A stretch of 64,000 bases of DNA from Candidatus Zixiibacteriota bacterium (GCA_043819555.1 JBDREQ010000076.1:1-64000); one strand, 5' to 3'. Shown: positions 1 through 64,000, counted from the first letter of the stretch. Notes: generated by a model not told the origin, from the sequence alone. Made by a program: numbers and translations.

Positions 1-87
1 GGCAAAACGCCGATTCAGACTTTTACTGACGGAATGGAATTGGCAAATAATGCAAATCTGGAGAATGAAGAGAAACTGACGGCCTAA
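1..87 (+). CDS. IS481-family transposase, C-terminal fragment (5' truncated by window edge)
   Basis: Frame 1 reads GKTPIQTFTDGMELANNANLENEEKLTA*; GKTPxQTF resembles the C-terminus of ISSod13-like transposases. Confidence 0.7.
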   Translation, partial: GKTPIQTFTDGMELANNANLENEEKLTA

Positions 88-140
88 ACCAAAAACCTCT
101 CAGAGGTAAGTGACTGTCAAGTTAAGTATCGTTCAGTACA
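1..140 (+). mobile_element. Right end of an IS481-family (ISSod13-like) insertion sequence
   Basis: Transposase-like C-terminus followed by ...CTGTCAAGTTAAGTATCGTTCAGTACA ending at 140; IS481 elements end in ACA. The left end is outside the window. Confidence 0.7.
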
Positions 141-149
141 CATTAATTA

Positions 150-3100
150 TTATTTAGTTACGCATACTTCCGCACCATTGAAGCGGATTTCCTTTTTTTG
201 ATCGAGTTCCCTTCGTACAGCATTGGCAAGCGTTTTTAATAACAAAGGTTTCTTGACAAACGCCCCAGCGCCGATATTCAGGGCTATTTTTACTCGATTT
301 GATTCGGAAAAACCGGATACAATAATCGCTTTTTGATGGGGATTTATTTTTAGGGCTTCTTTCAGCGTATCAGTGCCATCCATTCCGTTTGGCATAACCA
401 TGTCTATAATTAATAAATCAGGCTGTTCCTTTTTCAATATTTCTATGGCTTCTTCGCCACTTCCCGCCGTACTATAACTATACCCCAATTTCTTCAGTAA
501 TTTAGACGTGACTGTTCTTTGTAGATCATCATCGTCAATTATCAGCAATTTCTCTTGTCCTCCGATAATTTCATCTGTATTCTTCTTGATAATAACTTTT
601 TTTATAGCTGGAAAATAGAGATAGAAAACCGAACCGCCTCCTTCAGAACTTTCTATATCAATATATCCATTATGGTCAACGACAACATTATGGACTACGC
701 TCAGCCCCAAGCCTGAACCTTTATTCTTATCAGGCGCTTTGGTAGTAAAAAATGGCTCAAATATTCTTGAGAGTACATTTTCGGAAATACCGCAGCCGGT
801 ATCTGAAATAGATATTTTCACATACTCGCCTTTGGGAATTTCTGTCAGACGGCCGGTATAAAATTCTGTACTCCAGTTTTCTGATTTAATCGATATTTTA
901 CCATCGTCAGCGATGGAATCGACAGCATTGTTGATCAGGTTAGAGAGGACTCTGAATATTTGGGATTCTCCACCGTTTACAAAATTCAAGTTTTTTTCAA
1001 GAAGCCTCTCAATGCGAATTTTATTTGTTACTTCGATATTTTGATCCAGAACTCGTTTAATTATATTATTCAGATCAATCGGCTCCAAGTTATAATGGCC
1101 GCGACGACTTAAGGTCAGTAGCTGTTGGTTTATGGAAGCAATTTGCGAGGCAGCGCCTTCCATTGCATTTGCCATTTCCAAAACGGGATGATTGGCCGGC
1201 AATTCGTCTTTCATTAATTCGGGATAGGCAAGTAATGGACCCAGTAAATTATTAAAATCATGGGCTACTTGTCCGGCAATTTTTCCCGCTGTTTCGAGGC
1301 GTTTGGCGCGTTCGGCAAATTCCTGCAATTGTTTGATGCTGCTGATATCAGTCGTTAATAAAGCGACATACTTTACATTCCCATCTCGACCCCTGATTAT
1401 AACTCCATTAATCATGGTCTCGATTAAATGACCATCCGCATGCAAATGATTAAACTCCAGTGAACCAAAATTCCCAGTTTCAATTAATATTCTCATCGCA
1501 TCCCTAAATCTATCCAATTCATCTGATGGGATATATAATTCTACATTTTTTGTCAAAACGTCTTTTTCAGGATAACCATGCATTGCGGCAAAACTACTAT
1601 TGGTATATATAATTTCACCTTTTGAATCAGTAATAATCACACCAAATGCCGCATTATCTGAGATGGCCTTAAATTTTTGTATCTCTTCTTCTGCTTTTTT
1701 TAGATCGGTAATATCAAGAACCGCTCCAAACGCGCCTGAGTAATTTCCATTGGAATCAAAGCGAGGAGAAACCGAAGCATAAACTGACCTCCTGTTATTT
1801 TTCGCGGTAATAACTTCCAATTCATATTGTGACGATTCATTCTGTTTTCTCATATTTGTTTGCTTCAGCAGGAAGCGCTTCTCATTATTGGGTATATAGT
1901 CAAGAAGTGACTTTCCAATTAATTTTTCAATCGATTCTTCTTCGAATAATTGTACAAAGGCCGGATTGCAAAATTGAATTACCTCATTCTTATCAACAAC
2001 GCCAATGCCCTCCGTAACCGAATTGAACACCTCCTGAAAATTAGATTCTGACTGCTTGAGGGCTTCTTCGGTTTGTGAGCGATCTATGATCAGGCCGATA
2101 AAATCACCAACAACTTTTAATGATCCAACTAAGGAATCGTTAAAATTCCTATCGTAGGTACTTGCAATTGATAATGTGCCAATTATGGTACGACGAGTTC
2201 TTATCGGTATGGAAACCAGGGATTTAATCCCCAAATTCTTCAATAAATTATTATTTTCGTATTTCAGTAAGTCATTCCAATTTTGTTTGGATACATTTCC
2301 GTTATTAATTACTTTTCCCGATAAAGATTCTTCAATCGGGAATTGCATTGGACTCGTGTTTTCCAGCTCAAATCCCGAGGCCCCATAATTGTCATCTCGC
2401 CCTTTTTCTCATTCCATAATTCTATAAAAGATATGGGATATTGTAATCTGGCCGTAAGCAATTTGGCAATTTCATTGTAAAAGGTTTCACTTTTATCAGA
2501 TGTTAAATACAATCGCGAAATGTCGAAGAGCGTATTTCGTTCCGTTTCAATTATCTTTTGTTCGGTAATATCCTTTTCTATACCGTCGAAATAAATAGTT
2601 TTGCCGTCCTCATCATGAACCCCGTGAACGCTCGATGATACCCAGATCACCGTACCATCTTTGCGAATCATCTGGCTGACGAAATTATCTACTTTTCCAT
2701 TTTCCCTCAATAACTTGACAAATTCTTCTCTTCGTTTAGGATTCAAATATGATTTCTGAGCTGGAATAGCCTCATACTCTTCTGGTGAATCGTATCCCAG
2801 CATTTTTGCCAGAGCCGGATTTGCAGAAAGAACTTCTCCGCTTGTAGTCGAACGGAAGGCGCCGATTGGCAGATTTTTGACAAGTGTCTGATATTCATTT
2901 TCCGTTTGATTTAAGGCGGTTTGCATTTCCTTGCGCTTCGAAATGTCTCGCGCAATCCCCAAAATAATGACCTGCCCATTATTATCAGTAATTAATGATA
3001 CGCGAAATTCACCTGTTAAATAATTTTTATTTTTGGTCAGAATTCGCAATTCATAAGTTGGGATCTTTTTGCCTTCAAAAGTCTCAATAAGCATTTTGCC

Positions 3101-4006
3101 TGCAAATTCCAGATCTTCCGGATGAATCAACTTATCAAATCTCTTGTTTACCCATTCATTGCAATTCCATCCCGTAATCCTCTCAAAAGCAAGGTTCAGT
3201 GATAAAATAATTCCTTCGGCCGAGAGCGTATATATAACATCATCCGCATTTTCAATTAAATTACGGTAACGAGTTTCAGATTCGCGCAATGCAATTTCAA
3301 TATTTTTCCTGCAGGAAAGTTCTCTGGACAGTGAATCCCTGGCAATATCAAGAGCATCAAAATCTCTTCTTTTTGCGGATTCATAGCGATATAAAATATA
3401 GGCTACCCAAATTGCCAGGAGCACGGATGAAATCATTAAGGCTGCCTGAATAATACGGAAAGTAACCAGGTCCTTTTGATATAAACTCTGCAGCCCTGTT
3501 TTGATTCTATCAGTAACTGCCATAATTTCAAGAAATACTTGATCAAATTGCCTGTCTATCAATGAACCGGGTTCTGATGCTGCACGATTAAAATACCTTT
3601 CCTTTGAAATCTGTTTGAATTTCTCTAATTTTTTTCGTATGACAGCAAAATCGGTTTTTAATACATCTTTATCACCATGAATTACCTTTCCTTCAATGTT
3701 TTCTCCCCCCTCCTGTAATGCCTTAACATACCGATCAGCTTTTGCCAGCGACGCCCAGACAAAGTCTACATTTTCATTGCTGTCTTCGCGAAGAATTTCT
3801 TCAAACCATAGGCGGACATTGGTGACTTCCAACTTGATTTCCATAGAAGCATTAATTAATGGCATGTAATTATACCCTTGCCTCTTGCCAATTTGCAGTC
3901 CATAGGCCGTCAAATATGCAATAATCATGCTAGCCAAGGCTATTTTTACGTACAGATAATATAAATCTTTGCGTGAAATTCGTGAAATCCCCATACAATT
4001 TTCCAA
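150..4006 (-). CDS. Membrane hybrid sensor histidine kinase (2 TM, PAS, PAS, GAF, PAS, PAS, HisKA, HATPase, REC), about 1285 aa, split by a 1-nt frameshift near 2381-2384
   Basis: ORFs 2309-4006 and 150-2348 overlap inside a GAF domain; one extra G in ATGGGGCC fuses them (MGASGFELENTSPMQF). Motifs VAHDFNNLL, DTGCG, EPFFTTK, GSGLGL and REC IDDD...DMVMP. Confidence 0.85.
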
Positions 4007-4061
4007 TGATTTAGCCAGTAACTAAATAATTCCCTTCCTTAAGTTTAATTCACTTATTACT

Positions 4062-4088
4062 ATATCGGTTTATCTATGCATTTTTTAA
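4062..4088 (-). promoter_or_regulatory. Possible sigma-28 (FliA/WhiG-type) promoter of the kinase
   Basis: TTAAA-N14-ACCGATAT versus consensus TAAA-N15-GCCGATAA; imperfect match. Confidence 0.35.
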
Positions 4089-4199
4089 GTCAAAACAATC
4101 AAAAAACCTGATTCGATTTTATATTGCTTATTGCCCACTGAATTAGTATTGATTTAAGATCAATTTAAGCGATTATATCAATTATTTGCGAGGCGAATT

Positions 4200-5342
4200 A
4201 TGAATAACAATTTTACCCGGTGGCCAAGATATATTATTATTCTTATTCTTTTCGTTTTCCTGATTCCTTATTGCTCATATGCTGACGACAATTATGATTC
4301 GCTCACTATTGAGGCCAAAATTAATGATGGGCCTTATATATACTGGGAAAATGATTCAACTATAATGGTTTTTTATATTATTGAAAATGAATTTATTAAC
4401 ACTATGCGAGTAGTGAAAGACAGCCTGATGTTTAGAGGTCTATATCACGATTCCCTCACGGCATATACGATATTTGACGGCAAGCATGAACCCTCTCCCG
4501 GCGTTTATCAGGATGTATACAAAATATTCATGGTCAGTGATATTCACGGCGAGTATTTCCAACTTCTTGAATTATTGCGAGGGGCACAAATAATCGATTC
4601 ACTTAATCATTGGATCTGGGGTAACGGCCATTTGGTAATTAATGGAGATATTTTTGATAGAGGCGAATTTGTAACCGAGTGTCTATGGCTGATTTATAAC
4701 CTTGAACGGGAAGCCAATCACAAAGGCGGAAAAGTTCATTTTTTACTGGGGAATCACGAGTTGATGATCATGATTGATGATAATCGATACGTCAATGACA
4801 AATATAAAAATGGCATTGTCAAAAAATCGAGAATCAGGTATCAGGATTTATTCGGATCTGATATGGAAATCGGCAGGTGGCTATTAAGCAAAAACATTAT
4901 CATGAAAATTAACGATATTCTATTTGTTCATGGCGGCCTTTATCCGCCCCTTATAGATTCCGGCTGGGCAATTGGTTCAATAAACTCAAAGGCAAGAGAA
5001 TACTTGGGATTGCGGTCCTCTCAAAGAGCTTTTCATTCGGAAGCCACGCTATTGTTTGGCAGTTTTGGCCCGTTTTGGTACCGGGGATTTCATTACGAAA
5101 TGGAGAATAAATACCCATTGGCAACCGATGAAGAAATTGATCAGATTCTTAAATATTATGGCGTCAGTTCAATGGTTGTCGGACATACACATGTGGATGA
5201 AATTACACGAATGCGCGATGGGAAAATATATGCTATTGATATTCCTCTTGATGAACTTGGTTATTTTCAAGGATTACTTTGGGAGTCAGGACAGTTCTAT
5301 AAGGTCAATCCCAATGGTGAACGCATACCACTTGGAGATTAA
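4200..5342 (+). CDS. Exported calcineurin-like metallophosphoesterase (Shewanella-like phosphatase type)
   Basis: Signal peptide; DIHG, GDIFDRG, GNHE, HGG and GHT motifs. Confidence 0.88.
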   Translation: MNNNFTRWPRYIIILILFVFLIPYCSYADDNYDSLTIEAKINDGPYIYWENDSTIMVFYIIENEFINTMRVVKDSLMFRGLYHDSLTAYTIFDGKHEPSPGVYQDVYKIFMVSDIHGEYFQLLELLRGAQIIDSLNHWIWGNGHLVINGDIFDRGEFVTECLWLIYNLEREANHKGGKVHFLLGNHELMIMIDDNRYVNDKYKNGIVKKSRIRYQDLFGSDMEIGRWLLSKNIIMKINDILFVHGGLYPPLIDSGWAIGSINSKAREYLGLRSSQRAFHSEATLLFGSFGPFWYRGFHYEMENKYPLATDEEIDQILKYYGVSSMVVGHTHVDEITRMRDGKIYAIDIPLDELGYFQGLLWESGQFYKVNPNGERIPLGD

Positions 5343-5386
5343 GGCGCCCATTAAATAGCTATGGCACTATCGCTAATGCGTATTAT

Positions 5387-5731
5387 TTAAACCAATTCAA
5401 CAAGCAATTCTTTCCATGTTTCGGGTTGGTATCCAACCGTTGCCCGGCCTTTAAACCTCACGATTGGAGTTTTGAATAATAATGGGTTATTTAGGAGCTC
5501 TTCGGCAATATCGAATTTCATATATTTTAGATTGCACTTTTCATATTCTTTTCCCTCGGTATCAATTAAGTCTTCCATAGGGATTGAATTTGATATTGAA
5601 CGTAATTCACCGTGGCTGATAGCTTTCTCTCTTAAATCCACAAAGTGACTTTTAATGCGCCGTTCCTTGAAAAATCTCTCTGCTTTCCGGGTATTTTTGC
5701 ATTTTCGAGTTCCAAATATCTGTATCATCAA
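5387..5731 (-). CDS. ArsC/Spx family protein
   Basis: IQIFGTRKCKNTRKA N-terminus; PLLFKTPIV. Confidence 0.85.
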   Translation of the reverse strand: MMIQIFGTRKCKNTRKAERFFKERRIKSHFVDLREKAISHGELRSISNSIPMEDLIDTEGKEYEKCNLKYMKFDIAEELLNNPLLFKTPIVRFKGRATVGYQPETWKELLVELV

Positions 5732-5948
5732 TATACCTTTCCGGTAATCTACCGGCCATATATAACAAAATTTGCCATTTTACGGAAATAAAAAAGGGAA
5801 ATATCAGATGAAGAACTCGGGAATAATAATAACCTATCAGCCAGATTTTATGGCCAATAAGCAGACCTTGCGCAATTGGAAATATATTTTCGTATATTAT
5901 TTGGCGCGGGATAAAATATTATCCGGGACGTCAATCCTTGAAGGTAAT

Positions 5949-6413
5949 ATGAAATTTATATGCGATGACAATTTGGGAAAACTTGCCAGATACATGCGAT
6001 TTTTAGGATTTGATGTTGCTTATAAAAAAAATATTTCTAATAGCCACTTACTCGGGATATCTCTTGACGAGAGCAGAACTATATTAACTCGGGATAGAAA
6101 AATAATTGAAAAAACACTTGTTCGAGATTTTTTATTGGTTGAAGATAATCATTGGGCATCGCAGCTCAAACAGGTGATATCAAAATTCAGTTTGATTCCT
6201 GTTCAGGATTGTATTTTTAAGAGATGCTCGGAAGACAACACTGTTACTCTGCAAGTGAAAAAGGAGGCGATTAAGAACGAGGTCTATCCTTTTATTTATG
6301 AGTATCATGATAATTTCCGGCGATGCCCACTGTGTCAAAAGATATATTGGCATGGTTCGCACGCCAAAGCTGTGCTGGCAATCTTAAAACGGCATGGATT
6401 TTTAGCGGATTGA
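5949..6413 (+). CDS. Mut7-C RNase domain protein
   Basis: KFICDDNLGKLARYMRFLGFD, LTRD, RC...CxxC-KIYWHGSH; start moved to ATG 5949 after GAAGGT. Confidence 0.88.
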   Translation: MKFICDDNLGKLARYMRFLGFDVAYKKNISNSHLLGISLDESRTILTRDRKIIEKTLVRDFLLVEDNHWASQLKQVISKFSLIPVQDCIFKRCSEDNTVTLQVKKEAIKNEVYPFIYEYHDNFRRCPLCQKIYWHGSHAKAVLAILKRHGFLAD

Positions 6414-6950
6414 TTTCCAGCGCATTACCGACGGACTAAAGAATCCAGATAGCATTAGTAACGTAGCACCCAAGGCCAGTTTCACATAAATATCAACCGT
6501 AAATTGATGTTTAATGTACGATTCAGAAGGATCCTTGGGATTAATCAGAACATTTATGGTATCTCCCACACTGAAATTTATTATTTCTTTGGAGGCGATG
6601 TCATATCGCTTTCTTTTATTGCCGAACGGCGGAGTATTTAGGCTGCTCACTCCGGAATATAAAACTCCCTGTATTTCATATTCATAAACGATATCCGGAT
6701 GAATAGCCCTTTCCCCGGCTATATTTGATGAAATAATAATGCCCCTTACAGACGGCCAGCTTGATTTAGCCAAAGCATTATTTAAAAGAATGAATGAATT
6801 GCAGAAAATCAATATGCCGGAAAGAAATATAATGATTACGGCTACTGCCCATATGGTTCGTCTGCGAAGGGGCGGTTTATTTCGCCAGAAAAACCAGCCG
6901 GACCAATATGAAATGACTATCAGGATTGCAACGCCATAAATTATCAGCAT
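6402..6950 (-). CDS. DUF3592-like membrane protein
   Basis: TM segments, WPSVRGII, YEYEIQGVLY, INPKDPSES. Confidence 0.7.
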   Translation of the reverse strand: MLIIYGVAILIVISYWSGWFFWRNKPPLRRRTIWAVAVIIIFLSGILIFCNSFILLNNALAKSSWPSVRGIIISSNIAGERAIHPDIVYEYEIQGVLYSGVSSLNTPPFGNKRKRYDIASKEIINFSVGDTINVLINPKDPSESYIKHQFTVDIYVKLALGATLLMLSGFFSPSVMRWKSIR

Positions 6951-7008
6951 TTTACATTATAAATGATTTTGAAGATCGGATACAAGTAGATAATCTGGCT
7001 GCCGGAAT

Positions 7009-7856
7009 TTATACTGCCCCCCTTTTGAGCGGAGCTTGATAAAAATATTCGAATATGGCTGTTCGATTATCTCCGGAACCGGTCATTTCTATCAAACGCA
7101 GTTTTACAAAGTACCCGTCTTCAGTTTCAATGATAAATAATCCGCCCGGGACCATTGCAATTTTTTCGACTGCCTCTCCCCTGAATTTTATATTCGAGAT
7201 ATCCCCCAAAGATTCGCTCTGGCCAATATAATATATTTTATTGCCGCGGTTGACGGCACTAATACGAACCGTGGGGAACAAAGATAGTCGGTTCCGTCCT
7301 TTGAATAGAAATAAAGATCATTTTCGACGTCATCGGTTCCGCAATAAGCATCGTTTTCAAAACTAAAGCCGTCATTATTCCCGCTATAAGATATGCCCAA
7401 AGATATTACTCCCTGAGGCATTTGGACGATTTCAATTTCATTTGATGGAAGAGACAGAGTTCCGTCGCTGTTTATCACTCTGACGTGAATATAATATTTT
7501 TCCGCCAACGGCAATTCTCTAAATTCAAAAGTCTCATGTTTTTCATTACCTTCGGGATCTCCAGGGTACGCTTCATTATTATATGGCTTTATTGATTGAG
7601 GCAAATCATATCCTGAGTATTGGCCCGCTAATGGAGCGGGCGACAGATATATATTAAATCCCCGCATTATGCGAAATCCGGGGCATCCCGTATTCCAGGC
7701 AATACGGAGATAATGGCTGCCGACGGAATCAATTTCAAGAGAATGGGGATTGCATAATTTGCCTTCGCCTAAATCAGAGCCGGTTTTGGGGCCGCACGCC
7801 ATCAATAAGGAAGAAATTGTAACGATGAAAAATACGAGTTGAAATATTATTTTCAC
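7009..7856 (-). CDS. Lipoprotein with Fn3-like domain, about 282 aa, split by a frameshift near 7273-7276
   Basis: Lipobox LMAC; ORFs 7188-7856 and 7009-7281 join if one C is added to TCCCCA (YLCSP-TVRISAVNR). Confidence 0.65.
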
Positions 7857-8038
7857 ATAAACTCCTTTTGGGAATATTAGAGTCTAACCTGATTCGTCCC
7901 TCTTAATTATTTATACAAAATCATAATCTTCTGGTTCAAAATCTGGTTCAGATAAAAACTTATTGATGAAATCGGCAATATAATAACCCGCGACACTGAT
8001 GCGTTCCGACCCGATATCGGATGCACGGGTATGCCGTA

Positions 8039-8866
8039 TTATTCATTCCTGATTATTCTCGTATCCGGATCCGGGTCATCCTCAACTAATCCGTCCGGAT
8101 CATTGCTATTTTCGCGGGCAAATTCCAGCCACATCTTCTCGAATTTTTCGATAGGCATTTGAAATATTGTCTCAATCGCGTCATTCCAATCGGCAGAAGT
8201 TTGATAAAGCATAAATAATCGTTCCAAACCATAGTTGAACATTATAAAACCGCAGAATGATGCTGACTCTGACCTTTTTGTTCCGAAATCGAGTGAATCA
8301 AATTTATTATTATTGCCCAGATCGGCCAAGCTTACAAAAGTACCTGAATTGACCCGACGATTGGTTTTGTCATGATAGTTTTTGGATGAAAAATCCAGAA
8401 GAAAAGGAATCCCTTCCCCCATAGCCTTAAAATTGCTGCCAGCCATTCCCCTTTTCCTCAAAATGAATTTGGTCAATTCATACCCGTAAGGGTATTTATC
8501 CCCCCAATGTATTTCATTTTCGTTAGACCATGGTGTCGGTCGTCCGGCTATCTCCTCCGCTTCTTTTCCGGGATTATAGATATACATATGAATCGTGTCA
8601 GCCGGAACAGGCATTTCAAACAATGCGCATATTTCTCTCAAGAACCTTTCATATCCTTCGGAAATTTCTTTATTATTAACGCTCCATCTTGATTTCGGAG
8701 AAATATGGAAAACAAAATGACCATGCGGAATGACGGCCCAATTCTTATATTTTGATTCCTCTATCCTGGATTCATTTTCATCGCATGCGCTGAAAACCAG
8801 GATGGCAAACAGAATTAATGCCAAGTAGACTATGCCCTTTTCGCCAGCGAATATAAATTTTATCAC
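8039..8866 (-). CDS. Lipoprotein with degenerate peptidase-MA-like fold
   Basis: Lipobox FSAC; YELTK...EG where HExxH...EG would be expected. Confidence 0.55.
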   Translation of the reverse strand: MIKFIFAGEKGIVYLALILFAILVFSACDENESRIEESKYKNWAVIPHGHFVFHISPKSRWSVNNKEISEGYERFLREICALFEMPVPADTIHMYIYNPGKEAEEIAGRPTPWSNENEIHWGDKYPYGYELTKFILRKRGMAGSNFKAMGEGIPFLLDFSSKNYHDKTNRRVNSGTFVSLADLGNNNKFDSLDFGTKRSESASFCGFIMFNYGLERLFMLYQTSADWNDAIETIFQMPIEKFEKMWLEFARENSNDPDGLVEDDPDPDTRIIRNE

Positions 8867-8909
8867 AAGACGGCCTCACAAAGTCCGAGTTTCCTCACTC
8901 TCAGATACT

Positions 8910-8938
8910 TATATAAATAGTTTATCCCAATTAGTCAA
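8910..8938 (-). promoter_or_regulatory. Sigma-70-type promoter
   Basis: TTGACT-N17-TATATA upstream of 8866. Confidence 0.55.
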
Positions 8939-8967
8939 CCGTGAAGATATTCATGCTATCTAATCAC

Positions 8968-8995
8968 AAAAGCCGATTGACGATCAACCGGCTTT
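8968..8995 (-). terminator. Intrinsic terminator closing the OFOR-HydABC-like operon
   Basis: AAAGCCGGTTGA-tcg-TCAATCGGCTTTT stem-loop about 40 nt after stop 9033. Confidence 0.7.
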
Positions 8996-9032
8996 ATGTG
9001 CTTCAATGCTAAATTAAGCCAAAAGAATATTC

Positions 9033-9446
9033 TCAGCCTATTTTTTTGTACTCCAAAGCTTTGGTCGGACAAAACTGTACACAGGCCGGCGAGCCGTGGC
9101 AAATATCGCATTTAACGACTTCATTGTGAACATCATCGGCCAGAGCGCATCCAAAAGGACAGGCGGCCACGCATGCCAGGCACTTGACGCACCGTTCGCG
9201 GTCGAGGTCAATCGCTCCGGTGATTTCGTTTCGTGCCAGGGCGTCAAACATGCAGGATTTGACACAGGCGGGATCATCGCATTGCAGGCAAGCAATCGGA
9301 ACGTATTTATCGGGACCATAAGCAATCGGATAGATTCTGCTCCGGCCCGGTTTTCGATTCTGGGTATGGGTAAAGGCGCAAGCCAGCTCACAGGTTCGGC
9401 ATCCGGTGCACAATGAAGGATTGACGATAAACCGGTAAGTAATCAT
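9033..9446 (-). CDS. 4Fe-4S polyferredoxin (DmsB/CooF/AOR small-subunit type)
   Basis: CTGCRTCELAC, CLQCDDPACVKSC, CVKCLACVAACP, KCDICHGSPACVQFCP. Confidence 0.9.
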   Translation of the reverse strand: MITYRFIVNPSLCTGCRTCELACAFTHTQNRKPGRSRIYPIAYGPDKYVPIACLQCDDPACVKSCMFDALARNEITGAIDLDRERCVKCLACVAACPFGCALADDVHNEVVKCDICHGSPACVQFCPTKALEYKKIG

Positions 9447-10219
9447 ATCGCCACCTCCCTTGCCCCGTCGACTAAGCGGCCCATCTTTTGAGCCAGTTCC
9501 GTTCGTTTACAATCGTCGCAAATTTCAAAATATTCTTTCGGTAATTCCCTTTTCTCGATAATATAATTGGCGAATTCCCGGGTTGTGGTCGCCTTTCCGC
9601 ATCTTGTACACGAAATCATCTCGAATTTCTTATTCCAAATTGTCCGTGTACCGTTGCCTTCACTCCATTCGATGACATTGGTCGGACATACCATGGCGCA
9701 GCTCAAGCATCCGACGCAATCGGGCGGTTCAATGCCAAACGGCGGAGCAATAGCTTTATCGGGGCCGCGCATGACGGCCGAGATAGCGCTTTTACCAAGA
9801 ACTTCACAGGCGCGAGTGCAGGCGTAGCACATAATACAGTTGTCGCCGTCAGGAATTGTATCAAAGCTTGTTTTCTGAATCCCGTATTCGCCGGCCATTT
9901 TTTGAATCACATCTGAATTGGGGCATCGAGCCAGATACAAATCCAGAATCGTCCGACGAATCTCTATCACCTGCGGCGTATGCGTATTTATAATCAAACC
10001 CTCTTCGGCGGGGTACAAACATGAAGTCACATGTTTGGTCCATCCGTCCCATTCAGGTTTTGATATTTCCACCATGCACAATCGACACGCTCCACACGGT
10101 TCCAATGCCTTATGTTCGCACAGGGCCGGAATATCAATCCCTTCGCGGCGCATTGTATTCAGGATATATTCGCCATCGACGGCTTTAACAATTTTGCCAT
10201 TTATCTGCATATTCAACAT
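9443..10219 (-). CDS. NuoG/HydA N-terminal-like Fe-S subunit (2Fe-2S + 2x4Fe-4S + C-terminal CxxC pair), no catalytic domain
   Basis: IPALC...CGACRLC...SC; CIMCYACTRAC; CVGCLSCAMVCP; CTRC...CDDC; 258 aa. Confidence 0.85.
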   Translation of the reverse strand: MLNMQINGKIVKAVDGEYILNTMRREGIDIPALCEHKALEPCGACRLCMVEISKPEWDGWTKHVTSCLYPAEEGLIINTHTPQVIEIRRTILDLYLARCPNSDVIQKMAGEYGIQKTSFDTIPDGDNCIMCYACTRACEVLGKSAISAVMRGPDKAIAPPFGIEPPDCVGCLSCAMVCPTNVIEWSEGNGTRTIWNKKFEMISCTRCGKATTTREFANYIIEKRELPKEYFEICDDCKRTELAQKMGRLVDGAREVAI

Positions 10220-10229
10220 AGAACACCCA

Positions 10230-12086
10230 TTAAGTAATATCTATCGCATCATATTTGCATACTACCTCGCAGGAACCGCATTGCGAGCATTTATCCTGGT
10301 TGATAACATGCAGTTTCTTTTTCTCTCCCGTTATCGCCTGCTCCGGGCAAACCCCGATGCAAGCCAAACATCCGGTACACTTATCATTGATTATATAAGT
10401 AATAAGAGCCCGGCATGATTTTCCCGGACACTTGCTTTCTTCTATGTGACTCAAGTACTCATCGCGGAAATACTGGACCGTACTCATAAACGGATTGGGG
10501 CCGGATTGGCCCAGACCGCATAATGAACCGACCTGGATGACTTTTGATAATTTTTCCATTAGATCCAGATCTTTTTCCAATGCCTCTCCTTTGGTGATTT
10601 TTGTGCATAGGTTAAGCAGTTGGCGGAGTCCTTCCCGGCACGGAACGCATTTGCCGCATGATTCAGATACCAGAAAATCAAGAAAATATCGGGCTATCTC
10701 GACCATACAGATGCGTTCATCCATAACAATCATGCCGCCCGAACCCATCATTGAACCGGCTTTGGTCAAAGTATCAAAATCAACCGGTAAATCCAGTTTT
10801 TCCTCAGGCAAACAACCTCCGGATGGACCGCCCGTTTGCACTGCCTTAAATCCCCGATCCCCCTCAATTCCTCCGCCGATCTTATAAATTATGTCTCGGA
10901 GAGTCATCCCCATCGGCACTTCAATCAATCCCGTATTGCGCACTTTTCCCGCCAATGAAAATGCTTTGGTGCCAGTGCTTTTTTCGGTGCCTATTGAGGC
11001 AAACCATTTTGAGCCTTTTTCGATTATGACCGGGACGGTAGCGAATGTTTCGACATTATTTAGTACGGTCGGCTTATCATAGACACCCTTAACAACCGAA
11101 CGAATATACTTAGCCCGCGGCTCACCTATTTCTCCCGCGACCGATTTCATCAATGCCGACGATTCGCCGCAAACAAAGGCTCCGCCGCCACGAATTATTT
11201 TTATATCATAATTAAACCCGGTACCGAGAATATTCTCGCCCAAAAATCCTTTATCACGCGCGGCTTCGATAGCTCTCTGAAGATTAACAACCGCCAACGG
11301 ATATTCTTCGCGAACATAAATGTAGCCATCATGCGACCCGACCGCGAAAGCGCAGATTATCATGCCTTCCAGAACCGAGTGGGGATCGCCTTCCATAATG
11401 CATCGATCCATAAAAGCGCCGGGATCGCCTTCATCGCCATTGCATATAACAAAACGAGGTTCATCGTCAACCCTGGCACAAGTGTCCCACTTGCGGCCGG
11501 TAGAAAATCCCCCGCCTCCCCGTCCGCGAAGCCCCGACTTGCTGACTTCATCAATTATTTTCCGGGGTTTCATTTTAGTCAGCCCTTTGGCTAAAGCCGC
11601 GTATCCCCCCAAAGCGATATAGTCGGTAATTTCATCGGGATCGATCTGGCCGACATTGCGAAGTGAAATCCGTTTTTGATATTTGTAAAATGGAATTGAT
11701 TTATAATCAGTGTATTTTTTAGTTTCATCATGAGGATCGGTGTAGAGTAACTTTTCTATTATCTCACCCTTAAGAAGAGTTTTCTCGATGATATCCTTAA
11801 CATGAATCTTTTTGACTTTGGCGTAAAAAATGCTTTCCGGTTCAATGACGACCAGCGGACCACAGGCGCAGAAGCCGTGACATCCGGTTTTTTTAACCGC
11901 TTCAACGGTTACGCCTTTTATTTCATTTTTCTTCAGGACTGATTTGACTTCATCAAGTATTTTATCAGAGCCGGAGGCGAGACATCCCGGTCCAAGACAA
12001 ACCATTATCTTTTTCTTCTGAGCCTTAAACTGCCTTTCGCATTTCGCCCGAAATTTATTTAATTTTTCAATCGTATCTATCCGCAT
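10230..12086 (-). CDS. NuoF/HydB-like FMN/NAD(H)-binding subunit, long type (618 aa)
   Basis: N-terminal 2Fe-2S (CLGPGC...CHGFC), GLRGRGGGGF, CNGDEGDPGAFMDR, GAFVCGE, ESCGKCVPCREG, two C-terminal 4Fe-4S motifs; start MRIDT just after the NuoE-like stop. Confidence 0.92.
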   Translation of the reverse strand: MRIDTIEKLNKFRAKCERQFKAQKKKIMVCLGPGCLASGSDKILDEVKSVLKKNEIKGVTVEAVKKTGCHGFCACGPLVVIEPESIFYAKVKKIHVKDIIEKTLLKGEIIEKLLYTDPHDETKKYTDYKSIPFYKYQKRISLRNVGQIDPDEITDYIALGGYAALAKGLTKMKPRKIIDEVSKSGLRGRGGGGFSTGRKWDTCARVDDEPRFVICNGDEGDPGAFMDRCIMEGDPHSVLEGMIICAFAVGSHDGYIYVREEYPLAVVNLQRAIEAARDKGFLGENILGTGFNYDIKIIRGGGAFVCGESSALMKSVAGEIGEPRAKYIRSVVKGVYDKPTVLNNVETFATVPVIIEKGSKWFASIGTEKSTGTKAFSLAGKVRNTGLIEVPMGMTLRDIIYKIGGGIEGDRGFKAVQTGGPSGGCLPEEKLDLPVDFDTLTKAGSMMGSGGMIVMDERICMVEIARYFLDFLVSESCGKCVPCREGLRQLLNLCTKITKGEALEKDLDLMEKLSKVIQVGSLCGLGQSGPNPFMSTVQYFRDEYLSHIEESKCPGKSCRALITYIINDKCTGCLACIGVCPEQAITGEKKKLHVINQDKCSQCGSCEVVCKYDAIDIT

Positions 12087-12087
12087 T

Positions 12088-12543
12088 TCAACCCTTCTTG
12101 GCCAGTCTGACCGCCCTGTCAACCCGGACATGCCCATGATATTTCTCATTGACTATCATAACCGGAGCCATAGCGCAAGCCCCGACGCAGTTGACAACTT
12201 CAATCGTAAATTTCAAATCCGAACTTGTTTCGCCGGCGCGGATGTTAAGATCGGATTCCAATTGCTCCAGTAGCAAATCGGCGCCTTTGATATGGCAGGC
12301 TGTTCCTTTGCAAATTCTGATTATTTTCTCGCCCCGCGGCGTCAGGCTGAAGGCTTTATAAAAAGTAGAAGCACTGAATATTTTACTTAAGGGAACATTG
12401 AGGGCTTTGGAGGCATCAGACAGTACCTCTACCGGCAAATAACGAAATTCCTTTTGTATATCCTGAAGAACAGTTATCAACGACGATGGATCCCGCGGAT
12501 TGCGATCTAAAATTGATTCCAATCTGGCAGTATGCTTAGACAT
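12088..12543 (-). CDS. NuoE/HydC-like 2Fe-2S subunit
   Basis: CKGTACHIKG...VNCVGACAMAP. Confidence 0.92.
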   Translation of the reverse strand: MSKHTARLESILDRNPRDPSSLITVLQDIQKEFRYLPVEVLSDASKALNVPLSKIFSASTFYKAFSLTPRGEKIIRICKGTACHIKGADLLLEQLESDLNIRAGETSSDLKFTIEVVNCVGACAMAPVMIVNEKYHGHVRVDRAVRLAKKG

Positions 12544-12553
12544 CCCTATTTCC

Positions 12554-13105
12554 TTAAACCTTTACGGCCTTCCCCAATTTGCGGCCCTCATCCAGAGCCG
12601 CATAATTAATCTCAATAAGACTCTTCTTCTTCCCCATTTTCTTTAGAAACATATCTTTCAAAGATTTAAAATTCACGATATCGGTCGCTCCGACAAAAGC
12701 CGCCAGCATAACCATATTGGCTACTTTCGGACTCCCGACTTTAATGGCAATTTCATTGACCGGCACCAGAAGTTCGTTGATATCGTCCCGCCCTGACTTA
12801 ACGTCAATAAGTGAACTATTTATCAGGAGTAAACCGCCTTTTTTAAGCAGCGGCGCGAATTTATCAAGAGACGGACGATTAAAAACGCAAGCCGACATGG
12901 GATTGTTTATGATTGGCGATCCAATACGAACGTCGGAAACCACAACTGTGCAATTAGCCGTTCCCCCCCTCATCTCCGGTCCATAAGATGGAATCCAGCA
13001 AACTTTTTTGCCTTCCTCCATAGCCGTATAAGCTAAAAGTTGCCCGGCCGTCATAACCCCCTGCCCGCCAAATCCGGCGAATACAACTTCAATTTGCCCG
13101 GCCAT
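12554..13105 (-). CDS. 2-oxoacid:ferredoxin oxidoreductase gamma subunit
   Basis: AGFGGQG, PSYGPEMRGGTANC, NMVML. Confidence 0.92.
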   Translation of the reverse strand: MAGQIEVVFAGFGGQGVMTAGQLLAYTAMEEGKKVCWIPSYGPEMRGGTANCTVVVSDVRIGSPIINNPMSACVFNRPSLDKFAPLLKKGGLLLINSSLIDVKSGRDDINELLVPVNEIAIKVGSPKVANMVMLAAFVGATDIVNFKSLKDMFLKKMGKKKSLIEINYAALDEGRKLGKAVKV

Positions 13106-13107
13106 AA

Positions 13108-13869
13108 TTATTCTTCTCCCTCTAAATAATCTTTATAAATCCCCAGAGGATAATATGGCTCCATATCAGAAGCAACCCATTTGGTCGCTTCGCATGGAGG
13201 GATACCCCAGTTAGTCGGACAGGTTGACAAAACTTCGACCAACGAAAAACATTTATTTTCTTTTTGAAGACGAAACGCCTTTTTAATAATCTTTTTCGTA
13301 TTGATAACGTGCATGGGTGAATGAACCGAAGTGCGCGCGATAAAAGACGGGGTTTTCAAGGTCGCCAACAATTCCGACATCCGTATCGGATGCCCGGCTG
13401 TATTTACATCACGCCCTGCCGGAGAAGTGGTCGTTCTCTGCCCCGGCATAGTTGTCGGCGCCATCTGTCCGCCGGTCATCCCGTAAATGGCGTTGTTGAC
13501 GAAGATTGTCGTAAATTTTTCTCCTCGATTGGCGGCATGAATAATCTCTGCCATGCCAATCGATGCCAGGTCGCCATCTCCCTGATAAGTAAATACGATC
13601 ATGTCGGGACGAACCCGTTTGAAACCGGTTGCCAATGCAGGCGCCCGGCCATGGGGCGATTCCATAAAATCAATATTGAAATAATTGTATATCAATACCG
13701 AGCAGCCCACTGGCGCAACTCCGACTGATCTGCCCTTAACGCCCAACTCATCCAGAGATTCCGCGACGATGCGGTGAATGACGCCGTGGGTACACCCGGG
13801 GCAATAATGAGTAATATTTTCACTCAGCGATTCGGGCCGCTTGAATATTGTCGTTTCCGAATTTGACAT
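13108..13869 (-). CDS. 2-oxoacid:ferredoxin oxidoreductase beta (TPP-binding) subunit
   Basis: YCPGC, VGC, YQGDGD, NNAIYGMTGGQ, CPTNW. Confidence 0.93.
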   Translation of the reverse strand: MSNSETTIFKRPESLSENITHYCPGCTHGVIHRIVAESLDELGVKGRSVGVAPVGCSVLIYNYFNIDFMESPHGRAPALATGFKRVRPDMIVFTYQGDGDLASIGMAEIIHAANRGEKFTTIFVNNAIYGMTGGQMAPTTMPGQRTTTSPAGRDVNTAGHPIRMSELLATLKTPSFIARTSVHSPMHVINTKKIIKKAFRLQKENKCFSLVEVLSTCPTNWGIPPCEATKWVASDMEPYYPLGIYKDYLEGEE

Positions 13870-13882
13870 GATATCCTCGATA

Positions 13883-14962
13883 TTATTTTTTCTCTCTTAT
13901 CCGCAGCATCTGGCGGACTTTATCTTTGACCTCATTGGGGGTTGGAACAATTCCACCTGTCCGGCCAAAAAACTCAATCGGTTTTTTGCCTTTGATGCAC
14001 CGCTCGACATCTTCCACCATCTGACCTGTGCTCATCTCAACCGTCAAAATTTTCTTAATATTCTTTTTTGTGCCCTCAGTATAAATTTCCTGTTCGGGGT
14101 AGGGGAAAAGAGTAATGGGTCGAAAGAGGCCGACATGAATCCCTTCAATTTCTAATTCGTCAATCGCTGTTTGACAAATACGAGCCATAGTTCCATATGA
14201 AACTATCATTAATTGGGCTTTATCTGACATTTTATAAAGCTCGCAGCGCCGCTCGTTTTTTCTAATCTCCTTATATTTTCTATCCAGCGAAAAACTATTA
14301 GCTTCTAATTTCTCCGGGTCCAGAAACAGCGAGCGAGTAATCCTCGCTTCGCGTCCTTCGGCTCCGGTCAATGCCCAGTCGGCATCATCGGGATTGTTTT
14401 GAGCCCTGTATTTTTCAGGAAATTCAACCGATTCCATCATTTGCCCGATCATTCCGTCGCCGATAATCATTACCGGATTTCGATACTTATCAGCCAAATC
14501 AAAAGCCAGGATTGTCAGGTCAACCGCTTCCTGAACCGAAGAAGGCGCCAGGACTATCAGTCGATAATCGCCATGCCCGCCTCCTTTGACGGCCTGAAAA
14601 TAATCAGACTGGGCGGGTAAAATTCCTCCAAGACCGGGACCGCCCCTCATAATATTGACCATTACCACCGGCAGATGAGCCCCTGCCATATATGATAATG
14701 CCTCCTGCATCAAACTAATCCCGGGGCTTGAGGACGTTGTAAAAACTCGTTTTCCCGATGCGGCCGCTCCGAAAAGCATATTACCAACAGCGACTTCTGA
14801 TTCGGCCTGAAGAAACACACCGCCAACTTCGGGCAAACGCCAGCAAAGATATTCCGCGACTTCGCTTTGAGGAGTTATCGGATAGGCAAAGTAATTTAAT
14901 GCTCCGGCCGCTATGGCAGCCTCTCCAATCGCCTCATTACCTTTCATTAATCTCTTAGCCAT
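13883..14962 (-). CDS. 2-oxoacid:ferredoxin oxidoreductase alpha subunit (VorB-type)
   Basis: KGNEAI, YPITPQSE, QAESE, TSSSPGISL, RGGPGLG. Confidence 0.93.
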   Translation of the reverse strand: MAKRLMKGNEAIGEAAIAAGALNYFAYPITPQSEVAEYLCWRLPEVGGVFLQAESEVAVGNMLFGAAASGKRVFTTSSSPGISLMQEALSYMAGAHLPVVMVNIMRGGPGLGGILPAQSDYFQAVKGGGHGDYRLIVLAPSSVQEAVDLTILAFDLADKYRNPVMIIGDGMIGQMMESVEFPEKYRAQNNPDDADWALTGAEGREARITRSLFLDPEKLEANSFSLDRKYKEIRKNERRCELYKMSDKAQLMIVSYGTMARICQTAIDELEIEGIHVGLFRPITLFPYPEQEIYTEGTKKNIKKILTVEMSTGQMVEDVERCIKGKKPIEFFGRTGGIVPTPNEVKDKVRQMLRIREKK

Positions 14963-14977
14963 TTATATCTATCTCCG

Positions 14978-15211
14978 TTAATAGTCGAAAAGGGCATAAT
15001 GAGTTCCGTGGGTCAAAACATTGATCGCAACATCGGGGCAGGTAATGGCGCAAATGCGGCAACCGATGCATTTGGTCGGTTCAAACAATTGCGCATAAAA
15101 ATACCCCTTGAGATTAATATCTTTTGACATTTTCAATATTTGCATGGGGCAGGCGACAACGCACAATTCGCAGCCTTTGCAGTAATTTTTATCTATTTTT
15201 ATTCCGGGCAT
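14978..15211 (-). CDS. 2-oxoacid:ferredoxin oxidoreductase delta subunit (2x4Fe-4S ferredoxin)
   Basis: CKGCELCVVACP; CIGCRICAITCP. Confidence 0.9.
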   Translation of the reverse strand: MPGIKIDKNYCKGCELCVVACPMQILKMSKDINLKGYFYAQLFEPTKCIGCRICAITCPDVAINVLTHGTHYALFDY

Positions 15212-15228
15212 AAATTGCATTCCCTTCG

Positions 15229-15954
15229 CTACTTATTTTCTTCATGGGAATTGTTTTCTTTACGTTCCCACGGTTTCAATAAAGATCGGGTTAACGGTAA
15301 AATCGGACAATTAAAATCGCTTAAATCCAGTGAGTTAATCAATGTTTTCTTAAGGCTGACAAGTCGAATCGTTAGACCGGTCTTCTTTTTGATTTCCAAA
15401 CTCAGGTCGTATCCCTCTTTGACAATATCGGCATCGGTATCGTCAATCATATGACTATTGGATATCAAACCGGTAAATTTCAACCGGGAAGTTTCCTCAA
15501 TTCGTTCCATAGTCGCAAGCGCAGATGCAAGGCTCGACGTCTGGGGGCGCCGGCTATTTAAGACCATCAGCATTTCGTAAGAATTATCTGCAAATAAATC
15601 GGAGAGCGAGCCCAAAGCCTTAGTTCCCTGCGCGTCTCCCCCCACGTCAAATATCAGAAGTCCCTCGTGATTCTCAATCAACCCTCTGACCTGCGGGAGC
15701 AAAATCGGTAAATCAGCATAAAATTTCCCGCCTTCGGGGGCAATCAGGGAAATACCCAATTCCTTCAATTCTTCTTTGGCTTCGCGGGTCCGGAAATATG
15801 GATTTACCAAATCCAGATCGACAAGGGTTACCTTTTGATGGCCCGAAGCGTATAAATACTTGGCCAGATTTACAGAAACTTCGGTTTTGCCGCTCCCAAA
15901 GCCACCAACGATAATAACTATTTGCTTGGTTATTGAAGGAAATTTTATATCCAA
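15229..15954 (-). CDS. P-loop NTPase (MinD/ParA-like) of unknown function; alternative start at 16002
   Basis: GGFGSGKTE, VDLDLVNPYFR, DVGGD; TTG start after GAAGGT. Confidence 0.75.
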   Translation of the reverse strand: MDIKFPSITKQIVIIVGGFGSGKTEVSVNLAKYLYASGHQKVTLVDLDLVNPYFRTREAKEELKELGISLIAPEGGKFYADLPILLPQVRGLIENHEGLLIFDVGGDAQGTKALGSLSDLFADNSYEMLMVLNSRRPQTSSLASALATMERIEETSRLKFTGLISNSHMIDDTDADIVKEGYDLSLEIKKKTGLTIRLVSLKKTLINSLDLSDFNCPILPLTRSLLKPWERKENNSHEENK

Positions 15955-16071
15955 AACGGCATTACCTTCGTTATTGGGTACTGTCAACATCAACGATGCC
16001 ATATCATCAACTCAGCTGTTGAAAGTAATCCCCGGACGCCTTCAAAAGAACCTCCTGGGTCTCTCTGTACC

Positions 16072-16100
16072 AATATCTAATAATACCGGCCCAAAGTCAA
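16072..16100 (-). promoter_or_regulatory. Probable promoter of the redox operon
   Basis: TTGACT-N17-GATATT, similar to TTGACT-N17-TATATT elsewhere in the window. Confidence 0.45.
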
Positions 16101-16106
16101 GTTCAG

Positions 16107-16124
16107 TTGTGAAAACTATCACTA
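16107..16124. promoter_or_regulatory. Rex-like (or CRP/FNR-like) operator
   Basis: TTGTGAAAACTATCACTA versus Rex consensus TTGTGAAnnnnTTCACAA (2 mismatches). Confidence 0.5.
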
Positions 16125-16259
16125 TATTTCAATTTCTAACCCGCCTCACGATACAGGACTAAAATAGATGACTATATTATTCCGCAACAAGTTGAACGTA
16201 AATCGTAGTATCAATTGCGTTGTATCAGTGAAATAGCATAACTCAAAGAATCAACTAAT

Positions 16260-17138
16260 TTATTCTTTTGCAGGCAGCATATCGGGATCGCCTTCGGCCA
16301 GCCTTTCCAGATACGATAATCCTTTGGGACCAATATACGAATCTTGCATCTTGTACACTGGATCGGCAAGAGCTTTATCGAGCGAAATGAATTTATACCC
16401 CCGGGTTTCTATTTCAAGAAGTAAATCATAAAGAAAACAACTGTTTAATCGATTGGCATGAAGAAGCAAAATATGCTTTACCTGTCGGCCAAGCAAATCC
16501 TGTGACAGTTTTTCGGCTCCCTCCAGTCTCTCCATTATATGATCGATATATTCATTTTCAAATTGGATTATTTTGCTCGAATCGGCGGTTCCACAGATTT
16601 TGTCAAATTGAAGATTATAAACATAGTCATCAGTATCAATTGAAACGTGAGCAATAATATAATCCTGCGCATTCAAATAATCAACTATCCCTTTTTTTAT
16701 ATTTAGGGTACGTCCATAATGAAGATATGGATAACGAAAATAACGATTTCTTTGCTTATACTTTTTGAGAAGACTGTCAATGGCCAGATGCCCCCATTCA
16801 ATATCGTCCATAAATAATTTATACGGCAGTTTATTAAGATCAGAATGCATAAAAGTATGATTTCCGAGAATATGCCCGGCGGCCAGCCAGGCTTCGAGTA
16901 TGCCCCATTGACCGTCGATATTGTCGCCCACGACGAACCCTGCGGCGGGTGCATTAAATTCCGCAAGGGCATTCAAAATATCATCGGTTAACTTCGCCCG
17001 CTCATCTGGATTATTCACCCGCACAACTGGTAAATCATCGAAAGTAATACAGATTTCCTTATCGAGAGCAGGTCCCTGTGCGATAATTCGACCGCACAAA
17101 AGCATCATAAGCGATAGGCTAAGAATTATTCTTTTCAT
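16260..17138 (-). CDS. Exported polysaccharide deacetylase (CE4/NodB)
   Basis: Signal peptide MKRIIL; TFDD, NHTFMH, RYPY, LLH. Confidence 0.88.
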   Translation of the reverse strand: MKRIILSLSLMMLLCGRIIAQGPALDKEICITFDDLPVVRVNNPDERAKLTDDILNALAEFNAPAAGFVVGDNIDGQWGILEAWLAAGHILGNHTFMHSDLNKLPYKLFMDDIEWGHLAIDSLLKKYKQRNRYFRYPYLHYGRTLNIKKGIVDYLNAQDYIIAHVSIDTDDYVYNLQFDKICGTADSSKIIQFENEYIDHIMERLEGAEKLSQDLLGRQVKHILLLHANRLNSCFLYDLLLEIETRGYKFISLDKALADPVYKMQDSYIGPKGLSYLERLAEGDPDMLPAKE

Positions 17139-17266
17139 GTCGAATAAACTAAATGCGTTCAAAGTTTCCGTCAACTTAAAAACACAAAATCGCGTCCGGT
17201 TGACAATGTGACAATAATTCACTAACTTGACCCGTAAACATACATTTGGGGTTAAAAAGGATTTCC

Positions 17267-18088
17267 GTGCGGCGTATGCTTATAACCATTTTCGGGACCA
17301 TTATTGTTATTTATCTCATCATTTTGATTTTTGTCTATATTATTCAGCATAAAATGGTGTATTTCCCGTCTCATACAATTTCTGTAACACCGCGGGATGC
17401 CAATCTCGAATTCGAAGATTTATATTTGACAACCTCTGACGGGGTGAATATAAACGCTTGGTATGTTCCGGCCGTCGCCTCACAAGCTACTATTATAATA
17501 TGCCATGGCAATGGCGGGAATATATCTCATCGGCTGGAAACCATTGAATTATTCAATCAATTGAATTTATCCGTTCTTATCTTTGATTATCGCGGTTATG
17601 GCAGGAGCGAAGGCAAAACGACCGAAGACGGAACGTATAAGGATGCTGAAGCGGCCTGGGATTATTTGATTAAAACCAAAAATGTCCCGCCCGAAAATAT
17701 AATAATCTTTGGACGGTCATTGGGGGGCGCTGTCGCCTGCTGGCTGGCCCGGGAAAAAAGTCCGGCTGTCCTGATCGTTGAATCTTCTTTCACATCAATA
17801 CCAGACATCGCCGCCAAATTATATCCCTACCTCCCCATAAGGCTGATTGCTCGATATAAGTATGATTCCAAAGAATATATCAAGGGTATAAAATCCCCGG
17901 TCTTGTTTATTCATAGCCCCGATGACGATCTGGTTGCTTATGATTTGGGGAAGAAACTATTCGAAGTAGCCAATGAGCCCAGGGAATTCCTTGAAATTTC
18001 AGGCAGCCATAATGAAGGATTCCTGTCGTCGGGGAATCATTATAAAAACGGTATCAAGAATTTTCTAGACAAGCACATGCCCAAATAA
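17267..18088 (+). CDS. Membrane-anchored alpha/beta hydrolase (ABHD13/BEM46-like)
   Basis: HGNGGN, DYRGYG, GRSLG nucleophile elbow, later Asp/His. Confidence 0.9.
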   Translation: MRRMLITIFGTIIVIYLIILIFVYIIQHKMVYFPSHTISVTPRDANLEFEDLYLTTSDGVNINAWYVPAVASQATIIICHGNGGNISHRLETIELFNQLNLSVLIFDYRGYGRSEGKTTEDGTYKDAEAAWDYLIKTKNVPPENIIIFGRSLGGAVACWLAREKSPAVLIVESSFTSIPDIAAKLYPYLPIRLIARYKYDSKEYIKGIKSPVLFIHSPDDDLVAYDLGKKLFEVANEPREFLEISGSHNEGFLSSGNHYKNGIKNFLDKHMPK

Positions 18089-18092
18089 AAAA

Positions 18093-18170
18093 CCAGCGCC
18101 AATCCGGACGGGGTCACAACTTTTCATCATAGATTCGCTTTGTGACCTGAAGGTCTGACCGTGGCGCTGG
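18093..18170. other. Extended nested hairpin (candidate structured RNA or terminator)
   Basis: CCAGCGCCA/TGGCGCTGG outer stem, GGTCACAA/TTGTGACC inner stem; U-tract on the minus strand. Confidence 0.5.
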
Positions 18171-18454
18171 ATTATTTCATCCTAGCCCATCACAAATAAA
18201 TACGGGAATAATTCTCGTCTTATTGCGATTAATTGTCAGTGAGTTTATAAATTATCGCTTTACAAAATAATCATTCATATTTCCAGCATTCCTTCGTATT
18301 GCTTGTAACGTTTGACAAAAAAGAAATTAAGGCAATTAAATATAATCTTAGGCATTTATTTTGCACTATTACAGAGCAAGGAGGCTTAAGTCGAATTGGT
18401 ATATAAAAATAAACTAACCATATAGAAATATTTAAGCAAAAGGAATCAGTTCTC

Positions 18455-20146
18455 ATGAAAAGAATTGCACAATTACTGTTATGTATTTCATTGCTGGCCA
18501 TTGTGTTGGTTGGGTGCCAGGATGATTCCGGCATCGTTGAGCCAAGCAGTGAGCTAACAATTTCGCTGGCCGCGGCAAAGGTCACGATTCCGGCCGGATC
18601 GACTTTTGAGTCAGCCATGCTGTATGTATATGTAGATTATCCAATTAATGGTCAAGCTACCTATGTGCACCGGGTAACCGGCCCCTGGGAAGAAACCGTT
18701 GTAACCTGGAACAACTTTGGTGAAGCATATGATGCCACCGTTATTGGTTCCTTTACCGCTACGGTTCCGGGATGGTACTCCGTTGATGTAACCGCAGTAG
18801 TTGGCGGATGGATGAATGATACTTATGAAAATCTTGGCCTGTTGTTAAAGCAGGATCAGACAGACTTAGTCAGATTGGGAATTTATAGCAGAGAAAACGC
18901 GGTTAATCACCCCTATCTTGATATTTGTTATTCTTCAGGCAGTTCCACGATGTGCGAAACATCCGAGGTCATTGGAGATTCACACATTTGGGAAATTTTC
19001 CCCGATGAGAATAACGGCACTGATACTGAAATTCTAACGGGATGGGTTTCCGGAAAAGAAAAGCTGGGACTCCTGGCCTTTGACGCTCCTGAAATACAAC
19101 AGAAGGCTTCCTTGGGCGACTATGTCTGGCTCGATGAAAACAATAACGGTATCCAGGATGAAGGCGAAATGGGGATGGAAGGAGTCGTTGTTCATCTGAT
19201 GGATTGTTTTGGAAATATGCTGGCCCAAACTATGACTGACGCTGATGGATATTACCTCTTTACCGATCTTCAGCCGGGCGATTACAGCGTGCATTTCGTA
19301 GTCCCCGAAGGTTATACATTTAGCCCGATGGATCAGGGTATGGATGATGCTATGGACAGTGACGCCGATCCGAGTACGGGAATGACTGGATGCTATACTC
19401 TTGTTGCCGGCGAAATTAATCTTACAGTTGATGCCGGTCTCATGCCGGTTATGGATGAGTGTGCCGAATGTGACGGTAAGATTACCAGTCTGACTTTGGA
19501 GTATCAAGGCGCTTCCGAAGCTATGATTGAAGTGCTTGCCAAAGGCAAGAAGGGCACCCCCGGTGAAGTATTGTTCTCAGGAATGGTACTCCATGGCAGC
19601 AGCTTCGATGTCAATGGATACGACAAGAACGGTACTGTTGGCACAGAGATCAGTATTCTTGTGAATGGTTCAGTGAATACTAAAATCCATACAAGTTGTT
19701 CGCAGCCTATATATATTGGTATGGTCAGCGGTGATTTTGAGATCCTGGATGGCTACAGCCGCTTTGGCGGACGTCTGTGCATGGATGACGGCGGCAACGG
19801 CAACGGAGATGATTGCTCCGATTGTGATGGTAAAATTACGGAATTGACTCTGGGGTATATGGGCGCTTCCGAGGCTACAGTTGAGGTGTATGCCAAAGGC
19901 AGGAAGGGCACCCTCGGTACAGTATTGTTCTCAGAACAGGTACTGCCGGGTGGCAGCTTCAGTTTTGTCGGATATGATAAGGACGGTACCATGGGCACAG
20001 AGATCAGCATTTTTGTTGATGGTTCATTGAATACAAAGATTCACACAAGTTGTTCACAGCCGATTTATATAGGAATGGTCAGCGGTGATTTTGAGATTCT
20101 GGATGGCTATAGCAAGGACGGCGGCCAGCTTTGTCCGATGCAATGA
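18455..20146 (+). CDS. Lipoprotein: DNRLRE-like domain, SdrD B-like domain and two Cys-rich repeats
   Basis: Lipobox LVGC; WEETVVTWNN; SLGDYVWLDENNNGIQD...DSDAD; 2x CDGKIT...HTSCSQP. Confidence 0.8.
   Translation: MKRIAQLLLCISLLAIVLVGCQDDSGIVEPSSELTISLAAAKVTIPAGSTFESAMLYVYVDYPINGQATYVHRVTGPWEETVVTWNNFGEAYDATVIGSFTATVPGWYSVDVTAVVGGWMNDTYENLGLLLKQDQTDLVRLGIYSRENAVNHPYLDICYSSGSSTMCETSEVIGDSHIWEIFPDENNGTDTEILTGWVSGKEKLGLLAFDAPEIQQKASLGDYVWLDENNNGIQDEGEMGMEGVVVHLMDCFGNMLAQTMTDADGYYLFTDLQPGDYSVHFVVPEGYTFSPMDQGMDDAMDSDADPSTGMTGCYTLVAGEINLTVDAGLMPVMDECAECDGKITSLTLEYQGASEAMIEVLAKGKKGTPGEVLFSGMVLHGSSFDVNGYDKNGTVGTEISILVNGSVNTKIHTSCSQPIYIGMVSGDFEILDGYSRFGGRLCMDDGGNGNGDDCSDCDGKITELTLGYMGASEATVEVYAKGRKGTLGTVLFSEQVLPGGSFSFVGYDKDGTMGTEISIFVDGSLNTKIHTSCSQPIYIGMVSGDFEILDGYSKDGGQLCPMQ
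19454..20140 (+). repeat. Intragenic tandem duplication, 354-nt period
   Basis: Units start near 19454 and 19808 and share near-identical DNA, e.g. ATGGTCAGCGGTGATTTTGAGAT. Confidence 0.9.
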
Positions 20147-20183
20147 TATAGTTGTGAAAACTAAGCTCTAATTTGAGAGCAAT

Positions 20184-20217
20184 AAAGCCTGTCGGTATCA
20201 TCCGGTGGGCTTTTTTT
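20184..20217 (+). terminator. Intrinsic terminator
   Basis: AAAGCCTGTCGG-loop-CCGGTGGGCTTTTTTT. Confidence 0.8.
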
Positions 20218-20445
20218 ATTACAATTTGTGTTCAAAAATTGCACAGGTCGCAATTTATCCCATATATTTTTAATTTGCATTAGCAATACAGCCGAAATAT
20301 ATTAAGGTTGACTACAGTCAAGGCCCTTTATTACTGCGCTACTTACGATAAGAATACACAACGGTCTGAAGTAAACGCAACGTATAAACAATTGGTATTA
20401 AATGCGACACTTAAGTAGTAGATTATTAAGAAAGAGGTAATAATT

Positions 20446-21903
20446 ATGAAAATGTATGTGGGGATAGGTTTAATCTTTTGCCTGACAGTAATGCTAATTG
20501 CCGGGTGCTCAGATAAAAACTCAGAGGATAATAATATTGTAAATTCCCCTCTGATGACTTCCGAATTCGCCCTCTCGCCGGCAGATGCAGTCGTGGAATC
20601 AGCGCAATTACATATTTATGCCAGGATACCTTCCATGCAAACGGTTAATGTTCATCGCGTGACATCATCCTGGGATCATTTATCTGTTACGTGGAATAGC
20701 TTCGCGGGTGCTTTTGATCCTGAAGTAAAAGGAACTTTCGACGTCAATATGATGGGCTGGCAGATTGTTGATGTCACCGTTTTAGTCAGTGGCTGGTCAA
20801 CCGGCAAGTATGATAATTTCGGACTTCTTCTCGATCAGGAAATCGTTGAGAATTCATTGACGTTTTATTCCAGTTATCAGGATTCGGCCAATCAGCCTAT
20901 TCTGGTTATTTGTTACAACACCGGTTCCGCGGTATTTTGCGATACTCTGATGCCGATGATGGATACATATATTTTCCAGTCAGAACCTGATATGAATTAC
21001 GGCCTGGCCGAAAGTCTCCGTACCGGCTATATATCCGAAACCGAAGCCGAAATGCAAAGTCTGCTGTGGTTTGATATTGAGGTGATGGAACAGACTTCAT
21101 CCATCGGAGATTACGTCTGGTGGGATAAAAATATGAACGGTATTCAGGATACGTCAGAATTCGGCTTGGAAGATATTATGGTAAACTTGCTTGATTGCGA
21201 TAGCAATAATGTATTGGCTCAAACAATAACCGACACTTCCGGCTATTATTGCTTTATGGATTTAGATCCGGGCAATTACATCGTTCAGTTTATACTTCCC
21301 GACGGTCCTGTCTTTAGTCTGGCCAACCAGGGTATGGATGATGAACTCGATAGCGACGTGATGAAACCGGAAGTCGGCTGGACTGATTGTATCACTCTGG
21401 AAGAAGGTCAAATGAATAAATCAGTCGATGCGGGAGTTTATTTTGAAGAGGTTGATCCGGGTTGCACCTATTCCAAAGGGTATTGGAAAAACCATGCGGG
21501 ATTTGGCCCTCAGGATGATGTCCTGACGCAACATCTGCCAATCTGGCTCGGCGATGACGATGGTGACAAGAGCTTTGCCGTTACAACTGATACTATCGCG
21601 GTTGATCTTCTGACTCAGCACACTTACGGACACCCCAGCAACGGTATTACCAAATTATATGCTCAGCTTTTGGCGGCCAAATTGAATATTGCCAACGGCG
21701 CTGATGATACTGATATCGACGATATCATATCCGATGCCGATGAATTTCTCGCTATGTATGATTGGAACGACTGGGGTGATTTATCCAAAGAAGACCAGCA
21801 AATGGTCAATGGCTGGAAATCCACTCTCGATGATTACAACAATGGCCATATCGGCCCCGGCCATTGCGACTGGACACCTGATCTGGTCTTGTACAGCAAT
21901 TAG
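20446..21903 (+). CDS. Lipoprotein paralog: DNRLRE-like domain, SdrD B-like domain and a different C-terminal domain (GYWKNH type)
   Basis: Lipobox IAGC; VHRVTSSW..VTWN; SIGDYVWWDKNMNGIQD; YSKGYWKNH...QLLAAKLN. Confidence 0.8.
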   Translation: MKMYVGIGLIFCLTVMLIAGCSDKNSEDNNIVNSPLMTSEFALSPADAVVESAQLHIYARIPSMQTVNVHRVTSSWDHLSVTWNSFAGAFDPEVKGTFDVNMMGWQIVDVTVLVSGWSTGKYDNFGLLLDQEIVENSLTFYSSYQDSANQPILVICYNTGSAVFCDTLMPMMDTYIFQSEPDMNYGLAESLRTGYISETEAEMQSLLWFDIEVMEQTSSIGDYVWWDKNMNGIQDTSEFGLEDIMVNLLDCDSNNVLAQTITDTSGYYCFMDLDPGNYIVQFILPDGPVFSLANQGMDDELDSDVMKPEVGWTDCITLEEGQMNKSVDAGVYFEEVDPGCTYSKGYWKNHAGFGPQDDVLTQHLPIWLGDDDGDKSFAVTTDTIAVDLLTQHTYGHPSNGITKLYAQLLAAKLNIANGADDTDIDDIISDADEFLAMYDWNDWGDLSKEDQQMVNGWKSTLDDYNNGHIGPGHCDWTPDLVLYSN

Positions 21904-21925
21904 AAAATTAGAATTTTGCACAAAT

Positions 21926-21956
21926 AACCCATGGATGATTTTTCATTCATGGGTTT
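21926..21956 (+). terminator. Probable terminator
   Basis: AACCCATGGATGA-ttt-TCATTCATGGGTTT-type inverted repeat after the stop. Confidence 0.65.
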
Positions 21957-22099
21957 AGTTTAAACACTTGAGATAATTCTAAAACGCAACTCCGCCTAAT
22001 AGTATACTGAAATGCATATAACTATAATTAATGTTATGATAAGAGGTTTTGCCAAACCCCAGATATCCTCCAGCCTGCCAATGGCGGGCTTACGATATT

Positions 22100-22885
22100 C
22101 TATCTCTCTTCGGCTCTTTCTCCTAAAATCTCTTTTGGGTAATCAATTGATGATAGTCGCTCCATCTTGCCGGCCTTTTGAGACATCAGGCCAATCAAGA
22201 AACCTTTGGAATCGACCACCGGAGAACCGCTCAATCCCGGCATGGTATTATCTGATAATTCTTTTGTGGTTAAAAGAACGGAACCGTCCTCGGCCCGCAC
22301 GAAATTGCCCTCATAAATTACCTGCGGACAATCTTTATCGGTATATCTCCAGCCAATTATATATACTGGTTCGCCTTCTTGCATCGCGCCGGTTCGAAAT
22401 TTAAGGGGCTGAATGCTATTTGATTTCTCCTTAATATCAAACAACAGCCAGTCTTTTGCCGGAGGCACTTGCTGTCCCAGAAGTTCGTCTGGGTTTGCAT
22501 TTATTAATTTATCCAGTATCACAACATCATTGGGATTGTCTTTTGGAAACATCTTCCAGAGTTTCAAAGTATTATTAAAATCAACAGCCTTCATACTCTC
22601 CGATTTGAAGTAAATCAAAATGTGTTTGGCCGTAGCCGCGAGAATCTCATCGCCGGTATCCAACAAAAAACCGCATCCGGCAATAGGGTGGTTTTTATCG
22701 GTGTAATCAATCTGATTAATCATCGTGATTTGCGGCCATTCACTTTGGGGCTTTTTCATCCACTGACCGTACACATCCGATTTCTCTTCGCCGCCCAGAC
22801 ATGGCGCGGTGGAAAAACAGAATATTAGAACCGATAAACTTGAAATGATAGAAATAGATTTAAATAAATTTCGTTTTGTTAGCAT
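22100..22885 (-). CDS. Exported trypsin-like serine protease
   Basis: Signal peptide; TAKH, DWLL, GLSGSP triad motifs. Confidence 0.75.
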   Translation of the reverse strand: MLTKRNLFKSISIISSLSVLIFCFSTAPCLGGEEKSDVYGQWMKKPQSEWPQITMINQIDYTDKNHPIAGCGFLLDTGDEILAATAKHILIYFKSESMKAVDFNNTLKLWKMFPKDNPNDVVILDKLINANPDELLGQQVPPAKDWLLFDIKEKSNSIQPLKFRTGAMQEGEPVYIIGWRYTDKDCPQVIYEGNFVRAEDGSVLLTTKELSDNTMPGLSGSPVVDSKGFLIGLMSQKAGKMERLSSIDYPKEILGERAEER

Positions 22886-22956
22886 TAAGCCCTCCTTGTG
22901 TTTGGTATATATTTATACCGCAAACTCAAAGAGATATTCAATACAAACATGCAAAG

Positions 22957-22991
22957 CGTCATTGCGAGCGAGTGAAATGAGCGTGGCAATC
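22957..22991. repeat. Short palindromic REP/RPE-like element
   Basis: CGTCATTGCGAGCG...CGTGGCAATC with ATTGC/GCAAT stem; widespread GTCATTGCGAG...GCAATC repeat type. Confidence 0.65.
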
Positions 22992-23191
22992 TGTGGGTTG
23001 GAGTTATCCACAATCGCAAATTCAAAGATTCCTTATACTTAAATACGCCAATAAGAGTTACAGAGAATTGGGTTCGTTTTGTCGTTTTTTGTTTTTCGCG
23101 TTTCACATCATCAAATTTTCAACAAACGCCATTTGCCTTCAATAGATGTGGATTTTCAGAAATAACTGAAGAACTGAGGAATTATTGCAGG

Positions 23192-23254
23192 CGCTCTATG
23201 CGGGAACCCACCTCAAAAAAACGCTTCGCTTATTTTTAAAGTGGGCCACCGGTC
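23192..23254 (-). repeat. 63-bp palindromic REP/MITE-like repeat, copy 1
   Basis: 56/63 identical by hand alignment to the reverse complement of 62796-62858; CCCAC..AAAAA/TTTTT..GTGGG hairpin. Confidence 0.9.
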
Positions 23255-23288
23255 AATGGATTACGGCGATTAAGTCTACGGCAATCTA

Positions 23289-23756
23289 TTAGACATTTGG
23301 TTTTTTACTTGCATAACCAGATCCAGCCCAAAAGCCAAATATCGCTCCGGCAGCCGCAGTTATAATTGGGATACCTATTTCGGTCTTATCATAGATTACC
23401 AAAATGGAACCAAATGCGAGCATAAGAAACATTATAACAATTAAGATTGTTGTAATAATGAAATCGCGGCTCGCAGATGCAGATACCATCTTATATAAAT
23501 CATCATCGCTTTTAGACCCCCTTGCAGTAATACTTAAACTATCCTCGAGTGCGTCGGAGGATAACTGCTTTACTACCGATCCAATCTCTTTCACGACAGC
23601 AGGATCTGGTTCCTTTTGCATAGATATTGACTGGAATTGGGACAATGCTTGATACAATACGGAACCGGTTGCCATTGGCATAGATGGCGTAAATTGTGGA
23701 GTCTGTCCCCCTTTTGATAATTGATCAGGTACTTTTTTATCTCCGTTCTTTTCCAT
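23289..23756 (-). CDS. Hypothetical protein with two C-terminal TM helices (DUF2335-like architecture)
   Basis: Strong GGAGG RBS; hydrophilic N-terminus followed by 2 TM. Confidence 0.65.
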   Translation of the reverse strand: MEKNGDKKVPDQLSKGGQTPQFTPSMPMATGSVLYQALSQFQSISMQKEPDPAVVKEIGSVVKQLSSDALEDSLSITARGSKSDDDLYKMVSASASRDFIITTILIVIMFLMLAFGSILVIYDKTEIGIPIITAAAGAIFGFWAGSGYASKKPNV

Positions 23757-23780
23757 GACGCCCCTCCAAGAGGTTTGAGT

Positions 23781-24023
23781 TTATTTTTCTCGCGGTTTTC
23801 TCTTATAAAAAGTGAATACAAATGCTCCACAAATTAACGTTGGTATTGCAGCCTCAATTAGGAAAGTTTCTATTACAACCTTGCCGGAACCGAGGAAAAA
23901 CTTATGACCTCTGGGTATTGGCCTGAATGTGATTCCGGGAGCTGCCTTATAGGGAAACAATAGTAATAAAGATATTGAAATCGCCCAAATCCAAACCACT
24001 ATCTTTTGCTTACGGTTTAGCAT
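23781..24023 (-). CDS. Small hypothetical membrane protein
   Basis: GGAGG RBS; 2 hydrophobic segments; 80 aa. Confidence 0.6.
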   Translation of the reverse strand: MLNRKQKIVVWIWAISISLLLLFPYKAAPGITFRPIPRGHKFFLGSGKVVIETFLIEAAIPTLICGAFVFTFYKRKPREK

Positions 24024-24226
24024 AACGCCCCTCCAAAAGCTTAAGAGTAAATGTAATTTAAATTAAATAAAATGGATACATGAATCCAAGCAAAAACCAT
24101 CTATAATGTATCGATTGAATCAGGTACTAATGGCAAAAATTGCCACACGCTTTATGGCAAAATAATATGTAAGCTAATTGATTATTTTATATTAATTCTG
24201 TATCTTTATGTGGTACAATGATTTAA

Positions 24227-24308
24227 TGCGGAAGGGGGGATTTGAACCCCCACAGGTTTCCCCGCCACCCCCTCAAGATGGTGCGTCTACCGATTCCGCC
24301 ACTTCCGC
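24227..24308 (-). tRNA. tRNA-Leu(GAG)
   Basis: GCGGAAGTGGCGGAATCGGTAGACGC-ACCATC-TT GAG GG-GGTGG...GGTTCAAATCC-CCCCTTCCGCA; long variable arm; CCA not encoded; follows secG. Confidence 0.96.
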
Positions 24309-24325
24309 ATTAGAATAATCTTATT

Positions 24326-24745
24326 TTACTGGGAATCAGGTACCGGATCATCCGTAGCGGGAATATTGAAAATATTGTCGGCCGCTTCGCCCTGCTGCTG
24401 CGCTCCCTGCGTCGCCTGCTGCTGTGCTGCCGCTTCCTGCTGTCGCTGCATATCTTCCTGAGCCTCGCGGGTTATGGCTGAATCTCCGGGGAGAACCGCC
24501 GTAGAACCGCCGCGCCCGGCTGACATCAACGACAATCCCAGGCATGATATCATAAAAAATACCGCCAGAAACGTCGTCGCCTTGGATAAGAACGAAGCCG
24601 CACCGCGACCACCGAAAACTGCTCCCGACAAAGCGCCACCGCCGAACGCGCCGGCTAAACCTTCGCCCTTGGACGACTGCATCAAAACCACGATAACAAG
24701 CAGAACGCAGATTATCACATGAATCACAATAAATAATGCGAACAC
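24326..24745 (-). CDS. secG: Preprotein translocase subunit SecG
   Basis: VLMQSSKGEGLAGAFGG, LSKAT; tpiA-secG-tRNA-Leu synteny. Confidence 0.93.
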   Translation of the reverse strand: MFALFIVIHVIICVLLVIVVLMQSSKGEGLAGAFGGGALSGAVFGGRGAASFLSKATTFLAVFFMISCLGLSLMSAGRGGSTAVLPGDSAITREAQEDMQRQQEAAAQQQATQGAQQQGEAADNIFNIPATDDPVPDSQ

Positions 24746-24760
24746 AGTAAATACCTCCAG

Positions 24761-25519
24761 TTATTTCATCATCGCCTTGACAATCGCCGCGAATTCATCC
24801 GCTTTCAAACTGGCTCCGCCAATCAGCGCACCATCAATATTATCTTTGGCAAATAATCCTTCGGCGTTCGATGATTTTACCGATCCGCCGTACAGAATCG
24901 ACACCTCTTCAGCAATCGTCTTATCAAATCTATCGGCCAGAAGCTTACGGATATAAACGTGAACCTCTTCGGCCTGTTCCGGCGACGCCGTCTTGCCGGT
25001 TCCGATAGCCCAAACCGGTTCATACGCAATCACCGCTTTATGCAAATCCTTTTCAGAAAAAGAATCGAGCGAGCCGTAAATCTGCTCCTCGATTACATTT
25101 TCCATTTTCCCCGCTTCTCTTTGTTCCAGAGTTTCCCCGACGCAAACAATCGGAATCAGTCCCGCTTCCAAAGCCTTTTTGGCCTTGGTATTAACCGCTT
25201 TATCCGTCTCCGCAAACAGGATCCGTCTCTCAGAGTGGCCCAATATAACATAGGTGCATCCGCTTGTCAACAGCATTTCAGCCGATATCTCGCCGGTATA
25301 AGCCCCCGAATCGGCCTCGCTCATGTTTTGTCCGCCAATTTGTATGTCGCTGTCTTTGAGGGACATAGAAACTTCAGTTAAAGCAGTAAATGCAGGGCAA
25401 ACGAGAACAATCGGATCTTTAGTCGAACCGACCTCTTTTTTGATACCATCGGCCAGTGCTTTGGCTTCGACGATGGTTTTATTCATTTTCCAGTTACCGG
25501 CAATTATATTCTGTCTCAC
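24761..25519 (-). CDS. tpiA: Triosephosphate isomerase
   Basis: AGNWKMN, GHSERR, AYEPVWAIGTG, YGGSV. Confidence 0.98.
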   Translation of the reverse strand: MRQNIIAGNWKMNKTIVEAKALADGIKKEVGSTKDPIVLVCPAFTALTEVSMSLKDSDIQIGGQNMSEADSGAYTGEISAEMLLTSGCTYVILGHSERRILFAETDKAVNTKAKKALEAGLIPIVCVGETLEQREAGKMENVIEEQIYGSLDSFSEKDLHKAVIAYEPVWAIGTGKTASPEQAEEVHVYIRKLLADRFDKTIAEEVSILYGGSVKSSNAEGLFAKDNIDGALIGGASLKADEFAAIVKAMMK

Positions 25520-25537
25520 GTCATACTCCTTTTATAC

Positions 25538-26737
25538 TCAGTCGGCGTCAGTCAGAGCGGCTATTCCGGGCAGGGATTTGCCCTCCAGAAATTCCAGCGA
25601 AGCCCCGCCCCCGGTCGATATATGCGAAATCCTGTCTTTAACGCCAGCCTTAATCGCGGCAGCTGATGAGTCGCCTCCCCCGATTATGGATATGGCCCCA
25701 TTATCGGTTGCCTGCGCCAATTGTCCGGCAAGTCCGATAGTACCCAAAGAAAACTTCTCAATTTCAAATACACCCATGGGACCGTTCCATACAATTGTTT
25801 TGGATGATGCGATAACCTCGGAAAACTTTTTCAAAGTATCCGGTCCAATATCGAATCCTTTTTGATCGGCCGGTATATCATCGACGCTGACGATCATCAC
25901 ATCGGCATCTTCGGCCAATTCATCGGCAACGACACAATCGCTGGGGATTAAAAAATTCACCGAACTGTTTTCGGCTTTTTCTAAAATGCTTTTGGCCAAA
26001 TCAAGTTTGTCTTCTTCAAGCAATGAACCGCCAATTTCTTTCCCCATTGCTTTGAGAAAAGTAAACATCATTCCACCGCCAATTAACAAATTGTCGACTT
26101 TATCAAAAAGATTATTGATAACATCGATTTTGCCTGATATCTTTGCTCCGCCGAGAATTGCGGTAAACGGTTTTGCCGGCGACGATAACGCCTGCCCGAG
26201 GTACTTCAGTTCCTTTTCAATCAAATATCCGGCCGCCGCCTTTTTGAAATATTTCGTAACACCCTCGGTCGAGGCATGCGCTCGATGCGCGGTTCCAAAA
26301 GCGTCGTTAACATACATGTCCGCCAGCCCGGCCAGTTTTTTGGCAAAATCGGAATCATTGTCAGTTTCTTCTTTATAATAACGGAGATTCTCCAAAAGAA
26401 GACATTGGCCATCCTGAAGAGATGATGCTTTTTGTTCAGCTTCGGTTCCAATGCAATCAGATGCGAATTTTACCGGCTTGCCAAGTAAATCGGCAAGATG
26501 CTCGGCAACCGGCCGCAGGCTCATTTCCGGAACGACCTTCCCTTTGGGGCGCCCCAGATGACTGCACAGGATAATCCGTCCGCCGTCGCCCAATATCTTT
26601 TTTATGGTGGGAAGGGAAGCGGCAATACGGGTATCATCCGTTATTTTCTGATTGGCATCCAGCGGAACATTGTAATCGACCCGGACGAGCACTTTTTTGC
26701 CCGAATAGTTTATATCCCTGATTGTCAGCTTATTCAT
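25538..26737 (-). CDS. pgk: Phosphoglycerate kinase
   Basis: RVDYNVP, SHLGRP, NDAFGTAHRAHAS, STGGGASLE; start MNKL. Confidence 0.98.
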   Translation of the reverse strand: MNKLTIRDINYSGKKVLVRVDYNVPLDANQKITDDTRIAASLPTIKKILGDGGRIILCSHLGRPKGKVVPEMSLRPVAEHLADLLGKPVKFASDCIGTEAEQKASSLQDGQCLLLENLRYYKEETDNDSDFAKKLAGLADMYVNDAFGTAHRAHASTEGVTKYFKKAAAGYLIEKELKYLGQALSSPAKPFTAILGGAKISGKIDVINNLFDKVDNLLIGGGMMFTFLKAMGKEIGGSLLEEDKLDLAKSILEKAENSSVNFLIPSDCVVADELAEDADVMIVSVDDIPADQKGFDIGPDTLKKFSEVIASSKTIVWNGPMGVFEIEKFSLGTIGLAGQLAQATDNGAISIIGGGDSSAAAIKAGVKDRISHISTGGGASLEFLEGKSLPGIAALTDAD

Positions 26738-26808
26738 AACCACCTCATATAAACCGCCTGGCGTATCAAACATCAGGGGGTTTTTTTATACTATTTCACG
26801 GAGGAAAA

Positions 26809-27804
26809 TCAACCCATCATGCGGGCAACCATCTCGACCATGCGATTGGAAAAACCCCATTCATTATCGTACCAGCTGAATACTTTGGCAAAATTGCCGG
26901 AGACCATAGTCATTGGCGCATCAAATACTGAAGAATGCGGATTTCCTGCTATGTCAATCGAGACTATTGGCACTTCCGTATATTCAAGAATACCTTTTAG
27001 CGGTCCATTGGCGGCTTTCTTGACCGCGGCATTAAGTTCTTCTTTGGTGGTTTCTTTTTTGAGAATAACGGCCAGATCCACAATAGAACCCGTCGGAGTT
27101 GGAACGCGGATGGCACAGCCGTCCATCTTACCTTTTAACTGCGGTAAAACCAGAGCGATTGCCTTGGCCGCTCCGGTCGTCGTCGGAATCATCGACAGCG
27201 CCGCAGATCGGGCGCGTCGCAGGTCTTTATGAGGCGCATCAAGCAAACGCTGGTCGCTGGTATAAGCATGCGTTGTGGTCATAAATCCTTTTTCAATCCC
27301 GAAATTATCCACCAATACTTTGCAAACGGGAGCGAGGCAATTTGTCGTGCATGACCCGATTGTAATGACATCATGATTTTTCGGGTTATAATCACCGTCA
27401 TTGACGCCCAGGATAAACGTGCCATCGATATCTTTGCCCGGGGCCGAAATTAATACTTTTTTGGCTCCGGCCGTAATATGCTTGGAAGCATCGGCCTTGC
27501 TCCTGAATAAACCGGTTGATTCAACGACAATATCCGCGCCTAATTTCCCCCACGGAAGTTTGGCCGGATCTCTCTCGGCGCTGAGAGGAATCTTCTTGCC
27601 GTCGACAATGATGATTCCCTCCTCGCTGGAAACGTTTCTTGCAAAAATTCCTTGCGATGAGTCATATTTCAAAAGATGCGCCATTGTTTCAGCGCTGGCA
27701 ATATCATTTATTCCCACGACATCAATGTCGTTATTATCGCAGGCGGCGCGAAATACCAAACGGCCGATCCTGCCAAATCCATTAATCCCTACCTTAACAG
27801 GCAT
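26809..27804 (-). CDS. gap: Type I glyceraldehyde-3-phosphate dehydrogenase
   Basis: GINGFGRIGR, SCTTNCLAP, WYDNEWG; start MPVK after GGAGG. Confidence 0.98.
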   Translation of the reverse strand: MPVKVGINGFGRIGRLVFRAACDNNDIDVVGINDIASAETMAHLLKYDSSQGIFARNVSSEEGIIIVDGKKIPLSAERDPAKLPWGKLGADIVVESTGLFRSKADASKHITAGAKKVLISAPGKDIDGTFILGVNDGDYNPKNHDVITIGSCTTNCLAPVCKVLVDNFGIEKGFMTTTHAYTSDQRLLDAPHKDLRRARSAALSMIPTTTGAAKAIALVLPQLKGKMDGCAIRVPTPTGSIVDLAVILKKETTKEELNAAVKKAANGPLKGILEYTEVPIVSIDIAGNPHSSVFDAPMTMVSGNFAKVFSWYDNEWGFSNRMVEMVARMMG

Positions 27805-27805
27805 A

Positions 27806-28513
27806 TTACCCTCCGTTTTTGAGTTCCTTACTCTTCTTGAAAAGGTGATATGAAAAACCAAAAGTAATTGAAATTCCCGTGTTATCCTTTACCCCGGCAA
27901 GTCCTTTTTTGAATTCAATTGAATAATATTTAGCCGAGAGATTAAGTCCAAATTGTTCAGATACCGCAAAATCCATGCCCCCGCCGAAAACGCCGACAAA
28001 ATCGGTTTCGGTGCGCTCAGCAAAGGCTGAGTTGTAATACTGATATTGAGATTGAATTATCTGGCTATTATGCCGTCCAAAGACAAAACCGGCACCGCCT
28101 AAAATATATGGATGATATACCCGGTTTCGACCCGAAAGCGGGGAGAACTTTAGCTGGACCATTACCGGATACATATTTATTGTACCGATGTATCTTTCAC
28201 CCAAATGCAATATTACCGCTTCTCCCCTGCTGGCGATTCCCATTGAAATTTCAGTCATTAATGTTCGGGCAAATCGATGGCAATAAAATATCTCAGTGAA
28301 AAAACCGGCATCGGGCAAATCAGCTTTAATGTTGGGATCATTGATTTCCACCTCACCACCCTGATCAACCCAGGTCCCGAGACGCGCTCCAATCATAGAA
28401 TATTCCGCCTCGAACCGTTTATCATGATCGTAAATTTCTTCCTGAGCCAATGATAAATTCGCGGAAAACGATAAGCTAAAGATCAGGAGAATTCCAAGAA
28501 TTCGATTATCCAA
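27806..28513 (-). CDS. Outer-membrane beta-barrel protein (OmpW/OmpA-like)
   Basis: Signal peptide; PYILGGAG; GGGMDF; terminal ITFGFSYHLF; TTG start overlapping the pfk stop. Confidence 0.75.
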   Translation of the reverse strand: MDNRILGILLIFSLSFSANLSLAQEEIYDHDKRFEAEYSMIGARLGTWVDQGGEVEINDPNIKADLPDAGFFTEIFYCHRFARTLMTEISMGIASRGEAVILHLGERYIGTINMYPVMVQLKFSPLSGRNRVYHPYILGGAGFVFGRHNSQIIQSQYQYYNSAFAERTETDFVGVFGGGMDFAVSEQFGLNLSAKYYSIEFKKGLAGVKDNTGISITFGFSYHLFKKSKELKNGG

Positions 28514-29552
28514 AAAATACCTCAGCCATTTCGTACAGTTCATTGCTGACCGTCCTCGTTTTTCCAGCCGATTCTTCGAGCGAAACCGGGACAATATCAT
28601 TGCCGCGAAGGGCTGTAAAATAACCGAATTTTTTCTGATGAACCAAATCAATAGCGCTAATGCCATATCGGGTAGCCAGCATACGGTCGGAAGCGGTCGG
28701 TGACCCCCCCCGCTGTATATGTCCGAGTATGACGACCCGTGATTCAAAGCCCAGTCGTGTTTCTAATTCATGGGCGATATAATTGGAGATTCCTCCCAAT
28801 CTGATATTTCCAAATTGGTCCAAAGATTCATCCTGCGTTACAAACTCACCTTCCGGATGTTCGGCGGTCTTTATCCTGGTACCTTCAGCCACGACAACAA
28901 TCGAAAAATCTTTACCGCGTTCATGCCGCCGTTTAATCAATTTAGACACCGCTTCAATGTCTACCGGCCGTTCCGGAATAAGGATGACGTCGGCCCCTCC
29001 AGCCATGCCTGATTCGAGGGCGATCCATCCGGCATGTCGCCCCATCACCTCGACAACCATAACACGATTATGCGCTTCAGCCGTGGTGTGAATTCGATCA
29101 ATAGCTTCGGTCGCCACGCCGACGGCGGTATCAAACCCAAAGGTGCGATCGGTTCCGACAATATCATTATCAATGGTTTTGGGAACTCCGACAACTTTTA
29201 CGCCCATGCGATGCAATTTTGCCGCGACTCCAAGAGTATCGTCGCCACCTATGGCGATTAGCGCGTCGATATCATGTTTCTTAAGCATTTCGATAACTTT
29301 TTCCGGCCCGCCTTCTACCTTAAACGGATTTGTGCGGGATGTTTTTAGAATCGTTCCGCCTTTATGCAAAATACCGCTGGTGGCCGCAAGGTCGAGAGTC
29401 TCAATATTCCCTTCTTCTAATAGGCCTTTCCATCCCTGATAAATACCGTAAATTACGTAACCGTATCTGATGATGCCTTTTCTGGCGATGGCACGAATCA
29501 CGGCATTAAGTCCCGGGCAATCACCGCCGCCTGTTAAAACTCCTACTTTCAA
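28506..29552 (-). CDS. pfkA: 6-phosphofructokinase, group III, predicted PPi-dependent
   Basis: TGGGDCPGLN, GGDDT, PKTIDND, MGRHAG, LGHIQRGG. Confidence 0.92.
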   Translation of the reverse strand: MKVGVLTGGGDCPGLNAVIRAIARKGIIRYGYVIYGIYQGWKGLLEEGNIETLDLAATSGILHKGGTILKTSRTNPFKVEGGPEKVIEMLKKHDIDALIAIGGDDTLGVAAKLHRMGVKVVGVPKTIDNDIVGTDRTFGFDTAVGVATEAIDRIHTTAEAHNRVMVVEVMGRHAGWIALESGMAGGADVILIPERPVDIEAVSKLIKRRHERGKDFSIVVVAEGTRIKTAEHPEGEFVTQDESLDQFGNIRLGGISNYIAHELETRLGFESRVVILGHIQRGGSPTASDRMLATRYGISAIDLVHQKKFGYFTALRGNDIVPVSLEESAGKTRTVSNELYEMAEVFFG

Positions 29553-29650
29553 TTCTTCCTCCGTTGCTGAATTTCGCACGCAAATAAGTCAGCTGGAACC
29601 TGTCTGTCAAGTGAAATCCCTATTTGCAAATTTGATGCCATAGTTTTATT

Positions 29651-31228
29651 CTAGTTTTTTAACCCATGCCTGGCTTCGAAATATATTGTTCTCAGATTAT
29701 AATCAATAAACAGATTAAAATCATCGAGCAGTTCCAGACCAATCAAACCCTCAATATAATCCGGAAGAGGGAACGCATTTCCTGTATCAAATAATAAAGT
29801 TTTCGGGTTCTCAATAATAAGCCGGCCTATTTTGATCGAGTCAAGCCGGGCTGTTTTTACTCTTTCTACGCCGCCTACCCCGGTTATTCTTAAATTCTGA
29901 CTCGAAGAATCGAATTTATTTATTATAAGGGAGTATGCCTTTGCATTTGAACGCATTACGAATTCGACCTGTGCTCCAAGATCGATAGCGGTTCGAGTCA
30001 TCATCCCATCGACTTCGACATTAATTAAAGGCAATTGAAACTGTATGTCCAGATTAATCGGTATTCCCCTGGGATTTCTGGGAGCAAGATCTTTATGATA
30101 TGCCGTCAAAATATCCCTGTCAAAATCAATTTTAAGGGGGAATCGAGAAATGAAATCATAACCCAGTATTCCGTCGATCCCGGCAAATAAATTTCCGGTT
30201 TTGGGTTCAGAATTATAAACTCCAATGCGATTATATTTTAGAGTGAGATTCTCAATATTAATTGAATCGATCTCCACAATAGTAATATTGTTCAGTCCGC
30301 CTACCCCGCGAGCAGGCAGGGCGCCAAACGGTTCCAAGCCCAGCGCCTGAACCGTTCCCTGTGACAAAAGGCTGCTGCCGGCTCCGCTGTCGAGAATAAA
30401 ATCAAACGGACCCTGCCCATTCACTAAAGCCTTTAATGTAATATGCCCGCGTTTTATGGCAAATGCGACGTCCATATAATTCCTGCCATTTCCAAAACTG
30501 TAAATATCATCATTTCCGGATGGATTCGAAAAGATGGTATCCGAAATATCAACATTCAGGAAAACCGAATCCAATCGCGAACTGATTAAAAAAGAGGTCC
30601 CGATAGCCTCGGACACTGATTCAAAAGGCATCACGACGCCATCAACTTCGCGATTATCGCTATATGATGTTTGTATCTTCAATCCGGATAGGATTTCCAG
30701 ACGATAATCTATTAATCCCGACACGCTATTTATAAAAATCGAAGTGGAATCTCCCGCTTCGGGAAACAGGGCAAATTGATGAAAATTCGCATCGTTGATT
30801 AATGTATCGCCGCGATATTCAGTCCGACCCGGATTGCGATCTGGCAAAAGATATGAATATGTGTTGATATAAGCATCATTGTAGAAAGATTTAAGCTCTT
30901 CCGGTGAATTGGCTTTTGTCATGCCATTAATATCAGTCGTCCATCCCTGAAGGCCGTCGGTCAGAACCATAATTGATGCCTGTCCCATATCGTATTTGAC
31001 AAAAGACTGATTAGGAAATTTCATATACACTTCTAACTTTGCCGGAGAGCCCATATAATCGGCTGAAGCATATCCCTTTATTGAATATACTCTGGCGACA
31101 TTTTCCCTGCCTCCCAGGGCATCTAAATGAAATTTGAGAATATCTCCCGGGCTGGCGGCGAATATGCCGCTGACAAAGCATACGCACATACCTATCAATT
31201 TTGTATAGATAAAAGAATAACGTTTCAA
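29651..31228 (-). CDS. Exported retropepsin-like aspartyl protease with an N-terminal LolA-like domain
   Basis: FILDSGA...GILGYDF and AIDLGA...GLIG. Confidence 0.8.
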   Translation of the reverse strand: MKRYSFIYTKLIGMCVCFVSGIFAASPGDILKFHLDALGGRENVARVYSIKGYASADYMGSPAKLEVYMKFPNQSFVKYDMGQASIMVLTDGLQGWTTDINGMTKANSPEELKSFYNDAYINTYSYLLPDRNPGRTEYRGDTLINDANFHQFALFPEAGDSTSIFINSVSGLIDYRLEILSGLKIQTSYSDNREVDGVVMPFESVSEAIGTSFLISSRLDSVFLNVDISDTIFSNPSGNDDIYSFGNGRNYMDVAFAIKRGHITLKALVNGQGPFDFILDSGAGSSLLSQGTVQALGLEPFGALPARGVGGLNNITIVEIDSINIENLTLKYNRIGVYNSEPKTGNLFAGIDGILGYDFISRFPLKIDFDRDILTAYHKDLAPRNPRGIPINLDIQFQLPLINVEVDGMMTRTAIDLGAQVEFVMRSNAKAYSLIINKFDSSSQNLRITGVGGVERVKTARLDSIKIGRLIIENPKTLLFDTGNAFPLPDYIEGLIGLELLDDFNLFIDYNLRTIYFEARHGLKN

Positions 31229-31258
31229 ATTAAAATTCCAATCACTTAGAATCCGCCA

Positions 31259-32485
31259 TTAATATTCCTGCCAGCGGCGATCCGCGAGGACCAATAACCC
31301 GATTAAAATCCAGAAAAAGACCAGGGATGTTCCACCATAGCTGACAAAAGGCAGGGGCAAACCGGTTACCGGCATTAATCCTAATGTCATTCCGACATTC
31401 ACCAGCATTTGAAAAAATATTATTGTCACCGCCCCCCATGACACCATGCCCATAAACATCGAACGGCATTTTATGGCTATTCGCATCCCCCGGATTAAAA
31501 TAAAACCAAAAATTATCAGCATTACCAGACCGCCCAGAAATCCTAATTCCTCGCCCAGCACCGAAAAAACAAAATCCGTATGCCTGACCGGCAGATATTC
31601 CAGGCGGGTTTGCGAACCGCCAAGGTATCCCTTTCCGAAAAGGCCGCCGGAGCCGACAGAAATAATCGATTGGATGATTTGATAACCGGCTCGATACGGG
31701 TCGCGACCCGGGTCAAGAAAAATAAGGATTCTCATTTTCTGATACTCAGCCAGTTTATTCCAAACCAAAGGGGTTAAAACCCCAAAGGCCAAATTGACTA
31801 TGGTTATCAAAACGCTGAATAGCAAACCGGGGCGGCCGATTACCAAAATAATCAAAAGTATGGTTAAATAAATCACCCAGGCAATCCAGTGAAATGCGGC
31901 CACCAGTGAAATCAGCGGAGATATTATCAGAAATAAATAGAGCGGCGATAAACCGGAAAAAAACCAGAGAGAGAAAAGCAATACAAAGAAAACGAGAGAC
32001 GTGCCCAAATCCGGTTGTTTTAATATTAAAGCAACCGGCACGGCGACAATTGCAAATGAAAAGAATAATCGTTTGACCGATTCAGGGGGCAATTTGGAAT
32101 AAGCGAAATATCTGGCCAGGGCGAGTAGAACCGCCACTTTCGCAAACTCAGATGGCTGAAAATTCACCGGTCCTAATGAAAACCACCGCGAAACACCTGA
32201 CTGCGCCCCTACAAATAACACCGCGACAAGCAGAAAAATAATCGATGCATAAAAAATATAGGCGCCGAAATCGTAAAACCTTTGAGGTAAATTGACTATT
32301 ATTGCAAAAGCGACAAGCGCGACAACAAGCCAGATTATCTGTTTAACAAAATAGTTCTGAGCGCCGGGATCATCGTTGTAGTATTGCGCCGAAAAAATTA
32401 GCATGATTCCAAATAACGAAAGAAGCAATGCCGCGGTGACCAGCTTCCAGTCAAATTCATATGATTTTACCGCATAAATAGACAT
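31259..32485 (-). CDS. rodA: Rod shape-determining protein RodA
   Basis: FQPSEFAK, QPDLGT, HTDFVF, PFVSYGG. Confidence 0.95.
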   Translation of the reverse strand: MSIYAVKSYEFDWKLVTAALLLSLFGIMLIFSAQYYNDDPGAQNYFVKQIIWLVVALVAFAIIVNLPQRFYDFGAYIFYASIIFLLVAVLFVGAQSGVSRWFSLGPVNFQPSEFAKVAVLLALARYFAYSKLPPESVKRLFFSFAIVAVPVALILKQPDLGTSLVFFVLLFSLWFFSGLSPLYLFLIISPLISLVAAFHWIAWVIYLTILLIILVIGRPGLLFSVLITIVNLAFGVLTPLVWNKLAEYQKMRILIFLDPGRDPYRAGYQIIQSIISVGSGGLFGKGYLGGSQTRLEYLPVRHTDFVFSVLGEELGFLGGLVMLIIFGFILIRGMRIAIKCRSMFMGMVSWGAVTIIFFQMLVNVGMTLGLMPVTGLPLPFVSYGGTSLVFFWILIGLLVLADRRWQEY

Positions 32486-32488
32486 ATT

Positions 32489-34300
32489 TTAATTCGCCTT
32501 TGTCAGCTTAAAGTCATCCGCCAGCATATTATGTTTTATCAAATACGTTTGGATAATTTTCCGTGCGGCAGGGGCGGCATAATCGGAACCATGCCCCGCG
32601 TTTTCAATGATAATACAAACTACAATAGCCGGATCTTCTGCCGGTGCGAACCCAGCAAACCAGGAATGGTTTTCACCATGAGGATTTTGAGCTGTCCCGG
32701 TTTTCCCGGCCATAGTCACTCCATCAATTTTCGAACCCCGGGCGGTTCCTTTCTCGCCATGGAATACCGCAATGATGGCCTCATTTAATATATTACGAGT
32801 ATTTTGAGAAAATGGAAGATTGAATGAGAATTCTCCTCCCCGTGAAGTCTCTCGGCCATCGGGACCGATTTCAGATTTTAATAGATGGGATTTATAAACT
32901 CGACCGTTATTGGCCAGACCGCAATAAAACTGGGCAATTTGCAATGGAGTCGCCAAAATCTCTCCCTGTCCAATCGCCAGATTCAATAGAACTGCCTGAG
33001 TCCACTGACCTTTGCCGATGCGTTTATCATACCACTCCTTATTGGGAGTGTTTCCCGCGGCCTCAATCGGCAAATCAATCCCTGTCTTTTTTCCAAATCC
33101 GCATGCCTGCGAAAAATTATAAAATTCTTCCAATCCCAGTTGAAGACCAAGCTGATAAAAATAAACATCGCATGACTGTTCAATTGCTCGAATTATATTT
33201 GTCTTACCATGGCCTGATTTATCCCAGCACCCGAAAGGCCTGATGCCGAATTGATACCAGCCATTGCAAGCTGACGGGAAAACTGAATTTCTATCTATAA
33301 GACCAAGCTCCAGACCGGCTCCGGCAATTACCAGCTTATAAATCGAACCGGGGGGATATAAGCCCACCAGAGGACGATTTAAGAGTGGATTATTGGTATC
33401 GGATACAATGGAGTCCCAGACATCGGAAGGTATTACCGTGGAAAAAATATTGGCATCGTTGGAAGGCTTGGAAACCATTGCCAGAACCTCGCCATTTCTT
33501 GGATCGATAACAATGGCGGCGCCGCAGCAAAATTCGCCGAATGACTCAACGGCCGCATTCTGAATATCGATATCAATCGTCAGGATCAAATCATTGCCAG
33601 GTTCCTCGGGGACACCAGGATGGCTCTCTAAAATTCCCAAAATTTGTCCCGAAGCGGCAATTTCCATATATTCGGTGCCCTCAATACCTCTTAATTCACG
33701 ATCATAGTATTTTTCAATTCCCGCTTTACCGATAACCGCACCGGCGCGATAAATCGAATGAGCCAATTTCTCAATTTCTTCAGAAGAAATCTCGCCAACA
33801 TAACCGGTATAGCATTCGCTTCCCAAACCGGTCGTATATTTACGAGCCTGATCCTTACGGTAAACCGCCCCGGGGAAAAGTTCGTTTTGCTCTTCCAATA
33901 TCGCGACCTTTTCAAAAGCAAGATCCCGCTTGACAAGTGCAGGTTGGAAATGACCTGTAAAATTCTTGCGAATGCGACGATCAAGTTCCGCCTCGCTTAT
34001 TCCCAGAACGTCGGCAATTAAATTCGCTGTTGGGGTTTTGTTAATCTCGGACGGGACTAATCCCAATGAATATGAAGCCCGGTTATCAATAATCATGCGC
34101 CTCTCTCTATCCATTACAACGCCGCGTTTGGGAACAACCGGCTGAATTCGAATCCTGTTATTTTCCGATTGAGTGTATAATTCGACATGACGAAAAGTTT
34201 GCAGATAAAGCATTCGAGCCATTAATAAACCAAGCATAAAAGAGATAACTATAATTCCAATTATAAATCTTTGCTGTTTGCTGGTGCGCCCCTGTGTCAT
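32489..34300 (-). CDS. mrdA: Penicillin-binding protein 2
   Basis: PGSIYK (SxxK), SCD, KTG motifs; adjacent to rodA and mreD. Confidence 0.95.
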   Translation of the reverse strand: MTQGRTSKQQRFIIGIIVISFMLGLLMARMLYLQTFRHVELYTQSENNRIRIQPVVPKRGVVMDRERRMIIDNRASYSLGLVPSEINKTPTANLIADVLGISEAELDRRIRKNFTGHFQPALVKRDLAFEKVAILEEQNELFPGAVYRKDQARKYTTGLGSECYTGYVGEISSEEIEKLAHSIYRAGAVIGKAGIEKYYDRELRGIEGTEYMEIAASGQILGILESHPGVPEEPGNDLILTIDIDIQNAAVESFGEFCCGAAIVIDPRNGEVLAMVSKPSNDANIFSTVIPSDVWDSIVSDTNNPLLNRPLVGLYPPGSIYKLVIAGAGLELGLIDRNSVFPSACNGWYQFGIRPFGCWDKSGHGKTNIIRAIEQSCDVYFYQLGLQLGLEEFYNFSQACGFGKKTGIDLPIEAAGNTPNKEWYDKRIGKGQWTQAVLLNLAIGQGEILATPLQIAQFYCGLANNGRVYKSHLLKSEIGPDGRETSRGGEFSFNLPFSQNTRNILNEAIIAVFHGEKGTARGSKIDGVTMAGKTGTAQNPHGENHSWFAGFAPAEDPAIVVCIIIENAGHGSDYAAPAARKIIQTYLIKHNMLADDFKLTKAN

Positions 34301-34301
34301 A

Positions 34302-34796
34302 TTAGAATAATGTTTTAAGTTTTTTAAATGATATACGACCCAAATGGATTAGAAAGTAAAGCCAGGCAACAACCAATGTATATATTATGCTGGGAATAGT
34401 GGAACGTAATAATACCCCGCCGAATTCGGAAGCGCCGGAGGTAACATAGATTATTTGATATGGTATTGAAAAGGCAATAAGACCGATGGCAACCAGAAGG
34501 ATCAGACTTTTTAACGATTCAAGATTAAATCGTTCCTTAGCCTGAGCGGCGCCAATACCGATCAAAGATAGAATGATTATTTGCACACCGAGAAACGCAG
34601 GAGTCAAAGCGTCAATGACTATTCCTGCCGCGAAACCAAACCATAAGGCTGTCAGATAATTTTTATTCAGGCTCAGAAGAATAACTATCAGGGCTGTTAA
34701 ATAAATCTGTGCCCCTCCAATGGCCAAAGAATCGACTAACAGGGTCCGGTAAAATCCGATTAAGAATAAATAAAGGACAAAGGGAATGTATTTCAC
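34302..34796 (-). CDS. mreD: Rod shape-determining protein MreD
   Basis: Polytopic membrane protein between mreC and mrdA. Confidence 0.8.
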   Translation of the reverse strand: MKYIPFVLYLFLIGFYRTLLVDSLAIGGAQIYLTALIVILLSLNKNYLTALWFGFAAGIVIDALTPAFLGVQIIILSLIGIGAAQAKERFNLESLKSLILLVAIGLIAFSIPYQIIYVTSGASEFGGVLLRSTIPSIIYTLVVAWLYFLIHLGRISFKKLKTLF

Positions 34797-35584
34797 AACT
34801 CCTCCTTCGCCAATACATACAACTCATCGAGACCGTTAAAATTCACGGCCGGATTAATTTTTATATTGTAGAAAAATTCTTTTCCCGGATCTTCGATTTC
34901 CCTTATAATTCCAATCACCAAACCCTCGGGAAATATCCCGCCCAAACCCGAAGTTATTACTGTATCCCCGACAGCAACATCACCCTGTTGCGGCAAATTA
35001 TCAAGAAATAATCCTTTACTGAGGCTATATCTGATTATTCCCTGCTCACGGCTACGTTTTACGCGGGCCGCGACGCGGCAGCGTGGTTCGGTCAATAAAT
35101 AAACCGTCGCGTAATCTTCCAGAACTTCACCAATTCGACCGGCAACACCATTTTGATTGATTATTGTCTGGTTAACTTCAATCGAATCGGACAGCCCGAG
35201 ATTAATAAGAACCGTATTGGGAATACTGGGACCTGAAACGCCGATTATTTCGGCCGGGACAATCTTAAAAGATGGCGGTGGGACAAAACCAAGCAGAGAT
35301 CTCAGCCGCTGGTTTTCCTCAATCGTTTCATTGTAGAATTGCATTTGTACCGATAGTTCGGCCAATTTAGAATTGAGGATGTCATTTGCATCCTGTTTAT
35401 CGGAAAGGATAATCAGGCTATTTTTGATTTTTTGAAATGGATTAAAAAAAACAGACGCACTGATATTACAGATAAATTTCGAGATGCCGCCTCCAGTAAT
35501 TAATAAAAAAACTGCTATCAGTAGCACAGCAACGGTATGAACCGCGTCTTGTTTTTCTTTTAACCAGGATTGCTGCCAATCCAT
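34793..35584 (-). CDS. mreC: Rod shape-determining protein MreC
   Basis: ENQRLRSLL, VITSGLGGIFPEG. Confidence 0.93.
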   Translation of the reverse strand: MDWQQSWLKEKQDAVHTVAVLLIAVFLLITGGGISKFICNISASVFFNPFQKIKNSLIILSDKQDANDILNSKLAELSVQMQFYNETIEENQRLRSLLGFVPPPSFKIVPAEIIGVSGPSIPNTVLINLGLSDSIEVNQTIINQNGVAGRIGEVLEDYATVYLLTEPRCRVAARVKRSREQGIIRYSLSKGLFLDNLPQQGDVAVGDTVITSGLGGIFPEGLVIGIIREIEDPGKEFFYNIKINPAVNFNGLDELYVLAKEEL

Positions 35585-35605
35585 TGGCGGAATTCCCCGC
35601 AGGTA

Positions 35606-36058
35606 TTATTCTACCGAATCAAGAATTGATAATAATTCTCCCGGAGAATTTACGTTCATAAGTTTTTGACGATTATCCTCGGATTTCATTATAAACGACA
35701 ACCGAGCCATGACATTCAGATGCGCTCCGATAGCGTCTTCAGGAGCGGCAATAAGAAAAAATACATGGACCGGCTTTTTATCCATCGCTTCAAAATCTAT
35801 TCCCTCGTTGTGGCGGCCGAAGGTTATTACAATTCCCTTGGTCGCCTTTGTTTTGGCATGAGGAAACGCGACTCCGTACCCGATACCGGTTGTCACCATT
35901 TGTTCCCGATGATAAATATCGGCCAATAATTGATCGCGGTCTTTGACAAGAGAAGATCCTGCCGCCACGTCAACTAATTCCTCTATGACAGAATTCTTGT
36001 CGGATGCTTTTAGATCAAATGTTATTAGATTTTCATCGCAGAATTTAGAAAGTTTCAT
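35606..36058 (-). CDS. PTS EIIA domain protein (PtsN/Fru-type)
   Basis: REQMVTTGIGYGVAFPHAK. Confidence 0.9.
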   Translation of the reverse strand: MKLSKFCDENLITFDLKASDKNSVIEELVDVAAGSSLVKDRDQLLADIYHREQMVTTGIGYGVAFPHAKTKATKGIVITFGRHNEGIDFEAMDKKPVHVFFLIAAPEDAIGAHLNVMARLSFIMKSEDNRQKLMNVNSPGELLSILDSVE

Positions 36059-36121
36059 ATTACTTTTGTTCCTTTAATTTCATCAATTATTTTGGCCCCC
36101 CGAAATCCAAAATTATTAGTT

Positions 36122-37084
36122 TTATTGCTCCCGAAAAACTCCCATTGCTCTATATTTGTCAATTCGTTCTTTGATCAATTCCTCAGGGGACATATCCTTC
36201 AATTCATCCAAAGCCTCCAGAACCTGTTTCTTCAGATTCGCCGCCGCTAATTCGTGATCCCGATGGGCGCCGCCTTTAGGTTCAGGAATAATGCCGTCAA
36301 TGAGATTGAGTTTTTGAACGTCTTCGGCCGTTAGTTTTAACGCTTCCGCGGCCTGCGGCGCTTTGGAGGCATCACGCCATAAAATCGCGGCACATCCTTC
36401 CGGAGAAATGACCGAGTACCACGAATTCTCCATCATATACAGCCGATTACCAAGCCCGATCCCAAGAGCTCCGCCTGAAGCTCCCTCGCCTATAATTACG
36501 ATAACAATCGGGACTTCAAGGGTCGTCATTTCTCTCAAATTTCTGGCGATTGATTCGGCCTGCCCCCTCTCCTCGGCCCCGATGCCGGGAAAGGCTCCGG
36601 GCGTATCTATCAAAATTACAATCGGGCGGCCAAATTTAGACGCCATTTCCATTAAACGCAGGGCTTTGCGATATCCTTCGGGATTGGCCATCCCGAAATT
36701 TCGAAAAAGCTTGCTTTTGGTATCCCGTCCTTTTTGCTGCCCCAGGATCATAATTGGCTTCCCGTCCAATTTCGCGAATCCTCCAACCATAGCGCTGTCA
36801 TCAGCAAAACACCTGTCTCCATGTAATTCGATGAAATCGGTTGTTATCAACTCTATATAATCCAGCGTATAGGGGCGCATAGGATGACGCGCCAGCTGTA
36901 CTTTCTGCCACCGTGTCAAATTGGCAAATATGCCATCCTGCATTTTCCTTAGTTTATTTTGGAGCGATTTTATTTCGCTATCAAGCTCAATATTTTCTAC
37001 CCGACTAAACTCCTGCATATCAGAAATTTTCTTCTGGAGTTCTAAAATCGGTTTTTCAAATTCCAGATGTGACCCGTTTGCCAT
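36122..37084 (-). CDS. accA: Acetyl-CoA carboxylase carboxyltransferase alpha
   Basis: [34 protein letters not shown]. Confidence 0.97.
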
Positions 37085-37086
37085 AA

Positions 37087-38145
37087 TTACTTATCTTCCG
37101 TTAACTTCCTGTTATACGCAAGCCTAAATCTAAACAAAATAGCGAAAATTACAACCATAAAAATGACCAAAACCGTAATAACTAACCGTTTATCAAAAAT
37201 TATCATTGCCCCTGACAATATGGCAAAAACCGAGGACATAAGATAAAATAACCAAACGACTTTTGATTTCGATAAGCCATAGGCGGTCAGGTAGTGAAAT
37301 AAATGGCGGGTATCGGCCCTGTAAAAGCTGTGCCCGGAAGCAATTCGGCGAGTAAATGAAATCAGGGTTTCGATAATTGGCACTGCAAGGGCAATTAATG
37401 GGATAAATACCGCCGCTGTCGTGTAAGACTTGATTGGAAATATTATTGAAATGATTGCGAAGAGATAACCCAGAAATAACGAACCGCTGTCACCCATAAA
37501 TATTTTGGCCGGATAATGATTGAAATATAAAAATGCCAGGCATGTGCCCATGATACTTATCGAAAAAACGGTAACAGAAGTCAGACTAAAAGTTATGCCG
37601 ATAAATAAAATCGCCAATGCGGCAATAGCCGATACTCCGGCGGCAAGCCCGTCAAGTCCATCAATGAGGTTAATGCAATTGGTTACGCCCACTATCCAGA
37701 TCAAAGTCACCGGCAATGCCCAACCGTTCAACTCAATCGCGCCGTAAAGGGGAATAAATAGAATTGAGATTTTAAGACCACCCAGATATACGATAAAGCC
37801 CGCCATGATTTGACCGACCAGCTTAAACGGAGCGGAAAGTCCGCTGATATCATCAACAATACCGATCAGAAATATCAGGATACCTCCCGCCACAACATAA
37901 TATAAAATCCCGGCTAATTCCTCGGATAGAAAATTAAATTGAGAATTCGAATAAATCACGGCCGCGCAAAATCCGATAAATATCGCCAGACCGCCCAAAT
38001 TGGGGGTCGGAAATCGGTGCCGCTTATGCTGTCCGGGCATATCGAGCAACCCCAGTCGGAAACATAAACGACTGATTGCGGGAACTAATATCGCGGTAAC
38101 GGCGGCGGCCACGGCGAAGATTTTTGCCAGATCAAACCAGTTCAC
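37087..38145 (-). CDS. WecA/TagO-like undecaprenyl-phosphate GlcNAc-1-P transferase
   Basis: [25 protein letters not shown]. Confidence 0.9.
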
Positions 38146-38999
38146 TTGCGAAATCTAAATAATTCAAAGGCCAAAGACAAGACGCAGTTGAATAAAATAA
38201 TGGGAAACAGAATTAATGCGGTTCTAAATTTTCCATTATGTTTAAAAAAATAAAAAAGCGCCGAATGATGCTGCCAAAAGATGCGCCGAAAACGATACCA
38301 TTTTGTAGAATAACCCCAATAATGCTTACCCCGGGCATTCGGAACAAAAATTACACTCCGCTGCATTTTAAATGCCCGATAGCAAAGGTCAGTATCTTCA
38401 AAATACATAAAAAATGATTCGTCGAAACCCGACAGCTTTTTAAATACTTCTCTGGAAATCATCATAAGCGCCGCCGCGGTCGCGTCGACCTGTATGATTT
38501 CATTGGAATCGGGGTATGTATAAATAGATTTTTCAGGATTGAATAATCTGCCCAAAATTGATCCCCTCGAAAATAGTATATTTTTCATCGTCGGAAATCG
38601 GCGACACGACGGTTGAAATTCACCGGCGCGGCCGATTAATTTACCGGCCGCGATTCCATCGGGGGCATTTTTCATTAATGCTTTAAATAGTATCGTTATG
38701 CTTTCCGGGGATATTAATAAATCAGGATTCAGAAAAAGTAAGTAGTCTCCTGAAGAATTTGACGCTCCAAGATTACAGGCCGCCGCAAAACCAATGTTTT
38801 TCTCGGTTGAAATTCTGGTTACTCCAAAATCAAAGTCTCCTGAATAATCTTTGGGCGATGAAATCGGAGGATTATCAACAATAATAATTTCCAAATTTAG
38901 ATTTTGCTCTCCAGCCGCGATATGTTCAAGGCACTCATCGAGAATATCATCAGCCCGATGATTTACAATAATAATTGAAATTGTTTGAGAGTCTGTCAC
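38142..38999 (-). CDS. GT2 glycosyltransferase (WbbL-like)
   Basis: IIVDN, GFAAACN, LNPD, FDESFFMYFEDTD. Confidence 0.88.
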   Translation of the reverse strand: MTDSQTISIIIVNHRADDILDECLEHIAAGEQNLNLEIIIVDNPPISSPKDYSGDFDFGVTRISTEKNIGFAAACNLGASNSSGDYLLFLNPDLLISPESITILFKALMKNAPDGIAAGKLIGRAGEFQPSCRRFPTMKNILFSRGSILGRLFNPEKSIYTYPDSNEIIQVDATAAALMMISREVFKKLSGFDESFFMYFEDTDLCYRAFKMQRSVIFVPNARGKHYWGYSTKWYRFRRIFWQHHSALFYFFKHNGKFRTALILFPIILFNCVLSLAFELFRFRK

Positions 39000-39016
39000 G
39001 GGATTTCCAATTTAGA

Positions 39017-39745
39017 TTATAGCTTCCCCAGAATTTTTGCCAACCGCAGCCACCAAACCATCCAGATAGCTTCCCGTACAATTTTTTTAGACATTTTGGA
39101 AGCGCCCGCCTGGCGTTCATAGAAAATAATAGGGATTTCCTTAATTCTGAATTTTCTAATTGACGCCCGCATCGTTATTTCTATTTGAAATGTATATCCA
39201 TTTGATTTGACCTCATCGAGATTTATCGCTTCGAGTACCTCTCGCCGAAAACATTTAAATCCGCCGGTAGCGTCTTTAATTTTAAGACCGGTCACTATTC
39301 CTGTATATTTATTCGCGAAATACGATAGTAACAATCTTGACATTGGCCAGTTGATAACATTGACTCCGCTGATGTATCGGGATCCCAATACCAGGTCATT
39401 ATCTTTTATTGCCTTCAGAAAATCGGGGAGGAATTCCGGGTCATGCGAAAAATCGGCATCCATCTCAAAAATGTAATCGAATTTCTTTTCGATAGCCCAT
39501 TTGAATCCGTGCAAGTATGCCTTGCCCAGTCCGGCCTTTCCGGGACGGTGTTCAACATTTATGCGATCATTTTGGGATGCCATATTATCCGCAATCAAAC
39601 CGGTGCCGTCGGGGGAATTGTCATCGACAATCAGAATATGAAGCCTATTATCGACCCTGAGAACGGCAGATACGATTTTTTCGATATTATCCATTTCGTT
39701 GTAAGTTGGGAAAATTACCAGAGCCCGTTTATCCCGTTCATTCAT
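39017..39745 (-). CDS. Polyprenol monophosphomannose synthase (Ppm1/Dpm1-like)
   Basis: PTYNE, VDDNSPDGT, EMDADFSH, DATGGF. Confidence 0.9.
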   Translation of the reverse strand: MNERDKRALVIFPTYNEMDNIEKIVSAVLRVDNRLHILIVDDNSPDGTGLIADNMASQNDRINVEHRPGKAGLGKAYLHGFKWAIEKKFDYIFEMDADFSHDPEFLPDFLKAIKDNDLVLGSRYISGVNVINWPMSRLLLSYFANKYTGIVTGLKIKDATGGFKCFRREVLEAINLDEVKSNGYTFQIEITMRASIRKFRIKEIPIIFYERQAGASKMSKKIVREAIWMVWWLRLAKILGKL

Positions 39746-42155
39746 CCGGATGTTCCTCCACTGCCCCGCTTGTGCCTTTAATTACAAAACCGCCAATAAC
39801 AATACCCGCCAGGGCAAATATAAATCCAAAAAGAGTCAGCATTTTACCGGTTGAATATGCTTCGGAAATATACTTAAATTCAACCGTATGCTCGCCGGCA
39901 GAAACAACCACACCACGGAAAGCTGCATTGGCCATCATTACTTCGACTTCGCTTCCATCAATAAATGCCTTCCAGGCCGGATACCAGTTGTCGGCCAGGA
40001 CTAATAAGCCATCGGCGTCGGTCGAAACCTGAAGGGATATATAATCGTTTTTGTACTCGGTAATAGTCACCTTATCCCCGGCCAAAAGCGCTGTGTCGGT
40101 CGCAGGTTCAATACCAGGGTCATGGAACAGGGCCGCCGTGGTTTTAGGATTGAATGACCGCATTAAAACCAAACTGTCAATCCGGGAAGTATCCGGTTCG
40201 ACAACCCATTCATGAACCATAATAGCCCTGTCATTGGCATTTGGATTTTCAAACACTTCAAAATTCTGCCATTGGAACGCTCGGCCAAATCCGGCGCTTT
40301 CAAATTGATTGCCTTTAATCGGAGAAGCCGGTGAGATTAATATATACCGCGTATTGGTCATATCGAGCATATTGCGATTAAAAATATTTGGAGTCCCGGT
40401 ACCACCAATTAATTTATAGAACCAATTGGGTTCGCTGCCATGATACGAGGTCACTTCCTCCACGCCGAAGAATGGAAGATAATTGGTCGGCAGATAATAT
40501 TGTCCGGTAGTATCCAAAACTCTGAATTTACCCGGTTGAGATTTAAAGAACTCTACGATGGGATTTTTTGTAAATATTGTCGCCGGGTCGTATGTTTTGA
40601 CAAACTGCTTATCGAAACGATAGGCGTCAACCAAGGCAACCAAAACAACCGCCCATAGGAGGAAGACTTTAATTTTTTTCTGAGCGAATAGCCATATAAA
40701 AACAGCGGCGACGGTCGTAAATAAAAATGTCGTCCAGAATCCGCTCGCAATTGTCTCAAGATGGCTGCGCAGCGCGATTGCCTGCTGCGATGGAATAACA
40801 TTATAGAATATCGATATATAGATACTGATGGCTGATTCGGGAGCGGCCGAAAACATCAGACCTCCCAGAAAGGTCAAGGCCGGAATACTAAACAGCGTCA
40901 GCACAAGCATTCGTTTATCTTTCGCTTTCAGTTTTTGTCCCTGCTCGATAATAAAATCAAGCGCAAACGCTGCCAGCAAAGCAGACGAAAACGAAAATAA
41001 AAACATTATCATCGACCATGCCCGCATTGATTTCACGTTGGGTATCAGATGAAAGAACAGATAGAAAAACCATGTATTGCCGGCCAATGCATGTATCAGC
41101 GCGAAGATCGCTAATCCTCCAAAGAACCAGGTTTTGCGATTACGAATCATTGCTACCGCGACAATGGCAAGCATCAGAGGAATGACTCCGGTATATTCGG
41201 AATTGTCTTTAAAACCATTGCGTCCCCAATAGCTGTTTCCCTTTTCTCCGGAAACACCGCAAAACTCGGGAACAATTAGTGAAAAAGTTTCTTCAGGATG
41301 AAGCGAAAACGACCGCGCCCACTCCTCTCCCCGCTTCTCACTGCTTCGCGGCGAATATTTTTTGATGTATTGATAGCCCGGATAAAAATGAATTGCCGAT
41401 ATCGCCAGACCGATAACAACAGCACCGACAAATAAAGAAGTCGGCTTGATTAATCCGAGAACAGACTTTGTATCGATATAGAGAAAGATTAATTTATATG
41501 CCGTATAGAAAGCACACGCCCAGAGCGTATAATAGGCCATCTGCGGGTGGGGTGTCAGGATGATAATTCCAATGGTCAGTCCGAGAAGAGAAAAATACAA
41601 AATCGGTTTTCGCCTGAATGCCAGCTCAATAAACATAATCGTCAGCGGAAATAGGGACGTGACAAACATTTTTCCGTCATGGCCCGGTGCCATCTGAGAT
41701 ATAAAATATGCGGCGAACATATAAGAAACCGCAGCCAGCGCCGAAGCCATCTGCGATCTGCGAAAAACCCGGGCGCAGAAAAACATTGTTATTCCGGCGA
41801 TAAAGACATGAATAAGAAGATTCCAACCCCAGGCGCGGAAGATATTGGTAAACAATAAGAGTTTTGAAAAAGGATAAAAAGTATCGCCGTGAAAACCGTC
41901 TATATATGGTATCCCGCAAAATTGATAAGGATTCCACACCGGAACTTCACCAGTTTCCTGATAATAATCCGCATAGAAGCCCCGGAAAAACATACCGGCC
42001 TGAATCGCATCAGAACCATATAGTCCTTTGTCGGAGAATACGAATGAGCTGAAAAGGGCAATAACCGCTATCAACAACGCCCCAAACAAAATAATATTAA
42101 ACAGCCACGGCTTTAGTTTTACGTTTCCGGAATTATTTATTTTTGACTTTGTCAC
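39738..42155 (-). CDS. YfhO-family GT-C-like membrane glycosyltransferase
   Basis: PVWNPY..G.P, FYP, multiple TM, C-terminal WYPAWKAFIDG...HTVEFKY. Confidence 0.82.
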   Translation of the reverse strand: MTKSKINNSGNVKLKPWLFNIILFGALLIAVIALFSSFVFSDKGLYGSDAIQAGMFFRGFYADYYQETGEVPVWNPYQFCGIPYIDGFHGDTFYPFSKLLLFTNIFRAWGWNLLIHVFIAGITMFFCARVFRRSQMASALAAVSYMFAAYFISQMAPGHDGKMFVTSLFPLTIMFIELAFRRKPILYFSLLGLTIGIIILTPHPQMAYYTLWACAFYTAYKLIFLYIDTKSVLGLIKPTSLFVGAVVIGLAISAIHFYPGYQYIKKYSPRSSEKRGEEWARSFSLHPEETFSLIVPEFCGVSGEKGNSYWGRNGFKDNSEYTGVIPLMLAIVAVAMIRNRKTWFFGGLAIFALIHALAGNTWFFYLFFHLIPNVKSMRAWSMIMFLFSFSSALLAAFALDFIIEQGQKLKAKDKRMLVLTLFSIPALTFLGGLMFSAAPESAISIYISIFYNVIPSQQAIALRSHLETIASGFWTTFLFTTVAAVFIWLFAQKKIKVFLLWAVVLVALVDAYRFDKQFVKTYDPATIFTKNPIVEFFKSQPGKFRVLDTTGQYYLPTNYLPFFGVEEVTSYHGSEPNWFYKLIGGTGTPNIFNRNMLDMTNTRYILISPASPIKGNQFESAGFGRAFQWQNFEVFENPNANDRAIMVHEWVVEPDTSRIDSLVLMRSFNPKTTAALFHDPGIEPATDTALLAGDKVTITEYKNDYISLQVSTDADGLLVLADNWYPAWKAFIDGSEVEVMMANAAFRGVVVSAGEHTVEFKYISEAYSTGKMLTLFGFIFALAGIVIGGFVIKGTSGAVEEHPDE

Positions 42156-43122
42156 TTGTCTTCTCCGTTGATTTTATTGTCAACGCAATCAAGGCTGAAA
42201 TCGCTTCCGCCATAATCAACCACAGCCGAGCTGTGATGGCGATCGCGGTTGCCACTCCCGCTCCGAAAAACGGCGCCAGCATAATCTCCATTACCGCCTC
42301 GCGGGGTCCAAGGCCGCCGGGAGCAAAGAGCATCAAATATCCGATCTGGTAGGCAATAATAAAGATTCCCGCCATCGGGAATAATAATGCTTCCTGCGTT
42401 GTTATCCCTTTCAGGAATAACCAGAACGAAAGGCCGTACATGCTCCAGCTTAGAAAATAACCGCCGTAAATAACGGCCGCAAGAGATTTATTCATGCCAA
42501 ATTTAATGGGACGACGTTTTATAAATTTGAGTAATCGGTTGGCGGTTTTCTCAATTGGAGATGGGAAAAAGATAACTGATAAGGAAATTGCAAAAATCAT
42601 AACTGCAACGCCAATCAATCCGGCAGTCGCCCGGGAAGAATAGGAATAGTTTTCATATACCTGAGGATACAGACCCAAAAACAGTAGCCCCGAAAGCAAC
42701 CCTGAAGGAATAGCGAATATTTGGGACAATCCAAATGACGCCACTGATTCCTCTTCGGTCATCCCCTCTTTTTTGGCAAGATATATCATGCCGAATATCT
42801 GCCAGATCTTGCCCGGAATATAACGACCGAGATTGGCGAGGTAGGCAATCTTGAATGATGCCAAAAATCGTATATCTTTTCCCAATGATTTTGCGATTAG
42901 TTTCCACACTGAAGAGAAAAGAAAAAATGTTATTATGACTGATAACATGGCTGCCCCAAGCCAGAAATAATTAATCTCCCAATGAAAGGCGGATACAAGA
43001 TCCCAATTGGTATAAATCTGCTTCCCGAGAAAATAAAAAATCAGGCCGAGTATAATTGCCTGCAATAATCTCCATGTGGTTTTTCTTACACTCTTATTCA
43101 AAGCAATTATTTCCGCTTCCAA
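42133..43122 (-). CDS. Lysylphosphatidylglycerol-synthase-TM / AglD-like flippase
   Basis: GRYIPGKIW, APGGLGPRE; polytopic. Confidence 0.82.
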   Translation of the reverse strand: MEAEIIALNKSVRKTTWRLLQAIILGLIFYFLGKQIYTNWDLVSAFHWEINYFWLGAAMLSVIITFFLFSSVWKLIAKSLGKDIRFLASFKIAYLANLGRYIPGKIWQIFGMIYLAKKEGMTEEESVASFGLSQIFAIPSGLLSGLLFLGLYPQVYENYSYSSRATAGLIGVAVMIFAISLSVIFFPSPIEKTANRLLKFIKRRPIKFGMNKSLAAVIYGGYFLSWSMYGLSFWLFLKGITTQEALLFPMAGIFIIAYQIGYLMLFAPGGLGPREAVMEIMLAPFFGAGVATAIAITARLWLIMAEAISALIALTIKSTEKTSDKVKNK

Positions 43123-44300
43123 TAGTTTGCGGTCGTTTCAAAGAGGTTATACATTTTATCGACCAAAACAGGCGTCGCGAATTTATCCCGCGCTGTATGA
43201 TATGCGCCATCTCCAAGCCGATTTCGCAGTTGTTTATCGGTAATAATTGATTTCATACATTCAGCCAATGCCATATAATCGCCGATTTCAATTAGTAATC
43301 CATTTTTATCATGCTCGATAAAATCGACAATCCCACCCGAATTTGCTCCGATTGTCGGCCGCCCCGTGAGTCCGGCTTCAACAAGAACTAATCCAAATCC
43401 TTCATTTTCGGAAACGAGCAACACCGCGTCACATGCCTGATATAGTTTTGCCAGTTTCTGTTGAGCCACCAGGGGACCTAATTTGATTTTATCTTCAAGA
43501 TTATTTTCGGCTATTAAACTCTTCAATTTTTCTTCCAGAGGCCCTTCGCCAACCATGATAATCCTGAATTCGAACCCAGCATTATTAAGTACTTCAGCGG
43601 CTTCGATAATACTATCCAAATGCTTTTGTTTTGTATAGCGTGCAACGGACAAAAAGACCGGTGCGCCTTCGTCATTAAATGGTTTTCTGGGAAATGTCTC
43701 CATTCCGACCGGCATCGGAATTACTTCAACTATATCTTTAGATAAAACGGACAAGTTATTAATTAATATATCGTTAAGAAAGCTCGACACAACTGTTGCC
43801 CGCTGTGTTCGTCGATAGACATATTTCGATAATCTTTGAATAATTCCGGGCTTACCAAGCAGTGCAATATCCGTCCCATGAGATGATATAATCAGGGGAA
43901 GATTTAACTTTGCAGCAATCTTCGAGGCTGCCAATCCCGGAGGAATCCACCAATTGGCCCAGATTAAATCGGGTTTTTCTTCGCGGCAAACCCGCAATCC
44001 AAAACGATATATCGAATATAAAAAGCCTATAAACACCATTTTGGCAAATAACGACCGGGATACAATTTCATGCATATTCCCGGCGTATACTATTGGCTTT
44101 TTATTTGAAAATGGATAACCGAACCTCTTAATGCGCACGCCATCTATTACATCTTCTTTGAGAAGCCCTTCGGCGTGAGGGCAAACTATCGTGAGCTCTA
44201 TTCCTTTTGAGACTAATCCTGATGATAATCGGTGGAGATACAGGGCGGTCAAATCCCCCTGGCGACGGATATAATTATGGGTAATGACAACGACTTTCAA
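43107..44300 (-). CDS. GT4 glycosyltransferase
   Basis: HGTD, EGFGLVLVEA. Confidence 0.9.
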   Translation of the reverse strand: MKVVVITHNYIRRQGDLTALYLHRLSSGLVSKGIELTIVCPHAEGLLKEDVIDGVRIKRFGYPFSNKKPIVYAGNMHEIVSRSLFAKMVFIGFLYSIYRFGLRVCREEKPDLIWANWWIPPGLAASKIAAKLNLPLIISSHGTDIALLGKPGIIQRLSKYVYRRTQRATVVSSFLNDILINNLSVLSKDIVEVIPMPVGMETFPRKPFNDEGAPVFLSVARYTKQKHLDSIIEAAEVLNNAGFEFRIIMVGEGPLEEKLKSLIAENNLEDKIKLGPLVAQQKLAKLYQACDAVLLVSENEGFGLVLVEAGLTGRPTIGANSGGIVDFIEHDKNGLLIEIGDYMALAECMKSIITDKQLRNRLGDGAYHTARDKFATPVLVDKMYNLFETTANYWKRK

Positions 44301-45277
44301 TGGCCGTTATTATCCTTATTGTTATTCTTGAATTGATTTTCCAGGCGTCGCACCGACTGCCTGACTCCCGACAATTCTTCTTTAATGGCTGTCAATCCCT
44401 CAGCCAAAAATCCGAGAATAAATGATAACGCTCCCAGTACCATAAGTAATATAACGAGATATAATAAAGGCCTGAATCCGATATCATGGAAAAATCTCAG
44501 ATAGATGGCGCTTAAACCGGCAAAAAGGCCCAAACCGATTAGCAAACCCCCAATAATTCCAAAAAACAGCAGGGGTTTTCTGAGCAGGGTCAGTTGCGAT
44601 TTAACGGCCAGCATATCAAGAATCCCGATCGGTATCCGTCCCAAACCGGAAAATTTGGATGATCCGCTGTACCGGTCATAGAGAGGTATTTTTACTTCAT
44701 CGACGCGATATCCTCGTTCAACGGCAAGAGCGACCAGATACCGATGCCAGTCTTTGCGCAGGAAAATATCTTCGACAATATTCCGACGAAAAGCTTTAAC
44801 CGAATTCAAATCATGCACTTTTAAGCCGAATAGTTTTCTCGACAGACCATTATAAACCCGTGATACAAGCCGCTTAGAGTATTTTCCCTGTTTCCACCCT
44901 GTTACCAGATCGTTGCCTTCGTTAATTTTTTCAATCATAGCGGGAATATTTTCAGGTTTATATTGCAGGTCCGCAGGATAAAAAACAAAAATATCTCCTC
45001 GGGCCATTGAAAATCCTGTCTGCAAAGCCTGAGTTAATCCACGATTGTTGCCATGAGAAGCGGTACGGAGAAACGAATGAGTTTTTGACATTTGACCCAA
45101 TATCTGAGGCGTTGTATCGGTTGAGCCGTCGTCAATAATAATCACTTCAAACGAAAATCGCGCCTCCCGGCCCATCTGTTCAAACTGACGGCACAATTCC
45201 TCGATATTGCCTTCTTCATTGAAAGCCGGAATTATGATAGACACATATGGAGTTTTTGGCGAAGTCGTCATTTCCAT
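44297..45277 (-). CDS. GT2 glycosyltransferase (ArnC/GtrB-like, 2 C-terminal TM)
   Basis: IPAFNEE, DDGSTD, ADLQ, HRYL. Confidence 0.88.
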   Translation of the reverse strand: MEMTTSPKTPYVSIIIPAFNEEGNIEELCRQFEQMGREARFSFEVIIIDDGSTDTTPQILGQMSKTHSFLRTASHGNNRGLTQALQTGFSMARGDIFVFYPADLQYKPENIPAMIEKINEGNDLVTGWKQGKYSKRLVSRVYNGLSRKLFGLKVHDLNSVKAFRRNIVEDIFLRKDWHRYLVALAVERGYRVDEVKIPLYDRYSGSSKFSGLGRIPIGILDMLAVKSQLTLLRKPLLFFGIIGGLLIGLGLFAGLSAIYLRFFHDIGFRPLLYLVILLMVLGALSFILGFLAEGLTAIKEELSGVRQSVRRLENQFKNNNKDNNGH

Positions 45278-45673
45278 ATCCTATTGCCCAAAGCTATCCT
45301 TATAGAATCTTTCGTCAAATTAAGCTGAAGCTGTAATTAATATTAGCAAATCCTTTCGTGACCCGAAAAACCGGTTAGATAAATGAAAAATCCAAATTAC
45401 TCGCCGGCAATATATATTCTTCCTAATAATGTGTGAATATAAAAAACCAAGCCAGAAATATCCACTCTCAAATCATACAAATATTTGTCGCCAGTTCATT
45501 TAACTTGGGATAAACATTATACAAAATAACGGCCAAATCTATTAATAAGAACAATATATTGATATCTCTGCTCAATCGGACTGGGAAAAGGCGGGATTTT
45601 GGATGGCCGGAAAAATCAATACACACTGATAAAAAAGGGCAAGTTATATCAAAACCATTAAATGTTAAGGCTG

Positions 45674-46408
45674 TTAATCAAATGAAGCAATAATTCCATT
45701 TTTATAAACCGGAACAACTTCCAGACAATTTAGCTTTATCGCCAACTCTACATCTTTATTATATCCCCATTCACTCAATTCCAATCCGCTTTTGCATTTG
45801 GAAACTTCGTTCTCAAGATTATCCTTATGTTTAATAAAATAGTTTTCACAAAGTGCGGCTTCATTAGTCTTTTCACATGGCAACTGAGATATGATCGCAC
45901 CAGCACCCAGATAATCTTCATCGGCCTTTCTGAGTTCACCTTCAAAGCTTTCATATTCCCGTTCTCCGCACGCAATCACCGTAACCGATTTTCCGGACGA
46001 TTTCATAATTTCCATTGCATATACGCAGACAGCCTTGGCGTTTATAAATCCTCCAATAATTATTTCGAACGCCCCATTTGAATTCAGGCAACATCTGGCC
46101 CCGTTGGGAGAAACCAGAACGACTTTTTCGCCTGCTTTGATATCCAGAAAGGTCGCGGGTGAGAGGGAATATTTCCCTTTGGACGGCACTTCCGAACGCG
46201 AGACAGAAATTATCGCCTTTTCACGGAAAGCTATTTCTTCCGCCATATTCGGATGATAGTACGGAATTATTATCGCACTATTGCTAACGGCATAGGCAAC
46301 CGTTGTCGAAAAACTCAGGACATCGACAATTATTACTATATCTCCCTGGTCAGCCGCCTTTAATGCTCCTTTCGGGAACCAATCAAAATGACATTTAGTA
46401 TTAGACAT
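45674..46408 (-). CDS. 2-phosphosulfolactate phosphatase (ComB) family protein
   Basis: VDVLSFSTT, SLSP, SPNG, CGER, EDYLGAGAI. Confidence 0.85.
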   Translation of the reverse strand: MSNTKCHFDWFPKGALKAADQGDIVIIVDVLSFSTTVAYAVSNSAIIIPYYHPNMAEEIAFREKAIISVSRSEVPSKGKYSLSPATFLDIKAGEKVVLVSPNGARCCLNSNGAFEIIIGGFINAKAVCVYAMEIMKSSGKSVTVIACGEREYESFEGELRKADEDYLGAGAIISQLPCEKTNEAALCENYFIKHKDNLENEVSKCKSGLELSEWGYNKDVELAIKLNCLEVVPVYKNGIIASFD

Positions 46409-46412
46409 ATTC

Positions 46413-46450
46413 AAAATAAAAAGGCCGGATTTCAAAATTTATATCCGGCC
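46413..46450 (-). terminator. Intrinsic terminator
   Basis: GGCCGGAT-N12-ATCCGGCC-TTTTTATTTT. Confidence 0.75.
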
Positions 46451-46469
46451 ATAATTATAAAATCAAAAA

Positions 46470-46892
46470 CTAATTCTTCGATGATAAAATTCTATTTTCC
46501 CATTTTCGGGTTGCCATATATTGCAAAATATGTAAAACAAGAAAAATAATCACAAACACCGAATTTATCACAATCATCACGCTATTGGACAAAGATATAA
46601 AAGCGCTGAATATCATCCCGATAATCCAGGCGCCGATTCCGGCCAGAGCTGGCTGATATACTTTACTTTTATTTTTGAGATAACCATAGATGGCCCCAAA
46701 AATAAGAGATATATAATATGCCAAAAGCGTTGGAATCAAAAGCACATCGGGGGCAGATTCCAGCCAGCCGACTCCCAATACTTTGCCCATAAATCCAAAG
46801 ATTATCATAATCCCCAAAAGAGGTATGGGCGCATATGTCATAAACGCCAGAAATCTAAAAGGTCTTGTTTTATCCATAATTCTATTTTCCAA
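46470..46892 (-). CDS. Hypothetical 4-TM membrane protein
   Basis: Hydrophobic 140-aa ORF directly after pyrC. Confidence 0.65.
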   Translation of the reverse strand: MENRIMDKTRPFRFLAFMTYAPIPLLGIMIIFGFMGKVLGVGWLESAPDVLLIPTLLAYYISLIFGAIYGYLKNKSKVYQPALAGIGAWIIGMIFSAFISLSNSVMIVINSVFVIIFLVLHILQYMATRKWENRILSSKN

Positions 46893-46896
46893 TACG

Positions 46897-48204
46897 TTAT
46901 TCAGCTTTAAGGGTTACGCGTCCATTCATTATAGTAGCAAGCACTTTTCCTTTGAGTTTTCTCCCGACAAAAGGTGAATTCTTGCATTTTGATTTGAACT
47001 TATTCTCTTTTACAACCCAAGCCGCATCTGGATTAAATATTAAAAGATCGGCTATTTCGCCTTCTCTGAGTCTATTAGTTGTAAGCCCCATAATCTGAGT
47101 TGGATTAACGCTCATTTTGGCCAGCATATCGGATAGAGACAAATAACCTTTGCCTACCAATTGCGTAATCGCTAATCCCAGCGATGTCTCCAAACCGATT
47201 ATTCCGGGAGGCGCCTGATCAAAAACAGTATCTTTCTCCTCATCAGTATGAGGCGCATGATCGGTCGCGATACAATCAATAGTGCCGTCAATCAGACCCT
47301 CGATGATTGACTGCCTGTCTGCTTCTGTTCTTATGGGAGGACTTACGCGTAAATTGGTATCAAACCGTTCAGCAATCATATCATCGGTCAGAGTGAAATG
47401 GTGCGGCGTCGCTTCCGCGGTTACTTTGACGCCCTCCGCCTTACCCCTGCGAATTGCCTCAACTCCACCCGAAGTTGAAACGTGGGCAATATGCAGCCTG
47501 CTGCCAGTTAACCCGGCCAGCTTAATATCGCGGATGATAGCGATCTCTTCGGCAACGGCGGGGGTTCCGGGCATGCCGAGTCTGGTTGATTGAAACGATT
47601 CATTCATAACGCCGCCGGCGGCGAGGAACTCATCCTCGGCATGTGAGATGACCGGTATATCAAACATCCGGGCATATTCAAGAGCCCGTCTCATCATATC
47701 CGGGTTTTGGACATAATTGCCATCATCGGAAATCGCCACAATCCCCGCCTTTACCAGATCTCCGATTTCAGAAAGTTCTTTGCCTTCGCGGTTTTTTGTT
47801 ATGGCTCCAATGCAGTGCACACGGCAATCGGCATTCTCGGCCAACGAAGTAACGAATTTAACTGTTTCCTGATTATCAATCGCGGGCTGTGTATTGGGCA
47901 TACAGCAAATCGAAGTAAATCCGCCTGCCGCCGCAGCCTGGCATCCGGAGACAATCGTTTCTTCATCTTCCCGCCCAGGCTCGCGAAGATGAACATGGAT
48001 ATCAACCAGCCCGGGAGTCACTACGGCGCCTTTAGCGTCGAGAATTGATTCTTCCGGGAAAGTCGATATTACTTTCTTCGTTAATTTCCCCGGCTCATAT
48101 ATTTTCTCGATTTTTCCATTTTTGATGCCGATATCGCCTTTTTTTGAAAATCCAAAGGCGGGGTCAATCAGTTTTCCATTTATTATTAACAGGTCAAATT
48201 TCAT
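46897..48204 (-). CDS. pyrC: Dihydroorotase
   Basis: DIHVHLREPG, MPNT, ATDHAPH. Confidence 0.95.
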   Translation of the reverse strand: MKFDLLIINGKLIDPAFGFSKKGDIGIKNGKIEKIYEPGKLTKKVISTFPEESILDAKGAVVTPGLVDIHVHLREPGREDEETIVSGCQAAAAGGFTSICCMPNTQPAIDNQETVKFVTSLAENADCRVHCIGAITKNREGKELSEIGDLVKAGIVAISDDGNYVQNPDMMRRALEYARMFDIPVISHAEDEFLAAGGVMNESFQSTRLGMPGTPAVAEEIAIIRDIKLAGLTGSRLHIAHVSTSGGVEAIRRGKAEGVKVTAEATPHHFTLTDDMIAERFDTNLRVSPPIRTEADRQSIIEGLIDGTIDCIATDHAPHTDEEKDTVFDQAPPGIIGLETSLGLAITQLVGKGYLSLSDMLAKMSVNPTQIMGLTTNRLREGEIADLLIFNPDAAWVVKENKFKSKCKNSPFVGRKLKGKVLATIMNGRVTLKAE

Positions 48205-48217
48205 CTTTTACCCTTTT

Positions 48218-49165
48218 CTATTCAGAATCTCCCGTGGATTCTCGTTCGTCCACGCCGGATAATAAATACAATACCGCCATTCGCACCGCTTGTCCATTGG
48301 TTACTTGTTCCAGTATAACCGAGGCAGGACAATCGGCAACTTCGTTCGTAATCTCAACGCCTCGATTCATCGGGCCAGGGTGCATAATCGTGAAATTTTT
48401 ATTCAGGCGTTTCAACCTCTCGCTTGAAATGCCAAAAAGATTAGTGTATTCGCGTTGGGATGGAAATAATCCGGCCTTTTGCCGTTCCAGTTGAATGCGG
48501 AGGATATTAACAACGTCCACGCCCTCCAACGCTTCATCGATATCGGTATAAATGTCAACCCCGAATCGCTCAGCTTCGTACGGCAATAGCGTCGTCGGTC
48601 CGCAGATCGCCACCGATGCTCCCAGTGTTTTTAGCCCCCAAATATTCGACCGAGCTACCCGAGAATGCTTGATATCCCCGACCAAAAGGACTCGCAGTCC
48701 CTTGATTTTTTTATATTTCTGGCGAATTGTGAAAATATCGAGCAATCCCTGGGTCGGATGTTCGTGCGTGCCGTCTCCGGCATTTATAATATTGGCGTCA
48801 AGGCATTGCGTCAAATAATATGGCACTCCCGGCGAGCTGTGCCGCGCAACGACCATATCAATTTTCATCGCTTCGATATTCCTGACGGTATCCTTTAGAG
48901 ACTCCCCCTTTTTAACCGATGAAGTCGATGCCGAAAAACTTATCGTGTCAGCCGAGAGTCGTTTTTCGGCCAGATCAAATGAAATTCTCGTTCTTGTCGA
49001 TGGTTCATAAAACAAATTGACGACCGTTTTCCCTCTAAGCGGCGGAACTTTTTTAATCGGTCTGTCAAGAATTTCACGAAAACTAACGGCAGAATCAAGG
49101 ATTAACTCCAGATCACTTTTGGGAACACCCTCAAGCTGCAGTAAATGCCGCGATGATAGCCTCAT
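48218..49165 (-). CDS. pyrB: Aspartate carbamoyltransferase
   Basis: EPSTRT, HPTQ, HPGP. Confidence 0.97.
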   Translation of the reverse strand: MRLSSRHLLQLEGVPKSDLELILDSAVSFREILDRPIKKVPPLRGKTVVNLFYEPSTRTRISFDLAEKRLSADTISFSASTSSVKKGESLKDTVRNIEAMKIDMVVARHSSPGVPYYLTQCLDANIINAGDGTHEHPTQGLLDIFTIRQKYKKIKGLRVLLVGDIKHSRVARSNIWGLKTLGASVAICGPTTLLPYEAERFGVDIYTDIDEALEGVDVVNILRIQLERQKAGLFPSQREYTNLFGISSERLKRLNKNFTIMHPGPMNRGVEITNEVADCPASVILEQVTNGQAVRMAVLYLLSGVDERESTGDSE

Positions 49166-49743
49166 TCCCCATCCCCCCCTTCAGATTCCAATTGTTTATC
49201 ACCAGTCGGATATAAAACGACTTCATCCACATCATCGCTATCCTGAAAATATACTCTTACATTATCATCAAAATTAGTGGGAATATTCTTCCCCACATAA
49301 TCGGCGCGTATAGGTAATTGGCGGTGAGCCCGGTCAACCAAAACCGCTAACTGGATTGTCATTGCGCGGCCAAATTCTACCAATTGCGACATTGCCGCCC
49401 GAATTGTCCGGCCTGTAAACAAGACATCATCAACCAGAATTAGATTTTTATCAGTGATATCAAAGAGCATTTCGGTCGTGCGCACAATAGGCTGATCCGG
49501 ATTGGAATTGACATCATCCCGATACAAGTTGATATCCATTAATCCAACCGGGATATCCACTCCTTCAATATCTTTAATAATGGCCGCCAATCGTTTGGCC
49601 AGGATCGCTCCTCGCGTCAGGATACCGACCATGACCAACGATTCCGCTCCCGAATTCCTCTCCAGGATTTCATGCGCAATGCGAGTAATCGCCCGCGACA
49701 TTTTGCTTTTGTCCAGGATTACTCTCTTTTTCTTGTTTTTCAA
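49162..49743 (-). CDS. pyrR: Pyrimidine operon attenuation protein / UPRTase PyrR
   Basis: RIAHEILERN, LYRDD, VDDVLFTGRTIRAA, PIRADYVGKN. Confidence 0.96.
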   Translation of the reverse strand: MKNKKKRVILDKSKMSRAITRIAHEILERNSGAESLVMVGILTRGAILAKRLAAIIKDIEGVDIPVGLMDINLYRDDVNSNPDQPIVRTTEMLFDITDKNLILVDDVLFTGRTIRAAMSQLVEFGRAMTIQLAVLVDRAHRQLPIRADYVGKNIPTNFDDNVRVYFQDSDDVDEVVLYPTGDKQLESEGGDGE

Positions 49744-49754
49744 GGATACCTCTC

Positions 49755-49784
49755 AAAAAATATCGGGATGTATTCTCTCCCGAT
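49755..49784 (-). terminator. Attenuator terminator in the pyr leader
   Basis: ATCGGGA-N9-TCCCGAT-ATTTTTT directly before the pyrR RBS. Confidence 0.8.
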
Positions 49785-49819
49785 CGTTTATATAAGATTA
49801 TGATTTTCAAATTCAATGT

Positions 49820-49851
49820 CCTTTATGGCCTCGCCGGACCGGTTTAAAAGG
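49820..49851 (-). promoter_or_regulatory. PyrR-binding RNA loop
   Basis: CCTTTTAAACCGGTCCGGCGAGGCCATAAAGG fits UUUAA...RUCCnGnGAGGY...AAGG. Confidence 0.85.
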
Positions 49852-49858
49852 TTGCATC

Positions 49859-49887
49859 TAAATAATTCAGCAAATTCTGACTGTCAA
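49859..49887 (-). promoter_or_regulatory. pyr operon promoter
   Basis: TTGACA-N17-TATTTA, placing the start site at the 5' edge of the PyrR loop. Confidence 0.55.
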
Positions 49888-51422
49888 GCAATAAATTGAT
49901 CAAGATCAAAAATAGTCGTCGCATCTGAAGTTAATACGCGGTCGCAGTTATTTACCTGATAAGCAATCACTTCAGGCGGTGAAAGCAATTCTCTATATTT
50001 TGATGATTTGAAAAACTCCAGCGTATCTCCGCAATATTCAATCTTCCCGTTTTGCAGAAATGCCATCCTGTCGGCTAATTCCCCAAGCACATCTCCATTA
50101 TGTGAGATAATTAAGATAGCCTTATCATCCGATTTGAGCCTTCTAACCATCCTCGAAAAATGTCGTATTCCGTTTTCGTCCAAACCGCAAGTCGGTTCAT
50201 CGAATATTATCATTTCATATTCCAGAGCAAGGACAATGGCAAAAGCCAGGCGTCTGGCCTCACCGCCGGAGAGAGTATGCGGATCCCTGCTAACGAATAA
50301 CTCCGGAGTAAGACCGGCTAATTTCAGACTATCTTTCACTCGCTTATCCAATAAAGAACTACTTTCAATGTTGTTTTTAATACCATATGCGACTTCATTA
50401 TACACCGTATCAAGAAAAAACTGCCGTTCCGGTTGCTGAAAACTCATTACCGCCCGGCCGTGACCTGTCTGGAATCTTATCCGCCCTTTATCCGGTTTGT
50501 ATATTCCGCATAATATCTGAGCAAGAGTAGATTTGCCGGAACCTGATTCCCCGGCCAGACCGATAACTTCACCGCGATTAATGGTAAGAGTCAAATCATT
50601 TAATACTCCCGTATTCTGTGAACCGTAGGAAAACGATATTTTTTCGATGTTTGTACTCAGTGTTTTTCTATCTGAATTCAGGTATGTCTTTCTATTATCC
50701 AATGGAATCAGGTATTTAAGAGGCGGTCTTAATCCGGCGCGCCGCAACGCATCCAAATCTGAAAACACTTTATCGGGACAATCATCTTTTACGACCTGCC
50801 CGCGATCAATTATTAAGACTCTTGAATATTTTTCAGCGACTGATGGATATTGGGTAACTCGAATAATCGTAATTCCGCCATTTTTGCCGCACATCTCTTC
50901 CAAAACGGTATCCAGCTTTTGGGCGCTGTTAAAATCAAGATATGATGACGGTTCATCGAGAAATAGAATTTTGGGAGCGGCGGCAAATACTCCGGCCAAT
51001 GACAATCTTTGCTTTTCTCCACCAGATAGATTCCAGACCAGGCGATCACGAAATATCTCAAGGCCAAAATCCATGAGAGTCTGATTTACGATTCTTTCAA
51101 TCTTCGGCTGAGGATAATTTAAATTTTCGGGAGTAAAGGCGATCTCTCTCTCAACTGTTGTGGCCACGAGCGCGTTATCGGGGTCCTGAAACAGGAACCC
51201 AAATCCTGGAATGATTCCGCTCTCAACCTTATTTTTTATTGAAATCGTACCGGCTTGAGGCCTCAGAAGTCCGCACATTAGCATTCCCAGCGTAGTCTTT
51301 CCCGAACCGTTCCCCCCCATAATCGCGATTTGCTCACCGGAATTAATCGATAGATTTAATTTATTCAAGATTGCGCGAGAATCTTCGCCATATGAGAATG
51401 TAACGTTTTCAAACTTAATCAT
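49884..51422 (-). CDS. Fused duplicated ECF-type ABC ATPase (EcfA-A')
   Basis: Two Walker A motifs (GGNGSGKT, GESGSGKS), FQDPD/FQQPE, two LSGGE, DEP. Confidence 0.88.
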   Translation of the reverse strand: MIKFENVTFSYGEDSRAILNKLNLSINSGEQIAIMGGNGSGKTTLGMLMCGLLRPQAGTISIKNKVESGIIPGFGFLFQDPDNALVATTVEREIAFTPENLNYPQPKIERIVNQTLMDFGLEIFRDRLVWNLSGGEKQRLSLAGVFAAAPKILFLDEPSSYLDFNSAQKLDTVLEEMCGKNGGITIIRVTQYPSVAEKYSRVLIIDRGQVVKDDCPDKVFSDLDALRRAGLRPPLKYLIPLDNRKTYLNSDRKTLSTNIEKISFSYGSQNTGVLNDLTLTINRGEVIGLAGESGSGKSTLAQILCGIYKPDKGRIRFQTGHGRAVMSFQQPERQFFLDTVYNEVAYGIKNNIESSSLLDKRVKDSLKLAGLTPELFVSRDPHTLSGGEARRLAFAIVLALEYEMIIFDEPTCGLDENGIRHFSRMVRRLKSDDKAILIISHNGDVLGELADRMAFLQNGKIEYCGDTLEFFKSSKYRELLSPPEVIAYQVNNCDRVLTSDATTIFDLDQFIA

Positions 51423-51428
51423 GACAAT

Positions 51429-51463
51429 AAAAAACCGACGCTGCCATTGGCAACATCGGTTTT
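51429..51463 (-). terminator. Intrinsic terminator after gcvPB
   Basis: AAAACCGATGTTGCCA-a-TGGCAGCGTCGGTTTTTT. Confidence 0.8.
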
Positions 51464-51481
51464 ATCCAATGGCGTTTATCT

Positions 51482-52930
51482 TCATTCAGGATAACAAATA
51501 TCCAGCGTTTTGGTCGCTTTAACTTCGTCAAGACGCCTGACCGGCGTATTATGCGGTGCCTCTCTTACAAGGTCCGGATCACTGTCAATTTCTTTGTCAA
51601 TTTGAAGCATCACGTCCGCAAAATAATCCAGCGTTTCTTTTGACTCCGTTTCGGTCGGTTCAATCATAATCGCCTCTGGAACAATAAGCGGAAAATAAAT
51701 CGTCGGCGCATGAAGCCCAAAATCAAGAAGACGCTTGGCGATATCGGCGGTTCGTATGCCCCGCTTTTTCTGCCTGTTTCCCGAGAGAACAAATTCGTGC
51801 TGGCAAATACCATTAAACGGTACTTCAAACGCGTCTTTCAGCCGTTCCTTAAGATAATTGGCATTGAGAACGGCATTTTCCGACACGCGTTTCACGCCGA
51901 GCGGGCCAAGATGCCTCAAATAAGTATAGGCGCGAACCATATTGGCGAAATTGCCGTAGAATGAATGCATTCTGCCAATGCTCTCCGGGCGATCATAATC
52001 AAGAAAATATTTCCCGTCTTTTTTGGTTATAATCGGTTTGGGCAAAAATGGAATCAACTCATCGGTCACAGCCAATGCCCCGGCACCGGGACCGCCTCCG
52101 CCGTGTGGAGTAGATAGCGTCTTATGCAAATTATAATGGACAATGTCAAAACCCATATCGGCTGGACGAGATTGGCCCATTAGCGCGTTGAGATTGGCGC
52201 CGTCCATATAAAGCATACCGCCGGCCGCATGAACAACTTTTGCTATTTTCTCAATTTCAGTCTCGAACAACCCCAGAGTATTAGGATTGGTAATCATTAT
52301 CCCGGCCGTTTCCTTATCCATAACCTCGGCAATATGCTCAGCCGAAATAATGCCTTTATCCGAAGAACTGAACTGGTTCACCTGATACCCGGATAATATT
52401 ACTGAGGCCGGATTAGTTCCATGAGCAGAATCGGGAATCAAAATTTTCTTCCGGACATCTCCCCGCTTTTTCATTGCCGCCCGTATCAGAAGCAATCCCA
52501 TTAATTCACAGTGAGCCCCGGCCACTGGTTGCAATGTTGCTTGCTTAAATCCGGTTATTGTCGCCAGCATCTCAGCAAGTTCATACATCAATCGCAAGGC
52601 TCCCTGACATTCCTCAATCGGCGCTAATGGATGTAATTTCGAGAAACCATGCAATCCGGCCATGGCATCATTGACTTTTGGGTTATATTTCATCGTGCAT
52701 GAACCCAACGGATAGAATCCCTTGTCGATATGATGATTGCGAGTGGACAATTCTATATAATGACGCACCAGTTCCGGCTCAGATATTTCAGGCAATCCCG
52801 AAGCGTCCTGACGACGGTATTTCTCCGGGATTAATCCGGTTACTTTATCCACACCCGATTTCAATTCCGGCAGGGAAAAACCCGACCTGCCTGATCGGGA
52901 TTTTTCATAAATTAAAATATCTTTGTTCAT
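51482..52930 (-). CDS. gcvPB: Glycine dehydrogenase subunit 2
   Basis: PLGSCTMKYNP, HGTNPAS, NLHKTLSTPHGGGGPG. Confidence 0.96.
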   Translation of the reverse strand: MNKDILIYEKSRSGRSGFSLPELKSGVDKVTGLIPEKYRRQDASGLPEISEPELVRHYIELSTRNHHIDKGFYPLGSCTMKYNPKVNDAMAGLHGFSKLHPLAPIEECQGALRLMYELAEMLATITGFKQATLQPVAGAHCELMGLLLIRAAMKKRGDVRKKILIPDSAHGTNPASVILSGYQVNQFSSSDKGIISAEHIAEVMDKETAGIMITNPNTLGLFETEIEKIAKVVHAAGGMLYMDGANLNALMGQSRPADMGFDIVHYNLHKTLSTPHGGGGPGAGALAVTDELIPFLPKPIITKKDGKYFLDYDRPESIGRMHSFYGNFANMVRAYTYLRHLGPLGVKRVSENAVLNANYLKERLKDAFEVPFNGICQHEFVLSGNRQKKRGIRTADIAKRLLDFGLHAPTIYFPLIVPEAIMIEPTETESKETLDYFADVMLQIDKEIDSDPDLVREAPHNTPVRRLDEVKATKTLDICYPE

Positions 52931-52940
52931 ATTATTTTGA

Positions 52941-53903
52941 TCAGCTGCCTTCGGTTTCCTCCGGAGGATTTTCTATTTCTTCGATTTGTTCTTTAACCCA
53001 GTTTGCGTCTCCGGAATCAGGGTGCTTTTCCAAAAATTCTTTGAATAAAAGCAAGGCCTTATCATTATCGCCCTTTTGCTTGAGGCAATACGGAATATAA
53101 ACCATGGCGTCCAAAATCAATTCTGAATCGGGGTATTCCTTCATAAAGGTCTCAAATGCGGCTATAGCCTCATCATATTTTTCCGCCCGCGATTTTGTCG
53201 TCGCGATAGAAAAAACGGCATCATCAACCAATTCAGACTCAGGATATGTGGTCTGCAATTTCTGAAAAGCCTCTTCGGCCCCGGCATACTGTTTGGCCCG
53301 TTTTTTCATCTGACCCAAATTATACAGGGCACTGTCGGAATAACCATCCTTGTTGGTGGGATCGCCCTGTAATATCTTGCGATAGAAAGTTTCAGCATCG
53401 GTATAGGCGCTGCGGCTGGTATATTTTTCAGCGATTTTGTTATACAATTGCATGGTCGGCGCTGTTTCAGCCTGTTGTAGATAATCTCCCAGGGTATTTT
53501 TGTTCATCAAATAATCATTGACGGTCTGGATGAAATCTTCGGGAGGAGCATAACCCCAAATCCGATCAATTTCGGTTCCATCAGCATTGGCAATTATCTC
53601 GCTTGGATAACCACTAATGCCATAATGTTGAGCCAGGGTAGTATCTTCCCAGCCGTTAACTTTAACGGCCACGAGCTTAGAACTTATCAATTCAATAACT
53701 TCATCGTTTCGATACGTCACGGTATCGAGGACATGGCACCATGGTCATTTGACTCGCCAAAAAGATATTAAGACTTTCTTTCCCTGTTCGTTGGCTGCCT
53801 TAAGCGCATTATCATAAGAATCGACGAATTTAACTTCATTGGCGGCGCTTATACCGGCAAACGCAAATAACACCAAAAGTACAGCCAATACGGCTTTCTT
53901 CAT
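52941..53903 (-). CDS. Exported thioredoxin-fold + TPR selenoprotein, 320 aa, Sec at codon 53 (U-P-W-C)
   Basis: ATG 53903 after GAGG; signal peptide MKKAVLAVLLVLFAFAGISAA; Trx lead-in YDNALKAANEQGKKVLISFWRVK-TGA-PWC in frame with ORF 52941-53720; GYPS cis-Pro loop; TPR repeats. Confidence 0.85.
53709..53728 (-). promoter_or_regulatory. Candidate bacterial SECIS element
   Basis: Perfect 7-bp stem TCGATAC/GTATCGA with loop CGTGAC, 16 nt after the in-frame UGA (53745-53747). Confidence 0.72.
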
Positions 53904-53920
53904 GTTGTCCTCACTTTTGT

Positions 53921-54310
53921 TTAGTTTATATCTATAAATCTTGCTTTATTCCAATCGTCACCAAGAATTACTTCGCCCTCGTGCATAGCATCTTCGATAA
54001 ATTCTTCCGGGACGAGAATAGTATAGCCTCCCCCAACCGAACGTGAGGAAGATATACCCATTTGACCGGTGGCTCCAAAATGTCCCGCCCCTGAAATCAT
54101 TACCACCGGTATGTCCTTTGCTTTTAATCCCTCAATCACCATATAGGCAAGTTGATCACTGAGTAATCTCACCAGAGGAGTCCAATTATCGTAATCCAGT
54201 TCATTTTCTTCATCTTTTACTGGCAAAGAATCAACCAATTTGGCTTCGCAATCGGGACATTCGCCGATTCCCCACTCATATTCATATTTACATTTGGGAC
54301 AAAACGGCAT
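53921..54310 (-). CDS. Zinc-ribbon + DUF2007-like (putative signal-transducing) protein
   Basis: MPFCPKC...CPDC followed by LKAKDIP...ILVPEE. Confidence 0.75.
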   Translation of the reverse strand: MPFCPKCKYEYEWGIGECPDCEAKLVDSLPVKDEENELDYDNWTPLVRLLSDQLAYMVIEGLKAKDIPVVMISGAGHFGATGQMGISSSRSVGGGYTILVPEEFIEDAMHEGEVILGDDWNKARFIDIN

Positions 54311-54314
54311 AGAA

Positions 54315-54638
54315 CTACCCTTCATCCTCTTCAGATGTCTCTTGCTTGCTATCAAGGAATATCTTAACCAATTCCGATGCCTCGGCTTCATATTCGCCCG
54401 GTACCATAATCTTAAACATTTCTACTTTTCCCGAATATAAAGATCTTAATGGCAACCCAGCCGACCCAAATACTCCCGGCTTTGTATCTAATACTGCGGG
54501 GATATCATAGGACTTCAAACCATTCACAGCAAATTCAGCGGTCATACGATCGGGTGCTTCCGCTACTACAACCCAATTAGTTCTGATCTCAGAATTCTCA
54601 TAGAGTTCTTCGTTTATGTTATTATTTTCCGGTTCCAT
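54315..54638 (-). CDS. DUF2007-like (putative signal-transducing) protein
   Basis: WVVV...AEFAVNGLKSYDIP...IMVPGEYEAEA. Confidence 0.7.
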   Translation of the reverse strand: MEPENNNINEELYENSEIRTNWVVVAEAPDRMTAEFAVNGLKSYDIPAVLDTKPGVFGSAGLPLRSLYSGKVEMFKIMVPGEYEAEASELVKIFLDSKQETSEEDEG

Positions 54639-56004
54639 CTCGTATTGAAGCCTTTGCAGGTTTCTCCTCACTATTTATGTGTGACAACACCTCAACTAAT
54701 GCGTCGCAATCCCCAAAACTATTCATCTCTGTAACAGCCAAAAGCAAATGATTGTTCAAATCGGGATAAAAAATACTCAGATCAATCCCGGCTCCAAAAC
54801 CCTTAGCATTGGCGAGTTCAAGTATTTGCCCGGCGGGGGCATTGGTTTCTACTACAAATTCTTTGAAAAACGGCTTCTCATTCCAAACTCGATATCCTTT
54901 GATTTGAGAGATTTTATCGGCTAGATAATGGGCCCGCTCGGTTGATATTTGAGCAACTCGCCGGATACCGTGCCTGCCCATCAGCGACATATAAATCGTC
55001 GCCGCTGTTGCGCATAAGGCTTCGTTGGTGCAAATATTCGAAGTCGCTTTATCACGCCGAATATGCTGCTCTCGCGTTTGGAGCGTTAAAACAAATCCGG
55101 ATTTTCCATCAACATCAGTCGTTCGAGCCGCCAGTCTTCCGGGGATTTTTCGAACAAACTCCTTACGGCAGGCAAATAATCCAAGAAGCGGCCCACCGAA
55201 ATTTTGCGGAATGCCAAATGACTGCCCCTCGCCAACGGCAATGTCGGCATTGTATTCGGCCGGGGTCTTTAATATCCCAAGTGAAATTGGGTCGAAGACA
55301 TTGACGAACAGTCCCCCGGCATCATGAATTGCCTTTTCTCCCCGCTCTATATCCTCAAGATATCCAAAGAAATTCGGCTGACCCAAGATTAAGCAGGCAC
55401 ATTGGTCATCTATAAATTCGTTTAAGATATTGTAATCCGTCGAACCATTGGCATATGGGACAGTGACTATTTCCAAATCCATCCCCTGAATCGACGTTTT
55501 CAATACATCCCGATATATCGGATTGATCGTTTCAGAAATCACAATTTTATTTCGCCGCGTGTGGTTAACGGCCAAAAGAGCCGCTTCGGTCACAGCCGTT
55601 GCCCCATCATAAAGCGAGGCGTTGGCAACATCCAATCCGGTCAGGCGGCATATATGAGTCTGGAACTCATAAATAACCTGAAGCGTTCCCTGCGCGACTT
55701 CGGCCTGATACGGCGTATAGGCTGTCATAAATTCAGGACGCATTGCCAGCGACCAGACTACCGGTGGAATAAAATGATTATAAATTCCGGCCCCAATAAA
55801 ATTAGTTTTACAGGTGTTATTCCTGCCAGCCATCTCTTCCAGATGGCGAACAAGTTCCGGCTCGCTTAAAGCCGGCGGCAATTCGAGCGGTTTCTTCAAA
55901 CGCAATTTTTCAGGAACCGCGGCGAATAAATCAGCGGTTTTAGAAACCCCGATTGATTTAAGCATGGCCTTTATATCATCGGGGCTATTGGGTATGTATA
56001 CCAT
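54622..56004 (-). CDS. gcvPA: Glycine dehydrogenase subunit 1
   Basis: TAYTPYQAE, NASLYDGA, TREQHIRRDKATSNIC. Confidence 0.96.
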   Translation of the reverse strand: MVYIPNSPDDIKAMLKSIGVSKTADLFAAVPEKLRLKKPLELPPALSEPELVRHLEEMAGRNNTCKTNFIGAGIYNHFIPPVVWSLAMRPEFMTAYTPYQAEVAQGTLQVIYEFQTHICRLTGLDVANASLYDGATAVTEAALLAVNHTRRNKIVISETINPIYRDVLKTSIQGMDLEIVTVPYANGSTDYNILNEFIDDQCACLILGQPNFFGYLEDIERGEKAIHDAGGLFVNVFDPISLGILKTPAEYNADIAVGEGQSFGIPQNFGGPLLGLFACRKEFVRKIPGRLAARTTDVDGKSGFVLTLQTREQHIRRDKATSNICTNEALCATAATIYMSLMGRHGIRRVAQISTERAHYLADKISQIKGYRVWNEKPFFKEFVVETNAPAGQILELANAKGFGAGIDLSIFYPDLNNHLLLAVTEMNSFGDCDALVEVLSHINSEEKPAKASIRDGTGK

Positions 56005-56011
56005 AGGCAGT

Positions 56012-56392
56012 TTATTCCGTAATCAATTCTTTGTATTGGTGCGCGCTTAATAAGCTGTCAATTTCTTCAGGTTTTGACATTTTAACTTTAATCATCCAGC
56101 CCTGACCATACGGATCCTTGTTGATAATCCCAGCATCTTCTTCAATCATATCATTTACGGCTCCAACCGTACCGCTGACAGGCGAGAACATTTCCGAAAC
56201 CGCTTTTACAGCTTCAATAGTGCCAAAAGCTTCCATTTTTTTTACATCGCTTCCGATGTTCGGAAGCTCGACAAAAACTATATCTCCCAACTCCCCCTGG
56301 GCAAAATCTGTGATTCCGATTTCGGCCTCGTCATCTTTAATGCGGACCCACTCATGTTCTTTTGTATACTTTAATTCTTCAGGAATATTCAC
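56012..56392 (-). CDS. gcvH: Glycine cleavage system H protein
   Basis: YTKEHEW, GITDFAQ, EAVKAVS lipoyl Lys; GTG start after GGAGG. Confidence 0.96.
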   Translation of the reverse strand: MNIPEELKYTKEHEWVRIKDDEAEIGITDFAQGELGDIVFVELPNIGSDVKKMEAFGTIEAVKAVSEMFSPVSGTVGAVNDMIEEDAGIINKDPYGQGWMIKVKMSKPEEIDSLLSAHQYKELITE

Positions 56393-56412
56393 ATAACCTC
56401 CCAATAATATCA

Positions 56413-57798
56413 TCAAGACGTCTGCTTGGTTTTATCCTTTTTCTTCAATCCGGCTTCCTTACTCAAATGCTTCTCGATAAACGAAGTGTCAAAATGTCCT
56501 GATACAAAATCAGGTTGCGTCAAAATTAATTTATGGAAATCAATTGTGGTTGCCACGCCTTCCACAATAAATTCATCCAATGCCGTCAACGTTTTTACAA
56601 TCGCATGCTGCCGGTCATTACCCTTAACAATCAGCTTGCCAATCATTGAATCGTAAAACGGGGGAATAATATATTGACCGTACGCATGAGTATCTACTCG
56701 TACGCCATGTCCCCCCGGCTGATGAAATGTAGTAATTTTTCCCGGAGATGGTCTGAAACCATTTTGAGGATCCTCGGCATTTATCCTGCATTCAATTACA
56801 TGACCCCGAAAGTTGACATCTTCCTGGCGCAATTCCAGCCTCTCTCCCGAAGCGATTTTTATCTGTTCGGCGACGATATCAATTCCGGTCAACTCCTCGG
56901 TCACTGGATGTTCCACCTGGATCCGAGTATTCATTTCCATGAAATAAAATTGGCCATTATTATCGACCAAAAACTCAATCGTTCCGGCGCCTCGATATCC
57001 GACCGAGGCGGCTCCTTTAATCGCGGCCTCACCCATTCGGCGGCGCAAGTCGGCATCGACAATTGGTGAAGGTGATTCTTCCAGTAATTTTTGATGGCGC
57101 CGCTGAACGGAGCAATCACGCTCCCCCAAATGAACGATATTGCCATAATTATCGCCGAGAATCTGCATTTCAACATGATGCGGTTCAAATACGACTCTCT
57201 CTATATATAATGCCCCGTCATTAAAGGCCGCCTCGGCTTCGGCTCGCGCCATATTAAATGCCGTTTCCAGTTCTTCCGGTGCCCTGGCGATTCTCATTCC
57301 CCGACCGCCGCCGCCGGCGGATGCTTTAATTAAAACCGGGTAACCGACCTGTTCGGCAATACGAGCCGCTTCGTCTATACTATGTATCAAGCCATCGGAA
57401 CCGGGAATCGTCGGAACTCCAGCCTTCTGCATCAATTCTTTGGCCTTGGCCTTGGCGCCCATTTGACGAATCATCTGGCCGCTTGGCCCGATAAAGGTGA
57501 TATTGCATTCTTCACAAATTTCAGCGAATTCGGCATTTTCTGCCAAAAAACCATATCCCGGATGGATAGCTTCCGCATTTGTTACTTCGGCCGCGGCAAT
57601 GATTCGTTTGGGATCCAGATAAGATTCAAGGGCCTGCGGTGGGCCAATGCATACATCTTCGTCAGCAAAGCGCACATGCAGTGAATCGGCATCAGCTTCG
57701 GAATACACCGCCACCGTCTTGATTCCAAGGTGTTGACAGGCGCGTATTATCCTGAGCGCGATTTCGCCCCTGTTAGCTACTAATATTTTTTTAAACAA
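56413..57798 (-). CDS. accC: Acetyl-CoA carboxylase biotin carboxylase
   Basis: [34 protein letters not shown]. Confidence 0.96.
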
Positions 57799-57824
57799 CT
57801 ATCTACCTTCCCTTCAAGTTCAAT

Positions 57825-57853
57825 ATAATAACCAATCCCCGTTCGTATTTCAA
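57825..57853 (-). promoter_or_regulatory. Promoter for accC-gcv
   Basis: TTGAAA-N17-TATTAT. Confidence 0.5.
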
Positions 57854-57874
57854 CTAAACAAAATAACTTTGAAC

Positions 57875-57902
57875 AAAAAAAAGCCGCCCAAAAGAGGCGG
57901 CT
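57875..57902 (-). terminator. Intrinsic terminator after pilT
   Basis: AGCCGCC-TCTTTTG-GGCGGCT followed by a T run. Confidence 0.85.
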
Positions 57903-57925
57903 CAAAAGGCGCTGTCAATTGATTA

Positions 57926-59059
57926 TTATTTCAAAAATCCTTCTCTACTTACTTCAGAACCCGAACTCGTCTCGCCCCATCTATCAGACGCGCCGACTAC
58001 TCCCTTTATTCTCATATCAAAATCATCGGGATTGCTTGCGGCGCTCATAGCATCCTCATAACTTATTAAGCCCTGCTTATAGAGATTCATAATCGACTGA
58101 TCAAAAGTCTGCATTCCGTACTGACTCTTGCCCGACTCAATCAAATCCGGTATATTTCCGAATTTTTCCGGATCCATCAGACAATCGCGAACCGCGGCCG
58201 TATTTACAAGAATTTCCAGGGCCGGTACGCGACCCGGTATATCATGGCGGGATAACAATCGCTGACATACGATTGATTTAAGTGTTCCTGACAGCAATAA
58301 CCTAATTTGTTGATGCTGATGGGGCGGGAAAAAGGAGATAATTCTCGAGATCGTTTCCATAGTATTGAGTGTATGCAAGGTCGTAAGAACCAGATGACCG
58401 GTATCGGCCGCCGTCAGAGCGATTGACATCGTCTCCAGGTCTCGAATCTCGCCAATCAGGATTGTATCGGGATCCTGTCGAAAGGCGTGCCTTAAAGCCG
58501 TCGCAAATGATTCGGTATCCCCTCCTACTTCTCGCTGAGCGATAATTGACTTTTTATCCCTGAAAATATATTCTATAGGGTCTTCAATAGTCATAATGTT
58601 GCTGTGGCGATTGGCGTTCATCTCCTCGATAATCGCCGCCAGGGTGGTTGATTTGCCGGAACCTGTTGTCCCGGTAATTATTATCAATCCCCGGTTTTCA
58701 TAAGCCATTTTTCTAATTGAGTCGGGCAGATATAATTCCTCGAAACTCGGTATATGAGTATTTACCGAGCGAATAGCCATGCCCGCGGTACCGCGCTGGC
58801 GGAAAAGATTTATGCGGAATCGGCCAAGCTTGGCCACCGAAAGTGCCAGGTCAAGTTCATTCCGTTTATAAAATTTCTTTTGTTGCTCTTCGGATAAGAT
58901 TTGGGAAATCACCTGTTGCATATTTTCGACCGTCATTGGATCGGTCTCAATTTGCTCTAAATTTCCATTGGTTCTTAAGTAGGGGCGAATTCCGACTCGA
59001 AGGTGAAGGTCAGACGATTTTTTCTTTTGCATTTCGGTCAACATCTTTTTCAGGTTCAT
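57926..59059 (-). CDS. pilT: PilT/PilU-family type IV pilus retraction ATPase
   Basis: SDLHL, GTTGSGKST, TIEDPIE, RQDPD..GEIRD, TGHLV.TTLH, GMQTFDQ. Confidence 0.9.
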   Translation of the reverse strand: MNLKKMLTEMQKKKSSDLHLRVGIRPYLRTNGNLEQIETDPMTVENMQQVISQILSEEQQKKFYKRNELDLALSVAKLGRFRINLFRQRGTAGMAIRSVNTHIPSFEELYLPDSIRKMAYENRGLIIITGTTGSGKSTTLAAIIEEMNANRHSNIMTIEDPIEYIFRDKKSIIAQREVGGDTESFATALRHAFRQDPDTILIGEIRDLETMSIALTAADTGHLVLTTLHTLNTMETISRIISFFPPHQHQQIRLLLSGTLKSIVCQRLLSRHDIPGRVPALEILVNTAAVRDCLMDPEKFGNIPDLIESGKSQYGMQTFDQSIMNLYKQGLISYEDAMSAASNPDDFDMRIKGVVGASDRWGETSSGSEVSREGFLK

Positions 59060-59086
59060 CTAACCCTCCTAATATGTCGGTTTGGC

Positions 59087-59569
59087 CTACCCCGATGGAT
59101 CGACCAGAAATAAAGTTTGACCAAACTCAACCGGTTTGGCATTTTCAACACAGATTTTGACGATCCGGCCGGAAATCTCAGATTCGATTTCGTTCATCAA
59201 CTTCATCGCCTCGACGATACAAACGACATGGCCCTTTTCAATCTTTTGATTCTGCTCCACATACGGCTTTGCATCCGGAGCGGGGGCCGCATAAAAGGTA
59301 CCGACCATAGGCGATTTTATCGCTATATATTTATCCTCATTTGTCACAGGGGCGGCGGCCATCGGAGCCGTTTCATGCGCGGGCGCCGGACTGGAAACCG
59401 CCTGCTGAGGGGCCGCAATCGTCACTACCTGAGTATCTCCATTTGAAATCGAGGAACCATTAAGTTTCCTTGTTATCCGGACTTTTCGCCACCAACTGGA
59501 GACCTCAAGGACGTCTATATTTGATTCTTCGACCAATTGAATTAGTTTCTTTATTGTCTTTTCTTTCAT
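59087..59569 (-). CDS. accB: Biotin carboxyl carrier protein
   Basis: SPMVGTFY, EAMKLMN. Confidence 0.96.
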   Translation of the reverse strand: MKEKTIKKLIQLVEESNIDVLEVSSWWRKVRITRKLNGSSISNGDTQVVTIAAPQQAVSSPAPAHETAPMAAAPVTNEDKYIAIKSPMVGTFYAAPAPDAKPYVEQNQKIEKGHVVCIVEAMKLMNEIESEISGRIVKICVENAKPVEFGQTLFLVDPSG

Positions 59570-59611
59570 TTTCTACCTCAAATTTTTGTATCTGGTTAAG
59601 GTAGCAGAAAA

Positions 59612-60709
59612 TTATACAATTTCCAATAAATTTTTTGGAGCTTTTGTAAGGATTGCGCAACCACCTTGGCGAATTACGACATCATCCTCAATCCGGACGC
59701 CTCCCCAACCCGGAAAATACAAACCCGGTTCTATTGTAACGACCATATTTGATTTTAAAATATCTTTGCTCATCATAGATAACCGAGGACCGCTGTGTAC
59801 TTCAATTCCTATGCCGTGACCGGTACCGTGGCCAAAATACTTGGCCAGTTTTTTCTTTTTGAAGTAATCCCGGCAGGCCGCGTCAACCGCCTTACCGCTT
59901 ATACCAGCTCTGGCCTTTTTTATGCCAGCCAGTTGAGACTTCAGAACGGCATCATAAATTCTTTTCTGCCTTGAGGTTGCCCTCCCTAAAACAACCGTCC
60001 GTGTACAATCAGAGACATATCCATTATAAGTTGCCCCAAAATCTATTGTCACAAAATCACCCTTCTCCAATAACTTGCCCGACATTCCCGCATGAGGCAT
60101 CGATGACCTGTAACCGGAAGCAACTGTGCTGGAAAACGCTTCTTTCTCCGCACCCAAAACCTTCATCTGATATTCCAGCTCCGCACCAACCTCTTTTTCT
60201 GAAATTCCCGGCCGTAAAAATCCTAAAATTCTTTCAAATGCCTTATCAGAAATCTGGGCTGCTTTTCTCAAATTTGCAATTTCTGTTTTATCCTTAATAA
60301 TCCACATTTCTTCAAGCATATTCGGATATTCAATAAATATCGCACTGGACATAGCCTTTGCCAATTGATTTTTTAAATCAATAGTCAGCCTATGCGATTC
60401 AATGGCGACCTTTAGATTTTTCTTCTGCGTTTCGTTAATATCAGTCAATGACGGAATAAGAGCTTTTTTCGAAATGATTACCTTGGCTCCAGATACTTCA
60501 TCATGAGACTGTTCGGCGTACCGAAAGTCCGATATAAAATAAGCTGATTTTAGTGTTACAAATACGAGCCCGGTACTGCCCGAAAAACCGGATAGCCATC
60601 GCACCCCCGGGACCTCGGTTGTATCCGAACAATCATTAATAATAACTACGGCCGCGTCTAAATTATCCGCGGCCAATCTTTTCCTGAGCTTGCCAAGGCG
60701 AGATTTCAT
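59612..60709 (-). CDS. Xaa-Pro aminopeptidase (M24B)
   Basis: DFRY, IDFG, SDCTRT, HGTGHGIG, TIEPG, GVRIEDD. Confidence 0.93.
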   Translation of the reverse strand: MKSRLGKLRKRLAADNLDAAVVIINDCSDTTEVPGVRWLSGFSGSTGLVFVTLKSAYFISDFRYAEQSHDEVSGAKVIISKKALIPSLTDINETQKKNLKVAIESHRLTIDLKNQLAKAMSSAIFIEYPNMLEEMWIIKDKTEIANLRKAAQISDKAFERILGFLRPGISEKEVGAELEYQMKVLGAEKEAFSSTVASGYRSSMPHAGMSGKLLEKGDFVTIDFGATYNGYVSDCTRTVVLGRATSRQKRIYDAVLKSQLAGIKKARAGISGKAVDAACRDYFKKKKLAKYFGHGTGHGIGIEVHSGPRLSMMSKDILKSNMVVTIEPGLYFPGWGGVRIEDDVVIRQGGCAILTKAPKNLLEIV

Positions 60710-61322
60710 CGAAATTTCCTTTATCAGTCAATTTTTTTTCTACGGATGAAAGTTTACTTAAAATGCGAGAATTATCTTCATCAATTATTAATCTCCGATA
60801 TACTTCCCGGGCCAGTTTATAATACCCCTGCTCTCTATAAATATCGCCTATCGTCTCAGTTACAAAAGCCGGTTCCAAAACTTTGTCATCTCCCAATGGA
60901 ATTCGCTCACTTTTCCGTTTAATCTTGAGCCTATGCGTCTGAGCTTTTTCTACTTTATTAATTCCGCAATATAATCCCCGACAATTGGGAGCCAACTCAA
61001 AAACCTTGCGATAATAGCTCATCGCAATCGCCTCATGCCCCTCTTCCAAAGAAATATCACCGAGAAATTTCAGGGCCGTCAAGTTATTTGAATCAAAGGT
61101 TAAGGTCTTAAGAAATTCACTTTGTGATCGCTCATAATCACCGGCAAAAAACAATGAACGCGCCATTATTAAATGCGCCGACAATGAGCCTGGATCGTTT
61201 TCGATATGGCGAAGACATATGTCAACGGCCCGCGAGTATTCTCCCGCTTCAAAATGTTTTTGAGCAACCGCGGGCAAATACCCCTGGCTTGCTAATGGTT
61301 GATTATCTTCTTTTATGTTCAT
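60663..61322 (-). CDS. TPR protein
   Basis: TPR-like helices; VTETIGDIYREQG. Confidence 0.8.
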   Translation of the reverse strand: MNIKEDNQPLASQGYLPAVAQKHFEAGEYSRAVDICLRHIENDPGSLSAHLIMARSLFFAGDYERSQSEFLKTLTFDSNNLTALKFLGDISLEEGHEAIAMSYYRKVFELAPNCRGLYCGINKVEKAQTHRLKIKRKSERIPLGDDKVLEPAFVTETIGDIYREQGYYKLAREVYRRLIIDEDNSRILSKLSSVEKKLTDKGNFDEISPWQAQEKIGRG

Positions 61323-61485
61323 AAGCGTTTGAGTAAATCAGCTTTTAATGATACGATGTGGCCAATTTATAGTCAAGCCAAAACCCTTTGAAATTCGTAA
61401 TCATTTAAGGACAAGAGTATAAAATATCCGTATCATGTTAATGTGAGGACTTTATCATAACCCAAAATTCAGTGGAGGGATTTTT

Positions 61486-61731
61486 ATGAGTGATCCCAAA
61501 ATTGCCGATAGATTGTCCGTTATCCTCGAATTGGAGCCGGGACGATACTGGTGGTGCGCCTGCGGACGTTCAAAAAATCAGCCGTTTTGCGACGGGTCTC
61601 ATCAGGGTACCGATTTTACGCCCCACGAGTTCGTCGTCACGCAAACAAAAAATATGGCACTTTGCCGGTGCAAACAGACAAAGAATAAACCTCTGTGCGA
61701 TGGTTCACACAAAATTTTGCCGCCAGAATAG
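61486..61731 (+). CDS. CDGSH iron-sulfur domain protein (two motifs, MiNT-like)
   Basis: WCACGRSKNQPFCDGSH; LCRCKQTKNKPLCDGSH. Confidence 0.93.
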   Translation: MSDPKIADRLSVILELEPGRYWWCACGRSKNQPFCDGSHQGTDFTPHEFVVTQTKNMALCRCKQTKNKPLCDGSHKILPPE

Positions 61732-61803
61732 TAATATATAACGAGCGATATGCATGATAAAACGAAAAGCGATGCCAATGATTTATTAAAACAAGATTTC
61801 AAA

Positions 61804-61889
61804 TGCCGGAGGCCGGACTTGAACCGGCACGAGCCTAACGGCTCAAGGGATTTTAAGTCCCTGGCGTCTACCAATTCCGCCACTCCGGC
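61804..61889 (-). tRNA. tRNA-Leu(TAA)
   Basis: GCCGGAGTGGCGGAATTGGTAGACGCC-AGGGA-CT TAA AA-TCCCT...GGTTCAAGTCC-GGCCTCCGGCA. Confidence 0.96.
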
Positions 61890-62026
61890 ATTGGTGACGA
61901 GAGTATAATCACTTCAAAGAAATAGCGCAATACGATTTTTGGAAATGTTAATTCAGATTACTATGGCTAAATCAATCATACTGGAGACGCTCTTCGTCAT
62001 GGTCACCGCCCGCAAATAAATAAGTA

Positions 62027-62055
62027 TTGACTATCTAATATTCATACTTTATATT
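62027..62055 (+). promoter_or_regulatory. Sigma-70-type promoter
   Basis: TTGACT-N17-TATATT. Confidence 0.6.
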
Positions 62056-62130
62056 CCCACTGCGCTCACACAGCATTATTCTAATATAAAAATCGAGCGG
62101 GAAAACATAATTACAAGGTTTGGAGGGGTT

Positions 62131-62769
62131 ATGAAATACATAATATTTGTATTAGCAATAGTTTTCGTGCTATCCAGTTCCGGATACTCGCAGAGTCTAC
62201 TTAATCTTGTACAATGGCCAGTTGATGATGGTGGCAATGATCACTGGTATGCAGTCATGTCGGAACAATACTATTGGGCGGATGCTTTCGTCGCGGCTCC
62301 GACTATTGAAGTTGATGGGTACTTCGGTCATTTAGCGACAATTACTTCTGCTGCTGAAAACGAATTTATATTTTCAAATCTCGTCCTGAATTCAATTGAT
62401 CCCTTGTATGGCGATCAGGCTTGGCTTGGAGCCAGAGACGTTGGTAACAATACTTGGGAATGGATCACTGGCGAGGAAATGATTTATACAAATTGGGCCC
62501 CTGGAGAGCCTAATAATCTCGGAACGGAATTAACAATGTCTATGTGGGATGTTGATACTGATCCCAATAAGCCTAATCAAGTCCCAGGTATGTGGAATAA
62601 TTCTCTGTCGGATCAGCGAGATTGGTGGTCGATTGTGGAATGGGATGTGATACCTTCGCCTTCTCCACCAGTGGATATTGAGCCACCGCCTATCCCCGAA
62701 CCAACAACATTAGTCCTTTTCGGATTGGGGCTTGTGGGATTGCCGGTTGTGAGGAAGTTTCTGCGATAG
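62131..62769 (+). CDS. C-type lectin-domain protein with PEP-CTERM sorting signal
   Basis: Signal peptide; HLATITSAAEN, WLGA, YTNWAPGEPNN; IPEP-TM-RKFLR. Confidence 0.88.
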   Translation: MKYIIFVLAIVFVLSSSGYSQSLLNLVQWPVDDGGNDHWYAVMSEQYYWADAFVAAPTIEVDGYFGHLATITSAAENEFIFSNLVLNSIDPLYGDQAWLGARDVGNNTWEWITGEEMIYTNWAPGEPNNLGTELTMSMWDVDTDPNKPNQVPGMWNNSLSDQRDWWSIVEWDVIPSPSPPVDIEPPPIPEPTTLVLFGLGLVGLPVVRKFLR

Positions 62770-62795
62770 GATACATATATTTTATTTTATATGCG

Positions 62796-62858
62796 GACTG
62801 GTGGCCCATCTCAAAAATAAGCGCAGCGTTTTTTTGAGGTGGGTTCCCGCTTTGAGCG
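62796..62858 (+). repeat. 63-bp palindromic REP/MITE-like repeat, copy 2
   Basis: Reverse-complement match to 23192-23254. Confidence 0.9.
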
Positions 62859-62859
62859 A

Positions 62860-62889
62860 TTGACATTGGCAGATAAATATTCTTATAAT
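62860..62889 (+). promoter_or_regulatory. Consensus sigma-70 promoter
   Basis: TTGACA-N18-TATAAT. Confidence 0.7.
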
Positions 62890-62919
62890 TAATATAAAAC
62901 GATTTGGTTTGTGGTGGCT

Positions 62920-63567
62920 ATGAAAATAAGAGCTTTCTTTTTCGATTTAGATGGAACAATAATCAGGAACATCGATTCTGTTAAATACCTCTGTATGCTA
63001 AATGATGGTTTAGAACAACTTAAAAAAATCGAAAGCCTTGAAGACAATAATATGGTTTCATGGATCGAAGCCGATTATCTTAAGGCAGAACTAATCAAAG
63101 GCATCAGTCTCAAAGATGCAAACGATAAATTCGATGATAATATTGAGCTGATTAAGAATCTGGAACCTGTTTTGACATTCTTGAAAGATAAGGGATTAAA
63201 GTTGGTGCTAATAACTGCGGGCCCAATTCAAGTCGCCAATAAACTCGGGACAAAATATGGCTTCGATGGTATTTACGGAAGTCAATATGAAGTAAAAGAC
63301 AACAAATTTACCGGAAAGATATTAACGCACCTGGGAAGCAAAGGCAAGGTAAATGGTCTTAATGATTTTTGTGAAAAATACGGTATTCGTCCGGATCAGT
63401 GCGCGGCAATTGGAGATAGCGATTCAGATATCGATATTTTTGAGAATTGCAGTAAATCAATAGCCATAAACTATACCGATGAATTGAAGGGAAAGGCCTC
63501 TGATTATATTATCACCGACGATCTTTTTGACATAATTGATATTATTGAACCTTGGCTCACAGAATAA
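62920..63567 (+). CDS. HAD-IB phosphatase (phosphoserine phosphatase-like)
   Basis: FDLDGT, ITAG, K, GDSDSD. Confidence 0.85.
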   Translation: MKIRAFFFDLDGTIIRNIDSVKYLCMLNDGLEQLKKIESLEDNNMVSWIEADYLKAELIKGISLKDANDKFDDNIELIKNLEPVLTFLKDKGLKLVLITAGPIQVANKLGTKYGFDGIYGSQYEVKDNKFTGKILTHLGSKGKVNGLNDFCEKYGIRPDQCAAIGDSDSDIDIFENCSKSIAINYTDELKGKASDYIITDDLFDIIDIIEPWLTE

Positions 63568-63588
63568 AAACTCTCCGCATGCTACTCG

Positions 63589-63999
63589 TTATAATGCCTT
63601 CTGATAAATTCCCATGATTGCGTCTTTTGTAATCTCAGCGGGTGTGATTTTGACATCACCCTTGACGATTGTCTTCTCGGCATAGATCTCAAAATCGCCT
63701 TGATTAATTCCATAGTCCGATAACGAAGTTGAAATACCCAGGCCATTAACAAACTCTTGAATACCACCAACTTTCTCAAACATATTATCGAGTCGCGACA
63801 CTTTTTCAAAAACGGTCGAGTTATCCCTCATGAAATTCATAAACTCCGGCAGTAAAATAGCGTTTGCTTTACCATGCGGAATATTATGATAAACGGTCAA
63901 CGGATACGCCATTATATGAAGCATAATCGTACTGGCATGAGCAATTGTTATTCCGGCCAACATTGAAGCATAAGCCATAGCATCCATCGTATCTTTATC
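63589..63999 (-). CDS. Iron-containing alcohol dehydrogenase, C-terminal part (5' end outside window)
   Basis: ASMLAG, HIMAYPL, HNIPHGKANAILLP; frame open to the window edge. Confidence 0.85.
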   Translation of the reverse strand, partial: DKDTMDAMAYASMLAGITIAHASTIMLHIMAYPLTVYHNIPHGKANAILLPEFMNFMRDNSTVFEKVSRLDNMFEKVGGIQEFVNGLGISTSLSDYGINQGDFEIYAEKTIVKGDVKITPAEITKDAIMGIYQKAL

Positions 64000-64000
64000 C

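Follow-up and report, generated by a model that had tools for sequence, protein, structure and literature searches.

We identified a gene on the minus strand at 52941..53903 of the window (the whole stretch of 64,000 nucleotides that was analysed) which very likely encodes a 320-residue exported selenoprotein, consisting of a thioredoxin domain with selenocysteine (Sec) in its active site followed by a tetratricopeptide repeat (TPR) domain, with a UGA at codon 53 that would be recoded by way of a hairpin lying downstream of it in the coding sequence. The gene comprises 320 codons and a terminal TGA (52943-52941) and is interrupted by a single internal TGA, the putative Sec codon. All features of the window given coordinates below lie on the minus strand.

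Standard ORF calling of this region returns a 259-aa 'TPR protein' that starts at a GTG (53718..53720) and is 61 codons shorter than the frame opening at an ATG further upstream. A preliminary description of the locus, made from the sequence, had proposed that this ORF extends 61 codons through one TGA to an ATG with a ribosome-binding site, and its coordinates all proved correct. The ATG at 53903-53901 is preceded by a GAGGA ribosome-binding site (53908..53912), read from the sequence and placed 4 nt 5' of the start codon. The frame that opens there encodes MKKAVLAVLLVLFAFAGISAANE... in its N-terminal stretch and runs for 52 sense codons before it meets the TGA at 53747-53745 (codon 53), after which there is no change of frame. 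Reading through this codon gives a product of 320 aa with the motif FWRVK-U-PWC, so that the TGA is found, as had been stated, at the first position of the thioredoxin CxxC motif. In the genome search with the read-through protein the match spans residues 1-320 and contains one internal TGA.

The N-terminus of the protein, MKKAVLAVLLVLFAFAGISA|ANE, resembles a signal peptide, which is predicted to cover residues 1-21 (53841..53903) and to end in an AxA-type site (ISA|AN). A hydrophobic, signal-type N-terminus together with an upstream ATG was present in 30/30 orthologs examined, several of which carry a lipobox Cys instead, and both the sequence here and its recurrence in the orthologs bear out the earlier proposal of a signal peptide. 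Residues 1-20 have low pLDDT in the AlphaFold model. We also looked at the pattern of substitution on either side of the TGA in comparison with a congener (G151, 82% identity). Third codon positions accounted for 22 of 34 nucleotide differences upstream of the TGA and for 101 of 146 downstream of it, a bias which points to coding constraint on the upstream stretch.

One line of evidence on the TGA (53745..53747) is its alignment with an invariant Cys. Among database homologs the residue aligned to the TGA codon is Cys in 13 of 13 full-length proteins, and C53, W55 and C56 are invariant across the alignment of these 13 Cys homologs (C-x-W-C). A six-frame search of the phylum (Zixibacteria according to the labels of the homologs) found the gene in 275 of 285 genomes, and about 81 of the 150 among the matches listed contain a TGA by a hand count. 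Fifty same-phylum loci were taken for closer comparison at codon 53, and these carry TGA in 40 cases and TGT or TGC in 10. The split was 21 TGA to 9 TGT/TGC in the 30 best loci and 19 TGA to 1 TGC in 20 further loci, the latter having been picked for a TGA flag in the search. Every one of the 13 database proteins and of the 50 phylum loci therefore has either Cys or TGA at this position, and the TGA stays at codon 53 between lineages whose identity is no more than about 30-57%. At least five changes between Sec and Cys are required on a tree that includes 44 of the 50 genes, an extraction filter having dropped 6 of the second batch, and both Cys genes of the window gene's own family are nested among Sec genes. 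An in-frame TGA that aligns with the Cys of homologs and is conserved on both sides is the pattern by which a selenoprotein gene is recognised, and this is what was found here. The redox-active first Cys of CxxC is also the typical Sec position in the selenoproteins of a recent inventory (Table 1 of PMC13188914).

Downstream of the TGA lies a candidate selenocysteine insertion sequence (SECIS), the hairpin UCGAUAC-CGUGAC-GUAUCGA at 53709..53728, with its 5' arm at 53728-53722, its loop at 53721-53716 and its 3' arm at 53715-53709, all within codons 59-65 (LDTVTYR). The GTG taken as the start of the 259-aa protein is located in the apical loop of this hairpin. The preliminary description had noted a perfect 7-bp stem beginning 16 nt downstream of the TGA and a G as the second nucleotide of the loop, and this was confirmed. 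The stem, which is also part of the minimum-energy fold, closes a loop of 6 nt in which the G is followed by U, and the spacing from UGA to loop is 23 nt. The bacterial SECIS model set out in PMC13188914 allows a loop of 3-9 nt, a stem of 4-16 bp with G within the first two loop positions, a UGA-to-loop distance of 16-37 nt and a minimum free energy (MFE) of -7.5 kcal/mol or lower. The window hairpin fits this published model, its energy being -7.0 kcal/mol for the bare helix, just short of the threshold of -7.5, which is reached with flanking bases (-8.0 kcal/mol in a 30-nt context). In a control in which the same 20 residues downstream of the TGA were recoded synonymously, an equally stable SECIS-type hairpin arose in 20 of 5000 uniform and in 28 of 5000 usage-weighted recodings.

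The same TGA, frame and hairpin were found again in orthologs of other genomes. Within the window gene's family codons 59-64 show no variation among the 12 Sec orthologs and codon 65 is shared by 11 of them, although as proteins they are only 44-82% identical. At other invariant degenerate residues of the gene a single codon is used in 1 of 56 cases (Fisher p = 7e-7, with related genomes being non-independent). These frozen synonymous sites indicate that the hairpin is constrained at the RNA level. Taken in full, the 81-nt region is no more stably folded than shuffled sequences (z = -0.89), with the local hairpin alone standing out, and Sec genes are not set apart from Cys genes by the total MFE of the 60 nt after codon 53; the comparison between loci was therefore based on local hairpins and on tests of synonymous sites. 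An uninterrupted hairpin of the model type, at -4 kcal/mol or below, occurs in 33 of the 40 Sec loci versus 3 of the 10 Cys loci; the remaining 7 Sec loci do form stem-loops, in which G is missing from the first two positions of the loop. In other clades this site is occupied by other hairpins, such as ACGCU-UGGAU-AGCGU, one with a GGA loop on a stem of 10 bp, and one with a GGUC loop. Covariation gave no support for the hairpin, its sequence being invariant within the family, and an Rfam scan of 53500-53950 at E <= 10 returned no SECIS family and two chance-level matches (patAB leader and SNORD43). In the Cys orthologs L032 and L047 the hairpin is still the one seen in their Sec sisters, which fits an interpretation of these two genes as recent Sec-to-Cys switches with SECIS remnants and also allows a role of the hairpin unrelated to Sec.

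The genome has the complete machinery for Sec insertion, with a tRNA-Sec (74.3 bits, and anticodon tca by ARAGORN), selA (485.7 bits), an adjacent selB (322.4 bits) and selD (389.4 bits). The tRNA-Sec, SelA, SelB and SelD all score above curated cut-offs and selD has an in-frame TGA of its own in GAGUASK. Across the phylum selA was found in 264 of 285 genomes. A global change of the genetic code in which TGA is a sense codon was considered and ruled out, as TGA is the stop codon of 10 among the 35 long ORFs of the window and of the selenoprotein gene itself. Two further explanations of the internal TGA were rejected on its distribution. Sequencing error was excluded, since 40 independent assemblies have this TGA, and a pseudogene was ruled out by its recurrence in many genomes.

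Could the internal TGA nevertheless be a true stop, leaving at this locus either a decayed thioredoxin-TPR gene or a 52-aa signal-peptide fragment followed by a separate 259-aa TPR protein from GTG 53720? Standard calling yields exactly these two pieces, the 28 database homologs of 248-262 aa described below were called likewise and TGA works as an ordinary stop in the genome. Such a stop would however split the thioredoxin fold through its active site, with the start of the second protein falling within a hairpin loop, and it does not agree with a TGA that 40 of 50 loci, at around 30-57% identity, share at this codon, with its exact replacement by Cys in the remaining loci or with a coding-constrained upstream part. 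In the decayed form of this explanation, 320 open codons would not be expected to persist in about 275 genomes. We regard termination at codon 53 as extremely improbable. A second alternative accepts that the UGA is read through and holds that the residue inserted is not Sec, either by near-cognate decoding as Trp or Cys or under a local signal unrelated to SelB. The hairpin still present in the two Cys-form genes would suit a signal of this kind. Against it, the residue that homologs carry at this position is Cys, which is chemically analogous to Sec, and in none of them is it Trp, Gly or Arg, the codon corresponds to the first, redox-active Cys of CxxC, a typical selenoprotein position, the genome contains the full Sec machinery along with a Sec-type selD, and the geometry of the hairpin agrees with the SelB-dependent model. 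Read-through with another amino acid is in our judgement highly improbable, and decoding as Sec is the reading that we follow.

The read-through protein is made up of two domains. A thioredoxin-fold domain at residues about 24-135 (53499..53834) is supported by Pfam, the AlphaFold model and fold matches, and a TPR domain of 10 helices at residues about 138-311 (52971..53492) by the Pfam models TPR_6 and YfiO, by PDB matches and by its fold. Above their cut-offs of 27 bits we found Thioredoxin_2 (PF13098; residues 37-126, 45.7 bits) and Thioredox_DsbH (DsbH/DUF255; residues 20-94, 43.9 bits), and Thioredoxin_7 matched residues 27-87 with 34.7 bits. The Pfam thioredoxin models, Thioredoxin among them, together span residues 20-129, and TPR_6 and YfiO (50.3 bits against a cut-off of 25) span residues 189-305. 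The AlphaFold model, built on an alignment of 40 sequences, has a pLDDT of 93.7 and a pTM of 0.86. It shows a thioredoxin fold over residues 26-132 with U53 at the N-terminus of a helix (54-61) and ten TPR helices over 138-311, and places residue 53 at the nucleophilic position of CxxC.

Foldseek searches with the full-length model gave YbbN/CnoX of E. coli and its Salmonella homolog (3qou, 3qdn) as top matches (E = 3e-8). For the individual domains the fold matches were the YbgF TPR 2xev (TMt 0.80, rmsd 2.4 over 119 columns), thioredoxins at about 0.8, DsbD-gamma 1uc7 (TMt 0.74) and DsbH 2ju5 (TMt 0.71). A sequence search of the PDB found CpoB 6g5s at 5e-9, in agreement with the fold matches. 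No NCBIfam model, including that for the C-terminus of the TsoB selenoprotein, matched the read-through protein above its cut-off. The scores were 50.2 against 81.4 for BamD (TIGR03302), 65.7 against an equivalog cut-off of 90.1 for ybgF (TIGR02795), 34.6 against 330 for DsbD and 20.4 against 190 for DsbH. As all NCBIfam matches are below cut-off, no curated model covers this protein. The preliminary description had spoken of a thioredoxin fused to a CpoB/BamD-like TPR scaffold, and this stands as a resemblance, seen in Pfam, NCBIfam, PDB and fold comparisons alike, and, for CpoB/YbgF, not as membership of the family, the ybgF score lying below its cut-off; for BamD the Pfam model YfiO lies above its cut-off and the NCBIfam model below. 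A search for shorter relatives of the thioredoxin part (residues 20-135) returned only the window's own 52-aa fragment.

Taken together these features suggest how the gene may be expressed and what its product may do. The UGA at codon 53 would be decoded as Sec during translation, with SelB and Sec-tRNA(Sec) recruited by the SECIS hairpin whose stem starts 16 nt downstream, and the terminal UGA, which has no such hairpin, would bring about termination. The product would be exported by its N-terminal signal peptide and, with Sec as the presumed nucleophile of the thioredoxin-fold domain (U-P-W-C) and a YbgF/BamD-like TPR domain behind it, would act as an extracytoplasmic thiol-disulfide oxidoreductase, most likely a reducing or isomerising one. 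The genome encodes a CcdA-like protein and, in a frame of 647 aa, a DsbD_TM protein (195.6 bits), both of which could supply electrons to an exported thioredoxin-like protein, and it is plausible that one or other of these, DsbD or CcdA, keeps the selenoprotein reduced. The TPR module would serve to bind substrate proteins or to attach the protein to a machine of the envelope. The protein might in this way be an exported analogue of the cytoplasmic thioredoxin-TPR chaperedoxin CnoX/YbbN.

Exported thioredoxin-like and TPR proteins act together in cytochrome c maturation. With this cooperation in mind the protein could alternatively be a dedicated maturation factor, an apocytochrome c thioreductase joined to a TPR chaperone (compare CcmG and CcmI), or else an oxidising DsbA-like catalyst. 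Its near-universal occurrence (275 of 285 phylum genomes) would suit a housekeeping role in maturation. No CcmG, ResA, CcmI or DsbA model is however among the NCBIfam and Pfam matches, the best of which are thioredoxin domains of the DsbD-gamma/DsbH type and TPRs of the YbgF/BamD type, and the neighbouring genes are those of glycine cleavage, with cytochrome maturation genes not nearby. A specialised function of this sort appears rather unlikely to us, and the general reducing or isomerising oxidoreductase remains our preferred reading.

The neighbourhood of the gene is itself conserved. It forms part of a tight same-strand run in the order gcvH, gcvPA, a 118-aa protein, a 156-aa zinc-ribbon protein, the selenoprotein gene and gcvPB. 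In this operon-like run gcvPB (51482..52930) follows directly downstream after a gap of 10 nt, the gene for the 156-aa zinc-ribbon protein (53921..54391) lies directly upstream and gcvPA (54622..56004) is located farther upstream; neither the 118-aa nor the 156-aa protein has a Pfam family. At 30 orthologous loci gcvPB was adjacent in 28, gcvPA in 27 and both in 26, the exceptions being mostly contig ends. Of 80 more distant loci taken from a collection of public genomes, only 6 had gcvPB or the small proteins that lie upstream of the gene within their 600-nt flanks, and these are labelled Zixibacteria (4), Ignavibacteriales (1) and 'uncultured bacterium' (1). An envelope redox role leaves this conserved place between gcvPA and gcvPB unexplained. 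The fixed linkage could tie the expression of the gene, or even its role, to the metabolism of glycine or one-carbon units instead of the general redox upkeep of the envelope.

A database search for relatives of the protein returned 53 sequences, of which 28, in addition to the window's own ORF, are 248-262 aa long and consist of the post-TGA part only, so that the earlier expectation that gene callers truncate the gene is borne out by homologs already in the databases. These 28 short homologs are labelled TPR protein, BamD or TolA-binding protein, the closest of them carrying the label 'candidate division Zixibacteria'. Relatives with a thioredoxin domain, with or without the TPR part, occur in records labelled Ignavibacteria, Bacteroidetes, Calditrichaceae, Planctomycetes, Brachyspira and others. 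The scan for relatives in the public genome collection was pattern-based and biased to Cys forms, and of the 80 loci kept the motif codon was TGT or TGC in 54 and TGA in 7, while in 19 the motif was not found by the pattern; among the TGA forms is a record labelled Neomarinimicrobiota. With a natural Cys homolog (P0006) as the query, the ESM Atlas pointed to look-alike thioredoxin-TPR clusters of about 276-303 aa, most of them labelled Acidobacteriota and Spirochaetota, which we treat as leads only.

Thioredoxin-fold UxxC proteins are the commonest kind of prokaryotic selenoprotein. The protein described here is very probably a widespread and unremarkable addition to this large class, with the TPR fusion, the predicted export signal and the phylum-wide linkage to gcv genes as features of its own. 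The 2026 inventory in PMC13188914 covers 119 prokaryotic selenoprotein families, and the words 'TPR', 'tetratricopeptide' and 'Zixibacteria' are absent from its text, the supplements of which might list such a protein. 'TPR' is likewise absent from the main text of a 2006 survey (PMC1794560), and a term search of a 2022 review brought up no TPR-bearing selenoprotein. Within the main texts of the surveys we found no catalogued selenoprotein family with a TPR domain. Literature searches on Sec or selenoproteins in Zixibacteria/Zixiibacteriota returned nothing on this protein, those on bacterial selenoproteins with thioredoxin-like and tetratricopeptide parts gave nothing relevant, and those on CnoX-like TPR thioredoxins in the periplasm returned no exported form. 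We would tentatively raise the possibility, which is in our view a serious one and still somewhat doubtful, that this is the first recognised member of an uncatalogued family, an exported 'seleno-chaperedoxin' that is a core gene of its phylum, is locked into the gcv run, has undergone at least five switches between Sec and Cys and carries clade-specific hairpins.

The practical consequence lies in annotation. Dozens of public records are shortened and mislabelled as TPR, BamD or TolA-binding proteins, and since no NCBIfam model reaches its cut-off annotation pipelines will go on missing the selenoprotein. A family model would correct this across a phylum in which selA is so widely distributed (the 264 of 285 genomes given above), and the protein itself would bring an exported thioredoxin-TPR architecture into the selenoprotein catalogue. 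The natural series of Sec/Cys switches, with its clade-specific SECIS elements and putative remnants in Cys genes, would be useful for studying how SECIS elements originate within coding sequences. Our understanding of Sec decoding is unchanged by the gene, as the decoding mechanism would be wholly standard.

With respect to known systems, the nearest catalogued selenoproteins are those of the 'Thiol:disulfide interchange protein' family, which appears in Table 1 of PMC13188914 and has been reported for Geobacter and Syntrophus (PMC1794560). They have the same Thioredoxin_2 domain with Sec first in UxxC, and the window protein shares both, with PF13098 above its gathering score and UxxC in the form U-P-W-C; in the descriptions given in these two papers, on which the comparison is based, the interchange proteins are deltaproteobacterial and are given without mention of TPRs. 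The Trx7/PDZ (seleno)protein NF041199 (Table 1, PMC13188914) is likewise an exported-type Thioredoxin_7 selenoprotein combined with a protein-binding module, but it has CxxU and not UxxC and PDZ in place of TPR, and the window protein scores 21.3 against its cut-off of 300. DsbD-gamma and DsbH (1uc7, 2ju5) have in common with the window protein the fold, the C/U-x-W-C spacing and, if it is exported as predicted, an extracytoplasmic setting, whereas the window protein has no membrane domain, has a TPR domain added and is far below the cut-offs of the corresponding NCBIfam models. The TPRs of CpoB/YbgF and BamD (6g5s, 2xev, 3qky) are of the same subtype, with scores below the NCBIfam equivalog cut-offs, and unlike CpoB the window protein has a thioredoxin domain where CpoB has its N-terminal part. 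CnoX/YbbN (3qou, 3qdn) has the same order of domains, an N-terminal thioredoxin fold and then a C-terminal TPR domain, and at 16% identity and a TM of 0.27-0.31 the likeness is one of architecture only, the global TM being low because the domains are oriented differently. CnoX is a cytoplasmic protein without a signal peptide. The window protein, unlike CnoX, departs from this cytoplasmic type in having a predicted signal peptide and Sec in its active site.

The Trx-TPR selenoprotein gene lies in a gene order that is conserved across the phylum and which in the window runs gcvH, gcvPA, small protein(s), Trx-TPR gene and gcvPB (51482-56416, minus strand). Both gcvP halves flank the Trx-TPR gene in 26 of the 30 best orthologous loci from Zixibacteria (L021-L050). 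Among the 80 more distant loci from a public genome collection the gcv order was seen in six, which are the top-ranked ones, and was not found in the flanks of the remaining 74. Two small proteins are encoded between gcvPA and the selenoprotein gene, one of 156 aa (53921-54391, minus strand) and a second at 54315-54671 (minus strand), with the two ORFs sharing 77 nt when each is taken from its first start codon. Neither has a Pfam match at E <= 0.001; the 156-aa protein carries a zinc-ribbon-like CPxC...CPxC motif at its N-terminal end. The two appear to be related to each other, as the same stretch of the orthologous locus L032 is matched by both queries.

Sec forms of the Trx-TPR protein may not be limited to Zixibacteria, as a TGA is present at the equivalent active-site position in two records of the public collection (L101 and L117), one labelled Candidatus Neomarinimicrobiota and the other 'uncultured bacterium'. 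Within the phylum, two Cys-form loci, L032 (genome G146) and L047 (genome G201), have TGT at this codon yet retain a SECIS-type hairpin identical to that of the Sec-form genes most closely related to them as sisters, and these hairpins look like SECIS remnants of a recent Sec-to-Cys replacement. The stem-loops following the Sec codon differ by clade among L051-L070, the 20 further loci picked because they were flagged with TGA, and include a GGA triloop on a 10-bp stem at a spacing of 20, a GGUC loop at a spacing of 23 and a GGCGGA-CUCGAC-UCUGCC element without G at loop positions 1-2, a diversity that points to several SECIS classes in a single protein family.

The selD gene of the same genome (L018:1480-2460, corresponding to G000 contig C63:76059-76982, minus strand) has an in-frame TGA within the motif GAGUASK and so encodes a selenophosphate synthetase of the Sec-containing type. 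A 397-aa protein built along similar lines to the Trx-TPR protein is a second candidate selenoprotein in this genome (L076:1417-2610, corresponding to contig C31, about 90087-91280, plus strand). Its N-terminus is of the signal type, its motif reads LLLEFYRDD-U-EYC, its matches to both Thioredoxin_7 and Thioredoxin_2 are sub-threshold, and it has TPR-like helices.

The residue before the active site is normally Trp (W-C-x-x-C). This Trp precedes the active-site Cys in all 13 Cys database homologs. Among L021-L070 it is present in 9 of 10 Cys-form loci, whereas only 18 of 40 Sec-form loci have it before Sec, the others having K, D, T, S or G, although these Sec-form and Cys-form counts are not phylogenetically independent. 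In the selenoprotein of the window it is K that directly precedes Sec.
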